This document shows, piece by piece, positions 1 through 64,000 of a stretch of DNA of 64,000 bases (the first letter of the stretch is position 1; the number at the start of each line of letters is the position of its first letter). The stretch is from an uncultured Oscillospiraceae bacterium (GTDB taxonomy: Bacteria; Bacillota; Clostridia; Christensenellales; CAG-138), in contig CAYPKG010000004.1 of assembly GCA_964411275.1 (NCBI GenBank), positions 672 through 64,671 on the forward strand, in the 5' to 3' direction. The notes under the pieces were generated by a model, which did not search any database, was not told where the DNA came from, and was given only the letters and a program-made list of their open reading frames with translations. Both the position numbers and the translations under genes were made by a program.

Positions 1-926
1 AGCCTCTCGCCCCTGAGGTGGAGCTATCGGTTCTCGCCAAGCGAACTCCCGGCTTCACCGGTGCGGATCTTGAAAATGTATTGAACGAGGCTGCCATCCT
101 AACGGCCCGGGTTAACAAAAAGACCATAACAATGACGGAGCTTGAAGAGGCCATCACCAGGGTTGTGGTTGGCCCTGAAAAGAGGAGCCGGGTGATTACC
201 GATAAGGACAGGAAGATTACAGCCGTTCACGAAAGCGGCCATGCTATCGTGGCGTTGAAGCTGACCCATTGTGATCCTGTGCATGAGGTGTCCATCATCC
301 CTCGTGGCATGGCGGGCGGCTATACGATGACATTACCCAAGGAAGACATGATGCACATGACCAAGTCGAAGCTGGAGGATAATATCGCCATGCTCCTGGG
401 CGGCCGGGTGGCGGAAACGGTGCGCCTGGGCGACATCAGCACCGGCGCCTACAACGATTTGCAGCGGGCGACGGATGTGGCGCGTAAGATGGTGGAGGAA
501 TACGGCATGAGCGACGCGGTAGGGCCTGTGTTCCTAGGCGGACAGGCAGAGGTATTTCTTGCCAAGGATTGGGGACACCAGCGCAATTTTTCCGAGGAGC
601 TGGCAAGCCGTATTGACCAGGAAATTCGCCGCATTATCGAAGAACAGTTCAAGCGGGCGAAGGCATGCATCGAAGAGGATATCCCTGGCATCGACCGGGT
701 TGCCGATGCGCTCATCGAACATGAGCGGGTAGACGGCGACGAGTTTGAGCGGATCTACAGGGGCGAGGAAGTGGATTTTTCCAATCGTGATGAGAAGGCT
801 GAAAGAAAGCCCTCTCAGGATTCGTCTAAACTAAAGGAACCTGAAATGAAGTCCGCATTTGAAAATAAAACGGACAGCATGCCAGAGACAGAGCCCGAAA
901 AAGATCCGGAGAAAGAGAGCAATTAA
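1..926 (+). CDS. ftsH: ATP-dependent zinc metalloprotease FtsH, C-terminal part (5' end outside window)
   Basis: ORF is open to the window edge. M41 peptidase domain carries the HExxH zinc motif (VHESGHAIV). Acidic low-complexity tail. Confidence 0.9.
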   Translation, partial: PLAPEVELSVLAKRTPGFTGADLENVLNEAAILTARVNKKTITMTELEEAITRVVVGPEKRSRVITDKDRKITAVHESGHAIVALKLTHCDPVHEVSIIPRGMAGGYTMTLPKEDMMHMTKSKLEDNIAMLLGGRVAETVRLGDISTGAYNDLQRATDVARKMVEEYGMSDAVGPVFLGGQAEVFLAKDWGHQRNFSEELASRIDQEIRRIIEEQFKRAKACIEEDIPGIDRVADALIEHERVDGDEFERIYRGEEVDFSNRDEKAERKPSQDSSKLKEPEMKSAFENKTDSMPETEPEKDPEKESN

Positions 927-1315
927 TGGAACTCTTAATCGGCATGCGGGGGAAAGGCGAGCGGATCGTCACGAATGAAGTCACGGCGGCTGCCTGCGGA
1001 AGCGGGCTGTTGCCCGTGTTCTCCACCCCCAGCCTCGTGGCCCTGATGGAAATGGCTGCCTGCAACGCGATTGAGAAGGCGTTGCCAGAAGAACAAACCT
1101 CCGTTGGCACCCGTATTGACGTCCGGCACGAGTCCGCAACCCCCCTGGGAATGCGGGTTTGGGCAGAAGCCACATTAGCAGCTGTCGACCGGCGGGCGCT
1201 GTCCTTCACGATTGAGGCGTTTGACGAGACTGGCCGCATCGGCTCCGCTACCCATGATCGTTTTATCGTGGACGCCGTCCGGTTTTTGCAGAAGATTGAG
1301 GCAAAAAAACCGTGA
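926..1315 (+). CDS. hotdog-fold thioesterase family protein
   Basis: 129 aa with a sequence pattern typical of small 4HBT/fluoroacetyl-CoA-type thioesterases. Its ATG overlaps the ftsH stop (TAATG). Confidence 0.55.
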   Translation: MELLIGMRGKGERIVTNEVTAAACGSGLLPVFSTPSLVALMEMAACNAIEKALPEEQTSVGTRIDVRHESATPLGMRVWAEATLAAVDRRALSFTIEAFDETGRIGSATHDRFIVDAVRFLQKIEAKKP

Positions 1316-2151
1316 TCCGATACGATTTACATTGTCACAGCAATATGTCTGATGGAACCGATACGCCCCGCGAGGTGGTGCGAAGAGCATCCCGTGCGGG
1401 GCTTTCCATGCTTGCCTTGACCGACCACGACACGATGGCCGGGGTGGAGGAGGCCATGGATGAGGCGAAGGCTGAGGGGCTGTTGTTGCTGCCTGCTGTA
1501 GAGCTGGATCATGAGTGGCAAGAGGAATTGCACATACTGGGTCTGGATGTCAACCCGCACCACCCCGGATTGCAAGCAGGGCTGGCCCTTGCCAAAGAAC
1601 GGCGTGACCGCCGCAACATAGAAATCATCAGTCGTCTGGAGAACGCGGGATATGCTATCGGAGATGCGGCGGAACTTTCCGGCGGTCAGGCGGTCAGTGT
1701 TTCCAGGCTGCATATCGCGTTGGCGTTGGTGCGGCGGGGGTATGCAAGGTCTCTGAGCGACGCGTTTCATACGTTCCTCAGCCCCGGCAAGCCGGGCTAT
1801 TATCGGGAAAGAAGGTTCAAACCAGAGGAAAGCATTGCTTTGATCCGCCAGGCGGGCGGTGTGCCAGTACTGGCGCATCCCTGTCATCTAAGGCTCGACG
1901 TACATAAGAGCGTACGGTCGCTCAAGGACATGGGTCTCATGGGCATCGAGGCATATTACACGTCGTCCACATTGGGCGAGACAGAGCTTTTTGTTAGCCT
2001 TGCGCGGCAGAATAAGCTCTTGATCACCTGTGGCAGCGACTATCACGGACAAAACCGCGCAGGTGCACCCATTGGTTGTGCGTGGCGGGATGTGGAATGC
2101 TTGGCGCAAACGGCGGAAATATTTTTTGTCCGTCATGGACGCTCCTTTTGA
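1312..2151 (+). CDS. PHP-domain metal-dependent phosphoesterase (TrpH/YciV-like)
   Basis: N-terminal DLHCHSnmSDG PHP signature and later HP..H motifs. GTG start overlaps the upstream stop (GTGA). Confidence 0.8.
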   Translation: MIRYDLHCHSNMSDGTDTPREVVRRASRAGLSMLALTDHDTMAGVEEAMDEAKAEGLLLLPAVELDHEWQEELHILGLDVNPHHPGLQAGLALAKERRDRRNIEIISRLENAGYAIGDAAELSGGQAVSVSRLHIALALVRRGYARSLSDAFHTFLSPGKPGYYRERRFKPEESIALIRQAGGVPVLAHPCHLRLDVHKSVRSLKDMGLMGIEAYYTSSTLGETELFVSLARQNKLLITCGSDYHGQNRAGAPIGCAWRDVECLAQTAEIFFVRHGRSF

Positions 2152-2185
2152 TATAAGCTGTACTTATTCTGTCGTTTTGTGCATG

Positions 2186-2214
2186 TTGATTGTCTAATGG
2201 AGCTCTGCTATAAT
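2186..2214 (+). promoter_or_regulatory. sigma-A-type promoter upstream of prs
   Basis: TTGATT (2186-2191), 17-nt spacer, TATAAT (2209-2214), about 68 nt before the prs ATG. Confidence 0.6.
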
Positions 2215-2281
2215 AATGCTGTGTGTGGACAAGCACAAATATGAAAATGATGATCGATCAAGAAAGGTGAAGTGGACGAAT

Positions 2282-3289
2282 ATGCTTGGGGGAACGATCA
2301 AAATCTTTGCCGGAAAAAGCGGAATACCCTTTGCCAGAAGGATGTGTGCGTATTTGGGCGCACAGTTGGGAGACGCGGAAACCATTATATTTTCTGAGGG
2401 AAATATATTTGTAAGGGTGAATGAGAGCATTCGCGATAAGGACGTATATATTGTCCAGCCCATCGGACGGGACCCGAACAACGAATTTGTGGAACTTCTT
2501 TTCTGGATCGACGCCTTCAAGCGCGCAAGCGCCAACAGTGTGACAGCCATTATCCCCTATTTCAGCTATGCAAAAGGCGATAAAAAGGACGAACCCCGTG
2601 TTTCCATACGCGCAAGAGTCTGCGCTGAGTGCATCGAGCTATCGGGTGCGGACCGGGTGATTACAATGGATCTGCATAGCCCGCAGGTGCAGGGCTTCTT
2701 TAAAAAACCGGTGGATCATCTATATGCCCAGTCACTGCTTTGCGAGTATGTGAAACGGGCAGGCCTTGTGGACGACGACCTTGTGGTGGTTTCCCCAGAC
2801 GCGGGCTTTGCAAAGCGCGCCAGAGGATATGCCACAGAGCTGGGCCGTCCGGTTTCCATTGGTGACAAGACCCGCTTAGGTCACGATGAAAACGCCAAGA
2901 TATTGGAGATCATCGGTGAAGTAAAGGACAAAAACTGCCTGATCGTGGACGATTTCTCCATCTCCGGCGGAACCCTCATCGATGTGGCGCATGGATTAAA
3001 GGATAAGGGCGCGAAACGGATTTTTGCAGCGCTCTCCCATAATGTTTTGAGCGAAAAAGGCATTCGCCGCATTCACGAAAGCCCCATCGAAATGCTGATC
3101 TCCACTGATACCGTGCAGTGCCCGGAAGCGAAGCTGTCAAATAAGATCCGTATCATTTCTGCGGCGCCCATGTTTGCCCAGGCTGTAAAAATCATCCACG
3201 CCAGGGAGCCCATGAGCTCCATGTTCGCGCGGGATTATTCTGAGCATATGGTGGATATGAGCTTTGCAGAGCAGATCACAATGCTGTAA
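2282..3289 (+). CDS. prs: ribose-phosphate pyrophosphokinase (PRPP synthetase)
   Basis: MLGGTIKIFAGKSG N-terminus and the PRPP-binding loop DDFSISGGT. Start moved to the ATG at 2282 (AAGGTGA upstream); the ORF track starts at 2216. Confidence 0.9.
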   Translation: MLGGTIKIFAGKSGIPFARRMCAYLGAQLGDAETIIFSEGNIFVRVNESIRDKDVYIVQPIGRDPNNEFVELLFWIDAFKRASANSVTAIIPYFSYAKGDKKDEPRVSIRARVCAECIELSGADRVITMDLHSPQVQGFFKKPVDHLYAQSLLCEYVKRAGLVDDDLVVVSPDAGFAKRARGYATELGRPVSIGDKTRLGHDENAKILEIIGEVKDKNCLIVDDFSISGGTLIDVAHGLKDKGAKRIFAALSHNVLSEKGIRRIHESPIEMLISTDTVQCPEAKLSNKIRIISAAPMFAQAVKIIHAREPMSSMFARDYSEHMVDMSFAEQITML

Positions 3290-3305
3290 AGAGTAAGGTT
3301 TTATA

Positions 3306-3342
3306 CAGCCCTTTCCCTTAATGATGGGGAAGGGCTGTTTTT
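3306..3342. terminator. rho-independent terminator between convergent prs and flavodoxin genes
   Basis: CAGCCCTTTCCC / GGGGAAGGGCTG stem followed by TTTTT on the plus strand. Confidence 0.75.
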
Positions 3343-3371
3343 ATGTAGAAGGGGAAGGCTGTCCTGATTTT

Positions 3372-3806
3372 TCATTGCATGGTGGCAAGTGTATTGCCCA
3401 ATTGATTGCACGCGGTAATTGCGTCCTGATCCGGCGCCTCGTTGCAGATAACGCCAGCATCGCCGCAGAGGACGGCGCCGGCGGATCGAACCCGCTCTTC
3501 CCAGTCCCGCATCCATTGTCCGTCGCCCCAGCCGTAAGAGCCAAACAGAGCCACTTTTTTTCCCGTCAGTTTTTTCTCCACTTCCGCGAAAAACGGTTCC
3601 ATTACGATGTCCTCCAGCTCCTCCCCACCCATGCTGGGGCAGCCAAACGCGATGCGTGTATACTTGTCAGCATGCTCTGCCCTGATATCACCGGCTTCCT
3701 TCAATTGCACATCAGCGCCTGATGACGTTGCGCCGTCTGCCACGGCTTGTGCCATTTGTTCCGTATTGCCTGTTCCTGACCAGTAAACCACTAAAACCTG
3801 TTCCAT
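3372..3806 (-). CDS. flavodoxin (short-chain)
   Basis: VVYWSGTGNTE FMN phosphate-binding loop; 144 aa. ATG overlaps the stop of the upstream DUF3793 reading frame (TAATG). Confidence 0.9.
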   Translation of the reverse strand: MEQVLVVYWSGTGNTEQMAQAVADGATSSGADVQLKEAGDIRAEHADKYTRIAFGCPSMGGEELEDIVMEPFFAEVEKKLTGKKVALFGSYGWGDGQWMRDWEERVRSAGAVLCGDAGVICNEAPDQDAITACNQLGNTLATMQ

Positions 3807-4434
3807 TATGCCGTTCCTCCATATTTGATATTTTGTATTTGTTCCCCTAAAAGTACGCGTTCACAATAAAAGCGGCGGACGTTGGCATATATGCGAAATT
3901 GCTTCGCCGCTTCCGTGGGGTTTTCGTATACCTTCCAGCAGCCGCACAAGCAGAAATTCCTGCCGTTGTTCTCGATAAACCCCAGCACGTCGGCGGCGGG
4001 ATAGCCGAGAAATACCCCGATCTCGTGAGGAAATCCTCCGGACTGCACCATGCGCTTGCAAGCCACAAGAAAAGCGCGCCAAGTCCGCTGCTTTCAGCAT
4101 ACCCAAACTGGCGGAGGATGCACCGGTTTTCCTGTATCGATAAGTGCCGAAGCATCATATCCCGCCTATATACCAGCAGGCAAATCCGCCCGCCACAGTC
4201 CGTGAGCTTCTGAAAATGAATTTGCCGCAGTGCGAACACCCGCGCGCACCGGCTTAGTTCCAAGCACAGTTCGTTCCAGCCGGACTTGGACAGGCAAATG
4301 AGGTTTGCGATCTTGACGCCCGCCAATACAGGCGCGCAATGGAAGGCCAGTGCATAATCAAACCCGGTCTTGCAGTCATCGACGCGCATTGACGGATGCT
4401 TCTTGATATGTTCAATCAAAAATCCATTTGGCAT
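3806..4434 (-). pseudogene. DUF3793 family gene split by a frameshift (or assembly indel)
   Basis: The N-terminal part (ATG 4434, AGGAGG RBS; ...HCAPVLAGVKIANL...) runs in one frame. The conserved C-terminal part (GGFPHEIGVFLGYP...CWKVY) runs in another frame that is open only below 4093. The shift must lie at about 4045-4093, near the A/T-rich run at 4067-4074. Confidence 0.65.
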
Positions 4435-4487
4435 GGGGCAAACCTCCTTGCCTTTTATCATGTGCCGGGAGCAAAGTGGGTATGCGA

Positions 4488-4515
4488 TTATTAGCGATAG
4501 CTAACTAAACTTCAA
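4488..4515 (-). promoter_or_regulatory. candidate promoter of the DUF3793-flavodoxin unit
   Basis: Minus strand TTGAAG, 16-nt spacer, TAATAA, in the AT-rich spacer upstream of 4434. Confidence 0.3.
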
Positions 4516-4727
4516 AAAAACAGACATGGAAAAATACCGGGATAGGGGCAGGGAATACAGCCGGAATTATATAAAATGGCTTCCAGGTAACGGCAAAAAC
4601 AATGAAGCATAACAAACCCGCCGCAATATGGATGGTAATATATCCCAGCAGCGGGTAAAGGTATATTGCGAAGAAAAGATTTCAGTAACAATGGATAGAC
4701 ATTTTGGTTATAGCCGATGAAAAAAAC

Positions 4728-5234
4728 TTACGTTACAACTGCATATATGCAGCTGTCCATCCATTCACCGTTTTTATACACGCTTTTTTTCTTTATTCCC
4801 TCAAGCATAAAAGCGTTCTTTTCCAGCACCCGGCGGGAGCCGATGTTGGGGGCAAACACATCCGCAAAAATCCGGACAATATCATAATGTAAAAAACCAA
4901 TTTCAACCATCTGCGCCACTGCTTGAGATACAATGCCCTGTCCCCAATATGCCTGCCCCAGCCAATAACCGATCTCCGCGCTTTTTCGATACACGTCCTG
5001 TCCAAGGATTAAGCTTACGCAGCCCACAGCCGCGCCGTCCACCACGATGGCGCGGGTACATTGCATGTCCTCGCCCATATCCAGCACGGACTCAATAAAG
5101 CCCTCGGCGTCTTGAAGCGTATAGGGATGGGGGAACGCGTCCCGGAGGTTTTTCGACAAGGAATAATTGTCCGCGTGCCTGGCGATGCTCGGCGCATCCG
5201 CTATTGTGAGAGGCCGCAGTAAAAACCCGCTCAT
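4728..5234 (-). CDS. GNAT family N-acetyltransferase (RimJ/RimL-like)
   Basis: IGYWLGQAYWGQG acetyl-CoA-binding region. The likely start ATG at 5234 overlaps the pyrE TGA (ATGA). Confidence 0.8.
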   Translation of the reverse strand: MSGFLLRPLTIADAPSIARHADNYSLSKNLRDAFPHPYTLQDAEGFIESVLDMGEDMQCTRAIVVDGAAVGCVSLILGQDVYRKSAEIGYWLGQAYWGQGIVSQAVAQMVEIGFLHYDIVRIFADVFAPNIGSRRVLEKNAFMLEGIKKKSVYKNGEWMDSCIYAVVT

Positions 5235-5809
5235 AGCGCTTTTATATCCCGGCTGCCGGGCTTGACCAGTGGAAGTGTTCCTTCCCGGCACAGGGAGCAG
5301 TCTTCGGGAGCGTAAACGTCAAAATACACCTTCAGGGCACTGTAGATGGGCATCGGGATGGCGCAGTCCACGCCGCTTCGATCCACCACACAGGCCACGC
5401 CCATGACGGTTGCGCCCATGGCCTCAAGCGCGCGGGCGGTTTCCATGGTGGATTTGCCGGTGGTGACTACGTCCTCGGCAATAAGGATATTGTCCCCGGG
5501 GCCCACGGAGAACCCGCGCCGAAGTTGCATTTGGCCATCCTTGCGCTCTGTAAAAATGCTTTCTTTGCCCAGCTGCCGCGCCAGTTCATAGGAAACCACA
5601 ATGCCGCCCATGGCAGGGCCGCAAACCTTTGTGATGGGCAGTCCCTTCACCTGCTCGGCCACAATGCTCAACACCTCGGCTGCCTTATCAGGATAGCGCA
5701 ACAGCTTTGCGCACTGGCAATAGCCGCCGCTGTGCTTGCCGGAAGACAAAAGAAAATGTCCTTCCAGAACGGCTTCGGCCTGTTTCATGATATCGAGTAC
5801 ATTTTTCAT
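5231..5809 (-). CDS. pyrE: orotate phosphoribosyltransferase
   Basis: PRTase motif ILIAEDVVTTGKS; 192 aa; lies in the pyr operon. Confidence 0.9.
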   Translation of the reverse strand: MKNVLDIMKQAEAVLEGHFLLSSGKHSGGYCQCAKLLRYPDKAAEVLSIVAEQVKGLPITKVCGPAMGGIVVSYELARQLGKESIFTERKDGQMQLRRGFSVGPGDNILIAEDVVTTGKSTMETARALEAMGATVMGVACVVDRSGVDCAIPMPIYSALKVYFDVYAPEDCSLCREGTLPLVKPGSRDIKAL

Positions 5810-5825
5810 ATGATGACCTCCTTAT

Positions 5826-6734
5826 TTATACGATCCCGACAATCTCTTGGATATTTGAAATGCCTTCCCGGGCGCAGTAGTGGGCAAGCCCTGCGATGAT
5901 ATCGCACATCACTCCCGGATTGGCGAATGTCATCGCGCCTACCTGTATGGCGGAAGCCCCAGCCATCAGCATACTCAGCGCGCTGTCCGTGTCATGAATG
6001 CCGCCCATACCCACCACGGGGATAGACACCGCGTGCGCTACCTGATGCACCATTCGCAGCGCGATGGGGAATATGGCAGGGCCGGACACCCCAGCATATA
6101 CATTTTCAAATACCGGCCGCTTATTGTTTACATCGATGGCCATGCCCAGATAAGTGTTGACGAGGCTGATGCCATCTGCGCCCGCTTCCTCACAGGCACG
6201 GGCTACGCCAATGAGATCTGGGGCGTTTGGTGAAAGCTTGACAAGAAGCGGAAAACTCGTTACATTTTTCACCGCCCGGGTGATTTGAGCCGCCATTTTA
6301 GGCTCCATGCCGAACGCCATGCCCCCGGCTTTCACGTTGGGACAGGAAATATTGAGCTCCAATATGTCCATGTCCGCCGCATTTAATAGCATTGCGCCGG
6401 TGACATAATCCTCATGGCTATGGCCACCCAGGTTCGCGATCACCGCCGGGCCGTGAAATGCGCGCATGCGCTCACATTCTACCTTTACAAAATGCCGCAC
6501 GCCAGGGTTCTCAAGGCCGATGCTGTTTAGCATTCCAGCAGGGGTTTCGTGAATTCTGCGCCCGGAATTGCCAGAGCTGCCATTGAGCGTCAGGCCTTTT
6601 CCACTGATGCCGCCCAGCTGGGATACATCGAAATAGTCCTGATATTCCTGCCCGAAGCCAAACGTGCCGGAGGCCGCAATCACAGGATTTTGCAGCGTTA
6701 CGCCCATCAAATTGGTCAAAAGGGGGTTAGACAT
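5826..6734 (-). CDS. pyrD: dihydroorotate dehydrogenase B, catalytic subunit
   Basis: Class 1B DHOD pattern (NPVIAASGTFGFG, LELNISCPN); follows pyrK. Confidence 0.9.
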   Translation of the reverse strand: MSNPLLTNLMGVTLQNPVIAASGTFGFGQEYQDYFDVSQLGGISGKGLTLNGSSGNSGRRIHETPAGMLNSIGLENPGVRHFVKVECERMRAFHGPAVIANLGGHSHEDYVTGAMLLNAADMDILELNISCPNVKAGGMAFGMEPKMAAQITRAVKNVTSFPLLVKLSPNAPDLIGVARACEEAGADGISLVNTYLGMAIDVNNKRPVFENVYAGVSGPAIFPIALRMVHQVAHAVSIPVVGMGGIHDTDSALSMLMAGASAIQVGAMTFANPGVMCDIIAGLAHYCAREGISNIQEIVGIV

Positions 6735-7455
6735 CCAAAAAAACCTCCCCGCTCAAAAATACCGGGCCATCCTTGCAAATCCGCTGATTGCCGCCACCCG
6801 TTTTGCAGGTGCAGCCAAGACACGCGCCCACGCCGCAGGCCATCCGCTCTTCCAGCGAGACATACAGCGTCGCGTTTTTTGCCTTCGCGCGGCTAGCCGC
6901 TGTGCGCATCATGGGCGTCGGCCCACAGGCATAGTATGTTCGGCCAATCGGCTGAAAGTCAACATCATCCGTGACAAAGCCGCCGATATTCAAAACGAGC
7001 TCATCGCACACCGCCTCGTAATTTGTTTGCAGGGCGGGCCGCTCCCGAAAGCCCAAATGGATGCGGATGTGCCGCCCAGGCTCTTGTTTCTTCAGCGCCT
7101 TTGCTAAGAGGTACAAAGGCGCGATGCCAACGCCGCCGCCGATTAATGTGGCGTCACCGGGGGCTATGGGAAACCCGTTTCCCATGGGCCCCTGTATGAA
7201 AACACCCTGTCCTTGCCGCAATTGCGTGAGAAGCTTTGTTCCCTTTCCCACAGGCTGATACAGCAGGGACACAACCCCATTCTCCCAGTCAAACACGCTG
7301 ATGGGCCGCCCCAGCAGGGGATCAAGCTGTCCCGCCAAGCGCAGCATGACGAACTGCCCCGGCAGGCAGGGGGTGGGGAAGGGGAGGCGCATCAGGTAAA
7401 AGCCGCCCTCTGCCAGCCCATTTTCCAGTATTGCCGCCGTCGTTATTACAGCCAT
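6727..7455 (-). CDS. pyrK: dihydroorotate dehydrogenase electron-transfer subunit
   Basis: FAD/NAD-binding fold plus a C-terminal 2Fe-2S motif (CGVGACLGCTC). Overlaps pyrD by 8 nt. Confidence 0.9.
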   Translation of the reverse strand: MAVITTAAILENGLAEGGFYLMRLPFPTPCLPGQFVMLRLAGQLDPLLGRPISVFDWENGVVSLLYQPVGKGTKLLTQLRQGQGVFIQGPMGNGFPIAPGDATLIGGGVGIAPLYLLAKALKKQEPGRHIRIHLGFRERPALQTNYEAVCDELVLNIGGFVTDDVDFQPIGRTYYACGPTPMMRTAASRAKAKNATLYVSLEERMACGVGACLGCTCKTGGGNQRICKDGPVFLSGEVFLDV

Positions 7456-8306
7456 TGTTTGATGTCCTCGTTCATAGTAAGCACCGCCTGGCGGACATGC
7501 TCCACAAAATCCCCTCCCTCAGTCTTGCCCCGGTGCGCGCCGATGATCCCCCGGGAGGAATTGACAACGCCGCACATACCGTCTTTGAATATTTCGGCAA
7601 TGTCCTTTCCGGTGCCGCCCTGCGCGCCATAGCCTGGGATCAGGAAGAATGTGTTGGGCATCATAGGCCGAAGCGCCGCGAACTGTGCGGGGTACGTTAA
7701 CCCGGCCACCGCACCGATAGCGCCGTATTGGCCGTTGCCTACGAACTTGCTGTTCCACTGCGCCACAAGCCTTCCCATTCGCTCATACACGGTGTAGCCG
7801 CCGTCTTTTAGTTTTTGATCCTGGAGTTCCACGCCAGAAGGGTTGCTTGTTTTCACAAGCACAAACATGCCCTTTTCATGATCCCGCAGGAATTCATAAT
7901 ATGGAGAAACTGCGTCCTCGCCCATATAGGCGTTTACGGTGATGATATCCGTTTCAAAGTCCCCGGTAAAATGTCCGGCAGCATACTGCTTCGCGGTGGA
8001 AGCGATATCACCCCGCTTGATGTCTGAAATGGCGATGGCGCCCTTGCTCCTGATGTATTTTAAGGTTTTCGCAAAGCAGGAAAGCCCCATCAGCCCCAAT
8101 GCTTCGTAACAGGCGATTTGCACCTTAAAGCAGGCCGCCTCGCTGATGGTGGCGTCCACGATTTTTTTGTTAAACTCAAATATCTTTTCGCCCATGTCCC
8201 AATCTTTTTGCTTCAGGTAGCCGGGCAAGAAATCATACTGGGTATCCAGCCCCACGCACACGGGGCCTTTCTTAGTGACCTCAGCGTATAAACGATCCAT
8301 GATCAT
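7446..8306 (-). CDS. pyrF: orotidine 5'-phosphate decarboxylase (long type 2 form)
   Basis: 286 aa, with DIKRGDI and PGYGAQGG motifs. Confidence 0.85.
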   Translation of the reverse strand: MIMDRLYAEVTKKGPVCVGLDTQYDFLPGYLKQKDWDMGEKIFEFNKKIVDATISEAACFKVQIACYEALGLMGLSCFAKTLKYIRSKGAIAISDIKRGDIASTAKQYAAGHFTGDFETDIITVNAYMGEDAVSPYYEFLRDHEKGMFVLVKTSNPSGVELQDQKLKDGGYTVYERMGRLVAQWNSKFVGNGQYGAIGAVAGLTYPAQFAALRPMMPNTFFLIPGYGAQGGTGKDIAEIFKDGMCGVVNSSRGIIGAHRGKTEGGDFVEHVRQAVLTMNEDIKQWL

Positions 8307-9450
8307 AGCGCATTTCTCCTCCTACAATCGTAGTCATAACTTTTCCCAACAGCGGATGGCCCGCAAACGGCGTGTTGTGGGAACGGGAAACCATTGCATC
8401 CGGGTCCACGGACCACTCGCGCGCCAAATCGATCATGGCGAGATCCGCAGGATATCCCTCTTTGAGCCGTCCCGCGTGCAGGCCCAGCAGTTTCGCGGGA
8501 TTTAAGCTTGTCATTTGCGCAAACCGGGTCATGGGGATGCCATATTCCCGAAACACCCAAAGGTACGCGCCCATTGCGTATTCAATATTGGATATCCCCG
8601 CCATGCCCGCTGCCTTGTCTTTCGGTGTGTGTGGCGCATGGTCGGTAGCAAGGCAGTCCGCCGTGCCGTCGTGTATGGCGGCGATGAGCGCATCCACGTC
8701 AAAACGGGTTCGTAGCGGTGGATTGACAGGGTATGCGCTGTCATAGCCGATCAGGTGATGGGGGGTGATCTCACAGGTAACCCGGGTGCCTGCCGCCTTG
8801 GCCTTTCGTATCATCTCCACGGTTTCTCTGTGGCTGATGTGCCCCACGTGGAGATTGCCGCCGACATTTTTGACAAGGGCCAGATCGCGGGCAACGATGC
8901 TCCGCTCCGGCTGGCAGTGGGTGGAGATGATAAACCCATTTTCGGAAGAAGCAATCAGTAGCTGTTCCATGAACGACTGTGAGGTGATGGTCTTCCCATC
9001 GTTGGTAATCATAGGTGTGACCCTAGAAAGCTTAGTCCAATCGGTAGGCTCCAGGTCATCAAGGTTTTTGCCGGCGGCGGCCGCCTGGATAAGATGGCAA
9101 ATCCCCAGCTTCATCGCCTTGTTTTGGTTGGCCTGCACAAGGGCCACAGTTTCCATGACCGGGCTTGTATTCGCCATGGCGCACAGCGTGACGTATCCTC
9201 CCGAAAGCGCCGCGCGCATGCCCGTTTCCATGGTTTCCTTCTGCGGGTATCCGGGGTCGCGCAGATGACAGTGCAAATCGATAAATCCAGGAAACACGCT
9301 GAGCCCAGCGAGATCCACAATCCGGTCAAAGGGCAGCCCGGGATCGGTTTGTCCAGCGTAGCGGATATTGCTTCCTTCGGTATATAGAACGCCCGTATAG
9401 TCGCATTTCGCGTCGATCAGGCGGCCATTGACATACTTGACGGTTTCCAT
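8281..9450 (-). CDS. pyrC: dihydroorotase
   Basis: DLHCHLRDPG metal-binding motif and a late TDHAPH motif. Start set to the ATG at 9450 (METVKYVNG); the ORF track starts at 9489. Confidence 0.9.
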   Translation of the reverse strand: METVKYVNGRLIDAKCDYTGVLYTEGSNIRYAGQTDPGLPFDRIVDLAGLSVFPGFIDLHCHLRDPGYPQKETMETGMRAALSGGYVTLCAMANTSPVMETVALVQANQNKAMKLGICHLIQAAAAGKNLDDLEPTDWTKLSRVTPMITNDGKTITSQSFMEQLLIASSENGFIISTHCQPERSIVARDLALVKNVGGNLHVGHISHRETVEMIRKAKAAGTRVTCEITPHHLIGYDSAYPVNPPLRTRFDVDALIAAIHDGTADCLATDHAPHTPKDKAAGMAGISNIEYAMGAYLWVFREYGIPMTRFAQMTSLNPAKLLGLHAGRLKEGYPADLAMIDLAREWSVDPDAMVSRSHNTPFAGHPLLGKVMTTIVGGEMRYDHGSFIR

Positions 9451-9455
9451 ATTGC

Positions 9456-9878
9456 TCACAGGCTTGTGCGTGCGTCGCAATATTCGCAAGCATAAAGCTT
9501 TTGTGTGGGGTCGACCAATGTAAACTGCACGTTTTCGATATATTCCTGATTGGAGATACAGCGCGGGTTTTTACATGTGAGGATGCCGTGTACCGTGTGG
9601 GGCAGGGAGAGATTGACCTTTTTGATCCGCTCTCCATCGCGTACATATGATACGGAGATGCCGGGATCAATAAGCCCCAGCACATCCATGTTTAGCTCCA
9701 AATTCGTCTCGATCTTGATGAGATCTTTTTTTCCCTTCTTGATGCTGTCCACGTTTCGCATGAGCACCACCACATCGTCAAGCTTATCCAGGCCCAGCTG
9801 CTTAAATATCTTGTAGCCCTGGCCCTGGGTAATATGGTCGATAACGATGCCCTCCTTTAATTTTGATACGTTGATCAT
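9456..9878 (-). CDS. pyrI: aspartate carbamoyltransferase regulatory subunit
   Basis: MINVSKLKEGIVIDHI N-terminus and a C-terminal zinc motif (CKNPRC...CEYC). AGGGAGG RBS before the ATG at 9878. Confidence 0.9.
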   Translation of the reverse strand: MINVSKLKEGIVIDHITQGQGYKIFKQLGLDKLDDVVVLMRNVDSIKKGKKDLIKIETNLELNMDVLGLIDPGISVSYVRDGERIKKVNLSLPHTVHGILTCKNPRCISNQEYIENVQFTLVDPTQKLYACEYCDARTSL

Positions 9879-9882
9879 GGCG

Positions 9883-10821
9883 TCATACCTCCCTTTCAAG
9901 GCCCAGCAGCAGCATGATAAGCGCCATGCGCACATACATGCCAAATTTTACCTGTTTAAAATAGACCGCTCTTGGATCGCTGTCGATCTCGGTGGGGATT
10001 TCATTGACACGGGGCAGGGGATGCATGATGATCATGTCTGGCTTTGCCAGCTGCAGCTTTTCTTTTGTGAGGATGAAAAAATCTCTAAGACGCAGGTATT
10101 CTTCCTCGCTGATAAACCGTTCCCGCTGCACCCTGGACATGTACAGCACGTCCAGTTTGGGGATGGCCGCCTCAAGATCGTTGGTTTCCTCATAGGGTAT
10201 GTTTTGACCCGCCACGGCGTATTTGACAAAAGAGGGCATCCGCAGCTCCTCTGGGGAAATGAACACGAATTTGATGTTTAGAAATCGAATGAGGCAGATA
10301 ACGAGTGAGTGGATGGTGCGCCCAAACTTCAAGTCTCCACATACGCCTATGGTCAGGTTGCCAACTTCGCCCTTAAAATGTCGGATCGCCATGAGATCGG
10401 TTAATGTCTGGGTGGGATGCTGGTGCCCTCCATCGCCGGCGTTGATGACGGGGCAGTCGGCGTGCCGGCTCATGAGCTTTGCGGTTCCTTCCTTGGGATG
10501 CCGCACGACGATCAGGTCGGCGTACTGGGATACGGTTTTCGCGCTGTCGGCGATTGTCTCACCCTTGGCCGTGCTGGAGGTGTTGGGATCGGAAAAACCC
10601 ACGACTTGTCCGCCCAAACGGTACATCGCCGTGTCAAAGGAAAACTTGGTGCGAGTCGAGGGCTCATAAAAAAGACTTGCCAGCACCTTACCCTTACATA
10701 CCGAAGAATACTTCGACGGCTCCTGGATAATATGGCTGGCAAGCTCTAACAAATCGTTGATCTCGCGAACGCTTAGGTCACCCGGTTCGATCAGGCATCG
10801 GGATGTTATCACACAACGCAC
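9883..10821 (-). CDS. pyrB: aspartate carbamoyltransferase catalytic subunit
   Basis: STRT and HPLPR signature motifs. The start is uncertain (GTG at 10821 or GTG at 10812). Confidence 0.9.
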   Translation of the reverse strand: MRCVITSRCLIEPGDLSVREINDLLELASHIIQEPSKYSSVCKGKVLASLFYEPSTRTKFSFDTAMYRLGGQVVGFSDPNTSSTAKGETIADSAKTVSQYADLIVVRHPKEGTAKLMSRHADCPVINAGDGGHQHPTQTLTDLMAIRHFKGEVGNLTIGVCGDLKFGRTIHSLVICLIRFLNIKFVFISPEELRMPSFVKYAVAGQNIPYEETNDLEAAIPKLDVLYMSRVQRERFISEEEYLRLRDFFILTKEKLQLAKPDMIIMHPLPRVNEIPTEIDSDPRAVYFKQVKFGMYVRMALIMLLLGLEREV

Positions 10822-10849
10822 GCCCCTTTCATATGCTTAAATCTTCAAT

Positions 10850-10878
10850 ATGATACAGGAAAGCGCAGGTTCTGTCAA
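10850..10878 (-). promoter_or_regulatory. sigma-A-type promoter of the pyr operon
   Basis: Minus strand TTGACA (10878-10873), 17-nt spacer, TATCAT (10855-10850). This leaves only a 25-30 nt leader. Confidence 0.6.
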
Positions 10879-10920
10879 GGACAACCCCGAATATCCTCGT
10901 ATTTATTTGAAATTTGACCC

Positions 10921-10948
10921 ATATTCATCATTCCCATGCGCATAGTAT
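10921..10948 (+). promoter_or_regulatory. possible mother-cell (sigma-E/K-like) promoter upstream of the SpoIID-like gene
   Basis: ATATT, 15 nt, then CATAGTAT resembles the ATATT / CATAcaaT sporulation-sigma pattern. Weak, pattern-only call. Confidence 0.25.
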
Positions 10949-11003
10949 AAAACAGCAAATATCGCCGTGCTTTTATGCGCGCGCAGATTGGAGAATAGCG
11001 CAA

Positions 11004-12515
11004 ATGGATCAGGGGATTTTAGTCGTCGCGGTAACAACACAACATAATGCCTTGCCGGTGAAAAACGCCGCAGTGGAGATTGCGGGGGAGGGGGAGACGC
11101 TTCAGGTCACCACCGACGCAAACGGCCGCACGCCGCGCATCGGCCTAAGAACGCCCAACCGGGATTTGAGCCTGGAGCCTGGAAGCGGCCAGAGCGCCTA
11201 CTCTACCTATCAGGTGACCGTCCGCGCGCCGGGGTACCAAACAATCGTTATTCGCGGCGTACAGGCCTTTGGCGGCGAGGAAATGATACTGCCGGTGGAC
11301 CTGACAGAGCTTTTTCTGGGGAGAGACCTCTCTGAGGGGGAGGAACTCGTCATTGACATACCGGAAAACACGCTGCTTGATACAGAAATGCGTACACCGG
11401 AAGCCCCTCTAGAACAGGAAGCGCAAAGCGATGCGCAGCCCATGCTGTTAAGGGCGCTCAGGGACGTGTACATCCCAGAGACCATTTCTGTGCATTTGGG
11501 CGCGCCGGCGGCCAATGCGCGAAATGTCAGCCTTAGCTTTCCTGAATACATCAAAAACGTTGCCAGCAGCGAGGTATACCCCACATGGCCGGAAAGCGCG
11601 CTAAGAGCAAATATTTACGCGCAAATCGGCGTCGCGCTCAACCGTATTTATACGGAATGGTACAGAAGCAGAGGATATAACTTTGATATCACAAATTCGC
11701 CCCGGTATGACCAGGCGTTTGTGGAGGGCCGGAATATCTACAAATCCATAAACGAGCTTGTGGATCAGATATTCAACGTTTATCCCCGCCGCCCAGGGCA
11801 TCAGGAGCCTTTGTTCGCCGCCTTTTGCAACGGCACAACCTCCACCTGCGCAGGGCTGTCCCAGTGGGGGACGGTAGGTCTGTCCAATCAGGGATATACC
11901 CCGCTGCAAATCCTGCGCTATTATTACGGCAACAACCTGGAGCTTGCCCAAACAAACGACATCCGGGCCATCGAGGAAAGCTATCCAGGATTTCTCCTGC
12001 GACGGGGCAGCGAAAACGAATATGTGCGGGAGATCCAGCAACAGCTGATCCGCATCAGGCGAAACTATCCGGGCATCCCCGCCATATCGTCTGCCACAGG
12101 CTATTTTGGCCCTGAGACGGAGGCTGCTGTGCGGTCGTTTCAAAGGCTGTTTGGCTTAAGCGCGGACGGTATTGTGGGCCGCGCCACCTGGTACCAGATC
12201 GCTTATATCTACGCGGCCGTTATGCGCCTTGCGGAGCTGGACAGCGAGGGCGTACCCCTGCCGGAGGGCGGCATAGAGTATCCGGGGACGCTGATACGCG
12301 AAGGCTCTCGGGGCGCAAACGTGCGCACGATCCAGCAGTGGCTTCAGGCTCTTTCCAGGAGGTACAGTCAAATTCCACATATCAGCGTTGACGGTATTTT
12401 CGGGCCGAATACCCGTGCCGCTGTTCGGGCGTTTCAACGGCTGTTCGGCCTAAGCGTGGACGGGATCGTCGGCCCCAGAACATGGGATTTGCTGTATCGG
12501 ACGTGGAGCAGCTAA
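11004..12515 (+). CDS. SpoIID/LytB-like domain protein with an N-terminal carboxypeptidase-regulatory-like domain and two C-terminal PG_binding_1 repeats
   Basis: The central region (CAGLSQWGTVGLSNQGYTPLQILRYYYG) resembles the SpoIID MSQYGA...ILkhYY motif. Two repeats of the form G.FGP.T..AVR.FQRLFGLS.DGIVG..TW. Start set to the ATG at 11004. Confidence 0.65.
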   Translation: MDQGILVVAVTTQHNALPVKNAAVEIAGEGETLQVTTDANGRTPRIGLRTPNRDLSLEPGSGQSAYSTYQVTVRAPGYQTIVIRGVQAFGGEEMILPVDLTELFLGRDLSEGEELVIDIPENTLLDTEMRTPEAPLEQEAQSDAQPMLLRALRDVYIPETISVHLGAPAANARNVSLSFPEYIKNVASSEVYPTWPESALRANIYAQIGVALNRIYTEWYRSRGYNFDITNSPRYDQAFVEGRNIYKSINELVDQIFNVYPRRPGHQEPLFAAFCNGTTSTCAGLSQWGTVGLSNQGYTPLQILRYYYGNNLELAQTNDIRAIEESYPGFLLRRGSENEYVREIQQQLIRIRRNYPGIPAISSATGYFGPETEAAVRSFQRLFGLSADGIVGRATWYQIAYIYAAVMRLAELDSEGVPLPEGGIEYPGTLIREGSRGANVRTIQQWLQALSRRYSQIPHISVDGIFGPNTRAAVRAFQRLFGLSVDGIVGPRTWDLLYRTWSS

Positions 12516-12541
12516 GGAAATCCCTATGCCTTTCATTATGC

Positions 12542-12571
12542 GAGGGCCGAGGCTGGTTTGCCGCGGCCCTC
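12542..12571. terminator. rho-independent terminator between convergent genes
   Basis: GAGGGCCG ... CGGCCCTC stem followed by AGAATTTTATTTT. Confidence 0.7.
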
Positions 12572-12585
12572 AGAATTTTATTTTC

Positions 12586-13677
12586 TTATTTCATCTTGAG
12601 ATTGTGGGTTTCATACCGGGTTTTGTCCATGCCATTATACCCGCGTACAATGACTTTGTCAGGCAAATCCTGCGCAGCGGAAATCGAGTCCTTCTGGATA
12701 TAATGGTTCTCATCTATCTGCTCGATGTGAGCGGCGCCCGCCGCACCGTTAGGCAGGCGGTTGTCGTTCTCGTCAAGGAACTCAAACCACAACCCGTTTT
12801 CGGTTTTCAAAAACTTTTCCTGGTCGATGACGGAAAATTCGATCTCAGTATAAATCGCCATGGGGGTTCCGGTCATCGTGATCTTGTCGATACGAACGCC
12901 GCAGTCCTCATAATCCGCGCTTTCCACGTTTGTGATTGATGGATAATCGTCCATATTTTGCAGTGTAAAGGAAAGTTCCATTGTCTGTTCGTTTTTCATG
13001 TCTATATCATCTTCAAGAAATGGAGCTACGCCGCATCGCAAGTCCCACTCGCTGTTATTAGCAGCCTCTGGCCGGCCGTTTATCATATAAACAAGTGTTC
13101 CGTCCTCTTCCAATACAAAATCAGCGGAATACAAGGGCAATTGTGTAATCCCAACCCAGGTATGCAGTGGCGTCTTATTGTTCGCCCGGGCATAATCCGC
13201 CACAGTTCCGCTTTTGTTGGCATATAGCGGGCCCAAATTTTCAAGGGGGTCAGAAAGCAGCGTGTCAACACCCAACAATAGATAATCAGGGTTATTGGGC
13301 CGTATTTCCACTACGATATATGCGCTTTGCCCATCAAACACGCCTTCACGCACCTTAAAACTGGCCAATTCCAATGTATCATTCGTTTCCTGGGGGATAT
13401 CCCGTTGTACAATATCGATATCCGGCGAGACATGTACATTTGATCGTCTGCCTTTTAGAAAATCCAATATCCCCCATGTATTTGTTGCAGCCAGCGCAGT
13501 TGTGGCAACGATCAAAAAACAGGCGCAAACAACGGCAATACTCAATCGTTTCCTTGTATGTTTCATCGGTCTTACTTTCTCACTTTCTTGAAGCGCCGCC
13601 AGGGTGCGGAATACGTTTCTTTGAAAGCTGTCGTCAGATGTGCCGAACGCGTTTTGAAAGTCGTCTATTTTCCGCAT
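12586..13677 (-). CDS. anti-sigma factor, DUF4179-type, single-pass membrane protein with a large extracytoplasmic domain
   Basis: Short cytoplasmic N-terminus, one TM helix (LSIAVVCACFLIVATTALA), about 290 aa outside. Overlaps the ECF sigma stop by 13 nt. GGGAGG RBS. Confidence 0.6.
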   Translation of the reverse strand: MRKIDDFQNAFGTSDDSFQRNVFRTLAALQESEKVRPMKHTRKRLSIAVVCACFLIVATTALAATNTWGILDFLKGRRSNVHVSPDIDIVQRDIPQETNDTLELASFKVREGVFDGQSAYIVVEIRPNNPDYLLLGVDTLLSDPLENLGPLYANKSGTVADYARANNKTPLHTWVGITQLPLYSADFVLEEDGTLVYMINGRPEAANNSEWDLRCGVAPFLEDDIDMKNEQTMELSFTLQNMDDYPSITNVESADYEDCGVRIDKITMTGTPMAIYTEIEFSVIDQEKFLKTENGLWFEFLDENDNRLPNGAAGAAHIEQIDENHYIQKDSISAAQDLPDKVIVRGYNGMDKTRYETHNLKMK

Positions 13678-14147
13678 GATTCTGTGACCTCCCATTCGAA
13701 ATATTTTTGTAGCGCGCGTCGTCCCCGCGACATCCGGGATTTCACCGTACCCTGAGGCACATGTAGTATTTGCGCGATTTCCTTTGTGGAATAGCCTTCC
13801 ATGTAATGCAGGAGGATAGGCAGACGGAAGTCTTCGTGGAGCCGCAATAACGCATCATGAAGCTCGGGATCGGCATCTGCGGGGGCCACCCGTTCCGGAA
13901 GCTCCGCATAGGGCGCTTCGCGTGTCCGCTTACGCTGGATGTTGTGACATTCGTTAATAAGAATGCGGATCACCCAGGTCTGAAAAAACCGTTCCTCTTT
14001 GAGCTGATGCCGCCGTTTCCAGGCTTTGCACAGGCATTCTTGAACGGCGTCGTCACGGTCGCAGGCCTGATAAAGCTGGGAATAGCTGATCCGATACAGC
14101 GTTTGTGTCAAAGCGATAATGCGGCTGGAAAACTCCTCGTTGGTCAA
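13665..14147 (-). CDS. ECF-type RNA polymerase sigma-70 family factor
   Basis: Region 2 (DAVQECLCKAWKR...FQTWVIRILINEC) and region 4 HTH (STKEIAQILHVPQGTVKSRMSRGR). The TTG at 14147 with a GGAGG RBS is the preferred start. Confidence 0.85.
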   Translation of the reverse strand: MTNEEFSSRIIALTQTLYRISYSQLYQACDRDDAVQECLCKAWKRRHQLKEERFFQTWVIRILINECHNIQRKRTREAPYAELPERVAPADADPELHDALLRLHEDFRLPILLHYMEGYSTKEIAQILHVPQGTVKSRMSRGRRALQKYFEWEVTESCGK

Positions 14148-14183
14148 ATCCTCACCTCCCTGACTAGTTTGACCGGTCAATGA

Positions 14184-14212
14184 TTAGACCATGATAGGCG
14201 GGCAATGGTTCC
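14184..14212 (-). promoter_or_regulatory. candidate ECF-type autoregulated promoter
   Basis: Minus strand GGAACC (14212-14207), 17-nt spacer, GTCTAA (14189-14184). Fits the generic ECF GGAAC...CGTCT pattern, about 35 nt before the sigma start. Confidence 0.45.
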
Positions 14213-14356
14213 CGTAAAAATCTTATTAAATAAAAGCGGGCATTGCTGTCCGCACATGGGGGAAGGCCGACAAACGATGCAATCGTCCGAGGTTGCAGCC
14301 GCATGGAAAGCCCACCGCAGTGACCCCGTCGGCAAGGCCAAGGCCTTGTCCATGGT

Positions 14357-15451
14357 TTATGTTTCGCTCCCTGGCGTTGGCGCTGGAGGGGGGGAGGGGG
14401 GGGACTCATCGTCTTCCCTCAGCTTGATGGCATGGGCGGCGATACGCCGGTGATCCTTTTTGATGTCCGCGTAATGCTTTCTCGTGGTATTTACATCCTT
14501 GTGCCCAAGGACATCCGCCACAAGATAGATATCCCCGGTTTCCTGATACAGCATGGTGCCGTAGGTACTGCGCAGCTTATGAGGAGATATTTTCTTCAGA
14601 GGCGCAGCCACCGAGGCGTATTTTTTCACGATGTTTTCTACCGCCCGGGCGGAAATCCGCTTTTTTTGAAGGGATAAAAACATGGCGTTTTCGTGTCCCT
14701 CCAAGGGTTGTACTGTTTCCCGCTCCAGCATGTAATGGAGCATGGCTGTGCGCACCTCCGGCCCAAATGCCAGCTGATCCTGATCGCCGCCTTTGCGTGT
14801 GATGAGAAACATGTTGTTGACAAAGTCGAAATGCTCCACGTCAATGCCCACAAGCTCGCTGATACGGATGCCGGTACCTAAAAATAGCGTAAGGATGGCC
14901 GCATCCCGAACCTTTGTATATCCATGATACCGCTTTTGCACAGTGGAGAGGCCGCTGCCCGCTTCCACAATGTCCAGGAGATCCGCCACCTCATTGGGCT
15001 CCAGATATACTTTCGCTTTTTCATGAAGCTTTGGGATGTCTACCAGCGCTGCCACATTTGCCGGAAGCATTTCTTTTTTATAGAAATATTTAAAAAATGA
15101 GCGCAGCGTGGATAGCTTTCGCGCCTTTGCCCGCTCGTTGTTTACAATTTCCCGATCATCTTTGCTGTACAGGCTCATATGCTCCAAAAACAGCTCGATA
15201 TCCAGCGCCCGCACCCGCCCAATATCCGAAAGGCTTAATTCTTTACTGTCCCGGCCCACAAAACCATCAACCTCCGCCGTCAAAAACAGAAAAAATGTCT
15301 TCAAATCCACCGCGTATCCGTAGCGGGTGAGAACAGAGGTCTGGCTTTCAATACCTCGAAAAAACGTGGCGCAGCAGGAGGGAAGCTCCGTTAGCAGCCC
15401 CCGGATTTTTTGCGTGTACTTTTTGTTTTTTTCCGTGTGATAACTTGCCAT
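14357..15451 (-). CDS. tyrosine recombinase, XerS/XerC-like with an extended N-terminal domain
   Basis: Catalytic set R (GIRISEL), HKLRSTY, LGHKDVNTT, RKHY, plus an ITRKGG motif. The first ATG is at 15451; the ORF-track TTG is at 15496. Pro-rich C-terminal tail is encoded by C7/C8 runs. Confidence 0.8.
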   Translation of the reverse strand: MASYHTEKNKKYTQKIRGLLTELPSCCATFFRGIESQTSVLTRYGYAVDLKTFFLFLTAEVDGFVGRDSKELSLSDIGRVRALDIELFLEHMSLYSKDDREIVNNERAKARKLSTLRSFFKYFYKKEMLPANVAALVDIPKLHEKAKVYLEPNEVADLLDIVEAGSGLSTVQKRYHGYTKVRDAAILTLFLGTGIRISELVGIDVEHFDFVNNMFLITRKGGDQDQLAFGPEVRTAMLHYMLERETVQPLEGHENAMFLSLQKKRISARAVENIVKKYASVAAPLKKISPHKLRSTYGTMLYQETGDIYLVADVLGHKDVNTTRKHYADIKKDHRRIAAHAIKLREDDESPPSPPPAPTPGSET

Positions 15452-15499
15452 TTTTTCAGAGGAACCTTTTATGGTTCCAAGCCTCCAATTTTCCAAGGT

Positions 15500-15530
15500 T
15501 AATTGTAAACCAATGGGAGGTTTACAATTA
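15500..15530. repeat. perfect 31-bp palindrome TAATTGTAAACC-N7-GGTTTACAATTA immediately upstream of the recombinase gene
   Basis: 12-bp arms at 15500-15511 and 15519-15530 with a 7-nt spacer, read directly from the sequence. Confidence 0.9.
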
Positions 15531-15847
15531 GAGAGGGGAGCGCCATACGGGCTATGTGGGGGACTACAGATCCCCCCACGGTTATTCGGAAAAAACTACC
15601 GTCGCCCTGGCTGGCCGTAAGGACAATTCACGTTACGCCATTTACACAAATCCCATGCGTTTTACGATGGACGGTCAGTGCGCCCCTATATGGGTTGAAA
15701 ATGAATACTCGCGCTCTTTTGCATAACTTTGTATGGAACAATTCCCAAGCCGTTGTACAAAATTTTAATTCAACCATTGCAGGGGATGCCCGGCGCCCAG
15801 TCAGGGACAGACCATATCCGTCTTATATGCTCCTTACCGCATACTTC

Positions 15848-15876
15848 ATTATACCACTACTATTCGTTAAAGACAA
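15848..15876 (-). promoter_or_regulatory. strong extended -10 promoter pointing toward the recombinase gene
   Basis: Minus strand TTGTCT (15876-15871), 17-nt spacer, TGgTATAAT (15856-15848). Confidence 0.55.
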
Positions 15877-15889
15877 GTTTAACGAATAG
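15860..15889. repeat. perfect 30-bp palindrome CTATTCGTTAAA-N6-TTTAACGAATAG overlapping the -35 element
   Basis: 12-bp arms with a 6-nt loop. No U-tract on the minus strand, so it is a poor rnhA terminator; operator-like. Confidence 0.85.
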
Positions 15890-15931
15890 TATTAAGGGAT
15901 TATTTTAAGAAATTCTTTTTTAAGGCGGCGG

Positions 15932-16387
15932 TCAAGTAAAAGACGCCCCTTTTTTCATGCTTTTGATGGCGCCACGGGCCAATTCATCGCAGCGGTTGTT
16001 CCACTGGTTGGTGCTGTGGCCCTTAACCTTGTTCCATTGAATTTGATGCAAATGAGACAGCCGCAAAAGCTGCTGCCACAGGTCCTGATTTTCCACCGGC
16101 TGTTTTTTCACATTATGCCAGCCGTTGCGCTGCCAGTTATCGATCCAACCTTCTTTGAACGCGTTGCACAAATACGCGCTGTCCGTGTACAGCATTACTT
16201 CGCAAGGCTCTTTGAGCATATTCAGCGCGCTGATGGCCGCCTGCAGCTCCATGCGGTTGTTGGTGGTTTCCGGTTCGCCGCCGGATATTTCTTTTTTATG
16301 CTCTTTATAAAACAGCACGGCGCCCCAGCCGCCTGGGCCGGGATTGCCTGAGCATGCGCCGTCTGTATAGATCGTAACCTGTTTCAT
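15932..16387 (-). CDS. rnhA: ribonuclease HI
   Basis: 151 aa, with IYTDGAC..NPGPGGWG, TNNRMEL and KVKGHS motifs. Confidence 0.9.
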   Translation of the reverse strand: MKQVTIYTDGACSGNPGPGGWGAVLFYKEHKKEISGGEPETTNNRMELQAAISALNMLKEPCEVMLYTDSAYLCNAFKEGWIDNWQRNGWHNVKKQPVENQDLWQQLLRLSHLHQIQWNKVKGHSTNQWNNRCDELARGAIKSMKKGASFT

Positions 16388-16390
16388 GTC

Positions 16391-17194
16391 TTAGCTTTGC
16401 CGCATGGCGATTGACTTTTCCACACAGGCGTTTACGGCGCTTAGCACAGCGTTGCGCAAGCCGTTTTTCTCAAGGGCTGCTACAGCCTCGATTGTGGAAC
16501 CGCCTGGCGAACAAACCGCGTCCTTTAATTCGCCGGGATGCCGCCCGGTTTCAAGCACCATTTTCGCGGCCCCAAGCATCGTCTGGGCTGCCAGCGTATA
16601 CGCCATATTTCTGGGCAATCCCGCGCGCACGCCGCCGTCGGCCATTGCCTCTAAAAACAGATAGCAATATGCAGGGCCGCTGCCGGAAACCCCGGTGACC
16701 GCGTCCATCAGATAGCTGGGCACCAGCTCCACCTTGCCGATGGCGGAAAACATCTCCTTTGCAAATACAAGTTCGTTTTCTGTGAGGGTGTGATCCGCAT
16801 CAAAAGCCATCATGCCCTCGCCTACCAGACAGGGCGTATTGGGCATAATCCTCATCACGCGGCAGCTTTCCGGGACAAGCGGCGCGATATCCTTCCGGCT
16901 CCAGCCCAGGACGATGGACAATAGCGCCTTGTTCTCAAGCGCCGTTCCGCATTCCATGAGAACGGATTTGAGTATGTTGGGCTTCACCGCCAATAGCACC
17001 ATGTCGCATGCTGAGATCATGGCAAAGCTGCTTTGTGCAGTCAAAACCCCGAGCTCCTGCTGCAAATCCGCAATTTTTTCTGTATTCAGGTCGAATACAT
17101 ATACGTTTTCAGGCGGCAGCATGTCCGCGCTGAGTATGCCTCTGAGGATGGCCTCCCCCATGTTTCCCGCGCCAATTATTCCAATTTTTATCAT
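16391..17194 (-). CDS. proC: pyrroline-5-carboxylate reductase
   Basis: N-terminal Rossmann motif IGIIGAGNMG and C-terminal SPGGSTIEA motif. Confidence 0.9.
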   Translation of the reverse strand: MIKIGIIGAGNMGEAILRGILSADMLPPENVYVFDLNTEKIADLQQELGVLTAQSSFAMISACDMVLLAVKPNILKSVLMECGTALENKALLSIVLGWSRKDIAPLVPESCRVMRIMPNTPCLVGEGMMAFDADHTLTENELVFAKEMFSAIGKVELVPSYLMDAVTGVSGSGPAYCYLFLEAMADGGVRAGLPRNMAYTLAAQTMLGAAKMVLETGRHPGELKDAVCSPGGSTIEAVAALEKNGLRNAVLSAVNACVEKSIAMRQS

Positions 17195-17235
17195 GGGATA
17201 CGCTCCTTTCCGGTTTAAAATAGGCTGATTATATT

Positions 17236-17260
17236 AAGAAAACCCACCCGTCTGGGTGGG
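17236..17260 (-). terminator. rho-independent terminator downstream of tRNA-Trp
   Basis: Minus strand CCCACCC-aga-CGGGTGGG followed by TTTTCTT. Confidence 0.7.
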
Positions 17261-17267
17261 CCGATTA

Positions 17268-17341
17268 TGGCAGGGGCAGAAGGACTCGAACCCTCAAGAA
17301 CGGTTTTGGAGACCGCTATGTTACCATTACATCATGCCCCT
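17268..17341 (-). tRNA. trnW: tRNA-Trp (anticodon CCA), CCA end encoded
   Basis: 74-nt cloverleaf AGGGGCATGATGTAATGGTAACATAGCGGTCTCCAAAACCGTTCTTGAGGGTTCGAGTCCTTCTGCCCCTGCCA. Anticodon loop CTCCAAA; T-loop GGTTCGAGTCC. Confidence 0.92.
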
Positions 17342-17365
17342 ATATCCCTTTTTGCCAACGTGCAT

Positions 17366-17394
17366 ATTATACAATACGGAATTTCGAATGTCAA
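17366..17394 (-). promoter_or_regulatory. consensus sigma-A promoter of tRNA-Trp
   Basis: Minus strand TTGACA (17394-17389), 17-nt spacer, TATAAT (17371-17366). Confidence 0.7.
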
Positions 17395-17410
17395 CGTCGG
17401 AAAATTGTGC

Positions 17411-17439
17411 TTGACAAATGGTTGCTTTGCATGTAGAAT
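17411..17439 (+). promoter_or_regulatory. sigma-A promoter of the Trp T-box leader
   Basis: TTGACA (17411-17416), 17-nt spacer, TAGAAT (17434-17439). Confidence 0.7.
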
Positions 17440-17446
17440 AACAAAT

Positions 17447-17735
17447 AATTTCATAACAAACCGTTGAGCCAGAGTAGTAATCAATGGTGTTGGGTATGCG
17501 AAGAGAGCCGCCGGCGGTGGGAATGCGGCCATACCAGCTTTGACGAATGGACTGGCGAGGGCGGCCCCAATGGCGGAATATGTTTTCCACCCTAGGGGTC
17601 GACGGGGGGCCTTCCCGTTATCATTTGGACACATATGATGGTATGTGCGGAAAAAGCGGACTGTTTTATGCAGTCAAATTGGGTGGCACCGCAGGATTTG
17701 CTCCTGTCCCTTTCATTAGGGACAGGAGCTTTTTA
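17447..17735 (+). promoter_or_regulatory. T-box riboswitch leader, Trp-specific (specifier UGG)
   Basis: AGAGAG stem I box; candidate specifier GAA-UGG-A at 17545-17551. Conserved T-box sequence AAUUGGGUGGCACCGC at 17677-17692. Terminator CTCCTGTCCC/GGGACAGGAG + CTTTTT at 17701-17735, whose 5' arm can alternatively pair with the T-box sequence. Confidence 0.85.
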
Positions 17736-17757
17736 TATTTAAAATTATTTTGGAGGT

Positions 17758-19149
17758 ATGAGGATCATGACGACTAAAATTCCCTATCGAACCTATTTAA
17801 CTGAAGAACAGATGCCCCGCCAGTGGTACAATCTCAGGGCCGACATGAAGCAGCAGCATGACCCCATCATCAGCCCCGCCACATTTCTTCCCATGTCGGT
17901 TGATGATCTGGCGCCGGTGTTCGCAAGGGAGCTGGTGAAGCAGGAGCTCAATCAGACCGACCGGTATATCGATATTCCGAAGCCGGTGTTGGACTATTAC
18001 AAAACCTACCGCCCCTCCCCCCTCATCCGCTGTTATCAGCTGGAAAAGGCGCTAGAGACCCCTGCAAAGATATATTGCAAGTTTGAGGGCAACAACACAT
18101 CCGGCAGCCATAAGCTTAACTCAGCGGTGGCCCAGGTGTATTACGCGAAGACTGAGGGGCTCACCAGCCTGACCACAGAGACCGGCGCGGGACAATGGGG
18201 GACGGCGCTGGCCATGGCTTGCGCGTACTTTGAAATGCCGTTGACTGTGTTTATGGTGAAGATTAGCGCCCAGCAAAAGCCCTATCGAAAGGCCATCATC
18301 GAGACATTTGGCGGAGATGTCGTAGCAAGCCCCAGCAATACAACCGACGTAGGAAGAAAGCTTTTATCGGAAAACCCCGATACAAACGGGAGCCTTGGCT
18401 GCGCAATATCCGAGGCTGTTGAAGTGGCCTTAAAAACCCCGGGCTGCCGATATGTGCTGGGCTCTGTGCTGGATCAGGTTGTGCTGCATCAGTCCATCAT
18501 TGGCCTGGAGGCGAAAACTGCCATGGATCTTCTCGGCGAATACCCGGACATCGTTATCGGCTGCGCGGGCGGCGGGTCTAACCTTGGCGGTATTATGAGC
18601 GCGTACATGGGCGATAAGCTCACAGGCCATGGAAACGCCCGGTTTATCGCGGTAGAGCCCGCGTCCTGCCCCTCGCTGACCAGAGGGAAATACTTGTACG
18701 ACTTCTGCGATACCGGCAAAATCACGCCCATGGCACGGATGTATACCCTGGGAAGCGGCTTTCAGCCCTCCGGCATTCACGCGGGAGGCTTGCGTTATCA
18801 CGGCATGTCGCCTATTTTGAGCAAGCTTTATGACGATGGGTATTTGGAGGCCCGTTCCCTGCCCCAGACCAGCGTATTTGAGGCTGGTGTGGCGTTTTCC
18901 AAGCTGGAAGGCATTCTTCCCGCGCCGGAAAGCGCGCATGCCATCCGGGTTGCCATGGACGAGGCGGTGGCCTGCCGGGAGGCGGGCATCGGCAAGACCA
19001 TATTGTTCAATCTCACGGGAACCGGGTACTTTGATATGAGCGCATATATGAACTATAGCGCAGGAGAAATGGTGGATTACATCCCAAGCGACGAGGAAAT
19101 CGCCGCCGGACTGCGGGAGCTGGAGAGCCTCCCCATCAATCAGAAATAG
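17758..19149 (+). CDS. trpB2: TrpB-like PLP-dependent enzyme (tryptophan synthase beta, TrpB2 class)
   Basis: 463 aa long form with an N-terminal extension. Lysine motif NTSGSHKLN; GGGSN loop. No other trp genes nearby. Confidence 0.85.
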   Translation: MRIMTTKIPYRTYLTEEQMPRQWYNLRADMKQQHDPIISPATFLPMSVDDLAPVFARELVKQELNQTDRYIDIPKPVLDYYKTYRPSPLIRCYQLEKALETPAKIYCKFEGNNTSGSHKLNSAVAQVYYAKTEGLTSLTTETGAGQWGTALAMACAYFEMPLTVFMVKISAQQKPYRKAIIETFGGDVVASPSNTTDVGRKLLSENPDTNGSLGCAISEAVEVALKTPGCRYVLGSVLDQVVLHQSIIGLEAKTAMDLLGEYPDIVIGCAGGGSNLGGIMSAYMGDKLTGHGNARFIAVEPASCPSLTRGKYLYDFCDTGKITPMARMYTLGSGFQPSGIHAGGLRYHGMSPILSKLYDDGYLEARSLPQTSVFEAGVAFSKLEGILPAPESAHAIRVAMDEAVACREAGIGKTILFNLTGTGYFDMSAYMNYSAGEMVDYIPSDEEIAAGLRELESLPINQK

Positions 19150-19163
19150 CGGGGATAAAAACT

Positions 19164-19197
19164 GCCGCGCAAAGGACGAACTTGCCCTTTGCGCGGC
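19164..19197. terminator. bidirectional rho-independent terminator
   Basis: GCCGCGCAAAGG ... CCTTTGCGCGGC stem followed by AATATTTTATGTTT; sits between convergent genes. Confidence 0.75.
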
Positions 19198-19219
19198 AAT
19201 ATTTTATGTTTGCACTGTT

Positions 19220-20167
19220 CTATAAAACAAGCAATGTAACCGCAATGCTAAACGAGCATAGGACAAAATATAAAATCATGCCCACGTTCCTAAACATCAG
19301 CCTGCGCCCTGCCCTCCCCTCAGGAAGCGGATTGCTTCCAGGGAGAAAGATTGCCTGCTTGCGGTAGCGAAAAAATAGGATGGTGCCATATATGGCAATG
19401 GTCAAAATGCACAGCGAATATAGTAAAATTGCCGTATAATGGGATTCAAGCAGCAAGGGCGCCAGCACGCCACCCTGGAGGTTGATGGTCATGTGCAGCA
19501 GGATTGGATACAGGATATTCCTGGTGCGCATGTAGACATAGGCGAATAGGAAGCCCACGAAATACGCGTAGAAAAACTGAAACATGTTTCCGTGAAACAG
19601 CGCAAACAAAAGCCCGCTTAGCATAGCCGCCCTGCGTTCGCCATACTTGTGCAGCCGGTCAACAAGCAGCTTGCGAAAAAACAATTCCTCAAACACAGGG
19701 GCAATGACCACAAAGGCGATTACACGTGGCCAGAAGTCCAGCACATTTCCGACGAGATCAATCAGGGGGTCCTCCACAACGCCGCCCTTTAAAAATCCGA
19801 TCAGCACGGAAATGGCGTTGCCTATCAGATTGCCCGCAAACATGAGCGCAAAGGAAATCAGGAGGATGATTAAAAATTGTTTTGTACTGAGCTCCTCCCC
19901 TTCCCACTCGTCTTCGGGAATCTTTTTCAACAACAGCGCCGCAAGCGGCAGGCCGATGAGATAGATCGGAACGTCATTGTACAAAAGGAAAAGCCAGCTA
20001 TTTTGCATATAATCCGGATTGCTGATCGAAAGTATCATCACGATGATTTGTCCCATTACCATGGCAACCAAGAGAAAAACAAAGCAGGACAGGCCAATGC
20101 GTGAAAACGTCCTTTTGTCCTCCCGGTGGTTCCGCATCGGCGGCTGTATATATGAAAATTCTTCCAT
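19220..20167 (-). CDS. CPBP family intramembrane glutamic endopeptidase (CAAX protease-like)
   Basis: Multi-pass membrane protein with EELFFR and FALFH motifs. Confidence 0.8.
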   Translation of the reverse strand: MEEFSYIQPPMRNHREDKRTFSRIGLSCFVFLLVAMVMGQIIVMILSISNPDYMQNSWLFLLYNDVPIYLIGLPLAALLLKKIPEDEWEGEELSTKQFLIILLISFALMFAGNLIGNAISVLIGFLKGGVVEDPLIDLVGNVLDFWPRVIAFVVIAPVFEELFFRKLLVDRLHKYGERRAAMLSGLLFALFHGNMFQFFYAYFVGFLFAYVYMRTRNILYPILLHMTINLQGGVLAPLLLESHYTAILLYSLCILTIAIYGTILFFRYRKQAIFLPGSNPLPEGRAGRRLMFRNVGMILYFVLCSFSIAVTLLVL

Positions 20168-20247
20168 GCAGGCCTCCTTTATTGTTTACCGTTTTAGAAT
20201 ACCAAATATTGAGGGTGGACGCAAGGTTCGCCCCTGAGTGGCCATTT

Positions 20248-20274
20248 AAAAAAACGGATGACTTTCGCCATCCG
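20248..20274 (-). terminator. rho-independent terminator after clpX
   Basis: Minus strand CGGATG-gcgaaagt-CATCCG followed by TTTTTTT. Confidence 0.7.
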
Positions 20275-20302
20275 CTTTTCTTCTTTTCGTCTCTCGTTTT
20301 CC

Positions 20303-21568
<1,266 letters not shown>

Positions 21569-21605
21569 TCCGATTACCTCCGCCCGAATTCATTCGGTAC
21601 TCTTA

Positions 21606-22190
21606 TTATCTCCTTGGCGGGATGATCTCATCGATCAACCCATAGTTTTTCGCCTGTTCGGCGCTCATGAAATTGTCGCGTTCTGTATCCGCCGCTACCT
21701 TTTCCAGGGGCTGGCCTGTACGCTCGGACAAAATCCTGTTGAGGGTATTCTTCGTCTGCTGTATCCGGTCAGCCTGGATGATGATGTCCGTGACCTGGCC
21801 CCGGGCACCGCCGCTAGGCTGATGGATCATGATTTCCGCGTTGGGAAGCGCCTTTCTTTTGCCCTTGGCGCCCGCCGCCAGCAAAAACGCGCCCATCGAT
21901 GCGGCCATGCCAATGCAGATGGTGGATACATCGCACTTGATGTACTGCATCGTATCATATATGGCCATACCGGCCGTGACAGAGCCGCCGGGGCTGTTGA
22001 TGTAAAGGCTGATATCCTTATCCGGATCGTCCGCCTCTAAAAACAGCATCTGCGCGACAATGAGATTGGCCTCGCCATCCGTGACCTCGCCACCTAAAAA
22101 CACAATACGATCCTTTAGCAACCGGGAATAAATGTCATAGGAACGTTCACCACGATTAGTCTGTTCAACGACCATGGGTATTAAGCTCAT
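21606..22190 (-). CDS. clpP: ATP-dependent Clp protease proteolytic subunit
   Basis: 194 aa, with the GMAASMGA active-site Ser region and the IMIHQP His motif. Confidence 0.95.
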
Positions 22191-22231
22191 GGATTTTATT
22201 CCTCCTTATTAGTAATATGCGATGAAGCCCC

Positions 22232-23566
22232 TTAGGCTTCCTCCGGCGCGGCATTTTGTTCAACCGCTGCCGGTTCTTCCGGTGCGTCGACGAGAACGAC
22301 ATTGTCCATAACGATCTTTATTGTCTTCTCCATAACCGCCCGGCTCCGGAAATACTCGATGTCTTCTTCGGTGAGATTAGGCCGGATTTTATCCAGTTCC
22401 AAGCCGTTATTTCCGACATACTGGACGATTTCAGCCTCAACCGCATCTTCGTCGGGCTCAATATTTTCCGCTTTTCCGATGGCCTCCAACACCAGCTGCA
22501 AGCGGACGCGATTTTCGCTTTCATCCCGGAAACTCTCCCGCATCTTCTGCATATCGCTGCCGGTGTACATGCAGTAGTCCTCAAGGGACAGGCCCGACAT
22601 GGACAGCCGGTAGGAAAGGTCCTGAATGGCATAATCCGTCTGCCGGTCGATCATGACGGCGGGTACGTCGATCGTGGCGTTGTTCATGACCTTTTCAAGG
22701 GCCTCGTTCTCCATTTCGTTCTTTGCGCGCTGCTCATTGCGCTTCATAAGCTGTTCGCGCTTGTCCGCACGCAGAGCATCCATGGTATCGAACTCGGAAA
22801 TGTCCTGCACAAAATCGTCGTCCAGCTCAGGCAATTCTTTCACCTGAATGCTTTTGATGGTGACCGTGAAGACCGCATCCTTGCCCGAAAGCTCGGGCGC
22901 GTGGTATTCATCGGGGAATTTCACATTGATGTCTTTGGTCTCCCCTGCGTTCATACCCACAAGCTGTTCTTCAAACCCGGGAATGAACGAATTGGAACCG
23001 ATGTTCAGCGCCTGATCCTCTGCAGTTCCACCGTCAAATTTTACGCCATCCACTGCGCCGGAGTAGTCTAGGACAACCCGGTCGCCATCTTCTACTGGAC
23101 GCTCCTGCTCGAGATAACGCGCGGCCTTTTCTTGCTCCTCTAATATCAATTTATTAACTTCCGCATCTTCCACAGTATACGCCCGGCGCACTACTTCTAT
23201 ACCCTTGTATTGGCCCAATGAAACCTCAGGCTTTAACGTTACTTCGGCGGTAAATACCAGATCCTCGCTTGCACCGATGGAAGCAATCGAAACATCGGGC
23301 TGGTCAACCGGAATAAGCTCGTTTTCCTCGATGGCCTTGTCATAGGCATCGCCATATACAAATTCAAACGCGTCTTCATAGAACACGCCTTCGCCATACA
23401 TATTCTCAATCACTTTGCGGGGTGCCTTCCCCTTACGAAAACCGGGCACGTTGTAGAGCTTTGCATTTTTGATATAACTCTTTTGCATTGCCTGCGCGAA
23501 TGTGTCTTTGTCCACCGTAATCGTTAATTTCGCCTTGTTGTTCCCGAGTTTTTCTACCGTAGCCAT
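22232..23566 (-). CDS. tig: trigger factor
   Basis: PGFRKGKAP ribosome-binding motif; FKBP-type PPIase middle domain; tig-clpP-clpX order. Confidence 0.95.
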   Translation of the reverse strand: MATVEKLGNNKAKLTITVDKDTFAQAMQKSYIKNAKLYNVPGFRKGKAPRKVIENMYGEGVFYEDAFEFVYGDAYDKAIEENELIPVDQPDVSIASIGASEDLVFTAEVTLKPEVSLGQYKGIEVVRRAYTVEDAEVNKLILEEQEKAARYLEQERPVEDGDRVVLDYSGAVDGVKFDGGTAEDQALNIGSNSFIPGFEEQLVGMNAGETKDINVKFPDEYHAPELSGKDAVFTVTIKSIQVKELPELDDDFVQDISEFDTMDALRADKREQLMKRNEQRAKNEMENEALEKVMNNATIDVPAVMIDRQTDYAIQDLSYRLSMSGLSLEDYCMYTGSDMQKMRESFRDESENRVRLQLVLEAIGKAENIEPDEDAVEAEIVQYVGNNGLELDKIRPNLTEEDIEYFRSRAVMEKTIKIVMDNVVLVDAPEEPAAVEQNAAPEEA

Positions 23567-23738
23567 CCTCGTCCTCCATACTTTTCGTTTGGTTCTTAAA
23601 TTTTTGCGCCATTAAAAGACGCATAAAACGTCAGTATCCGAATTATATTAGCATAAATATAAATTAATTGCAAGGAACGTGATCAATTGTTCGCACAAAA
23701 CCTGTAATTTCCTCTAAATTCGATGAAATCATCGCACT

Positions 23739-23766
23739 TTGCTTCAGGATCGCACTGTGATATACT
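23739..23766 (+). promoter_or_regulatory. candidate extended -10 promoter
   Basis: TTGCTT, 16-nt spacer, TGaTATACT, ending about 30 nt before the ATG at 23796. Confidence 0.45.
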
Positions 23767-23795
23767 CATTCTATATGGTGGCTGGAGGTATGCTT

Positions 23796-25052
23796 ATGAA
23801 TTTTCTGGAAGCAATCCGCACACACGCTCTGCTGTTTGACGGCGCAACGGGTACCATGCTCAAAGAAAACGGGTTGCTAAAACCCGGCGATTGTCCGGAG
23901 CTTTTCAATGTCACAAGGCCTATGGATATCCTCGATCTGCATTTAGAATACCTGTCCGCAGGCGCGGACGTTATCACTGCCAACACATTCGGCGCAAACC
24001 CTTTTCGGCTTTCCACATATGGCCTTGCGCCGCGCATGGATGAAATCGTGGAAAGCGCCATCGCGCTGGCCAAGGAGGCCGTTTCTGCGATAAGCCGCCC
24101 GGCTTATGTGGCCGCGTCCATGGGGCCCACAGGACTTTTAACCGCCGCCGATCCGCGCACAGGGAGGGAAATTTACGACGGTTATTACGCGTTTTGCGTT
24201 TGCGCCGCCGCCCAGGGAGCGGATGTGCTGCTGATTGAAACAATCAGCGACCTTGCGGAGGGACGCCTGGCGCTGATGGCCGCCAGGGCTGCCTGCAATC
24301 TGCCTGTCCTCATAAGCTTCACCCTGGAACCCGACGACAACACATTTGCCGGCAATCCCCCGGAGGTGCTGGCCTACTGTAGCGCCAAGCTTGGCGCCGC
24401 CATGACCGGCGTAAACTGCGGGCTGGGCCCCAAGGAGCTGTTCGACGGGTTTTCCCGGCTTGCAGCGGTGAGCCCAATGCCGGTTTTCGCCATGCCCAAT
24501 GCGGGCATGCCGGACGATACGGGCAATTTCTCCCTCTCCCCCGATGCCCTTGCAGCAGCGCTGGAGCCGTATCTCTTGGGCGGCGCACAGGCCATTGGCG
24601 GATGCTGCGGTACGATGCCCGGGCATATCGCCGCATTGCGGCCGCTTGTTGACCGGCATCAGGGTTGTGCCCGCGCGCGGGTATTGCACGAGGAATACAT
24701 TTGTTCCGCATTGATGCGGCTTCCCCTTTGTGTTGTTGACGATGTTCAAAAGGCCCTTCTTTTGGATGGGATGAGTGCGGAAGAAGCGAGAGCATGTATT
24801 ATATCTGCGGCCAAGGATGGCGTTGCGCTGGAATTGGACTTTGGCGCCCTCTCCCCTGTCGCCGTCCGGGATCTGCTGTGGGGCGTGTTGCCGGATATCA
24901 AAAAGACGCCGTTGATATTCGGGTTGCACTCGGCGGAGCAGGCAAAGGCCGCGCTCATGCAATACCCAGGAATTGCCGCTGTGCATGCCATGTCGGACAC
25001 GTATCAGGTATTGAAAATCGCTAACCGGTTTGGGGCACAGGTGCTGGTGTAA
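23796..25052 (+). CDS. homocysteine S-methyltransferase domain protein with a short pterin-binding-like C-terminal extension
   Basis: Hcy-binding domain (FDGATGTML, ITANTFGAN, zinc motif GGCCGT) followed by about 130 aa. Start set to the ATG at 23796 (GGAGG 8 nt upstream). Confidence 0.7.
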   Translation: MNFLEAIRTHALLFDGATGTMLKENGLLKPGDCPELFNVTRPMDILDLHLEYLSAGADVITANTFGANPFRLSTYGLAPRMDEIVESAIALAKEAVSAISRPAYVAASMGPTGLLTAADPRTGREIYDGYYAFCVCAAAQGADVLLIETISDLAEGRLALMAARAACNLPVLISFTLEPDDNTFAGNPPEVLAYCSAKLGAAMTGVNCGLGPKELFDGFSRLAAVSPMPVFAMPNAGMPDDTGNFSLSPDALAAALEPYLLGGAQAIGGCCGTMPGHIAALRPLVDRHQGCARARVLHEEYICSALMRLPLCVVDDVQKALLLDGMSAEEARACIISAAKDGVALELDFGALSPVAVRDLLWGVLPDIKKTPLIFGLHSAEQAKAALMQYPGIAAVHAMSDTYQVLKIANRFGAQVLV

Positions 25053-25107
25053 AAGTGACCCTCAAAAAAACGCAAGCTGCGCAGCAGCGGCGGTTTTTTA
25101 ACAAGCA

Positions 25108-25134
25108 GGCGCCCGGCGAAATCCGCCGGGCGCC
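25108..25134. terminator. rho-independent terminator between convergent genes
   Basis: GGCGCCCGGCG-aaat-CCGCCGGGCGCC followed by TTTCAATTTTCTATTTTTT. Confidence 0.8.
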
Positions 25135-25151
25135 TTTCAATTTTCTATTTT

Positions 25152-27791
25152 TTACCCGAGATCCAGTTGCCGCTGGCGCAGTTTTTCGCTCATATCCTTC
25201 GCCTGAAGGAGCTTCCTGCGCTCCTCCTCCACAATGCTTGCGGGGGCCTTGGCAACAAATCCGGCATTGTTGAGCTTACCCTCAGCTCGCTTGATCTCCC
25301 CTTCCATCCGGGCGAGCTCCTTGGCAACCCGATCCCGCTCCTTTTCCACGTCCACCAGCTGCTCCAGTGGAATAAAGGCTTCCGCGCTGGAAATTACGAT
25401 GGAGACGGCGTTTTTCGGGATGCCTACCTTATCGCTTTGTAAAACAACGCTTTGCACGCCCGCCAGCCGGTCCATATACGCGGCAGCGCTCTTAAGGGTT
25501 TTTTCAATCTCCGGCTTTGCCACGAGTATGAGGTCAACCCGCTTTGCCGGGGGCACATTCATCTCCGCGCGGATGTTGCGGATGGCGCGGATGAGCTCCA
25601 TCAGCGCGTCCATGTCCGCCGCGTCCTTCGCGAACTCCATGGCGGGGTCGGGAGTGGGCCAGTCTGCGCGCATGATTGTTTCCCCGCTGCCGGGGAGGTT
25701 CAGATACAGCTCTTCCGTAATAAACGGCATGAAGGGATGCAGCAGCTTAAGCGATGTGGACAGCACCTTTACCAGGATCGCCCGTACGTGAGCCTTTGCA
25801 CCCTCGTCCGCGCCATACAGGCGGGGCTTGGCCATCTCGATATACCAGTCGCACAGCTCATTCCAGATATAATCGTATACCTTCTGTGCCGCCAGCCCCA
25901 GCTCGAACCCGTCAATGTTAGCCGTAACCTCGCCAATCACCTCGTTCAGTCTGTGCAAAATCCACTTGTCCGCCACGTCCAGGCGGCTGACATCGATATC
26001 GCCAGCCCGCTCATCCCCCAGGTTCATCATCACAAACCGGGCGGCATTGTAGATCTTGTTGCAGAAATTACGCGCCGCTTCCACCTTTTCCCAATAGAAA
26101 CGCATGTCGTTTCCAGCGGAGTTGCCCGCGAGCAGGCTAAAGCGCAAGGAGTCCGCGCCGTGTTTTTCGATCACATCCAGGGGGTCGATGCCGTTGCCCA
26201 AAGACTTGGACATTTTCCGGCCCAGGCTGTCTCGAACAATGCCGTGGACATACACCGTGTCAAAGGGCCGCTTACCCTGGACGCTCAGGCCGAACACGAT
26301 CATCCGGGCCACCCAGAAGAATATGATGTCGTAGCCGGTGACCAAGGTGGATGTGGGATAGAAATAATCCAGAAGCCTGTTGTCATCCGGATAGCCCAGC
26401 GTGGAGAATGGCCACATGCCGGAAGAGAACCATGTATCCAATACATCCTCATCCTGCCTTAGTTTTCCGCCGCAATGGGGGCAAAGCATACCTTCAGGCG
26501 CGGTAGGCTGCACGGTGGTCTTTGCGCAGCTGTCGCAATAATATGCGGGAATGCGGTGTCCCCACCACAGCTGGCGGGAGATGCACCAGTCTCGGATGTT
26601 CTCCATCCAATTGAAATAGGTCTTGTCAAAGCGCTGGGGCATGAACTTGATATCCCCGCTTTTCACCGCCTCGATTGCGGGAATGGCCAAAGGCTTCATG
26701 CTTACGAACCACTGCTTGGACACGATGGTTTCCACCGTGGTGTGGCAGCGATAGCAGGTGCCCACATTGTGCTTGTACGCTTCCACCCGCACCAGGTTTC
26801 CCGCCTTCTCGATGTCCGCAACGAGGTTTTTGCGGCATTCGTAGCGCTCCTGCCCCACATATGCGCCGCCAAGCTCGTTGATATACCCGTCGTCCGTAAA
26901 CACCCGGAGGATGTCCAGGCCGTTTCTCTGGCCCACCTCGAAGTCGTTGGGGTCGTGGGCGGGGGTGATTTTCACAGCGCCTGTGCCAAAGTCCATCTCC
27001 ACATAAGTGTCTGCCACGATGGGGATTTCCCGGCCTATTACGGGAATGACCACGGTCTTGCCCACGACGGCTTTGTACCGCTCGTCATCGGGGTGCACGG
27101 CGATGGCCGTGTCGCCCAATATTGTTTCCGGGCGGGTGGTGGCGATTGCGATGGAAAATGACTTGTCCGGCGCGTCATAGCGCACATGCCAGAGGTGGCT
27201 GTCCTGCTCCTCGTATTCCACCTCCGCGTCGGACAGGGCGGTTTTGCACTCCGGGCACCAGTTGATTATTCTGTCGCCCTGGTAGATCAATCCCTTATCG
27301 TAAAGCTCGCAGAACACTTTGATGACGGCATGGTTGCAGCCCTCGTCCATTGTAAAGCGTTCCTTTTCCCAGTCGCAGGAAGAGCCCAGCTTTTTTAGCT
27401 GCTGCACGATACGGCCGCCGTAAATGCGCCGCCACTCCCAGGCGCGATCCAAAAACGCGTCGCGGCCGATATCCTGTTTGTAAAGGCCCTCGGTGGCCAT
27501 CTGCTCCACAATTTTGACCTCTGTTGCAATGGAGGCATGATCCGTGCCGGGCAGCCAAAGGGTTTCAAACCCGCTCATGCGCTTATAGCGGATCAGCACG
27601 TCCTGTAGGGTGTTGTCCAGCGCGTGGCCCATGTGCAACTGTCCCGTAATGTTTGGCGGCGGGATCACGATGCAATATGGGGGCTTGTCCGGGTTGGGCT
27701 CCGCGCGAAAATACCCGTTTTGCTCCCATCTTTCATACAGGCGGGTTTCCACCGCGCTGTGGTCGTAGGTCTTATTCATTTCAGTAGCCAT
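25152..27791 (-). CDS. valS: valine--tRNA ligase
   Basis: HIGH-type motif (LHMGHAL), KMSKS, and a C-terminal coiled coil. True start is the ATG at 27791 (AAGGAGG RBS). The 70 codons upstream in the ORF track are the T-box leader. Confidence 0.95.
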   Translation of the reverse strand: MATEMNKTYDHSAVETRLYERWEQNGYFRAEPNPDKPPYCIVIPPPNITGQLHMGHALDNTLQDVLIRYKRMSGFETLWLPGTDHASIATEVKIVEQMATEGLYKQDIGRDAFLDRAWEWRRIYGGRIVQQLKKLGSSCDWEKERFTMDEGCNHAVIKVFCELYDKGLIYQGDRIINWCPECKTALSDAEVEYEEQDSHLWHVRYDAPDKSFSIAIATTRPETILGDTAIAVHPDDERYKAVVGKTVVIPVIGREIPIVADTYVEMDFGTGAVKITPAHDPNDFEVGQRNGLDILRVFTDDGYINELGGAYVGQERYECRKNLVADIEKAGNLVRVEAYKHNVGTCYRCHTTVETIVSKQWFVSMKPLAIPAIEAVKSGDIKFMPQRFDKTYFNWMENIRDWCISRQLWWGHRIPAYYCDSCAKTTVQPTAPEGMLCPHCGGKLRQDEDVLDTWFSSGMWPFSTLGYPDDNRLLDYFYPTSTLVTGYDIIFFWVARMIVFGLSVQGKRPFDTVYVHGIVRDSLGRKMSKSLGNGIDPLDVIEKHGADSLRFSLLAGNSAGNDMRFYWEKVEAARNFCNKIYNAARFVMMNLGDERAGDIDVSRLDVADKWILHRLNEVIGEVTANIDGFELGLAAQKVYDYIWNELCDWYIEMAKPRLYGADEGAKAHVRAILVKVLSTSLKLLHPFMPFITEELYLNLPGSGETIMRADWPTPDPAMEFAKDAADMDALMELIRAIRNIRAEMNVPPAKRVDLILVAKPEIEKTLKSAAAYMDRLAGVQSVVLQSDKVGIPKNAVSIVISSAEAFIPLEQLVDVEKERDRVAKELARMEGEIKRAEGKLNNAGFVAKAPASIVEEERRKLLQAKDMSEKLRQRQLDLG

Positions 27792-27861
27792 ATGATCCTC
27801 CTTATCGCCAATCAAAAACTCGTTAAAGCGCCAGCAACCAAGCAGCAGCACTTTATGGAAA

Positions 27862-28110
27862 CAAAAAAATAGCTCCGTCCTCAAAGGACGAGCTATGCCC
27901 GCGGTACCACCCTTGTTGCGCGAAACGGTTTCGCGCCTCTCAATGCCGCCGTAACGTGGCGGGGACGTGGACACTACTGTATTCGCCACCCAATGCTCCA
28001 AAGCGACATTCCGTTTTCTTGTGCCAGCGGTTTTTTCAGCCGGTGAAACCGCCTCTCTGCTGCAAAAGTGGAAACGTACTCCTCTTCATCATCGCGCCAA
28101 ATATCCAATT
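27862..28110 (-). promoter_or_regulatory. T-box riboswitch leader, Val-specific (candidate specifier GUC)
   Basis: Minus strand GCGAUGAUGAAGAGGAGUA stem I base; AGAGAG box; GUC at 28007-28005. T-box sequence CAAGGGUGGUACCGCG at 27916-27901. Terminator AGCTCGTCC/GGACGGAGCT + TATTTTTTT at 27895-27862. Confidence 0.85.
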
Positions 28111-28117
28111 ATCACAC

Positions 28118-28146
28118 AGTATACCGCCTGCCTTGCGGCCTGTCAA
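28118..28146 (-). promoter_or_regulatory. consensus sigma-A promoter of the valS T-box leader
   Basis: Minus strand TTGACA (28146-28141), 17-nt spacer, TATACT (28123-28118). Confidence 0.7.
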
Positions 28147-28158
28147 GGGAACAAATAC

Positions 28159-29631
28159 CTATTCCCGTACAAAAAGTCCCCGTTTTTGCCCCTCCAGTAT
28201 CGCCAGCTTCTCCTGATAGGTACTCACATCCTTCGGGTTTGGAATGCGCTCTACCCGAAGCTCGCGCCCAGGAAACACCCGTTTTGTCATTGCCCCGGCG
28301 CCATTGGCCATGATGCTGGCGATTTCCTCCATCATGTCCACGTTGTAGACGCATTCCTTACCGGGGGCGGCATAGCCCACATTTTCAAGATTGCCCCGCA
28401 TGTACTTCTGCCGGTACGTGTAATAAGGCCGAAGGCCTATCTCCTTTGCGCAGGCCATGCCCAGATCCACCATTTTCGCCACGGCATCCGCGTCGGACAA
28501 GGGGTATTCGTCTAGCTCACGCTTCAACCGGGAGGAGCGCTTCACCGCCAATGTGTGAATTGTTAGATTGTCTGGCATAAGTGCCGCCACAGCCTTCAAG
28601 GAATGCTCAAACGCCGGAAAATTCTCCCCAGGCAACCCCGCGATCAGGTCCATATTGATGCTCTCAAAGCCGATGCTTCGGGCCATTTCGTAGGCGGATA
28701 CAATGTCGTTGGCCGTATGGCTTCTTCCCACCCGGGAGAGGGTTTCGTCGTTCATTGTCTGGGGATTGATGGAGATGCGCCCCACCCCCAGCCCCTTTAA
28801 GGCGTTTAGCTTTGCCCGGTCGATGGTATCCGGCCTACCCGCTTCCACTGTGAACTCCTGGCCATACCCGCCATAGCAGGCGAGGGCGTGCTCGATCAGG
28901 TCCCGCAGCTGATCGGCGCTGAGCACAGTAGGCGTTCCCCCGCCCATATACATGCTGCGCACCCGGTAACCGGCATCCTTCAGGATGGCGGCGCTCATGG
29001 CGATATCCTCTTTGAGCGCGATGAGATACGGCGGCAATTTTTCGCTTCCCCGCCCCAGGGTTTCCGAGGCGAAGGAGCAATACAGGCAGCGGGTTTTGCA
29101 AAAGGGGATGCCAATATACACGTCCGCGTCCTTCTCCCCCATGGAGCCGATGATAGGGGCCTGCACCCCGACGATTTCCCGGGCGAGCTTGAGCTTTTCG
29201 ACGGACACGTCGAACTCCTTCGTCATCATGCGAAGGGCTTCCGCCTCTCCTAGCGTCTCAATCAGCTCCCGTAAGAGCTTTGTGGGCCGAATGCCCGTGA
29301 GCGATCCCCAGGGAAGCGGTGTTTCAGGGAAAAGCTCCCGAAGAGCGCGGTACGCGGCAATCTTCACCGCGCGTTTTTCATACCGTTTGCGCGTCAGCGG
29401 CGTGTCTGCGATATTCGTCATGGGATAGGCGTATCTGCTTTCCCGCCCATCCAGCAAAGCTTGTGCTGTGGCAGTTCCATCGGCAAGGGTCACGCGCAAA
29501 GACAGCGCGCCCTGGTCGAAACTGGAAGGCGCGTCCTCACAAAGGGCGATTTCTTCGATGCCCAGAAAGGCGCGTATTTCTTCGCTGATATCATTTGCAA
29601 AATCCGGACGGTTTGTAGAAAGCCTTACCAT
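28159..29631 (-). CDS. hemZ: radical SAM coproporphyrinogen-dehydrogenase-like protein (HemZ type)
   Basis: CKTRCLYCSF radical SAM motif and a HemN-like core with a roughly 170-aa N-terminal extension. Start is uncertain (ATG 29631 or TTG 29655). Confidence 0.65.
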   Translation of the reverse strand: MVRLSTNRPDFANDISEEIRAFLGIEEIALCEDAPSSFDQGALSLRVTLADGTATAQALLDGRESRYAYPMTNIADTPLTRKRYEKRAVKIAAYRALRELFPETPLPWGSLTGIRPTKLLRELIETLGEAEALRMMTKEFDVSVEKLKLAREIVGVQAPIIGSMGEKDADVYIGIPFCKTRCLYCSFASETLGRGSEKLPPYLIALKEDIAMSAAILKDAGYRVRSMYMGGGTPTVLSADQLRDLIEHALACYGGYGQEFTVEAGRPDTIDRAKLNALKGLGVGRISINPQTMNDETLSRVGRSHTANDIVSAYEMARSIGFESINMDLIAGLPGENFPAFEHSLKAVAALMPDNLTIHTLAVKRSSRLKRELDEYPLSDADAVAKMVDLGMACAKEIGLRPYYTYRQKYMRGNLENVGYAAPGKECVYNVDMMEEIASIMANGAGAMTKRVFPGRELRVERIPNPKDVSTYQEKLAILEGQKRGLFVRE

Positions 29632-30263
29632 TGATGGCCTCGCTCCCTCCTGCAATAGGGATTGTTTTCCCGTTCATATTCCAGAGTCGTTTTGCGCATG
29701 TGCCCGGGATACACCACAGCGTCCCCAGGCAGGGAAAACAGCTTGTTCATGACGCTTTCGATCAGCAATTGAGGGTCGGCGCCGGGAAAATCCGCCCGTC
29801 CTACGGACCGGTAAAACAAGGTGTCCCCTGAAAAAAGCACGTCCTCCACCCAATAGCAAACGCCGCCCGGAGAGTGTCCCGGCGTGTGAATAACCCGGAA
29901 GGAAAGCCCACCCGCCTCGATCAAATCCCCATCCTTCAAAAGCAAGTCCGCATGGCAGGGGCCTATGTGGGCATTGACCATGGCGGCAAGGGACGCGTTT
30001 TCATTTTGCAGCATAAACGCGTCCGCCTCATGAATGCATACTTGGGCGCCGGTAACGGCCCGCAGCTTTGAAACCCCCAGAATATGGTCAAAATGTCCAT
30101 GGGTCAGGAGAATATGCGTGCAGCTTAGCCCGTGGGATTGAAGCCTGGAAAGCACTGCGTCGGCGTCAGCAGGGTCGATGACGGCGCAGGTTGCAGAACC
30201 CTCCTGAAATATAATATAACAATTCGCGTCCAAAGGCCCGCAGGCAAACCGCTCAATCTTCAT
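29625..30263 (-). CDS. MBL-fold metallo-hydrolase (glyoxalase II-like)
   Basis: THGHFDH metal-binding motif; 212 aa. Confidence 0.85.
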   Translation of the reverse strand: MKIERFACGPLDANCYIIFQEGSATCAVIDPADADAVLSRLQSHGLSCTHILLTHGHFDHILGVSKLRAVTGAQVCIHEADAFMLQNENASLAAMVNAHIGPCHADLLLKDGDLIEAGGLSFRVIHTPGHSPGGVCYWVEDVLFSGDTLFYRSVGRADFPGADPQLLIESVMNKLFSLPGDAVVYPGHMRKTTLEYERENNPYCRRERGHQW

Positions 30264-30275
30264 TTTGAACTCCTA

Positions 30276-30722
30276 TCAAAACAACCGCTTGCTGTCCAAT
30301 AAAATGGTGACCGGCCCATCGTTAACAAGCGATACGTCCATCACCGCCTGAAACTCGCCTGTGGCCACCGGAACCTGTGCCCCGATCAAGGCAATGGCCT
30401 TTTCATACAGGGGAATGGCGGTTTCCGGCCTTGCAGCCTTGATAAAACTGGGCCGCCTGCCCTTTCTCGCGTCCCCATACAGCGTGAACTGGGACACTAA
30501 AAGCACGCTTCCGCCCACGTCGGCTACACAGCGGTTCATTTTTTCCTCGTCATCCTCAAACACCCGCAGGCCAACAATTTTATCGCAGATATAGGTAAGG
30601 TCCTCCTGGGTGTCAACATCCTCAATTCCCAGAAAGACCAACAATCCTTTTTCAATTTTCCCGATTTCCTGCCCGAATACGGTCACACTTGCGCTTTTCA
30701 CCCGCTGTACCACTGCACGCAT
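30276..30722 (-). CDS. dtd: D-aminoacyl-tRNA deacylase
   Basis: 148 aa, with MRAVVQRV and SQFTLYGD motifs; classic relA-dtd pairing. Confidence 0.92.
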   Translation of the reverse strand: MRAVVQRVKSASVTVFGQEIGKIEKGLLVFLGIEDVDTQEDLTYICDKIVGLRVFEDDEEKMNRCVADVGGSVLLVSQFTLYGDARKGRRPSFIKAARPETAIPLYEKAIALIGAQVPVATGEFQAVMDVSLVNDGPVTILLDSKRLF

Positions 30723-30739
30723 GTCCTTTACAACCTCCT

Positions 30740-32923
30740 TTAACTGTTCACACGGTATACATCCGTAATACCCTTGAGCTTTTTCATGTTTTTGATTACG
30801 TTATTGAGCTGCGAAGCATTGTTGACGTCAAAGCTCAACTGCACAGAGACCGTTTGGTTGCGGTCCGCCTTTGCGTTAATGGCTTTCATAGAGATATTGA
30901 GGTTCATCAGCGTCTGGGAAACATCCATCAATACCCCAGGACGGTCCGTCGCCTCGATATGGATATTTGCCGTGTAGGAGGAACGCTCGTCTCCTGCCCA
31001 CTCTACCTCAATAATCCTGTCGGTATCGTTACGTAAATCCGCCGCGTTCGGACAGTCTTCCCGGTGCACGGAAACGCCGCGGCCACGGGTGATATAGCCG
31101 ATGATTTTATCCCCCGGCACCGGCGCGCAACACTGGGCAAAGCGAATGACCATGTTCGGCTCGCCTCGGACAATCACGCCCCGGCTGCCTCCCTCATGGC
31201 TTTTTTGCGGCAGCGTTCCCCCGCTCTCCTCCAAGCGTTTGAGCCGCTCCGCCATTTCAGCGGCTTTCGCCTCCTTGCGGTACTGGTCCATGAGCTTATG
31301 CAGCACCTGCCCCGTGGAAATACCGCCATATCCGAGGGTGGAGTAGATATCATCCAGGGTGGACATATTATAGCGTTTGAGGATGTCCTTATAATACTCG
31401 GGTTTGATCAGGGCGGAAAGCTGTTGCCCGTGCCGCTTGGCGGCAGCCTCCAACATTTCCCGGCCCTTTTGGATGTTTTCTTCCCGGTTGGCTTTCTTAA
31501 ACCATTGGCGTATCTTGGATTTTGCCTGCTGGGTTTTCACGATGTTCAGCCAGTCCCGGCTGGGCCCAGGCTGACTTGAGGAGGTGATGATCTCCACCAC
31601 ATCGTTGGTCTTTAGTTTGTAGTCCAGGCGCACCATGCTGCCGTTAACCTTGGCGTGTTGGCATTTATGGCCCACGTTGGTATGAATACGGTAGGCGAAA
31701 TCCAGCGGCGTGGAGCCTGCGGGCAGGTCGAGGATTTCCCCACGTGGGGTTAAAACGAATACATATTCGCTGAAGAAATCCTTCATAATACTGTCCACAA
31801 ACTCACGGGCGTTGGCGGAGTCATCGTCATATTCCAGCGCCTGCCGAAGCCAGGTGAGCTTGCTGTCCAGGTCATCCTGACCGACGCGGCCCTCTTTGTA
31901 CATCCAGTGCGCCGCAATGCCGTATTCCGCTGTACGGTGCATCTCAAATGTCCTGATCTGCACCTCAAAGGGCATACCCTCAGAGCCAAACATGGTGGTG
32001 TGCAGCGACCGGTACATGTTGGTCTTGGGCATTGCGATATAGTCCTTAAACCGGCCTGGCATGGGCTTCCACAACGAGTGGATAATGCCCAGCGCCGCGT
32101 AACAGTCGTTGACTGTTTGCAATATCACGCGGATGGCGATGAGGTCGTAAATCTCCTCCAATGGCCTGTTCTGCTTTACCATTTTTCGGTAGATGCTATA
32201 AAGGTGCTTCGGGCGGCCATTGATGTCGGCCTCTATGCCCTCCTGCTCCAGATGCTCCCGAATGGCATCGATGGCGCTTTGCAGCAGCTGCATTCTTTCA
32301 GCCTGCTGGGGCTCGATGGCGGCGCGCATTTTTTCATATTCTTCGGGCATCAGGTGCATGAAGGACAGATCCTCCAGCTCTCCTTTGATGGCGCCCATGC
32401 CGAAACGGTGGGCCAGCGGCGCGTAAACCTCCAGGGTTTCCTTGGCTTTTCTTGCACGCTTGGCGGTATTGCAATATTCCAGCGTGCGCATGTTGTGCAG
32501 GCGGTCAGCAAGCTTGATGATAACAACCCGGACGTCGTTTGCCATTGCCAGGAACATCTTTCTTAGGTTTTCCGCCTGTTGCTCCTGCTTGGTAATATAC
32601 GTTTGGTCGCCGGATTTGGTCAGCTTGGTCACGCCGTCCACCATGGCGGCGATTTCCTTACCGAACTCATCCGCGATCATTTGTACGGTGATATTTTTTC
32701 CGTCCTCAACCACGTCATGAAGAAGCCCCGCAATCACCGTGGCGCTGTCCATTCCCATTTCATAAAGCATGGTTGCCACAGCCTCAGGGTGTATGAAATA
32801 TGGTTCGCCGCTTTCGCGTTTTTGGTCTTTGTGAACTACCTGCGCAAAATCAATCGCCTTTTTCAAAAGCGCAAGCTGCTCCGCGTTGAACGTTTTGGCG
32901 CAAAGCTCGTATGAAGCGACCAT
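30740..32923 (-). CDS. relA: bifunctional (p)ppGpp synthetase/hydrolase (Rel/RSH)
   Basis: HD hydrolase domain (HPEAVA...LHDVVED), synthetase domain, then TGS and ACT domains; 727 aa. Confidence 0.93.
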   Translation of the reverse strand: MVASYELCAKTFNAEQLALLKKAIDFAQVVHKDQKRESGEPYFIHPEAVATMLYEMGMDSATVIAGLLHDVVEDGKNITVQMIADEFGKEIAAMVDGVTKLTKSGDQTYITKQEQQAENLRKMFLAMANDVRVVIIKLADRLHNMRTLEYCNTAKRARKAKETLEVYAPLAHRFGMGAIKGELEDLSFMHLMPEEYEKMRAAIEPQQAERMQLLQSAIDAIREHLEQEGIEADINGRPKHLYSIYRKMVKQNRPLEEIYDLIAIRVILQTVNDCYAALGIIHSLWKPMPGRFKDYIAMPKTNMYRSLHTTMFGSEGMPFEVQIRTFEMHRTAEYGIAAHWMYKEGRVGQDDLDSKLTWLRQALEYDDDSANAREFVDSIMKDFFSEYVFVLTPRGEILDLPAGSTPLDFAYRIHTNVGHKCQHAKVNGSMVRLDYKLKTNDVVEIITSSSQPGPSRDWLNIVKTQQAKSKIRQWFKKANREENIQKGREMLEAAAKRHGQQLSALIKPEYYKDILKRYNMSTLDDIYSTLGYGGISTGQVLHKLMDQYRKEAKAAEMAERLKRLEESGGTLPQKSHEGGSRGVIVRGEPNMVIRFAQCCAPVPGDKIIGYITRGRGVSVHREDCPNAADLRNDTDRIIEVEWAGDERSSYTANIHIEATDRPGVLMDVSQTLMNLNISMKAINAKADRNQTVSVQLSFDVNNASQLNNVIKNMKKLKGITDVYRVNS

Positions 32924-32978
32924 ATTTCACCTCCCCCTCCCCAATGCAGTTGGACATATATTTTGGCATGGCATATTG

Positions 32979-33011
32979 TAATGAAGAAATCAACGGCAAG
33001 CCGTTGATTTC
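32979..33011 (-). terminator. rho-independent terminator after apt
   Basis: Minus strand GAAATCAACGG-cttg-CCGTTGATTTC followed by TTCATT. Confidence 0.6.
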
Positions 33012-33032
33012 AACATACTATCTGTTATTCTA

Positions 33033-33545
33033 CTAAAAGATCATCACGGAGTCAACAGCATACCCCTTAAGGGTTTCACGTCCACTGAGGTCTGATAGCT
33101 CGATGGCAAACAGTGCCGCAACCACCTCGCCCCCCGCCTGCTCCGCAAGCCGGATTGTGGCCAGCGCCGTGCCGCCGGTGGCAAGCAGATCGTCCACGAT
33201 GGCAACCTTCTGTCCAGGCTGAATGGCGTCCGCGTGCACCTCCAGGATGTCCGTGCCGTACTCAAGGCCATACTCATAGCGGTTGGTCTTGCAGGGCAGT
33301 TTTCCGGGCTTGCGCGCCACAACAAACCCCGCGCCGATGGCGTATGCCAGCGCGGAGCCAATGACGAACCCTCTGGCCTCCGGCCCGATGATCAGTTCAA
33401 TGCCCTTGCCCTCCAATGTTTTGGCCATCCTGTCGATGAGCTCGCGATACGCATCTTTATCCTTAAAAAGCGTGGTGATATCGCGAAACAGTATGCCTTC
33501 CTTCGGAAAATCCGGTATGTTGCGAATGGTTGACTCGAGATCCAT
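33033..33545 (-). CDS. apt: adenine phosphoribosyltransferase
   Basis: 170 aa, PRTase motif VAIVDDLLATGGT. Confidence 0.93.
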   Translation of the reverse strand: MDLESTIRNIPDFPKEGILFRDITTLFKDKDAYRELIDRMAKTLEGKGIELIIGPEARGFVIGSALAYAIGAGFVVARKPGKLPCKTNRYEYGLEYGTDILEVHADAIQPGQKVAIVDDLLATGGTALATIRLAEQAGGEVVAALFAIELSDLSGRETLKGYAVDSVMIF

Positions 33546-33591
33546 AAACCATTACCTCCTTAACGAACTAAGCCTATCTCCATTGCCGCGT

Positions 33592-35997
33592 TTATGAAGC
33601 GGCAAAAACCATACTTTCTTCCAATGTCCGGGCTGTGGGGTTAGGCACACGGCAAATTTCCCCAGTGGCTTGATTGTACTTGAAAAAACCAAGCTCCGCA
33701 AATATCAAAAGCGTCAACAGCGCGCTTTCGTATGTTTCTCCCGGCAGCGCTCTTAGGATCAGCTGATCCCGGGAAAGCGGCCCTTCCTTTAGCGCCAGGG
33801 AAAGCGCCCGGTATGCCCCTTCCATGTATGCCCGGTCGGTCTTAAGCGGGGCAAAAAACCCCTGTTCCGATCCCCTGTCCGTGCCTGCCAGCACTGGGCA
33901 TGTGCAGCCGCCAAGAAGCGACAGGGCTATGGGGCCATCGTGTGTAAAATCGTAAGCGATGATGGTCTGATAGCGGGGCCATTGGGTTTGCAGCACGTCT
34001 AAACATGGCGCAAGCACGATGGTGTTGTTCGAAGTGGCTGAAGCTTCAAAAGAAAACCCCGCCTCCGCACGCTGCGCAAGCTTTTCTTGCAAAAGCAGGC
34101 TTTTAAGCCGTTGAGCGCCTTGTAATGTTGCGCACAGTATCAGCGTGCCCTCAATACCATGGGTTAGCGATGCGACCACCGCCGCGTCGATATCGCCGCA
34201 ATGCTTCACACAAATGGCATCCCGACTAACATTATATAGAACATTTTGAAAAAAAGCATTATAAAATTTTGTTATTTGCTGGTTCAGCCATGGCCCATCC
34301 TGCCAGAAGGAGGTTTCGTTGGCGGCTTTGAGCATAAGTTGCAGCCGCTTGTTTCCTCGAAACGCGTTGATTTCAGCGGTATACAGTATATCAAACGTTG
34401 GCACCGCCAGGCCGTGAGGCGCCCAGCGCTCGGCTTGATGCCCCATATGAAACGCCACAAGCGCCACGCGACGCTCCTCCTGGGCCGCCATTGCCCTTAG
34501 ATGCGTCCGCTCTTTACCCATGCGCTCGATTTGCTCCATCTGGACGTTTCTGGTACAGAATACCGGCTGCGGGTTTCCTTCCCCAAAGGGGGCCATCCAC
34601 TGAAGCTCTTCCACCACGGGCATTGTCAAGGCAAAAAGCTTTGTTTCCACCTCGAACCCCATCCGGGGCAAGTACCGCTCCGCCGGCACGCTCTCCCGAA
34701 GATATGTCTGAAATGCCTCAAAAAAGGCCGGGAAGGCATCCTGCTGCAGCGTGAGCCCCGCCGCCTGGGAATGTCCGCCGTAGCGGGTTAAATGCGTCTC
34801 ACAGGCCTTCAGGCAGTCAAAGAGGTGTACGCCGGGGATGCTGCGGCCGGAACCTGTAAGCGAGTCCCCCTCTTTGTAGAGCAGCAGCACAGGCCGGTGA
34901 TATTCCTCCACCAGGCGGGAGGCGACGATCCCTACGATCCCGGGATTCCAGCCTTCGTCAAACAGCACGATCCCGCGGTTTTCCATAAAATCATAATCGG
35001 CAAGCTTCTCCCGCGCGCTTTTTACGATCTGCCGCTCCTCCATCTGCCGCTTTGCGTTTTCCTCATCCAGCATAAGCGCAAGGGGCATTGCTTGTTCCCG
35101 AGACGTGGCGCACAGCAGTTGAAATGCCCGGGTCGCGTCGCCCATACGCCCCGCGGCGTTGATGCGGGGCGCCAGGCGAAACGCCAGTGTATCGCTTGTC
35201 ACCCGCTCATTTGCCGCCCCTGCCGCCTCCAGCAGCGCCATCAGCCCAGGATGCCGGTGTATTTTTTCCATGCCCAACGCCACGATCACCCGGTTTTCTC
35301 CGGTCAAGGGCACGACGTCGGCCACCGTCGCCAGCGCCGCCAGACATAGGTATTTCTGCATCTCCCCCCTGCCGCCTAAGGCCTCCACGAGTTTAAGCGC
35401 AACCCCTGCCCCGCAAAGCTCTCCGTAAGGATATCGGCCGTCTGGCCGATGAGGATTGACCACCGCCGCGCAGCCGGGCAGCGCATCCGGACACTGATGA
35501 TGATCCGTCACCACCACGTCCATATGAAGGGATTGGGCCAATGCGATTTCCTCCTGGGCGGCGATACCGTTGTCAACGGTTATGATGAGGTCGATGCCAT
35601 CCTTTGCCGCAAGCTCCACAGCGGATTTGTTCATGCCATATCCCTCACCATGCCGGAGCGGAATATGCACCGATACGGTTGCGCCGAGGCTTGATAAATA
35701 TTGATACAGGATGGCGGTTGCGCACACGCCGTCCACGTCATAATCTCCGTAAACGAGTATGGACTCCCGATTTTCCACGGCAGCACGAATGCGCATTACC
35801 GCCTTGTCCATGTCGAGAAGCTCCATCGGGTCCCTGAGCGCCTCAAGGGACGGGCGCAGGTACGCCTGCACCGCTTCACGGGTGGTCAACCCTCTCAGGC
35901 ACAGCGCCGCGCTTAAAAGCTCAGATATTCCGTTTTCCGCCGCGACGCGCGCAATCAGCCCACTGTCCCGGCAACCGTTGTTTTCAAAAACAAGCAT
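33592..35997 (-). CDS. recJ: single-stranded-DNA-specific exonuclease RecJ (long Firmicute form)
   Basis: DHH motifs (GDYDVDG, VTDHH), DHHA1 domain, long C-terminal extension. Confidence 0.9.
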   Translation of the reverse strand: MLVFENNGCRDSGLIARVAAENGISELLSAALCLRGLTTREAVQAYLRPSLEALRDPMELLDMDKAVMRIRAAVENRESILVYGDYDVDGVCATAILYQYLSSLGATVSVHIPLRHGEGYGMNKSAVELAAKDGIDLIITVDNGIAAQEEIALAQSLHMDVVVTDHHQCPDALPGCAAVVNPHRPDGRYPYGELCGAGVALKLVEALGGRGEMQKYLCLAALATVADVVPLTGENRVIVALGMEKIHRHPGLMALLEAAGAANERVTSDTLAFRLAPRINAAGRMGDATRAFQLLCATSREQAMPLALMLDEENAKRQMEERQIVKSAREKLADYDFMENRGIVLFDEGWNPGIVGIVASRLVEEYHRPVLLLYKEGDSLTGSGRSIPGVHLFDCLKACETHLTRYGGHSQAAGLTLQQDAFPAFFEAFQTYLRESVPAERYLPRMGFEVETKLFALTMPVVEELQWMAPFGEGNPQPVFCTRNVQMEQIERMGKERTHLRAMAAQEERRVALVAFHMGHQAERWAPHGLAVPTFDILYTAEINAFRGNKRLQLMLKAANETSFWQDGPWLNQQITKFYNAFFQNVLYNVSRDAICVKHCGDIDAAVVASLTHGIEGTLILCATLQGAQRLKSLLLQEKLAQRAEAGFSFEASATSNNTIVLAPCLDVLQTQWPRYQTIIAYDFTHDGPIALSLLGGCTCPVLAGTDRGSEQGFFAPLKTDRAYMEGAYRALSLALKEGPLSRDQLILRALPGETYESALLTLLIFAELGFFKYNQATGEICRVPNPTARTLEESMVFAAS

Positions 35998-36108
35998 ACA
36001 TTCCTCGCTTCACATAGGAAGAGGCCACAGTGCAGCGTGTGCGCCTGACGGCCTCTAAGACGAGGCCGCTTCCCAAGTTCAATCAGAAAGCGGCCTCGCA
36101 TACATGAA

Positions 36109-37041
36109 TTACTTTTTACTTTTTCCCTTTTTTTGCGCCTTTTGCGTCTTTTCCTTTTGCTGGCGTCTGCTGTACCAGAGCGCCCACATGGGGCTTGCCA
36201 GGAAAATCGAGGAATACGTGCCCGCCAGCAGGCCGATGATGATGGGCAAAGTGAATTCCTTGATGGACTGGATGCCAAGGATGTAGATCATAACCACGGT
36301 CAACAGCGTCGTGACGGAGGTGTTGATGGAGCGGCTGAGGGTTTCCTGAATGGATTTGTTCACCACATCATCCCGATGCTTGCTGATGTACAAATCGTTT
36401 TTGCTGTTTTCCCGGATCCGGTCAAATATGACGATGGTATTGTTGATGGAATACCCAACGATGGTCAGCACCGCCGCAATAAAGGAGCTGTTCACCTGAA
36501 TGCGCAGGATGCAGGTCAACGACAGCATGATCGCAACGTCATGCAAAAGGGCGATCACCGCCGCGAAGCCGGAGTACAGCTCAAACCTGATCCAGATGTA
36601 TACCAGTATCAGCGCGCTTGCGATGAGCACTGACAGGAACGCGTTTCGAATGAGATCCGCGCTGGCAACGCCATCCACCCGGTCCACAAGCTTGATTTGT
36701 GCATTCGGGTATGTTTGCTGGATGATAGTGAGGGCGTTGGTGCGCTGCTCGCTCTCAAGCGCATCGTCATTGAGGCTCTTCATGCGAATGATAGCCTCTG
36801 TCTGGGTGGACGAGGTTGCGCCCGCGCGCACCGCCTGTGCGCCGGCAACGCCCGCCTGTTCCAGAGCGGTTTCGATGACATTCATGTCAAAATCGTCTTT
36901 TAAGTCCACTGTAAATTCCGTGCCGCCGGTAAAATCTACGCCTACATTCAGTCCGCCCGCAAGCAGACCCACCACAAGGCCCGCCAGTATGATAACGGCG
37001 GAAACGAAGGCCATCAGCTTAAATCTTTTAATATAATCCAT
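36109..37041 (-). CDS. secF: protein translocase subunit SecF
   Basis: Six-TM SecF pattern (GVDFTGGT, YSINNTIVIFDRIRE) and a Lys-rich tail. Confidence 0.92.
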   Translation of the reverse strand: MDYIKRFKLMAFVSAVIILAGLVVGLLAGGLNVGVDFTGGTEFTVDLKDDFDMNVIETALEQAGVAGAQAVRAGATSSTQTEAIIRMKSLNDDALESEQRTNALTIIQQTYPNAQIKLVDRVDGVASADLIRNAFLSVLIASALILVYIWIRFELYSGFAAVIALLHDVAIMLSLTCILRIQVNSSFIAAVLTIVGYSINNTIVIFDRIRENSKNDLYISKHRDDVVNKSIQETLSRSINTSVTTLLTVVMIYILGIQSIKEFTLPIIIGLLAGTYSSIFLASPMWALWYSRRQQKEKTQKAQKKGKSKK

Positions 37042-37054
37042 TGCGTTTCCCTCC

Positions 37055-38362
37055 TTACCTGGCGTTCGCTTCGTCCGACTCTTTGAGCCGGCAGAATAGT
37101 GCCTTGTTCTCGATATTAAAGCCTAACAGCAGGTTCATAAGCCCTCTGGTGACCAGCACCGCGTTCAGGAAGCTGACGATGATGCCGATCAACAGCGTCA
37201 CCGCAAAGCCCTTGATGCTGCCGGTACCAAACAATAACAGCACAACCGCCGCAATGATCGTGGTAATGTTGCCGTCGAGGATAGCAGCGAATGCCCGCTG
37301 GAACCCGGCCTTGACGGCGGTGCGCAAGGACTTGCCGCTTCTGATTTCCTCGGACATGCGCTCGAAAATGATGACGTTTGCGTCAACCGCCATGCCGATT
37401 GACAGGATGATGCCCGCGATGCCCGGCAGCGTCAGCTGTACGCCTGGGAACGTGGCCAACAGCGCCAGCACGATGATGATGTAAATACTCAGCGCCAGAT
37501 CCGCCATCAGGCCAGGCAGACGGTACACCACCGCCATAAACACAAACACCAGGAGAATGCCGATGGCGCCTGCGAGTATGCCGTTTTCAAGGGCGTTTTC
37601 ACCCAGGGTGGCGCTGACGGAGCGCACCTCGATCTCTTCCATTTCGATGGGCAGCGCGCCGCTTTGAATTTGTTGAGACAGCAGCTGGGCGCTTTCAGCG
37701 GTGAATGTGCCGCTGATTTCCGCCTGACCCGAAGGGATTGCCGTGTTGACCACCGGCGCAGAAATGACAGTGCCATCCATCACGATGGAAATGCTCTTAG
37801 CGGCGGCTCCCACCTCTGCCTCATTCAGTGCAGCCAGCCTTGCGGTCGTGGCTGCGAATACGCTTGCCGCTTCTGCATTGAGCTTGAAGTTCACCACATA
37901 CGCGCCGCTTTCGTTGATTGACGGGCCGACATTTTCCATGGCCGCGCCGTCGAAAAGCACAGTGCCGTCCGGGTCTACAAACTCGATTTTAGCGGGTTTG
38001 ACCAGGTACTGGGTAATGACGCTGGGGTCATCCACCATGTTGCTTTCGTTGATGGGGATTTCAATGCGCATACGGCCTGTCCCCTGCCGGGCGATGGTGG
38101 CCTCCGGATAGCCCTCGCTATCCAGACGGGTGCGCATGATTGACTCCACGATGGCCATATTATTCGCTAGATTGGGATCGGATAAATCTTTCGCCTCGTA
38201 TACGACGGAAACACCGCCCGTCAAATCCAGTCCTTTGGGGATCTGTTCCGCCAGCGGGCGGATTTCATAAATTCCCCAGGCGATGCCATTGATGGCGATG
38301 ACACCGAATACGGCTGTCAAAAACACGATCAAGACAAGCGCCACGATCTTGCGTACATTCAC
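37055..38362 (-). CDS. secD: protein translocase subunit SecD
   Basis: LDLTGGVS and AVDANVIIFERM motifs. Start set to the GTG at 38362, 8 nt after AAGGAGG. Confidence 0.9.
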   Translation of the reverse strand: MNVRKIVALVLIVFLTAVFGVIAINGIAWGIYEIRPLAEQIPKGLDLTGGVSVVYEAKDLSDPNLANNMAIVESIMRTRLDSEGYPEATIARQGTGRMRIEIPINESNMVDDPSVITQYLVKPAKIEFVDPDGTVLFDGAAMENVGPSINESGAYVVNFKLNAEAASVFAATTARLAALNEAEVGAAAKSISIVMDGTVISAPVVNTAIPSGQAEISGTFTAESAQLLSQQIQSGALPIEMEEIEVRSVSATLGENALENGILAGAIGILLVFVFMAVVYRLPGLMADLALSIYIIIVLALLATFPGVQLTLPGIAGIILSIGMAVDANVIIFERMSEEIRSGKSLRTAVKAGFQRAFAAILDGNITTIIAAVVLLLFGTGSIKGFAVTLLIGIIVSFLNAVLVTRGLMNLLLGFNIENKALFCRLKESDEANAR

Positions 38363-38469
38363 TACGCTTTCCTCCTTCGCGATGCGGGTCCGCACAATGC
38401 GCGGATACCCAAAATACAACAATGCTTATTATGTCACAGACCGCGCCCGGTTTCAAGTACCGGCCGCGC

Positions 38470-39789
38470 TTATTCCTCTGTTTTTAGCCCGATGGCGCAT
38501 TCCGTGCGCTTACATTCGAACGCGCAGGTGATTTCATGGGGCTTCATAATATCCCCATTGTATTTGTAGGCGTTGGCCGCGCAGCCGCCAGAGCAGAAGT
38601 ATTTTGCCCAGCAGCTTTGGCATTTTACTTTGGTGCGCACGGTGCAGCCCGCAAACGCCGTTTGCAGCGCCGTATCAAATGTGCCCGCAAGCACATTACC
38701 CATGGAGAAACCCTCTTCCCCCACGAACTGATGGCAGGGATAAATGTCCCCGTCCGGGGTGATGGCCACATACTCGGTACCCGCGCCGCAGCCGGTGATG
38801 CGCTTTCTTAGACAGGGGCCGTTGTCAAAATCCACCATGAAATGAAAGTAATTAAACCATTTGCCATCAGCAATGCTCTCTTGTAAAAACGCCGTGAGCC
38901 GGTCGTATTCGTCCAAAACGGCTCCCACATGCTCCTCCAGGATGGCGTAGGGGCTGTCGGGAGCGAGCACCACAGGTTCCATGGAGATTTGGGTAAAGCC
39001 CGCATCCCGAAGGGATTTTACATCCTCTGTAAAGTCCAGATTGCGGTTGGTGAACGTGCCCCGGACATAATGCTCTTTTTCACCTCGCGCTTTTACCATT
39101 GCCTGGGCGTTCTTTAACGAGATGGCATACGAACCCTTGCCGTTGATGGCGGGGCGCATGGCGTCGTGCACCTCGGGACGGCCGTCGAGGCTCAAAACGA
39201 TGTTGTGCATTTCCCGGTTGAGATATTCGATCTTGCTCTGGTCAAGCCCCACGCAGTTGGTGGTCATTGTAAAGCGGATTACCTTATTGTGCTTTCGCTC
39301 AAGCATCCTTCCATATGCGACGATGGCTTTTACCACCTCGAAATTCAAGAGGGGCTCGCCGCCGAAGAGATCAACCTCCAGGTTGCGGCGAGAACCGGAT
39401 CGCGCGATAAGAAAATTCAGAGCCGCTCTGCCCACCGCTTCGCTCATCAGCATCCGGTCGCCATGAAACTCGCCGGTGGACGCAAAGCAATACCTGCAGC
39501 GCAGGTTGCAGTCGTGGGCCACATGCAGGCACATGGCCTTGATGACCTGCTCCTGCTCTCTGGGCGCGGGGGGTGTAAGAGGCTTGGAAAGGAACATGCC
39601 TTCTTCTTGAAGTTGAGAGAACTCCTCCAAAATCTCCGCGACCTCTTGTGCAGCCCCAGCAGTATACGGATCAAGCCCTGCCTCGATAGCCTTAGCGACA
39701 TGATAGGCCGGTTGTGTCAGCTCATGCAGCGCGCCGCTTTCCACGTCCAGCACAATATATCGGTTTTGAAACTGAAATGCGTGAATCAA
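38470..39789 (-). CDS. scfB: radical SAM/SPASM thioether-forming SCIFF peptide maturase
   Basis: CNLRCRYC radical SAM motif and a C-terminal SPASM Cys clusters (CGAG...YPCHQF, CQSCWAKYFCSGGC). Lies directly downstream of the SCIFF precursor. The TTG at 39789 with a GGAGG RBS is the preferred start. Confidence 0.85.
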   Translation of the reverse strand: MIHAFQFQNRYIVLDVESGALHELTQPAYHVAKAIEAGLDPYTAGAAQEVAEILEEFSQLQEEGMFLSKPLTPPAPREQEQVIKAMCLHVAHDCNLRCRYCFASTGEFHGDRMLMSEAVGRAALNFLIARSGSRRNLEVDLFGGEPLLNFEVVKAIVAYGRMLERKHNKVIRFTMTTNCVGLDQSKIEYLNREMHNIVLSLDGRPEVHDAMRPAINGKGSYAISLKNAQAMVKARGEKEHYVRGTFTNRNLDFTEDVKSLRDAGFTQISMEPVVLAPDSPYAILEEHVGAVLDEYDRLTAFLQESIADGKWFNYFHFMVDFDNGPCLRKRITGCGAGTEYVAITPDGDIYPCHQFVGEEGFSMGNVLAGTFDTALQTAFAGCTVRTKVKCQSCWAKYFCSGGCAANAYKYNGDIMKPHEITCAFECKRTECAIGLKTEE

Positions 39790-39843
39790 TGCCTTCCTCC
39801 ATACGTCCCATAGGACAGTGATGATCAAAACTTACAAACAGTG

Positions 39844-39870
39844 ATAGGGCGGGCAAACTGCCCGCCCTAT
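39844..39870 (-). promoter_or_regulatory. GC-rich hairpin between scfA and scfB (partial terminator / mRNA-stabilising stem)
   Basis: ATAGGGCGGGCA / TGCCCGCCCTAT 12-bp stem 17 nt after the scfA stop. Only a weak U-rich tail follows (CACTGTTTGTAAGTTTT). Confidence 0.6.
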
Positions 39871-39886
39871 TGACACATGCTATACT

Positions 39887-40030
39887 TTACTTTCTTTCCT
39901 TCTGGCAGCTCTGATTGGCCACAGTGCAGCTGGTTTTGCATGCGGACTGGCAGCTGGCCTGGCACTCGCCGCAACCGGTTTGGGCGTCTGCCTTGATGCA
40001 GGGCTTCTGGATGGTTTTAATATGCTTCAT
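39887..40030 (-). CDS. scfA: SCIFF (six-cysteines-in-forty-five) ranthipeptide precursor
   Basis: 47 codons: MKHIKTIQKPCIKADAQTGCGECQASCQSACKTSCTVANQSCQKERK. GGGAGGA RBS 8 nt upstream of the ATG at 40030. Not in the ORF track (under 60 aa). Confidence 0.88.
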   Translation of the reverse strand: MKHIKTIQKPCIKADAQTGCGECQASCQSACKTSCTVANQSCQKERK

Positions 40031-40068
40031 TTCGGTATCCTCCCGTAATCAAATCAATATCAACGGAT

Positions 40069-40097
40069 ATTATACAACATATATGGGATGGGGGCAA
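40069..40097 (-). promoter_or_regulatory. candidate promoter of scfA
   Basis: Minus strand TTGCCC (40097-40092), 17-nt spacer, TATAAT (40074-40069), about 38 nt before the scfA ATG. Confidence 0.5.
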
Positions 40098-40120
40098 GCC
40101 TGGCTTCTTCAACCGGAGCT

Positions 40121-41326
40121 TCAGGCAAGGGCAATTCGCGCGGTATCCCGGGCGATGACCATTTCCTCGTCCGTGGGGATGACAAACACTTTCACCTTGC
40201 TTCCAGGCTTTGTCAGCTCAACTTCCTCACCGCGGGGACAGGTCTTGTTGTATTCGAAGTCCATGTCGATGCCCAGGTAATCCATGTCCTTAAGCACCAG
40301 CTCCCGCACGCCCCGGTCGTTTTCGCCGATGCCCGCCGTAAACACAATGGCGTCAACGCCGTTCATGCTCGCGGCATACGCGCCAATGTAACGCTTGACC
40401 TTATAGGCGAATGTTACAAGGGCTATGTCGGCCCTGTCGTTCCCGGCATCCGCCGCTTCCCGCAGGTCGCGGAAGTCGGAGGACACGCCGGAAATGCCCT
40501 TTACGCCGCTCTTTTTGTTCATGTACGCGTTTACGCCCGGGATGTCGAGGTCAAGCTTTTCCATAAGATACGTCACAATCGCCGGATCCATGTCACCGCA
40601 GCGGGTACCCATGGGCACGCCTTCGAGGGGGGTAAAGCCCATGGAGGTATCCACGGATTTGCCGCCCTTTACCGCTGTAATGGAAGAGCCGTTGCCCAGA
40701 TGGCAGGTGATGATCTTGGTGTCCTCCGCCGGCTTGCCCAGCTTTTCAATGGCCCTGCCGGACACGTACAGGTGGGACGTGCCGTGGAAGCCGTAGCGGC
40801 GAATCATCAGATCGGTATAGGCCTCATAGGGCAGGCCATAGAGAAACGCTTCTTTCGGCATTGTCTGATGGAACGCAGTGTCGAATACGCCAACCATGGG
40901 CGTATCCTGCATCAGCGCCTTGCATGCCCGCACCCCCATGAGGTTGGCGGGGTTGTGCAGGGGCGCAAGTTCCGTGAGCTCTTCCACCGTGGCGATCATC
41001 TCGTCTGTGATGAGTGCGCTGCCGGTAAACTTCTCGCCGCCATGAACCAGCCGGTGCCCCACTGCCGCGATTTCATCCATGGATTTAATCACGCCGATTT
41101 CAGGGTCGACCAGCGCGTCAAGCACCATCGAAACCGCGTCCGTATGATCCTTCATGTCCTTTTGGAACTCGTGATCGCCTTTTCCAGCGGGCTTGTAAAT
41201 GAGCTTGCTGCCGCTTATACCGATACGCTCGCAAAGGCCCTTTGCGATAACGCTTTCATCCTCGATGTTGATGAGCTGGTATTTCAAAGAGCTGCTGCCC
41301 GCGTTAATGACAAGAATGTTTTTCAT
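40121..41326 (-). CDS. ackA: acetate kinase
   Basis: [16 protein letters not shown]-terminus; 401 aa; follows pta. Confidence 0.95.
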
Positions 41327-41342
41327 ACTACCTTCCCCCTCC

Positions 41343-42341
41343 TTACATATCCTGCGCCTGCACGGCGGTGATTGCCACGACGCTTACAATGTCCTCCACA
41401 GAGCAGCCCCTGGACAGGTCGTTGATGGGCCGGGCAAAGCCCTGGCATACGGGGCCGATGGCCTCCGCGCCCGCAAGCCGCTGCACCAGCTTGTAGCCGA
41501 TGTTCCCCGCCTGGAGGTCCGGGAATACCAGAACGTTTGCCTTGCCCGCCACAGGGCTTCCGGGGGATTTGAGCTGGCCGATTTTTTCCACCAGCGCCGC
41601 GTCCGCCTGCAGTTCGCCGTCCACATTGAGCGCCGGCGCAAGTTCTTTTACCAAAGCGGTGGCGTTTACAACCTTGTCCACCAGCTCGTGCTTGGCGCTG
41701 CCCTTTGTGGAGAAGGAAAGCATGGCCACCCGGGGCTCGATGCCGCAAAGGGCTTTCGCTGTGGAAGCGGAGGAAATGGCGATGGCCGCCAGCTGCTCGG
41801 CAGTGGGATTGGGGTTCACGGCGCAGTCCGCAAACACCAGCACGCCATCGTCGCCATAGTCTTTATTGGGAAGCTCCATCAGGAAGCAGCTGGATACAAC
41901 GGAAATGCCCTTTGCCATTTTCACAATCTGAAGGCCCGGCCTTAACGTGTCGCCGGTGGTGCAAACAGCCCCTGCTACCATGCCGTCCGCCGCGCCCTCT
42001 TTCACCATCATGGCGGCAAAGAACATCGGGTCTTTCATGGTTTGTGCAGCTTTTTCCGGCGTTACGCCCTTTGCCTTGCGCATTTCATAAAATTTGTCCG
42101 TATACGAGCCAAGGTCTGGGGAAGCAACGGGGTCGAGTATCGATACGCCGGAAAGGTCCACATGAAGCTTCTCGGCGCTTTTACCAATTTCTTCGGCATT
42201 GCCCAGCAATGTAATGTCGGCAAGCCCTTCCTTTACGATGATCGCGGCCGCCTGTACCATGCGTTCTTCCGGGCCCTCGGGCAACAGAATATGCTTTTTG
42301 TTTGATTTGGCCTTGGCTTTGATCCCATCCATTAACGACAT
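41343..42341 (-). CDS. pta: phosphate acetyltransferase
   Basis: 332 aa PTA_PTB domain (short Firmicute form); pta-ackA order. Confidence 0.92.
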
Positions 42342-42494
42342 GTGCTTGACTCTCCTTCCATATTGAAAACAGTAAATTGTGGATTGCTGCTGAAATTATA
42401 ACATAATTTTATGAACCCGTGCACATAAAATCCATATTTTAAGAATAATTCTTCCGCTATTCTGTGATACAATAACAAAAAGGAGGCATGCGCC

Positions 42495-43706
42495 ATGAAA
42501 ATCGCTGGAATTATCGCCGAATACAACCCCATGCACAATGGGCATGTTTACCACATTTCTCAAACCCGGGAGGCCACCGGCTGCGATTATCTCATGGTCG
42601 TCATGAGCGGGGATTTTGTGCAGCGGGGAGAGCCGGCCATTGCAGACAAGTTCACCCGCACACGCTGGGCATTGGAGGCGGGCGCAGATCTTGTGCTGGA
42701 GCTTCCCAGCGCCGCTGCTGTGGCCAGCGCCGAACGGTTTGCCCGTGGCGGCGTACAAACCCTTTGCGCAACCGGCGTGTTGACCCATCTTTGCTTTGGC
42801 AGCGAGCTTTCGGACGTGGACGCCCTGTGCGCCGCGTCAGAGCATCTCGCCAAGGAGCCGCCAGGGTTTAAGGCCGCATTAAAGGAGCAGCTTTCCCTTG
42901 GAAAATCCTATCCCCGGGCAAGATATGACGCTCTGGAGAGCTGCGGCGCGCCAAAGACGCTGCTTGAGGCGTTGAAATCTCCCAACAGCATACTCGCCAT
43001 GGAGTATATCCGCTTTTTGCGGCAGTTTGGGCCTGAAGTGATCCCCGTGGCAATCGAGCGGCTGGGCAGCGGCCACGATCAGCCGGGACTAGGCGGCTTT
43101 GCCAGCGCCAGCGCGATAAGAAACGCGCTTTTGGCTGGGGACGCGGATGTGTACGAAAGCATGCCCATGTATGTAGGCGGCCGGTTTGCCCTTGGCCAAA
43201 TCCCCCCCATCAGCCTTAACGAGGCGCAGGAACTGATATTGTACGCCCTTTTACGTATGTCGCCGGAGGAATTAAGCAACCTCCCCGACGTGCAGGAGGG
43301 GTTTGAAAACGTGATTTACCGGGCCGTGCGCCAAGCTTCCTCGCTGGACGAGCTGTACGCGGAGCTAAAAAGCAAGCGGTATACCCTTGCCCGCTGCCGG
43401 CGGATCGCCCTGTGCGCGCTGCTTGGCATCGACAAGGCGCTGCTGCAGACCTCTATGGGCGAGGAGGGCGCGGGGTATCTGCGGGTACTGGGCTTTCGCC
43501 GGGACGCGAGGCCGCTATTATCCGCCATTTCCCACCATGGCAGCATGCCGCTCATCATGCGCTATTCCGATCAGATGGGCTGCTCCCCCGCCGCCCAGGC
43601 ATTGTTGAAGCTGGATATCGAGGCGCACAACATCTACGCCCTGTTGCTTGGCAAGCATGGGGAAAGCATTCCGCGGGATTTTAAAAGCCCGCCGGTGATG
43701 ATATAA
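42495..43706 (+). CDS. tmcAL: tRNA(Met) cytidine acetate ligase (YlbM/UPF0348 nucleotidyltransferase)
   Basis: GIIAEYNPMHNGHVYH HIGH-like motif at the N-terminus; about 400 aa. Confidence 0.8.
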   Translation: MKIAGIIAEYNPMHNGHVYHISQTREATGCDYLMVVMSGDFVQRGEPAIADKFTRTRWALEAGADLVLELPSAAAVASAERFARGGVQTLCATGVLTHLCFGSELSDVDALCAASEHLAKEPPGFKAALKEQLSLGKSYPRARYDALESCGAPKTLLEALKSPNSILAMEYIRFLRQFGPEVIPVAIERLGSGHDQPGLGGFASASAIRNALLAGDADVYESMPMYVGGRFALGQIPPISLNEAQELILYALLRMSPEELSNLPDVQEGFENVIYRAVRQASSLDELYAELKSKRYTLARCRRIALCALLGIDKALLQTSMGEEGAGYLRVLGFRRDARPLLSAISHHGSMPLIMRYSDQMGCSPAAQALLKLDIEAHNIYALLLGKHGESIPRDFKSPPVMI

Positions 43707-43722
43707 CCATAGTTAAATACAA

Positions 43723-44529
43723 TCATCCGTGCCTGAGAGAAATCCCCTTTTCCTCCAATAGCTCCTTAATCCGGGGCATCGCCTCCTGTGCGGCCCGCCG
43801 ACCTTCGTTGATGGCCTGATCCGCAAGCTCTGTGTCAAACCATTTCATATAGTTCACCCGCGGGTAGATCACCAGGTCTGCCGACTGGGTGCGCAAATTC
43901 GTGATCTCCCGCTGCATGATGGAAGTGCTTTGATCCACCACTGCCATCATCGTTGGCGGGTCCAGCGTGATGACCTCCCCATTCCAACCAACATCAACGC
44001 CGATCACCACATCCGCTCCCATGTCCTTTAATTGGCCGCAGGGCACGCAATCCAATACCCCGCCATCCACCAGCAGCCGTCCGTTGAGGCGGACAGGGGT
44101 GAATACCCCGGGGATGGACATGCTGGCGCGCACCGCGTCGTGAAGGGGCCCCTCGGTGAGATTGAGAAGCTCTCCTTTTTCCACGTCCACCGCCGTGCAT
44201 ACATAGGGGATGTTCGCCTGCTGAAACGTCTTGTTGTGGGTGAATATGCGAATAAGCTCGTGGAGCCGCTCCCCCGACATCAGCCCGCCCTTTTGCGGCC
44301 TGGGCAAATCAAGAAAATCCCGGCTGGTAACGGTGGAAAAATACTTGCCCAGCATTGTCATGTCACCGCCCACGGCGTACACCGCGCCCACGATCGCCCC
44401 CACGCTGGAGCCGGAGATCATATCGATGGGCACACCATATTCACGAAACACCTGCAATAAACCAATATGCGCAAATCCTTTCACGGAGCCCGCGCCCAGC
44501 GCCAGCCCAACCTTTTTCGCTTTGGTCAT
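43723..44529 (-). CDS. patatin-like phospholipase family protein
   Basis: GAGSVKG oxyanion motif, GSSVG nucleophile elbow, DGG motif. ATG at 44529 with a GGAAGGAG RBS. Confidence 0.85.
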   Translation of the reverse strand: MTKAKKVGLALGAGSVKGFAHIGLLQVFREYGVPIDMISGSSVGAIVGAVYAVGGDMTMLGKYFSTVTSRDFLDLPRPQKGGLMSGERLHELIRIFTHNKTFQQANIPYVCTAVDVEKGELLNLTEGPLHDAVRASMSIPGVFTPVRLNGRLLVDGGVLDCVPCGQLKDMGADVVIGVDVGWNGEVITLDPPTMMAVVDQSTSIMQREITNLRTQSADLVIYPRVNYMKWFDTELADQAINEGRRAAQEAMPRIKELLEEKGISLRHG

Positions 44530-44625
44530 GACAAGCACTCCTTCCACATATATTTTACCCGAGTGAGTAAGTGTTTTGATGAGTACCGGAAATCTTATGA
44601 TTTCGGGTGATGGGAGGAAACCGTA

Positions 44626-45738
44626 TTGAAACGAATGATCGCCGTCCTCGCCTTCGGCGTGTGCATCCTGCTGTTGCTGTTTTCGGGGCCGGTTATGGAT
44701 GCCGCCCAGGATGGGCTTACCCTTTGGTGGAAGGTTGTCCTGCCCACCCTGTTTCCATTCTTTGTCTGCGCCACTTTAATCGAGCGCTCCGGCGCGCTGG
44801 CATCCCTATCGCGCTTGTTTGCGCCCCTGTCAAAGCTACTGAGGGTCTCCCCCTATGCCCTGCCAGTGCTGCTGTTGGGGGGCATGGCGGGCTATCCCTC
44901 CGGCGCGCGGCTGACGGGTATGCTGCAATCGGAAATCTCCTCTGCCGAGGCGGACCGGCTGGGAACCGTGTGCAACCTGTGCAGCCCCATGTTTTTGCTG
45001 GGCGCGCTGTGCACCGGGATGCTTGGAAATTCCGCCCTGTTTCTGCCCCTGCTCATCGGTCATTATGGAAGCGCTCTTCTCGTCATGGTATTCCTAAAGA
45101 TAGTGTGCCCCATCCCAAGCAGCAATGTAAGGATCATCCGCGTATCTCCAGCTCAGCCGGTTTTGCAGGCGCTTCCCACCGCCATTTCCGACGGGGTTCT
45201 GGGGTTGATCAAGGTGGGTGGCAGCATCGTGTTTTTTCTCGTCCTCGCAAAAATATTGTCCATTACCGGGATACTTCGCCTGCTCTGCTTGCCAGCGTCG
45301 TTTGTTTCGGATACGGCAGCCTTGGCTGCCCCCGGACTTTTGTGCGGCATGCTGGAAATGACAGGGGGCTTACACATGCTGTCCGCGGCAGGATTGCCCC
45401 TTCGGTTAACGGCAGCGCTTAGCGCGTATCTCGTGTCCTTTGGCGGCCTTTGCGTCATGGTCCAAGCGATGGCGTTCTTATGGTATGAGCGTCCGGGAAC
45501 TTATATTCTAACGAAACTTGCCCAGGGCGTCCTGGCGGGGCTCATCACATGGTTCGTATTTCCCCTTCTCCCTGGCACGGCTCAAGCGATAGCAGGGCCT
45601 GATGCGGCATTTTATATGGAAAACGCGTACGTTGGCCTTTCCCTGCTGTTTTCCAGCGCTCTCGGGCTTTCTATTCCCCTTTTGCTTTCCCGTGTGGCGC
45701 GAAGGCGCAAGGCTACTCGACTAAAGTCAGGCGCTTGA
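44626..45738 (+). CDS. ylbJ: sporulation integral membrane protein YlbJ (nucleoside-recognition-domain family)
   Basis: Multi-pass membrane protein with an N-terminus like YlbJ (GLTLWWKVVLPTLFPFF). TTG start 8 nt after GGAGG. Confidence 0.7.
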   Translation: MKRMIAVLAFGVCILLLLFSGPVMDAAQDGLTLWWKVVLPTLFPFFVCATLIERSGALASLSRLFAPLSKLLRVSPYALPVLLLGGMAGYPSGARLTGMLQSEISSAEADRLGTVCNLCSPMFLLGALCTGMLGNSALFLPLLIGHYGSALLVMVFLKIVCPIPSSNVRIIRVSPAQPVLQALPTAISDGVLGLIKVGGSIVFFLVLAKILSITGILRLLCLPASFVSDTAALAAPGLLCGMLEMTGGLHMLSAAGLPLRLTAALSAYLVSFGGLCVMVQAMAFLWYERPGTYILTKLAQGVLAGLITWFVFPLLPGTAQAIAGPDAAFYMENAYVGLSLLFSSALGLSIPLLLSRVARRRKATRLKSGA

Positions 45739-47461
45739 CCGCCGCCTCGTCCGGGGTAATGTAAATGGTGCGGTTGGCGGTGTATATCACCATCCCCGGC
45801 TTTGCGCCGGAGGGTTTTTTCACATACTTCCGGGGGCAATAATCCACCGGCACCGAGGCGGAGGCCCTGGCCTTGCTGTAGAATGCAGCCAATGTAGCCG
45901 CTTCCCTCAGTGTCCGCTCCGGCGGCTCCCCCTCGTGGCGGATGATCACATGCGAACCAGGGATGTTTTTCGTGTGCAGCCAAAAATTTTCCCCAGTGGC
46001 GAATTTTAGCGTCAGGGCATCGTTTTGCGCATTGTTTTTGCCCACGTACAGGTCAATCCCGTCGCTTGACATATAATGATGGGGCTTGGAGGGAGGGCGC
46101 TTTTGCGGCTTCATCCGGGTGTTCTGGCGCTTGGCGTAACCTTCTAGCTCCAACTCCTCCCGGATTTCTGAAAGCTCCGCGTCGGTGCTGCATTTTTGCA
46201 GGTTGTCCTGCTGCCCTTCCAGATACGCGATCTCCTCCAAGGTTTGTCTTCGCTGCTCCACAGCCAGCGCCTTGGCAGCCTTGCCCTTTTGATACTTCTT
46301 AAAATACCGCTGGGCGTTCTCCTGGGGGGACAGCCGTTCGTCCAGCGCCACCAGAACGGGCGCGGGGGGATCCTCGTAATAATTCATGAGCTTTGCCATG
46401 CGTTCCCCGCGCTTGATTGCGTGAAAGTTTGCGGTAATCAGCTCCCCAAGCAGCCGGTATTGGTCAAGGCTTTCCTGTTGGTTGAGGGCGGTTTCAAAAA
46501 CCGAAAGTTTTTTTTGGCACCGCTCCAGGTTGTTTTGCAGCACCTTTTGCAGCGCTGTGCTGCGTCTGCGGATGCGCTCCAACACATTCCGTGTTTCATA
46601 GTATACATCCAGCGCAGTCCCCATATCCGGCATGGCTCTGAGATATTGGTTCGGGATAGCCGGGCGAAAGGGATGCACGGCAACAGGCTCGTGCAAATCG
46701 TTATACACCAGCGTCGGCGAAAACCGGCCCGCCGCCGCATCCTGATAGAAGGCGCTTAGACTCTTGGAAAGCGCCTTCCGGTCTTCATCCGACAACCGCG
46801 CCGCGTCCATGTCCCCCTCCTCCACCACGCGCCCGCACAACAGCGCGGCATACGCAGGAGACAGGCCAAAAAAAGCGTTGGACAGCAATTTATGGATCCG
46901 GCCAGGGCCAGAAAGCGCCCTTTCAAAATCCTCCGCCTCGCACTCACGGGGGTCGCGCTTGTCCTGCTGGGGCGGCAGCGTGTAATTTAGCCCCGGCAAG
47001 AGCAGCCGGACGCTGGACATGCCAGCGCCCACATGCCGGGCGCAGTCCAGAATGACGCCCTGCTCGCTTAAAAATATGATGTTGGAATGCCGGCCCATCA
47101 GCTCTACAATCAGTTCAACCCGGGTCAGGTCCCCTAATTCATCCTGTACCTGTGCCGTGAGGCGCAACACCCGGTCAAGGCCCGGCTGCTCGATGGCGGC
47201 AATCCGTCCGCCGCTGAGCCGTTTTCGCAGCAGCATGCAAAACGCGGGAGGTTCTGGCGGGTTGGGGAATTGGGCGGCCGTCACCTGTACCCGGCCGTTT
47301 TCCGGGTGAGCACAAAGGAGCAGCCGATGATTGCTGCCCCCAGAACGGATTGTCAGCAGCAACGCGTCCCGCTCCGGCTGCTGTACCTTATCGATTTTTC
47401 CCCCAACAAGCCCCTGTAGCTCATGCGTGACTGCCAGCAGGGAAAGCCCATCCATGGACAT
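45713..47461 (-). CDS. rqcH: NFACT-family ribosome quality control protein RqcH (FbpA-like)
   Basis: 582 aa, with an NFACT-N domain, coiled coil and NFACT-R region (NAQNDALT...WLHTKNIPGSHV). Confidence 0.85.
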   Translation of the reverse strand: MSMDGLSLLAVTHELQGLVGGKIDKVQQPERDALLLTIRSGGSNHRLLLCAHPENGRVQVTAAQFPNPPEPPAFCMLLRKRLSGGRIAAIEQPGLDRVLRLTAQVQDELGDLTRVELIVELMGRHSNIIFLSEQGVILDCARHVGAGMSSVRLLLPGLNYTLPPQQDKRDPRECEAEDFERALSGPGRIHKLLSNAFFGLSPAYAALLCGRVVEEGDMDAARLSDEDRKALSKSLSAFYQDAAAGRFSPTLVYNDLHEPVAVHPFRPAIPNQYLRAMPDMGTALDVYYETRNVLERIRRRSTALQKVLQNNLERCQKKLSVFETALNQQESLDQYRLLGELITANFHAIKRGERMAKLMNYYEDPPAPVLVALDERLSPQENAQRYFKKYQKGKAAKALAVEQRRQTLEEIAYLEGQQDNLQKCSTDAELSEIREELELEGYAKRQNTRMKPQKRPPSKPHHYMSSDGIDLYVGKNNAQNDALTLKFATGENFWLHTKNIPGSHVIIRHEGEPPERTLREAATLAAFYSKARASASVPVDYCPRKYVKKPSGAKPGMVIYTANRTIYITPDEAAVKRLTLVE

Positions 47462-47464
47462 ATG

Positions 47465-47779
47465 TTATTCCTCTTTTCCTTCCTCTTGCGCCATCCGGTC
47501 CAGTATCAGCCGATATCCCCCCGCGCCGTATGTCAGGCAGCGGTTGACCCGGCTGATGGTGGCGGTGGATGCGCCAAGGCGCTGGGCAATTTCCTGGTAG
47601 GTCACGTTGTTTTCCAGGAGCTTTGCCACCTCCAGCCGCTGGCTGATGGCCATAAGCTCCGAGATGGTGCAAACATCCTCAAAAAAGCGATAGCATTCCT
47701 CTTGGTCTTGCAGCAGTAAAACCGCCTCAAACAGCGCGTCCATTTCCCTGCTTTTGAGCTTGCTCACATATCCTTCCAA
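47465..47779 (-). CDS. YerC/YecD family TrpR-related DNA-binding protein
   Basis: 104 aa, with the pattern EECYRFFEDVCTISEL...QRLEVAKLL...TYQEIA..LGASTATISRV. Confidence 0.8.
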   Translation of the reverse strand: MEGYVSKLKSREMDALFEAVLLLQDQEECYRFFEDVCTISELMAISQRLEVAKLLENNVTYQEIAQRLGASTATISRVNRCLTYGAGGYRLILDRMAQEEGKEE

Positions 47780-47808
47780 GATTTCACCCTCCTTTCATGA
47801 CGATACTG

Positions 47809-48576
47809 TCAACGGAGTATATGGTTGCGTAGTACGCCGATGCCGCCCACTTCCACCTCAATCACGTCGCCCTTTTGCATGGGGCCGATGCCGGCAGGCG
47901 TCCCGGTGGCGATTACGTCTCCCGGCAGCAATGTCATAACCCTGGTGATATAATACACCAGCTTATCGATGTTGTGTATCAGCTTTTCGGTATTGGAGCT
48001 TTGCTTGACCTCGCCGTTTAAGCGGCTTTCCACAGACACGTGAAAAGGATCGAGCTCAGTCTCAATCCATGGCCCGATGGGGCAAAACGTATCGTAACTT
48101 TTGCCTCTTGTCCATTGGCCGTCGCTTTTTTGGATATCCCGGGCAGTAATGTCATTGAGGCAGGTATATCCAAGCACAACGTCCTGATATCCACCCATAG
48201 GCACGTCCTTACAGCGCTTTTTGATGACGATGGCAAGCTCAGCCTCGTAGTCAAGCCGCTTGGAGTCCGGGGGATACGCGATGCCATCCTCTGGGCCGAT
48301 GACGCAGGTGCTGGGCTTAAGGAACAGCAATGGCTCCTCCGGCGGGCTTCCTTCGTTCATTTCCATGGCATGGTCATAGTAGTTTTTGCCGATACAGACC
48401 ACCTTGGAAGGCTCTACCGGTGCAAGCAGCCGTACCTCGTCCAAAGAATACGTGCGCTTGTCCTTGATAATCTCCACAAACGGATGGCATGCCAGCCGAT
48501 ACAGCCTGTCATCCTTGAGTTGCGCATAAAATATTTCCATTCCTTTTTCTACACGGCAAATACGCATTTTCTTCAC
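47809..48576 (-). CDS. fumarylacetoacetate hydrolase family protein
   Basis: 255 aa; FAH-fold motifs (GKNY.DH, EAELA.VI, GD.I.TGTP.G). Confidence 0.85.
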   Translation of the reverse strand: MKKMRICRVEKGMEIFYAQLKDDRLYRLACHPFVEIIKDKRTYSLDEVRLLAPVEPSKVVCIGKNYYDHAMEMNEGSPPEEPLLFLKPSTCVIGPEDGIAYPPDSKRLDYEAELAIVIKKRCKDVPMGGYQDVVLGYTCLNDITARDIQKSDGQWTRGKSYDTFCPIGPWIETELDPFHVSVESRLNGEVKQSSNTEKLIHNIDKLVYYITRVMTLLPGDVIATGTPAGIGPMQKGDVIEVEVGGIGVLRNHILR

Positions 48577-48626
48577 CCTCTTCAGTTATATTTTAACACG
48601 TTACAGTATGAAAGCAATGGCTATTT

Positions 48627-50156
48627 CTATCGATACAATTTCGCGCCCGCGAGAGCGTCCGCCGTGGGCGGGCTGTCGAATGTGAATATCTCGTATTGCT
48701 CCATATGCATATGCGGTATGGAACGCACGTATATATTGCGGCCGGGAGCGGTCGGCAAAAGCGGCGCTTGCGCGCTGTGCTCGTCCATGAGCGCGGCCAC
48801 GCTTGCGTGCACCTCTACAAGGTAATCCGCCATGGACTCCTGATGGAAGCGGTTGATCAGCGCCTTTCGCACCTTCAAAACCACTGTTTCCGGGGACGAC
48901 ACCCTTCCTGCCCCCTGGCAGTACGGGCAGGTGGTTTGCAGGGTGTTACTGATGCACTGGCGCATCTTTTTCCTGGTCATCTCCACAAGCCCCAGCTGGG
49001 TAATGCCCAGGACATTGGACTTCGTCCTGTCCTTTTTCAGTTCCGACTTCAACGTGTCCAGCACCCGTTCCTTGTCTGCGATTTCCTCCATGTCGATAAA
49101 ATCAATGATGATGATGCCGCTAATATCCCGAAGCCGCAATTGCCGGGCGATTTCCTTGGCGGCCTGGCAATTGGCCTCTGTGATGGTCTCCTGTAAATTG
49201 TCAGTCCCTACATACCTTCCGGTATTCACGTCGATACTGGTGAGGGCTTCCGTCTGGTCGATCACGATGTAACCGCCGTTGCTCAGCCATACCTTGCGGG
49301 CCAAGGCCTTTTCGATCTTTGCCTCCAGGTCAAAGCGGTCGAAGAGATCCTCCTCCCCCTGATACAGCACCACACAGTCTTTCAACTGAGGGGATATGAT
49401 GTTGGCCACGATCTGCACCCGCTCGTAAAACTCTTGATCGTTGATGGTAAGCCGCTGGATGTCCGGGGTGAATAAATCCCGGATGGTGCGGAATATCAAT
49501 GGTTCCTCCGCGTGCAAAAGCCTTGGAGCGCTGACAAGCTTCATCTTTTGCTGGATGCGCTGCCACAGACGCGCTAAAAACGTGATGTCCCCGCGAAACT
49601 CCTCCTCGGTTTTGCCCTCCGCGGCGGTGCGCACAATCACGCCCATTTCCGGGGGCTTGACTTCGTCAAGAATGGTGCGAAGCCTGGCGCGCTCCTGCTC
49701 GTTGCTGATGCGCCGGGAGACGCCCACATAGTTTACCGTAGGCATCAGCACCAGCGTGCGTCCCGGCAGGGTAATGTGGGTAGTAACGCGGGCGCCTTTG
49801 GTGCCTACAGGCTCCTTTAGCACCTGCACCATGATTTCCTGTCCGGGTTTTACGATGTCCTTGATGTTGGCAGGGCCGATTTTGATGTCATCGTCCTTTT
49901 GATGATCTCCGAATTGAAAATCAGACCGGTCGATTTGAATATCGCCCGCGTACAAAAACGCATTGCGCTCCAGGCCAATATCCACGAACGCCGCCTGCAT
50001 GCCGGGCAATACGTTTTGCACCCGCCCAGAATAGATATTGCCTACCAGCCGCTCGTGTCCCCGGCGCTCGATATAGATCTCGCTGGGGGCGCCGTCCTCC
50101 AGAAGCACCACTCTTGTCTGATAAGGGTTGATGTCCACAACGATTTCTTTGTTCAT
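48627..50156 (-). CDS. rng: Rne/Rng family ribonuclease (RNase G/E catalytic domain)
   Basis: N-terminal S1 domain (GNIYSGRVQNVLPGMQAAFVDIG), DNase-I-like core, zinc-link CPYCQG. Confidence 0.88.
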   Translation of the reverse strand: MNKEIVVDINPYQTRVVLLEDGAPSEIYIERRGHERLVGNIYSGRVQNVLPGMQAAFVDIGLERNAFLYAGDIQIDRSDFQFGDHQKDDDIKIGPANIKDIVKPGQEIMVQVLKEPVGTKGARVTTHITLPGRTLVLMPTVNYVGVSRRISNEQERARLRTILDEVKPPEMGVIVRTAAEGKTEEEFRGDITFLARLWQRIQQKMKLVSAPRLLHAEEPLIFRTIRDLFTPDIQRLTINDQEFYERVQIVANIISPQLKDCVVLYQGEEDLFDRFDLEAKIEKALARKVWLSNGGYIVIDQTEALTSIDVNTGRYVGTDNLQETITEANCQAAKEIARQLRLRDISGIIIIDFIDMEEIADKERVLDTLKSELKKDRTKSNVLGITQLGLVEMTRKKMRQCISNTLQTTCPYCQGAGRVSSPETVVLKVRKALINRFHQESMADYLVEVHASVAALMDEHSAQAPLLPTAPGRNIYVRSIPHMHMEQYEIFTFDSPPTADALAGAKLYR

Positions 50157-50247
50157 AAATTTACCTCTTTACGGCCTTTTAGCCTAATCAATATAATCCG
50201 AACCCGCCGAACACGGCATCGTTTGCCGGATTGCAGCGTGGCTTAAT

Positions 50248-50907
50248 CTAAGCAATATAACCCGGAAAAAGGTCGGTATTTTCGAAGTAAAGGCCGCGGC
50301 GGTGAACGCGATAGGCGCAGGGCTCCTTCGCCTCGGACAAAAGCGCCTGCAAAAACAGGCCCATGTTCAGCCCTCCATTTACGTTCAACACGCCGAGAAC
50401 CGTGAGGACATCCCCGGCAAACGCAGCGTCAAGCACCTGGGGGGCGATATCCACCTGGCGCATGCCGCCCTTGGTGCGCTTTGAAACGACGATGGGGCCG
50501 CTCAACAGCCCGGAAAGAACCGGCGTGAGCCTCTCTCCCGCATGCTCCAGGTCGAATTGCACTTCATACAATGCGCTGTGGGTCAGCGCCGTCAACGCAG
50601 GCAACTCCTCCGGAGCGCATTTGGCGTCGAGAATAGAAAATCCATCCGGCAAACACGGGTTTAGCGCCGCCATGAATTCCTCCGGCCTCATGTCCCGGTC
50701 CAGCCGCACATCCAACCATTCGGCCTCGCTGCTAAAGCCCACTGCCAGCGCCGAGGCAAACGCCATAATCGGATGCGGGTTAAATCCTTTCGAATACGCA
50801 AGGGGCAGGTTTGCGCGGCGCATGGCCCGCTGCAACAGTCTTTGCACATCCAGATGTGAAATAAAGCGAAGGGACCCGCCCTTAGCGTAATTTGCAATAA
50901 TTCGCAT
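50248..50907 (-). CDS. TIGR03936-type (DUF2344) radical-SAM-associated protein
   Basis: RFISHLDVQRLLQRAMRRA pattern. The ATG at 50907 with a GGAGAAG RBS lies inside the 3' end of the upstream gene (26-nt overlap). Confidence 0.7.
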   Translation of the reverse strand: MRIIANYAKGGSLRFISHLDVQRLLQRAMRRANLPLAYSKGFNPHPIMAFASALAVGFSSEAEWLDVRLDRDMRPEEFMAALNPCLPDGFSILDAKCAPEELPALTALTHSALYEVQFDLEHAGERLTPVLSGLLSGPIVVSKRTKGGMRQVDIAPQVLDAAFAGDVLTVLGVLNVNGGLNMGLFLQALLSEAKEPCAYRVHRRGLYFENTDLFPGYIA

Positions 50908-52777
50908 ATTCTTCTCCAAAGCAGCCGTTGCAGCCCTCGCGGCAGTCTTTCGTGATAATACCGGACATGGCCTTATTCAACTCGTTTTGTAAATACTCCG
51001 TACTCACCAGCATATTCACATGCTCCCAGGGCAGCCGCTCATTAGTCGTTCGGGATCGATGGGCATAAAACGCCGGATCCAGCCCGCAGGCGGCAAACGC
51101 TTCTTTCCAGGCCTGGGGCCTAAAATGCTCATCCCAGGAGTCAAACCGGCAACCTAAGGCGTGAGCCGCTTCCAGGACGGAGGAAAGCCGCCTGTCCCCC
51201 CGGGAGAACGCCGCTTCCAGCACGCTTAAATCCGATGTGTGGTAGTGAAATTCAGCGCCGCGAATGCCTTTCATGGCCTGTTTTAGAAGCTGCTGCTTGC
51301 GTTTCAATTCCTCCATAGTGTTCTGCGGTTCCCACTGGAAGGGCGTAAACGGCTTTGGCACAAAGGAGGAGGCGCTGATTGTAAGCCGCAGGCCCTTGCC
51401 CCGGCTTTCTTTGGGGATGCTATAATAAAGCCGGCTGACTTTTCTTGCAAGATCCGCAATGCCCACAACATCCTCGTCCGTCTCCCCAGGCAGGCCGATC
51501 ATGAAATACAGCTTTACCCCGCTCCATCCGGCCTCGAACGCGTCGCCCATGGCGCGCATCAGGTCGTCTTCGGTCACACCCTTGTTGATGATATCCCTAA
51601 GGCGTTGGGTACCCGCCTCCGGCGCGAATGTCAATCCGCCTTTTCGCACCTCCTGCATGCGCTCCAAATCCTCGCGGATGAACTTGTCCACCCGCAAGGA
51701 CGGCAGGGAAACCGAAACCCGCCTTGCCTGCATGCTGTCCAAAAGCTCCGGCACCAGCTCGTGAATGGCGGAATAATCGCTAGAGCTTAGTGACAGCAGC
51801 GAGATTTCATCATATCCCGTACAGTCCAGCAGCTCCCGCGCCTGGGCCATCAATGTATCCTTCTTCTTCTCCCGCACCGGCCTGTAAATATACCCAGCCT
51901 GACAAAATCGGCAGCCCCGGGTACAGCCCCGAAACAGTTCTAATGACAGCCGGTCATGGACGATATTGAGATATGGAACGATGGGTTTTCCTAGATACGC
52001 GGCGCCGTCAAGGTCCATCACCACACGGCGGGTAATTGTATCCGGCGCTGCGGGCGCAAGTTTGTTGAGACCCGCGTACATGCCGTCCGCCTCATATTGA
52101 GGTTCATAAAAGCTTGGAACGTACACCCCGGGAATTCGGCTGATGCGAAGCAGCAATTCCTTCTTCGTCTCCCCCGCCTCCCGAGACGCGAGAACCGCAT
52201 CCGCCAGCTCCACGATCATTTCCTCGCCGTCGCCGATCATAACAGCGTCCATAAAGTCCGCAATGGGCTCCGGATTACAGGCGCATGGCCCGCCGCACAC
52301 GACAAGCGGCGCGTCCTCGCCCCTGTCGGCGCTTCTATAAGGGATGCCCGCCAGGGACAGCATCGTCAGGATATTGGTATAGCACATCTCATAGAGCAAA
52401 GAAAAGCCGATCACGTCAAACGAGTTGAGCCCGCGCTTGGTTTCCAGGGAAAACAGGGGCAGGTTTTCTTCTTTTAGCCGCGCCTCCATATCCGTCCAGG
52501 GAGCGAATACCCTCTCACAGGCGATGCCGTCACGTGCGTTTAATACATGGTATAGGATGCGAGAACCCAAATGGGACATGCCGATTTCATAAACATCCGG
52601 AAAGCAAAGCGCAAAGCGCAGCCGTGCGCTCTCTTTGACGATGCTGTTCCACTCGCCGCCGATGTAACGGGCAGGGTTTTCCACGCCCGAGCTCAGCAGC
52701 CGGTCCAGTACTTGCTGCTTCAAAAGCATTTCCTCCAAAGTAACCCTAAATTTGCCTATATTATAGTGTACCATCAT
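50882..52777 (-). CDS. TIGR03960-type B12-binding-domain radical SAM protein of unknown function
   Basis: CTRGCRFCQAG radical SAM motif after an N-terminal B12-binding-like domain; 631 aa. The start codon is uncertain. Confidence 0.75.
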   Translation of the reverse strand: MMVHYNIGKFRVTLEEMLLKQQVLDRLLSSGVENPARYIGGEWNSIVKESARLRFALCFPDVYEIGMSHLGSRILYHVLNARDGIACERVFAPWTDMEARLKEENLPLFSLETKRGLNSFDVIGFSLLYEMCYTNILTMLSLAGIPYRSADRGEDAPLVVCGGPCACNPEPIADFMDAVMIGDGEEMIVELADAVLASREAGETKKELLLRISRIPGVYVPSFYEPQYEADGMYAGLNKLAPAAPDTITRRVVMDLDGAAYLGKPIVPYLNIVHDRLSLELFRGCTRGCRFCQAGYIYRPVREKKKDTLMAQARELLDCTGYDEISLLSLSSSDYSAIHELVPELLDSMQARRVSVSLPSLRVDKFIREDLERMQEVRKGGLTFAPEAGTQRLRDIINKGVTEDDLMRAMGDAFEAGWSGVKLYFMIGLPGETDEDVVGIADLARKVSRLYYSIPKESRGKGLRLTISASSFVPKPFTPFQWEPQNTMEELKRKQQLLKQAMKGIRGAEFHYHTSDLSVLEAAFSRGDRRLSSVLEAAHALGCRFDSWDEHFRPQAWKEAFAACGLDPAFYAHRSRTTNERLPWEHVNMLVSTEYLQNELNKAMSGIITKDCREGCNGCFGEEYANYCKLR

Positions 52778-52789
52778 CAGAAAGCCCGG

Positions 52790-53695
52790 TCAATGTGAAG
52801 CTTTACGCGAATGTGCAGATGATTTTCGATCCTGGAGCAGCTCTCCCACCGTCACCTGCGTGCCTTTGGCGGCCACCCCTGCGAAAATGCCGCCCTCATC
52901 CAGTTCCCCCACTGCCCCCATATCGTCCCCAACCACCAATATGAGGTTGTAATGATTGTCGGCCAACTGGCCGATCACATCGGAAGCGGGGGTTTTTTCG
53001 TGCATTGCGATGTGCCTGAGGGGTACGGCTTCTCCCCAGCGCAGGGTATCCTTCCGCCGAAGCATAGCTTCAAGCCGTACCTGGGGAATGCGCGTCAGCT
53101 CGCGGATAGCACAGATCACAAGGAAAATCCCCATCATCGCCATTGTGGCCTGCAGCGTGCCGCTTAGAAAATAATAAACGCTCATGCCGGTTAGCACAGC
53201 GCCAAAAAGCACCCCCAGCCAGGCGGTGATCATTGTGGCCAGCCGCGCGCGCAAAAACCGTGACAGCAGCGCCCTTACAATACGCCCGCCGTCCAATGGA
53301 AGCGCGGGCATCAAATTCAATGTTGCCAGCATGAGGTTTGCCTGCATAAAGTCGGAAAGCGCAGGGGAAAACGTTTCCCTAAGGTTCAGCATCATACCGC
53401 AGCCGGACGCCACCACCATGCTGCACACAGGGCCGGCGGCAGCGATGGCCAGCTCTGCGGGCAGGTTGGGGGTTCCGGATACCCGCGCGACGCCGCCAAA
53501 CGGCATAATTTCAATAGAGGAAACCCGGTATCCCATGCCCGCCGCGATCAGCGCATGGCTTGTTTCATGTAATAGCAAAGCCCCAAGGCCCAGCATCAGC
53601 TGTTGAAACGTGCCGAGAACATACGCGCCAAAGAGAACCAGCGCAAGGAGCGGGTTGATATGCACCTGTGTCCCCCGGACGCGAAAAGCCCTCAT
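52790..53695 (-). CDS. spoIVFB: site-2 (M50) intramembrane metalloprotease with a CBS-like tail, SpoIVFB-type
   Basis: HETSHAL HExxH motif within a TM helix and NLMPALPLDGGR motif. ATG overlaps the upstream stop (ATGA). Confidence 0.8.
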   Translation of the reverse strand: MRAFRVRGTQVHINPLLALVLFGAYVLGTFQQLMLGLGALLLHETSHALIAAGMGYRVSSIEIMPFGGVARVSGTPNLPAELAIAAAGPVCSMVVASGCGMMLNLRETFSPALSDFMQANLMLATLNLMPALPLDGGRIVRALLSRFLRARLATMITAWLGVLFGAVLTGMSVYYFLSGTLQATMAMMGIFLVICAIRELTRIPQVRLEAMLRRKDTLRWGEAVPLRHIAMHEKTPASDVIGQLADNHYNLILVVGDDMGAVGELDEGGIFAGVAAKGTQVTVGELLQDRKSSAHSRKASH

Positions 53696-54372
53696 GTACT
53701 GAGCACCAGATCAAAATAGTTCCCCGGTTCCTGGGGCCTGCCCTCCAGCAATACCCCAAGACAGAGCGTTCCCTCGTCCCCTAAAATACCAAGGGTGTCC
53801 AGCCGGCGGATCGGCTGCCCCACCTCAACTAAGACCTCGTTAAGGCCATAGTATACCGTTTCCAAATCCCCCTGGTGCATCAACCTGACATACGGCCCAA
53901 GCACCGGGTCCGTACCCACGGCGCGCACCTCTCCCGGGGCAGAGGCCACCACCTCCGCTCCAGGCGCACCTTCCCATTTGGCAAGGCATTCCTGGTCGAT
54001 CAGGCTGACAGAAGGCGCGTTCACCGCAAGGGACATCTTCGCGCTGTCCCCGGAAAACACCTCCAGCAACCCCGGAAGCTCAACAAATTGAAGTTTCCCC
54101 AGCATTTCATCCATCTCCGTCTGGGTGTTCAAAACCTCCCGCACCTCATCCACCATTGTATTGGTGAAGGGCATGTCTATGGCCTGTAGCCCTAATACCA
54201 GAAGGGCGGCTACACAGCAAATCCCCACTTTGATCATCATCTGTCCCCCGCCATTTATTTGCCACCGGGCCTTTTTTCGGCGCGGGCTTTTTTTTCGTCC
54301 GGTGCCGCTTCTCGCGCGAACCCGGGTACCGTTTTCCCGTGTGACAAAGGGCGTCAGCTCCATACGCTGCAT
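53692..54372 (-). CDS. M23/LytM-domain membrane protein, SpoIVFA-like
   Basis: Basic cytoplasmic N-terminus, one TM helix, C-terminal LytM-like domain. Translationally coupled to spoIVFB. Confidence 0.6.
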   Translation of the reverse strand: MQRMELTPFVTRENGTRVRARSGTGRKKSPRRKKARWQINGGGQMMIKVGICCVAALLVLGLQAIDMPFTNTMVDEVREVLNTQTEMDEMLGKLQFVELPGLLEVFSGDSAKMSLAVNAPSVSLIDQECLAKWEGAPGAEVVASAPGEVRAVGTDPVLGPYVRLMHQGDLETVYYGLNEVLVEVGQPIRRLDTLGILGDEGTLCLGVLLEGRPQEPGNYFDLVLST

Positions 54373-54445
54373 CCCAAATCCCCCCTCGCTTTGCCTGTAT
54401 CTTATCTATATGCATCAGGCATTGGCGCAATGTCGAAGAGCCACG

Positions 54446-54464
54446 AAAAAGCCCCGGGCTTTTC
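54446..54464 (-). terminator. possible terminator after rodA
   Basis: AAAAGCC-cgg-GGCTTTT palindrome. The short stem and embedded U-run make this weak. Confidence 0.35.
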
Positions 54465-54512
54465 ACCCAGGGCACAGGCCATCGATAGAGTTGGCGGCAA
54501 AATGGCATTCTG

Positions 54513-55679
54513 CTACCATCGCTGCTGTCGCCGCAACCAGACGTTCAGCACAATTCCAACCGCCATCATATTCGCCAGCAGGTTGGAGCCCCCATAACTG
54601 ATAAACGGCAGCGGAATGCCCGTCACAGGCATCAGCCCAAGCGTCATGCCGATGTTTTCAAACACATGGGCCAGCATCATGCCCATGCAGCCCACCACAA
54701 GGCAGGTGCCCAGGGCATCCTTTGCGTGCAGCGCCACCCACAGCCAGCGGAACAAAAGCACAAAATACACGATGATCAGGATGGAGCCGCCGACAAACCC
54801 CAATCCCTCCGCAATGCTGGAGAATATGAAGTCCGTATGCCGCTCCGGCACATACTTCAATTGCGCCAAAGTTCCCTCGGTAAAATACCCCTTACCGGTC
54901 ATCTGTCCAGAGCCGATCGATTCCTTGCTTCTGAGCACATGCATGGCATTGCCCTGGGGATCCGCAGCCTCCAGATTGATGAACACATCGATGCGCTCCC
55001 TCTGGGTATCGGAAAGAATATAAAAATAGCTTACCGGCAGTATGATTGCCATCCCCGCGATTGCGGCGATGATGAATTTCCAGCTGAGCTTGCCAACAAA
55101 CAGGATACAGGCAAACACGCAAAGCAGCACGAAGGCCGTGCCCATGTCCGGCTGCGCAATGATCAGCCCAAAGGGAATAAGGAAATACATCAGCGCGATC
55201 GCCAGATCGCGAATGCTTTTGACGCCCCCGTCCCGTTCCATACATCCTGCCACAAACTGGGCGACCATGATCGTCATGGTGACCTTACATACCTCCGACG
55301 GCTGAAACGCCCGGGCGCCCAGATCAAACCAGCCCATAACGCCGCGGCTGGATACCCGGGCGGCAAGCAGGATCACCAGCAGCGCAATGTTTCCAATGTA
55401 CACGTATTTGATCACGAGTTTATACAGATGATAGTCCACCGCCAGCATCACCAACAAGGCCGCCAGACCCACGAGGAAATTGACTACCTGCTTTTGCACA
55501 TACTCGAAATTCAGATTGCCCATTATGCCCGCAAGCCCCGCCTCTTCGTCCCCGGTAAAGGGATCCGCCCAGACATTCGCGATGGAAATCAGCCCAAACA
55601 GCACCAGCCCCAATACGATGAGGATGGTGATCCAGTCTATGCCGTGAAATTTCTGTCTGGCTTCGCGTTCACTGCGCAC
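54513..55679 (-). CDS. rodA: FtsW/RodA/SpoVE family peptidoglycan glycosyltransferase (RodA-like)
   Basis: Ten-TM SEDS pattern (PSE..K, QPDMGTA, LPFISYGGS). GTG start 8 nt after GGAGG. Confidence 0.85.
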   Translation of the reverse strand: MRSEREARQKFHGIDWITILIVLGLVLFGLISIANVWADPFTGDEEAGLAGIMGNLNFEYVQKQVVNFLVGLAALLVMLAVDYHLYKLVIKYVYIGNIALLVILLAARVSSRGVMGWFDLGARAFQPSEVCKVTMTIMVAQFVAGCMERDGGVKSIRDLAIALMYFLIPFGLIIAQPDMGTAFVLLCVFACILFVGKLSWKFIIAAIAGMAIILPVSYFYILSDTQRERIDVFINLEAADPQGNAMHVLRSKESIGSGQMTGKGYFTEGTLAQLKYVPERHTDFIFSSIAEGLGFVGGSILIIVYFVLLFRWLWVALHAKDALGTCLVVGCMGMMLAHVFENIGMTLGLMPVTGIPLPFISYGGSNLLANMMAVGIVLNVWLRRQQRW

Positions 55680-55745
55680 GCGTTACTCCTCCGATTTCGG
55701 CTTTAGGTTTTCCTTACAGGCGGCAAATTCGCCACCCTCACATCA

Positions 55746-56900
55746 TCATTTCAGGTCCAGGTCAAACCATTCCAGCACCTGATCGTAAATCAGTTCATAT
55801 TTTTCCACCGTGTCCTGCCGGATGATGGGCATGTTTACCCGGGTTCTTTCAGGCACGCTCTGCCCGCACAGCACCCGGTCGAGAGCCATCAAGCCCTGTG
55901 CGCAGGCTGTATAGTATGGTTCTGCGACAAAAGCGTAAATATCGTTGGATTTTATAAGCGCTATATTTTCTTTCAGAAGGCCCATGCCCGCCACGGTAAT
56001 GTTGATGGTCTTGGTGAGCCCCTCCGGGACAGGCGTAGCGCCTGGGCGCGGGGTAACAACCGCCGCTTCCTGGCTATCTGGTGTGGTAACCGCGGCGGCC
56101 TCAGGCGCGCCGTTTGCCCTAAAGTCCCGTTTGGCCTTTTCCCGGCCCTCTGCCGCGACGCCGGTTCCCTCTGGGTCCGTGCAAAACAGGCCTTTCACAT
56201 CCCGGTTCCACAGGAGATAGGTGGATAGCTCTTCAATGGCCGCCTCGTCGGAAATGGCCTTGCGGACGAACTGATCCACATTATATTGGGGGTAATACGT
56301 TGTAATGGCCGTTGTAAACGCATCGTATACCGTCTTCGGGTTTTTTCCGTAAACCAGTATTTTCCCGAGCTTGCATTCGCGTTCCACCATGCGCTCGGCA
56401 ATGCCCAGGGCGACCTCCTCGCTATAGCCGGAAAGATCCGCCACCGTATTCGCGGCAACGCCAGGCTGCTTCGTCTCATAATAGGGAACCACAACCGGGA
56501 TGGAAAGCGCAATTGCCCTGGCGATGGCCTCTTTGTTGCTCTCCTGTGGGTTCCAGATTAAAAGCCCCTTACAGCCGTCTGCATTCGCCTGATCCACCGC
56601 CGCTTCCGCTTCCTTCCCATAGGCGCTATGATAAAGCTTGGCCGGATACCCCAGGTTTTCCGCCGTGCGTAAAAATCCGTGCATGGCGGCGCATGCCTCA
56701 AACGTACCCTCGCTGGGGATAATAAAGCCAACCAGCGTGCTGGAGGTGCGAATGCCGGGCGTGGACTTGAGCGCGGCGTCCGCCTCGGGTGCAGGCGTCG
56801 CCTCTGGAAGTCCGGCGTCCTGCGCGCCACAGCCAAGGAGCAACAGCAACGCGAGAACAGATGACAAAAATGCGAACCCTCGACCGTATTTCAAGCGCAT
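55746..56900 (-). CDS. type-1 periplasmic-binding-fold lipoprotein (sugar-binding-like), orphan
   Basis: Lipobox LLLLGC followed by a PBP1 pattern (VGFIIPSEG..., IPVVVPYYE). No ABC permease or ATPase genes are adjacent. Start is ATG 56900 or TTG 56894. Confidence 0.6.
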   Translation of the reverse strand: MRLKYGRGFAFLSSVLALLLLLGCGAQDAGLPEATPAPEADAALKSTPGIRTSSTLVGFIIPSEGTFEACAAMHGFLRTAENLGYPAKLYHSAYGKEAEAAVDQANADGCKGLLIWNPQESNKEAIARAIALSIPVVVPYYETKQPGVAANTVADLSGYSEEVALGIAERMVERECKLGKILVYGKNPKTVYDAFTTAITTYYPQYNVDQFVRKAISDEAAIEELSTYLLWNRDVKGLFCTDPEGTGVAAEGREKAKRDFRANGAPEAAAVTTPDSQEAAVVTPRPGATPVPEGLTKTINITVAGMGLLKENIALIKSNDIYAFVAEPYYTACAQGLMALDRVLCGQSVPERTRVNMPIIRQDTVEKYELIYDQVLEWFDLDLK

Positions 56901-56974
56901 ACCTCCTATGTCCAGTGCTCTTATTCTAACAGGAAAAGGACGGCCCTGCCATCCTTTCCCCCGCAAATTTACAT

Positions 56975-58408
56975 TTAGATCACATACGCCGCCTGTTTTT
57001 CAGGCCGCGCGTTCAGCTCCGCCTTCTTCAGGTCAAAACCGGGCTTGCCCAATAGGGCGTATGTGGCGTCTTTCCCTTCCTCAACTCCAGGCTGGTCGAA
57101 TGCGTTGATGTCAAGAAGCTCTCCGGCGAAGGCCGTCTGTATTTCAAAAAGATAGAGAAGCTCTCCTACCGTAAACGGGTTCACCTCAGGCAATGTGATG
57201 GTATGGCTCATGTGCCCGCTTTTCATGACGGCATATTCCGTCGCCAGCTGTTCCGCCGCGATAAGCTCATTGAGGGAATGGCCGCACAGGAAGGACACGT
57301 CTGGGATGTCCGAAAATCCTTCCGGGATTGCTACCTCCACCCGGTATCGATCCACGCCAAGGAACGTGATTACTTTGTCAAAGGGGCCTTCGGTATACAG
57401 CTGCACCTGGCTGTGCTGATCCGTCACCCCAAGGGCTTTTACCGGGGTTTGGCCCGCATGCACCACGTTGCCGCTGTTGTCCGTGCGCTTGCCCAGGGAC
57501 TCCGCCCACATCTGGGCATACCAGTCCGCCATGTACTTCAGGCTGTCCGCGTAGGGCATCAGCACGCTGATGTTACAGCCCTTATTTTTCATTGCGATAT
57601 ACTGCAATGTTGCCAGCATGTACGCAGGATTGCGCCACACATCCCGGGTCTTACACAGCTCGTCCATATATTTTGCGCCCGCCAGCAACTCCTCAATATC
57701 GATGCCGCATACCGCCGCCGCCAGCAAGCCGACTGGGCTAAGTTCGCTGAAGCGGCCGCCAACACCATCCGGCACATAGTAGGTTTTTAACCCCAGCTGC
57801 CGGGCGATTTTGATGAGGTTGCCCTTGTTCTCGTCTGTGGTGGCGATGATATGCTCAGGAAGCTTTTCGGCTCCCAGCTTTTGTGTGATGAGGGAAGTGA
57901 CGATCAGCAGCTGGCTCATGGTTTCGCTGGTGCCGCCGGACTTTGTGATGACGTTGAACATGGTATTCTCCACATCGATTATGTCGAGAAGCGCCGCCAT
58001 GCGTTCCGGGTCCACGTTATCCTCCACATAGAGCCGGGGGCCGCCCCGCCGCTGTGCTGAGAGGTCGTTGTAATGCAGGTGGTTGAGGGCCTGCTGCACG
58101 GCGATAGGGCCAAGGGCGCTGCCGCCGATGCCCAGCACCACAAAGTTTTCATACCGGCCGGCGATCTCCTTCGCGGTTTTCTGAATGTCCGCCACGATTT
58201 CGTCCTGGTTGTAGGGAAGCGCGCGCCATTTCAGGCTTTCACGCTTGTCCACCATGCCCTCATGGGCCTTTTCCAGCAATGGCGCAAGGGCAAGCATCTC
58301 GTCCTTGTCAATCCCCTTTTCGCCAAGCGTGTCGGCCATCATGTTGTTAAAATCCACCTTAAGGCGCATGCTCTCGCGCCAGCCTTGCTCTTGAAACCGT
58401 TTCATCAT
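56975..58408 (-). CDS. pgi: glucose-6-phosphate isomerase
   Basis: SIS-domain pattern (VVLGIGGSALGP, TKSGGTSET). Start set to the ATG at 58408 (GGAGG 6 nt upstream). Confidence 0.9.
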   Translation of the reverse strand: MMKRFQEQGWRESMRLKVDFNNMMADTLGEKGIDKDEMLALAPLLEKAHEGMVDKRESLKWRALPYNQDEIVADIQKTAKEIAGRYENFVVLGIGGSALGPIAVQQALNHLHYNDLSAQRRGGPRLYVEDNVDPERMAALLDIIDVENTMFNVITKSGGTSETMSQLLIVTSLITQKLGAEKLPEHIIATTDENKGNLIKIARQLGLKTYYVPDGVGGRFSELSPVGLLAAAVCGIDIEELLAGAKYMDELCKTRDVWRNPAYMLATLQYIAMKNKGCNISVLMPYADSLKYMADWYAQMWAESLGKRTDNSGNVVHAGQTPVKALGVTDQHSQVQLYTEGPFDKVITFLGVDRYRVEVAIPEGFSDIPDVSFLCGHSLNELIAAEQLATEYAVMKSGHMSHTITLPEVNPFTVGELLYLFEIQTAFAGELLDINAFDQPGVEEGKDATYALLGKPGFDLKKAELNARPEKQAAYVI

Positions 58409-58418
58409 GAAAATCCTC

Positions 58419-59243
58419 CTACATTGGACTGCTAATAATTTGCGTAAGATACCGGTAGCTTTCCTGTATCTGACCGACGTCATCGTACAGGTCTGAATAC
58501 ACCTCCAGCATCACCGGCCCTACGTAATCCATGTCATGAAGCGTCCTGGCGATGGCTGAAAAATCGCATTCGCCTTGTCCGGGCATGGCGGGTACCGCCC
58601 GGCCGTCCACCATGCGGTAATCGCAGGCATGGACATTTACAAGCTTTCCGGGCCCCAGGGGCTTAAGCGCCTCCAGATACGAAAGCACGGGGGCGCCGCT
58701 TCTGGCCGCCTGCTTGATATCGAATGTAAAGCGCAATCGGTCCGTCTTTGCCGCGTCAGTCAGCCGCAGGGCAAAATCCGGCCAATGGTACAGGCACCAG
58801 CTGACATTTTCCCACGCCACAAAAACCCCGTATTCCCTGGCGATGTCGCATAGCTCACGTACGATGGGGCCGACGCGGTTAAATTCCATGTTTCGAAGCG
58901 CCCCGTGCAAATTTGCAGGGCCATGGAGGATATAGTATTTTGCCCCCAGCTCCCTCGCGCAGCGAAGTACCCGCACGAAAACATCCATGGCGTCCGCTCT
59001 TTGCCGGGGATGCAGGGAAAATAACTGCGGTTCAAACTGGGTGCCCATGGGATGTACGCTGAACGCGTCAAGCCCTTCGGCCTTAATATTTCGTTTCAGC
59101 TCCCCCAGAATGGGTTCTTCATACTCACAAAATGTATTCAAAAACACCTCGCACAGGGTGGCGCCCATCCGGGCGATGTGCCTTGGCGTTTCTTCAACCA
59201 TGCATTTGGCGAAAAAGCTGGCGGTGGAAATTCCAACCTGCAA
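58419..59243 (-). CDS. sugar phosphate isomerase/epimerase (xylose-isomerase-like TIM barrel)
   Basis: 274 aa; AP_endonuc_2-type pattern (LHG..., ENV..., E.Y). Confidence 0.7.
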   Translation of the reverse strand: MQVGISTASFFAKCMVEETPRHIARMGATLCEVFLNTFCEYEEPILGELKRNIKAEGLDAFSVHPMGTQFEPQLFSLHPRQRADAMDVFVRVLRCARELGAKYYILHGPANLHGALRNMEFNRVGPIVRELCDIAREYGVFVAWENVSWCLYHWPDFALRLTDAAKTDRLRFTFDIKQAARSGAPVLSYLEALKPLGPGKLVNVHACDYRMVDGRAVPAMPGQGECDFSAIARTLHDMDYVGPVMLEVYSDLYDDVGQIQESYRYLTQIISSPM

Positions 59244-59375
59244 GCGTCTGCCCCCTTCCTTTTGCGTTCAACGAAAAGCCCTTTGGGTTTTTCTCATCAT
59301 AGTCCGTTGATGCAGCAATTACAAGTATATCATGTTCCACGCAACAAAGAAATATCGAAACAGTTAGATGGCTTA

Positions 59376-59384
59376 TGGTATACT
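59376..59384 (+). promoter_or_regulatory. extended -10 element TGgTATACT 7 nt before the DUF3810 ATG
   Basis: No SD sequence between this element and the ATG at 59392; weak -35. Confidence 0.35.
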
Positions 59385-59391
59385 ATGTTCC

Positions 59392-60519
59392 ATGAAAGTA
59401 AAGTTTCGAAAAAAAATACCTGAAACCACGCTTCGGCGTGAGCTTATAAGGCTCCCCTGGCTGCTGCTGATCCCTCTGGGGCTGTTGCTGCCCAAACTTG
59501 CCGCCAATCATCCCGACTGGATCGAGCGTTGGTTTTCCAACGGGCTGTATCCTGTCGTGCATGGTGTTCTCGGCTTCATCAGCAGCGCCGTACCGTTCTC
59601 CATCGCGGAATTTATACTTTACGCGCTTATCATCGGCATTCCACTGTTGTTGATCATACAGGTCTATCAGACGGTTAAGAAAAGGAGGGCGCCTGTACAG
59701 CTGCTTCGCACGGTCATCAGCTTGTGCATCATTGCTGGGGTCCTCATAAACGCCATGTATCTTTGCTGGGGCTTGAATTACGCAAGGCCGCAGCTAAAAA
59801 CGCTGCTGGGGCTTGATGTACATGAACGCCCCGCCGGGCAGCTTATCGAGCTTAGCCATACCCTTGCCGACAAGGCCAATGAATTGCGCGTACACCTGCG
59901 CGAGGACGAGGCGGGTGTGTTTATCTATCGGACCGGATTGAACGACATGCTCAAATCCATCCCCAGCGCATACACAGCCCTGGCAGCGAAGGAAGGGCTG
60001 TTTCAAAATGTGCGCATTTATGCGCCCAAATATGTCCTCGCTTCAGAGGCGTTAAGCTGGGCTGGAATTTCAGGGATTTTTATTCCCTTCACCGCCGAGT
60101 CCAATGTAAATGTCCACGAGCCGCCGCTGCTTACTCCTACATGCGCCGCCCATGAATGCGCGCATGCCGCGGGCATTGCCCGGGAAAACGAGGCAAATTT
60201 CGTGGGATATCTCGCGTGCATGGCATCGGGTGACATGGATCTACAATATTCGGCGGTCATGCTGGCTCTCATCAACTGCGGCAATCAAGTGCATGCGCTG
60301 GACAAGGAGGCATATAGGGAGCTGTATGCCCGGTACAGCGATGGGGTCAAGCGGGACCTCATCGCCTATTCCGCATATTGGGACGCCTATGAAGGCCCGG
60401 TGCAGGAGGCAATGACTGAAATGAACGATGGGTATCTCAAGCACAACCAACAGGAAAGCGGCGTAAAAAGCTATGGCGAGATGGTGGATCTGCTGCTGGC
60501 CTGGTATTTTAAAGGCTAG
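59392..60519 (+). CDS. DUF3810 domain membrane protein (putative zinc hydrolase, HExxH)
   Basis: N-terminal TM helices followed by a HECAHAAG motif. Confidence 0.65.
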   Translation: MKVKFRKKIPETTLRRELIRLPWLLLIPLGLLLPKLAANHPDWIERWFSNGLYPVVHGVLGFISSAVPFSIAEFILYALIIGIPLLLIIQVYQTVKKRRAPVQLLRTVISLCIIAGVLINAMYLCWGLNYARPQLKTLLGLDVHERPAGQLIELSHTLADKANELRVHLREDEAGVFIYRTGLNDMLKSIPSAYTALAAKEGLFQNVRIYAPKYVLASEALSWAGISGIFIPFTAESNVNVHEPPLLTPTCAAHECAHAAGIARENEANFVGYLACMASGDMDLQYSAVMLALINCGNQVHALDKEAYRELYARYSDGVKRDLIAYSAYWDAYEGPVQEAMTEMNDGYLKHNQQESGVKSYGEMVDLLLAWYFKG

Positions 60520-61073
60520 CTTTCCACATCCTCCAGATAAGCGTTGATCTCTTCAAGGGAGCTAAAATCAATGCCCTCTTCCAACAGCACCTGTACATCG
60601 GAAGGCAGTCCCGTAGGATCGTATTTGAGCGTCATAACATCTTCCTCAAAATCCGGTTCTGTGGTATGGGAAACCAGAAGATGCCCCAATTCATCGGAAA
60701 ACAGCACATAATGAGCCGGGCAATAGCACTCCAGCTCCCGCTCAATCAACGCCGTATTTCCTTCCAAAGCCGCCGCGCGGACATCCGGATAGGTCTTGCG
60801 CACCTCGTCCAGCGTAAGTCCTGAAAATGCGCCCCCCGTTTCTTCGCGCTCTATCGTGTGCCCGCACAGTAAAAACCTGTACTGCACCTCAACAGCTGTT
60901 TCAGGCAATATGCTTGGTTTTTCTCCCTGGCTGACAGGCTGCGCGTTTTCCAAAGGCGCCTCGGGCACTGCCGCCGCCTCCCTGGGGGCGATGAGCACCC
61001 CTGCGCCAAGCCCGATGGCCAAGGACAGCGCCACGCTTATGATAAGCCGCGCATTGTTTTTGATAAACCGCAT
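60516..61073 (-). CDS. hypothetical membrane-anchored protein (weak BofC C-terminal-like pattern)
   Basis: N-terminal TM anchor, then a soluble domain with a CYCPAHYVLFSDELGHLLV pattern. Family assignment is tentative. Confidence 0.4.
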   Translation of the reverse strand: MRFIKNNARLIISVALSLAIGLGAGVLIAPREAAAVPEAPLENAQPVSQGEKPSILPETAVEVQYRFLLCGHTIEREETGGAFSGLTLDEVRKTYPDVRAAALEGNTALIERELECYCPAHYVLFSDELGHLLVSHTTEPDFEEDVMTLKYDPTGLPSDVQVLLEEGIDFSSLEEINAYLEDVES

Positions 61074-61162
61074 ATCCGTTTCACCATGACGCGCCCCGGC
61101 GCGCCTATCCTTCCGTCGTTGTATTTTATGTATTCCCCTCCTCTTCCCTCTTGATACCTGTT

Positions 61163-61195
61163 GCTGTATAATAGCCGCAAAACGGCTATTATACA
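61163..61195. repeat. perfect palindrome CTGTATAATAGCCG-N5-CGGCTATTATACAG
   Basis: 14-bp arms with a 5-nt loop; TATAAT is present in both orientations; followed by GTTATTTTATT on the plus strand. Confidence 0.85.
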
Positions 61196-61248
61196 GGTTA
61201 TTTTATTCGCCCGCGATATTTCAGGCTGCGCCTGAAACGCGGATGCGA

Positions 61249-61283
61249 GATTATACCATAATCGCTTCGCAATTATGGTATAA
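61249..61283. promoter_or_regulatory. 13-bp-arm inverted repeat carrying back-to-back TGGTATAAT extended -10 elements
   Basis: ATTATACCATAAT-N9-ATTATGGTATAAT. The right arm is an extended -10 for the PH-domain gene; the left arm gives the same element on the minus strand. Confidence 0.6.
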
Positions 61284-61314
61284 TAGACCCAGTATGATTA
61301 GGAGGAACGATGCA

Positions 61315-61773
61315 ATGGCAACTAAGCCAAACCTCGAAAACCTTGTGGAAGACACAATTCTCTGGCGCGACCGAAAGCGCATTCTGGGAATGCCCATCAG
61401 CTTTACTATCTATGAGGTGGACAACGACCGGCTGACTACCCGGAGGGGCTTGTTTCACACGGAGACGGATGAAATACTACTCTATCGTATTCTGGATATC
61501 AAAATGGTGCGCACATTCGGCCAAAAGCTTTTCGGCGTGGGAACTTTGACGCTGTACAGTGCTGACCAGACACATAATACTATAAACATCGTTAACATCA
61601 AAAAGCCGGACGCCGTGCGCAAATTCATCAGCCGCATTGTGGAGCGGGAGCGCGCCGCAAAAGGAATAACCGGACGTGAAATATTCGGTGTGGCCGGCAC
61701 AATGCAAAATTCCGATCACGATGCGGCCAACATGGCGTTTGCGGATATCGACGGCGACGGAATTCCAGACTGA
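61315..61773 (+). CDS. bacterial PH-domain (bPH_2 / YdbT-like) protein
   Basis: Pattern ...FTIYEVDNDRLTTRRGLFHTETDEILLYRILDIKMVRTFGQKLFGVGTLTL. AGGAGG RBS 9 nt upstream of the ATG at 61315. Confidence 0.7.
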   Translation: MATKPNLENLVEDTILWRDRKRILGMPISFTIYEVDNDRLTTRRGLFHTETDEILLYRILDIKMVRTFGQKLFGVGTLTLYSADQTHNTINIVNIKKPDAVRKFISRIVERERAAKGITGREIFGVAGTMQNSDHDAANMAFADIDGDGIPD

Positions 61774-61781
61774 TCAACGCC

Positions 61782-63665
61782 ATGGGTATTGTGATCAGTA
61801 TTCTGTTTTGCTTGGTTTTTTTAGCCGCGGGATACGGGATATCCCGCTTGGTGTTTTCCCGCGAGCGCCCTTTTATCCGGGTTTGGATGGGCGGCGTTTT
61901 TTCGTTGCTGCTGCTGCTATGGCTGCCAGCCCTGTGGTCGTTTATCTTTGGGTTTACCATAGCCGCGCAATGGGCGGCGTTCTTTACCTGTCTCGCCCTG
62001 GGTTTCGGCGCGCTTTTTTTCTTAAAAAAGCGGGGCCTGCCTGTAACATCCTCCCCCTGGCGGGAGGAATGGCCGGCTCTCATGTTGCTGCCCCTGTTCC
62101 TTTTGGGAACCTATCTCTTTTTCACCCATATCATCCCCATGAAAAACGGCGCGCTGTACGCGGGTCAGTCTACATTCGGGGACTTGCCGCTGCATCTCGG
62201 GCTTGTCACAAGCCTTGGCGAGCAGGGCTTATTTCCGCCTGAATACTCCATATTACCAGGGGTACAGGTGGGCTATCCATTTTTATGCGACAGCATCAGC
62301 GCCACGTTCTACGTCCTGGGCGCGCCTCTGCGGTTTTCCATGCTGTTGCCTGCGATATTCGCATACGCATTGGTGCTCTTAGGCGTATTTTATTTTTTTG
62401 AGCGTTGGCTAAAGGGCCGGGGCGTGACGATACTGGCCACGCTTTTGTTTTTCATGGGCGGCGGCTTTGGATTTGCGTATTTCTTTGATCTGCTGAAGTC
62501 AAACCCGGAAAACCTCCTGCGGCTCTTTTACGGGTTTTACAATACCCCCAACAACTTCATCGAAAAAGGTATGATTTGGGTCAATCCTATTGCAGACATG
62601 CTCATCCCCCAGCGGGCGACGCTGTTTGGCTGGGCGCTGCTGTTTCCGTCTCTATATCTGCTGCGCCGCGCCGCGTTTGAGGAGGAGCATCGCCTGTTCC
62701 TGCCCCTTGGGATCATCGCGGGGGCAATGCCGCTGGTGCACACCCATTCTTTTTTCGCCCTGGGGGTGCTCAGCGCCTGTTATCTTTTTCAGGCAATCGT
62801 TAAGCGGGATACGAAAAAGAGCGTATTGACCGGCTGGTTTCTCTACGGGGCGACGGCCTTGCTGCTTGCCGCTCCACAGCTCATATTCTTCACATTCCGG
62901 CAATCCGGGGATTTTCTCAAATTCCATTTCAACTGGAGCAATTCTTTGGACAGCTTCCTTTGGTTTTATGTAAAAAACCTGGGGCTTTTGTTCCTGTTGC
63001 TGCCTGTGGCATTCTTTCGTTTGGACAAAAGGGAGCGTGGGTTTTATCTGGGAGCGGCGGTTTTATGGGCGCTATCCGAGTTCATACAGTTTCAGCCCAA
63101 TCCATATGATAATAACAAGCTGCTGTTTATTTGGTTTGCACTTACCTGCGGCATCGTGGCAAAACTCCTGGTGGAGCTCTACGGGCATCTTAAAGGGTTT
63201 CGCGGAGCGCGGTTCATCGCGGGGATGACGCTTGTCAGCCTGTTTCTATCCGGTGTGCTGACGTTAGGGCGGGAGGTCGTCAGCGAGTACACGCTCTTTG
63301 ACAAGGATGCGGTGGATGCAGCGGAATTCATCAAGGAAAACACAGCGCCGGACGCCATGTTTTTGACCAATTCGAACCATAATAACCTGGTGTCCTCCCT
63401 GACCGGCCGCAATATCGTTTGCGGCACCGGATCGTATTTGTACTATCATGGTCTTGACTACAGCGACCGGGAATACGCGCTTGCGGATATGTACGGCGAA
63501 CCAAATATATACTTTCAGGAATATGCCGATCTGTTCAACGTGAATTATGTGCTGATTGGGGATTATGAACGGTATGCCTTCTACTGTGACGAAGCGTATT
63601 TTGACCAGCGGTTTCCGGTTGCCTATGAAAACGAAAGCATTACAATCTACCGGGTACCGGATTGA
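61782..63665 (+). CDS. large polytopic membrane protein with a C-terminal soluble domain (GT-C-like putative glycosyltransferase; family uncertain)
   Basis: 627 aa; more than 10 predicted TM helices by hydrophobic runs, then a soluble tail of roughly 150 aa. Starts 9 nt after the PH-domain gene. Confidence 0.45.
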   Translation: MGIVISILFCLVFLAAGYGISRLVFSRERPFIRVWMGGVFSLLLLLWLPALWSFIFGFTIAAQWAAFFTCLALGFGALFFLKKRGLPVTSSPWREEWPALMLLPLFLLGTYLFFTHIIPMKNGALYAGQSTFGDLPLHLGLVTSLGEQGLFPPEYSILPGVQVGYPFLCDSISATFYVLGAPLRFSMLLPAIFAYALVLLGVFYFFERWLKGRGVTILATLLFFMGGGFGFAYFFDLLKSNPENLLRLFYGFYNTPNNFIEKGMIWVNPIADMLIPQRATLFGWALLFPSLYLLRRAAFEEEHRLFLPLGIIAGAMPLVHTHSFFALGVLSACYLFQAIVKRDTKKSVLTGWFLYGATALLLAAPQLIFFTFRQSGDFLKFHFNWSNSLDSFLWFYVKNLGLLFLLLPVAFFRLDKRERGFYLGAAVLWALSEFIQFQPNPYDNNKLLFIWFALTCGIVAKLLVELYGHLKGFRGARFIAGMTLVSLFLSGVLTLGREVVSEYTLFDKDAVDAAEFIKENTAPDAMFLTNSNHNNLVSSLTGRNIVCGTGSYLYYHGLDYSDREYALADMYGEPNIYFQEYADLFNVNYVLIGDYERYAFYCDEAYFDQRFPVAYENESITIYRVPD

Positions 63666-63688
63666 GCAAACAAGGGGCTGCTCTTATT

Positions 63689-64000
63689 TCAAACCGTTAA
63701 AACGTCCCCTGCAACCATCTCGATTTCTCCTTTTGCGTACGCCTCGAAATTCGGCAGCTCATTCACATGGTGCAAGCCAAACTGCCGCAAAAACCCATCA
63801 GTGGTGGCATACATCATCGGCCGCCCCACGCAGTCCTTGCGGCCCACAGACTCGATCATGTTGAGCTTGACCAGCTGGGATACCGCATACTCGCAGCGCA
63901 CCCCCCGTACCATCTCCACATCCGCGCGGGTTACCGGCTGCCGATAGGCGATCACCGCCAGTGTTTCCAACAGGGACTGGGAAAACGTCCTGCTTTGGGC
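63689..64000 (-). CDS. scpB: segregation and condensation protein B, C-terminal part (5' end outside window)
   Basis: LETLAVIAYRQPVTRADVEMVRGV winged-helix pattern. The frame is open to the window edge. Confidence 0.85.
   Translation of the reverse strand, partial: AQSRTFSQSLLETLAVIAYRQPVTRADVEMVRGVRCEYAVSQLVKLNMIESVGRKDCVGRPMMYATTDGFLRQFGLHHVNELPNFEAYAKGEIEMVAGDVLTV

Follow-up and report, generated by a model that had tools for sequence, protein, structure and literature searches.

Does a 47-codon, cysteine-rich open reading frame (ORF) in this stretch of DNA (the window, meaning all 64,000 nucleotides analyzed) encode a RiPP precursor alongside its modifying enzyme, and what might the peptide do? 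The original prediction took the ORF, on the minus strand from 40030 to 39887, for a SCIFF-type (six-cysteine ranthipeptide) precursor in front of its radical-SAM/SPASM maturase. We consider it very probable that the two genes, here called scfA and scfB, are a canonical SCIFF ranthipeptide pair. The analysis itself shows what the genes are, which family they belong to, that their catalytic residues are conserved, that selection is purifying and that synteny is retained; it found no evidence against the SCIFF identification. The precursor gene and its ribosome-binding site are as follows.

scfA, 39887..40030, minus strand: 47-aa SCIFF (six-cysteine ranthipeptide) precursor, with ATG at 40030 and TAA at 39889-39887.
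Shine-Dalgarno sequence GGGAGGA of scfA, 40038..40044, minus strand: 7 to 8 nt before the ATG.

The scfA translation, MKHIKTIQKPCIKADAQTGCGECQASCQSACKTSCTVANQSCQKERK (47 aa), is identical to that given in the original prediction. It comprises a leader of approximately residues 1 to 19, with Cys11 inside it, and a core in which six cysteines (C20-x2-C23-x3-C27-x3-C31-x3-C35-x6-C42) have the SCIFF spacing C-x2-C-x3-C-x3-C-x3-C-x6-C. A comparison with family models had been proposed as a check on this identity, and both curated models matched above their cut-offs: NCBIfam TIGR03973 with 68.9 bits (cut-off, 50; E = 2.6e-19; model positions 1 to 43 of 43) and Pfam PF13165 with 70.5 bits (gathering score, 27; E = 1.1e-19; model positions 1 to 44 of 44). 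The six core cysteines are also present in 115 of the 120 nearest homologues, and the CKTSCT motif (C31 as donor, T33 and T36 as acceptors) is invariant in nearly all homologues. A protein search with the precursor returned 3206 proteins at E ≤ 1e-3 and 1219 representatives at 50% identity. In some database proteins (P0122 and P0128) two SCIFFs are fused, and a single ORF of 92 to 108 aa holds both leader-core units. The closest loci all come from metagenome-assembled genomes labeled Clostridia, Eubacteriales, Oscillospiraceae or Bacillota, and the named homologues belong to Clostridia or Christensenellaceae. No second SCIFF or maturase copy was found within the window, where scfA and scfB are each single.

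Might scfA instead be an unexpressed reading frame that arose by chance in the spacer between genes? Its 47 codons, below the size cut-off of the first-stage ORF list, would fit such a reading. That length cut-off, and nothing else, explains why the ORF was described as unlisted; the description holds for the list, but in public assemblies of the same organism the gene is already called and tagged PF13165. Several observations argue against a chance frame, beginning with E values of ~1e-19 to two curated models and the strong Shine-Dalgarno sequence, with GGAGG at equal spacing in related loci. Comparison of scfA with five same-length orthologues gave pS values of 0.47 to 0.73, which are near saturation, and pN values of 0.10 to 0.15. 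Because synonymous sites are near-saturated while pN/pS is 0.14 to 0.31, the scfA frame is under purifying selection. The gene also adjoins its maturase in all 11 related loci, and gene callers report it in independent assemblies. On the strength of the HMM scores, purifying selection and synteny we rejected the chance-ORF explanation, to which we attach almost no credence.

The pair has a prior record. The DNA of scfA and its flanks (39780-40130, 351 bases compared) is identical in the Logan assembly of SRR8925759 (L012), and contigs of SRR8925721 (L013) and SRR8925811 (L014) carry the same ScfA protein; all three encode the maturase at 100% identity, and in all three the 47-aa SCIFF gene is called and bears the PF13165 tag. 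The same organism recurs in these three public sequencing runs. A word-indexed protein search with ScfA had 87% identity as its best match listed; the exact ScfA is in the collection and was reached via the maturase.

The maturase gene lies on the same strand as scfA, across a spacer of 97 nt, and the same precursor-then-maturase arrangement is seen in the related loci L001 to L010. The gene and its metal ligands are listed below, with the equivalent residues of the Clostridium thermocellum maturase CteB.

scfB, 38470..39789, minus strand: 439-aa radical-SAM/SPASM thioether-forming SCIFF maturase (CteB/Tte1186 orthologue), with a TTG start after GGAGGAAGG.
Radical-SAM cluster: ScfB C94/C98/C101 (CNLRCRYC, CX3CX2C), equivalent to CteB C104/C108/C111.
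Auxiliary cluster 1 (three protein ligands): ScfB C334/C352/C403, equivalent to CteB C344/C362/C413.
Auxiliary cluster 2: ScfB C390/C393/C399/C422, equivalent to CteB C400/C403/C409/C432.

ScfB scored 594.5 bits (cut-off, 425) against TIGR03974, the model for the "thioether cross-link-forming SCIFF peptide maturase," and 489.6 bits against NF040492, the exception model for "not_ScfB" orphan maturases, under its cut-off of 855. It aligned end to end (residues 1 to 439; E = 5e-144) with the CteB crystal structure 5WGG at 49% identity, and in this alignment all ten Fe-S ligand cysteines of CteB (ligand list from PMC10177961) are kept. The SPASM domain matched TIGR04085 with 70.7 bits, and residues 1 to 90 align without large gaps to the CteB N terminus, the part of CteB that holds the peptide-recognition (RRE) domain. 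The TIGR03974 score and the conserved ligands bear out the claim that the gene at 38470-39789, with its CNLRCRYC motif and SPASM cysteines, encodes a ScfB/CteB-type maturase. We placed the start at TTG 39789 because it coincides with the beginning of the family model and of CteB and follows the ribosome-binding site GGAGGAAGG. A longer gene starting from TTG 39828 (452 aa) was rejected on the same evidence and on the public gene calls, which give a 439-aa ScfB that is 100% identical.

Among characterized systems, CteA/CteB of C. thermocellum (thermocellin; PDB 5WGG/5WHY) shares with the window pair the full-length maturase similarity and the three-cluster ligand set described above. CteA and the window peptide have in common the MKHIKT leader start and the CGECQxSCQSACKTSCTVxNQxC core. 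The window peptide differs from CteA in having an extra leader cysteine at position 11 (KPC) and an Ala-rich core variant (QASC, TVANQ), and the pair differs in its host, an uncultured Clostridia lineage, and in its upstream neighbors, pta-ackA. Tte1186a/Tte1186 of Caldanaerobacter subterraneus belongs to the same TIGR03973/TIGR03974 family and is related to the window pair through the family model and its equivalence with CteB in the literature; it forms a single Cys-Thr thioether at CKTSCT, with the donor Cys on auxiliary cluster 1 (PMC10177961). PapA/PapB (freyrasin, Paenibacillus polymyxa) has a homologous radical-SAM/SPASM maturase that makes non-alpha thioethers, but ScfB scored 265.1 bits against NF047865, under the PapB cut-off of 340. 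The CX3D (CxxxD) repeats of PapB-type precursors are absent from the window peptide, and the Cys-Asp C-beta chemistry of PapB is therefore not expected for it. QhpD, the maturase of quinohemoprotein amine dehydrogenase, is a related radical-SAM/SPASM thioether synthase (TIGR03906, 221.7 bits, far below 453); its substrate is a protein subunit and not a RiPP precursor, and qhp genes are absent here. A sactipeptide (C-alpha thioether; RumMC, AlbA) system was rejected, with 97.5 bits against the RumMC cut-off of 720 and the accessory genes absent.

The maturation steps for the window pair can be proposed by homology to the characterized orthologues CteB/CteA and Tte1186/Tte1186a. The MKHIKTI... 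leader would be bound by the N-terminal RRE domain of ScfB, and SAM would be cleaved at the CX3CX2C [4Fe-4S] cluster to give a 5′-deoxyadenosyl radical. This radical would abstract a hydrogen from a Thr side chain, for which T33 and T36 (equivalent to CteA Thr34 and Thr37) are the candidates in the window peptide. A bond would then form between the Thr carbon and the sulfur of C31 (the fourth core cysteine, equivalent to CteA Cys32), which would sit on the open iron of auxiliary cluster 1, and the predicted product is a non-alpha (C-gamma) thioether ring. The one non-alpha thioether that SCIFF maturases form connects the fourth core cysteine (Cys32 of CteA and Tte1186a) to a Thr, and the structure of CteB has an N-terminal RRE with a substrate Cys on auxiliary cluster 1 (PMC8326336, PMC8172795, PMC10177961). 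The open iron of that cluster is the binding site of the cross-linking Cys (PMC10177961). The position of the link is disputed: Cys32-Thr37 was found in vitro versus Cys32-Thr34 (C-gamma) upon coexpression in E. coli (PMC8326336).

Sequence signals around scfA suggest how the precursor may be expressed.

Sigma-70-like promoter candidate TTGCCC-17 nt-TATAAT, 40069..40097, minus strand: ~40 nt before the scfA start codon, matching the consensus at 10 of 12 positions.
12-bp GC-rich stem-loop (AUAGGGCGGGCAG-UUU-...) followed by a U-rich stretch, 39844..39870, minus strand: 17 nt past the scfA stop, terminator-like.

The originally predicted GGGAGGA Shine-Dalgarno sequence is present 7 to 8 nt upstream, and translation would start from this strong ribosome-binding site. 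Transcription may begin at a promoter of scfA itself, possibly with additional read-through from pta-ackA; the promoter candidate is a consensus match, of which shuffled sequence yields about as many as the region does. The intergenic hairpin between scfA and scfB has a predicted energy of -27.4 kcal/mol (z = -5.4), and none of 200 shuffles folded as well. Most of 10 related loci have a predicted stem-loop at the corresponding position, despite unrelated sequences, and in L008 and L009 it is weak. The hairpin is probably a partial terminator or an mRNA stabilizer between precursor and maturase. Intercistronic hairpins that raise precursor mRNA over maturase mRNA are common in RiPP operons, and the one past the scfA stop probably shifts message abundance in favor of the precursor over the maturase.

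Another promoter-like site (38428-38456, minus strand; TTGAAA-17-CATAAT with an upstream TG), likewise a consensus match, is located in the 107-nt scfB-secD spacer and suggests that secDF may have its own promoter. An Rfam scan at gathering scores gave no known RNA element near scfA and three hits elsewhere in the window.

T-box leader, 27881-28101, minus strand: above its Rfam gathering score, precedes valS; the listed valS ORF (25152-28001) is over-extended into this leader.
T-box leader, 17455-17714, plus strand: above its Rfam gathering score, precedes the ORF at 17758-19149.
tRNA gene, 17271-17341, minus strand.

The scfAB pair lies in a minus-strand block with the order valS, hemZ, MBL-fold hydrolase, dtd, relA, apt, recJ, secF, secD, scfB, scfA, ackA, pta and orf130. 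Its immediate neighbors are those originally described, pta-ackA upstream and secD-secF downstream.

secF, 36109..37041, minus strand: conserved downstream context.
secD, 37055..38362, minus strand: GTG start at 38362 in public assemblies; conserved downstream context, not RiPP machinery.
ackA, 40121-41326, minus strand: clade-specific upstream context.
pta, 41343-42341, minus strand: clade-specific upstream context.

In loci L002 to L006 the order pta-ackA-scfA-scfB is kept, followed by recJ; an intervening secDF, placed between scfB and recJ, is confined to L006 and the window. L001 to L005 retain scfAB but have no secDF at the locus, and recJ comes straight after scfB (for example, L002:8320-8362); the SCIFF-secDF linkage is therefore not obligatory. 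More distant Clostridia carry scfAB in the following blocks.

L007:3029-11246, L008:2535-12142 and L009:113-7815: queA/tgt-yajC-(DUF3792)-scfA-scfB-secD-secF-recJ, with a DUF3792 gene sometimes before scfA.
L010:4101-8023: the queA-tgt side alone is visible, and the contig ends inside scfB.

Throughout the clade of the window, pta-ackA stands in place of the yajC side, and this flank is a clade-level rearrangement. Because flanking order is shared across related and distant Clostridia, scfAB is taken to be vertically inherited inside a housekeeping block. Family-model scans found no protease, exporter or immunity gene for scfAB within ~10 kb in the window. The original prediction was right on this point but treated the setting as unusual; all 11 related loci examined have housekeeping flanks and likewise lack such genes, and the arrangements pta-ackA-scfAB-(secDF)-recJ in L002 to L006 and tgt-yajC-scfAB-secDF-recJ in L007 to L009 led us to reject that part of the claim. 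The terms "SCIFF" and "secD" were not found together in the open-access literature searched.

The seventh cysteine was likewise taken for a peculiarity of this copy. Cys11 is indeed present in the leader, in a K-P-C-I context, but it is a widespread sub-clade trait: of the 120 nearest clusters at 90% identity, 105 have a leader cysteine, mostly 9 to 10 residues ahead of the first core Cys, and so do 45 of the 146 nearest representatives at 50% identity with a parsable core (150 listed). Its uniqueness was rejected on these counts. Representatives that lack it include classical MKHIKTLN...KKGGCGEC forms. Conservation of this residue amid variable neighbors hints that it is perhaps functional. 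A bolder proposal puts the window in a large sub-family of "seven-cysteine" SCIFFs with a functional leader cysteine (K-P-C-[ILM], position 11) and a leader that is never removed, and takes the yajC/secDF position to reflect real Sec coupling; we regard this combination as quite unlikely. The leader cysteine could in that case donate an additional cross-link, ligate a cluster or a metal, or take part in a disulfide, and Sec coupling, if true, would explain why an exporter or protease is never encoded beside the SCIFF pair.

What the modified peptide does is the least certain step of the proposed scheme. Most likely it is no antibiotic but a low-copy regulatory or signaling peptide made by a spore-forming member of the class Clostridia, a fate that we propose alongside the observation that the surroundings encode no dedicated protease or exporter. 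The original prediction held that the role of the mature peptide was unknown; this is qualified by a quorum-sensing/regulatory role already published by Chen et al. 2020, as cited in PMC8102284 and PMC8326336. According to those summaries, knockout of precursor and maturase in Clostridium beijerinckii lowered expression of sporulation genes and raised that of agr, and this transcriptome was read as a SCIFF role in quorum sensing. The evidence for a regulatory role is thus a C. beijerinckii knockout transcriptome, from a species distant from the window host (as summarized in PMC8102284).

A bacteriocin-type antimicrobial made by a minimal two-gene cluster, as for sactipeptides, would have precedent, since subtilosin, thuricin and ruminococcin C are antimicrobial radical-SAM thioether peptides (PMC8326336, PMC8172795) and ScfB bears a weaker likeness to the sactipeptide maturases, with the RumMC score given above far below its cut-off. 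We nevertheless find this highly unlikely. Immunity, ABC-exporter and leader-protease genes are absent within ~10 kb, the pair occurs as one copy and holds a fixed place within a housekeeping block even in distant Clostridia, and the core is near-invariant over thousands of clusters, the opposite of the diversification expected of a bacteriocin; PMC8326336 likewise argues against an antimicrobial role.

The missing exporter and leader protease would suit a peptide that works in the cell or at the membrane and is no diffusible signal, for example as a metal- or Fe-S-binding, redox or YajC-SecDF translocon accessory factor. Such a role is also consistent with the position of the pair between yajC and secDF in L007 to L009 and directly upstream of secDF in the window and L006, and with the presence of seven cysteines in 47 residues, yet one thioether found experimentally (PMC8326336). 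However, scfAB stays in L001 to L005, where secDF is not at the locus, and an ancient housekeeping block can keep its synteny for historical reasons. The published phenotype, as summarized in PMC8102284, favors signaling or regulation. An intracellular or membrane role is unlikely in our judgment, and the regulatory or signaling peptide is the reading that we prefer.

The scfA-scfB pair is already known, being covered by curated models and automated annotation, and the finding is correct but ordinary because the pair occurs in nearly all Clostridia and is recognized by standard annotation. As one more copy of a near-universal Clostridia gene pair with curated HMMs and a crystal structure, it carries little weight alone; it also exemplifies how real RiPP precursors are hidden by small-ORF cut-offs. 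In a 2026 preprint (10.1101/2025.02.12.637840), these ranthipeptide clusters are found to be conserved among the clostridial orders and never to exceed one in a species. What SCIFF peptides do physiologically is understood only in part, and experiments in a tractable Clostridium could use two comparative leads, the leader cysteine conserved in a large sub-clade and the conserved placement in the yajC-secDF-recJ block.

Four further genes were noted in the window.

orf130, 42396-42788, minus strand: upstream of pta, 130 aa, with no Pfam or NCBIfam match; counterparts of 32 to 35% identity occupy the same position in L002 to L005.
HIGH-motif nucleotidyltransferase, 42495-43706, plus strand: 351.4 bits against 360, just below the cut-off.
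RqcH/fibronectin-binding-like protein, 45713-47461, minus strand: EfbA 488.8 against 1025 and RqcH 170.1 against 400, both below cut-off.
ylbJ-like sporulation membrane protein, 44626-45738, plus strand: 184.5 bits, below the 304.65 cut-off.

The ylbJ-like gene, if genuine, would make the host probably a spore-forming Firmicute.
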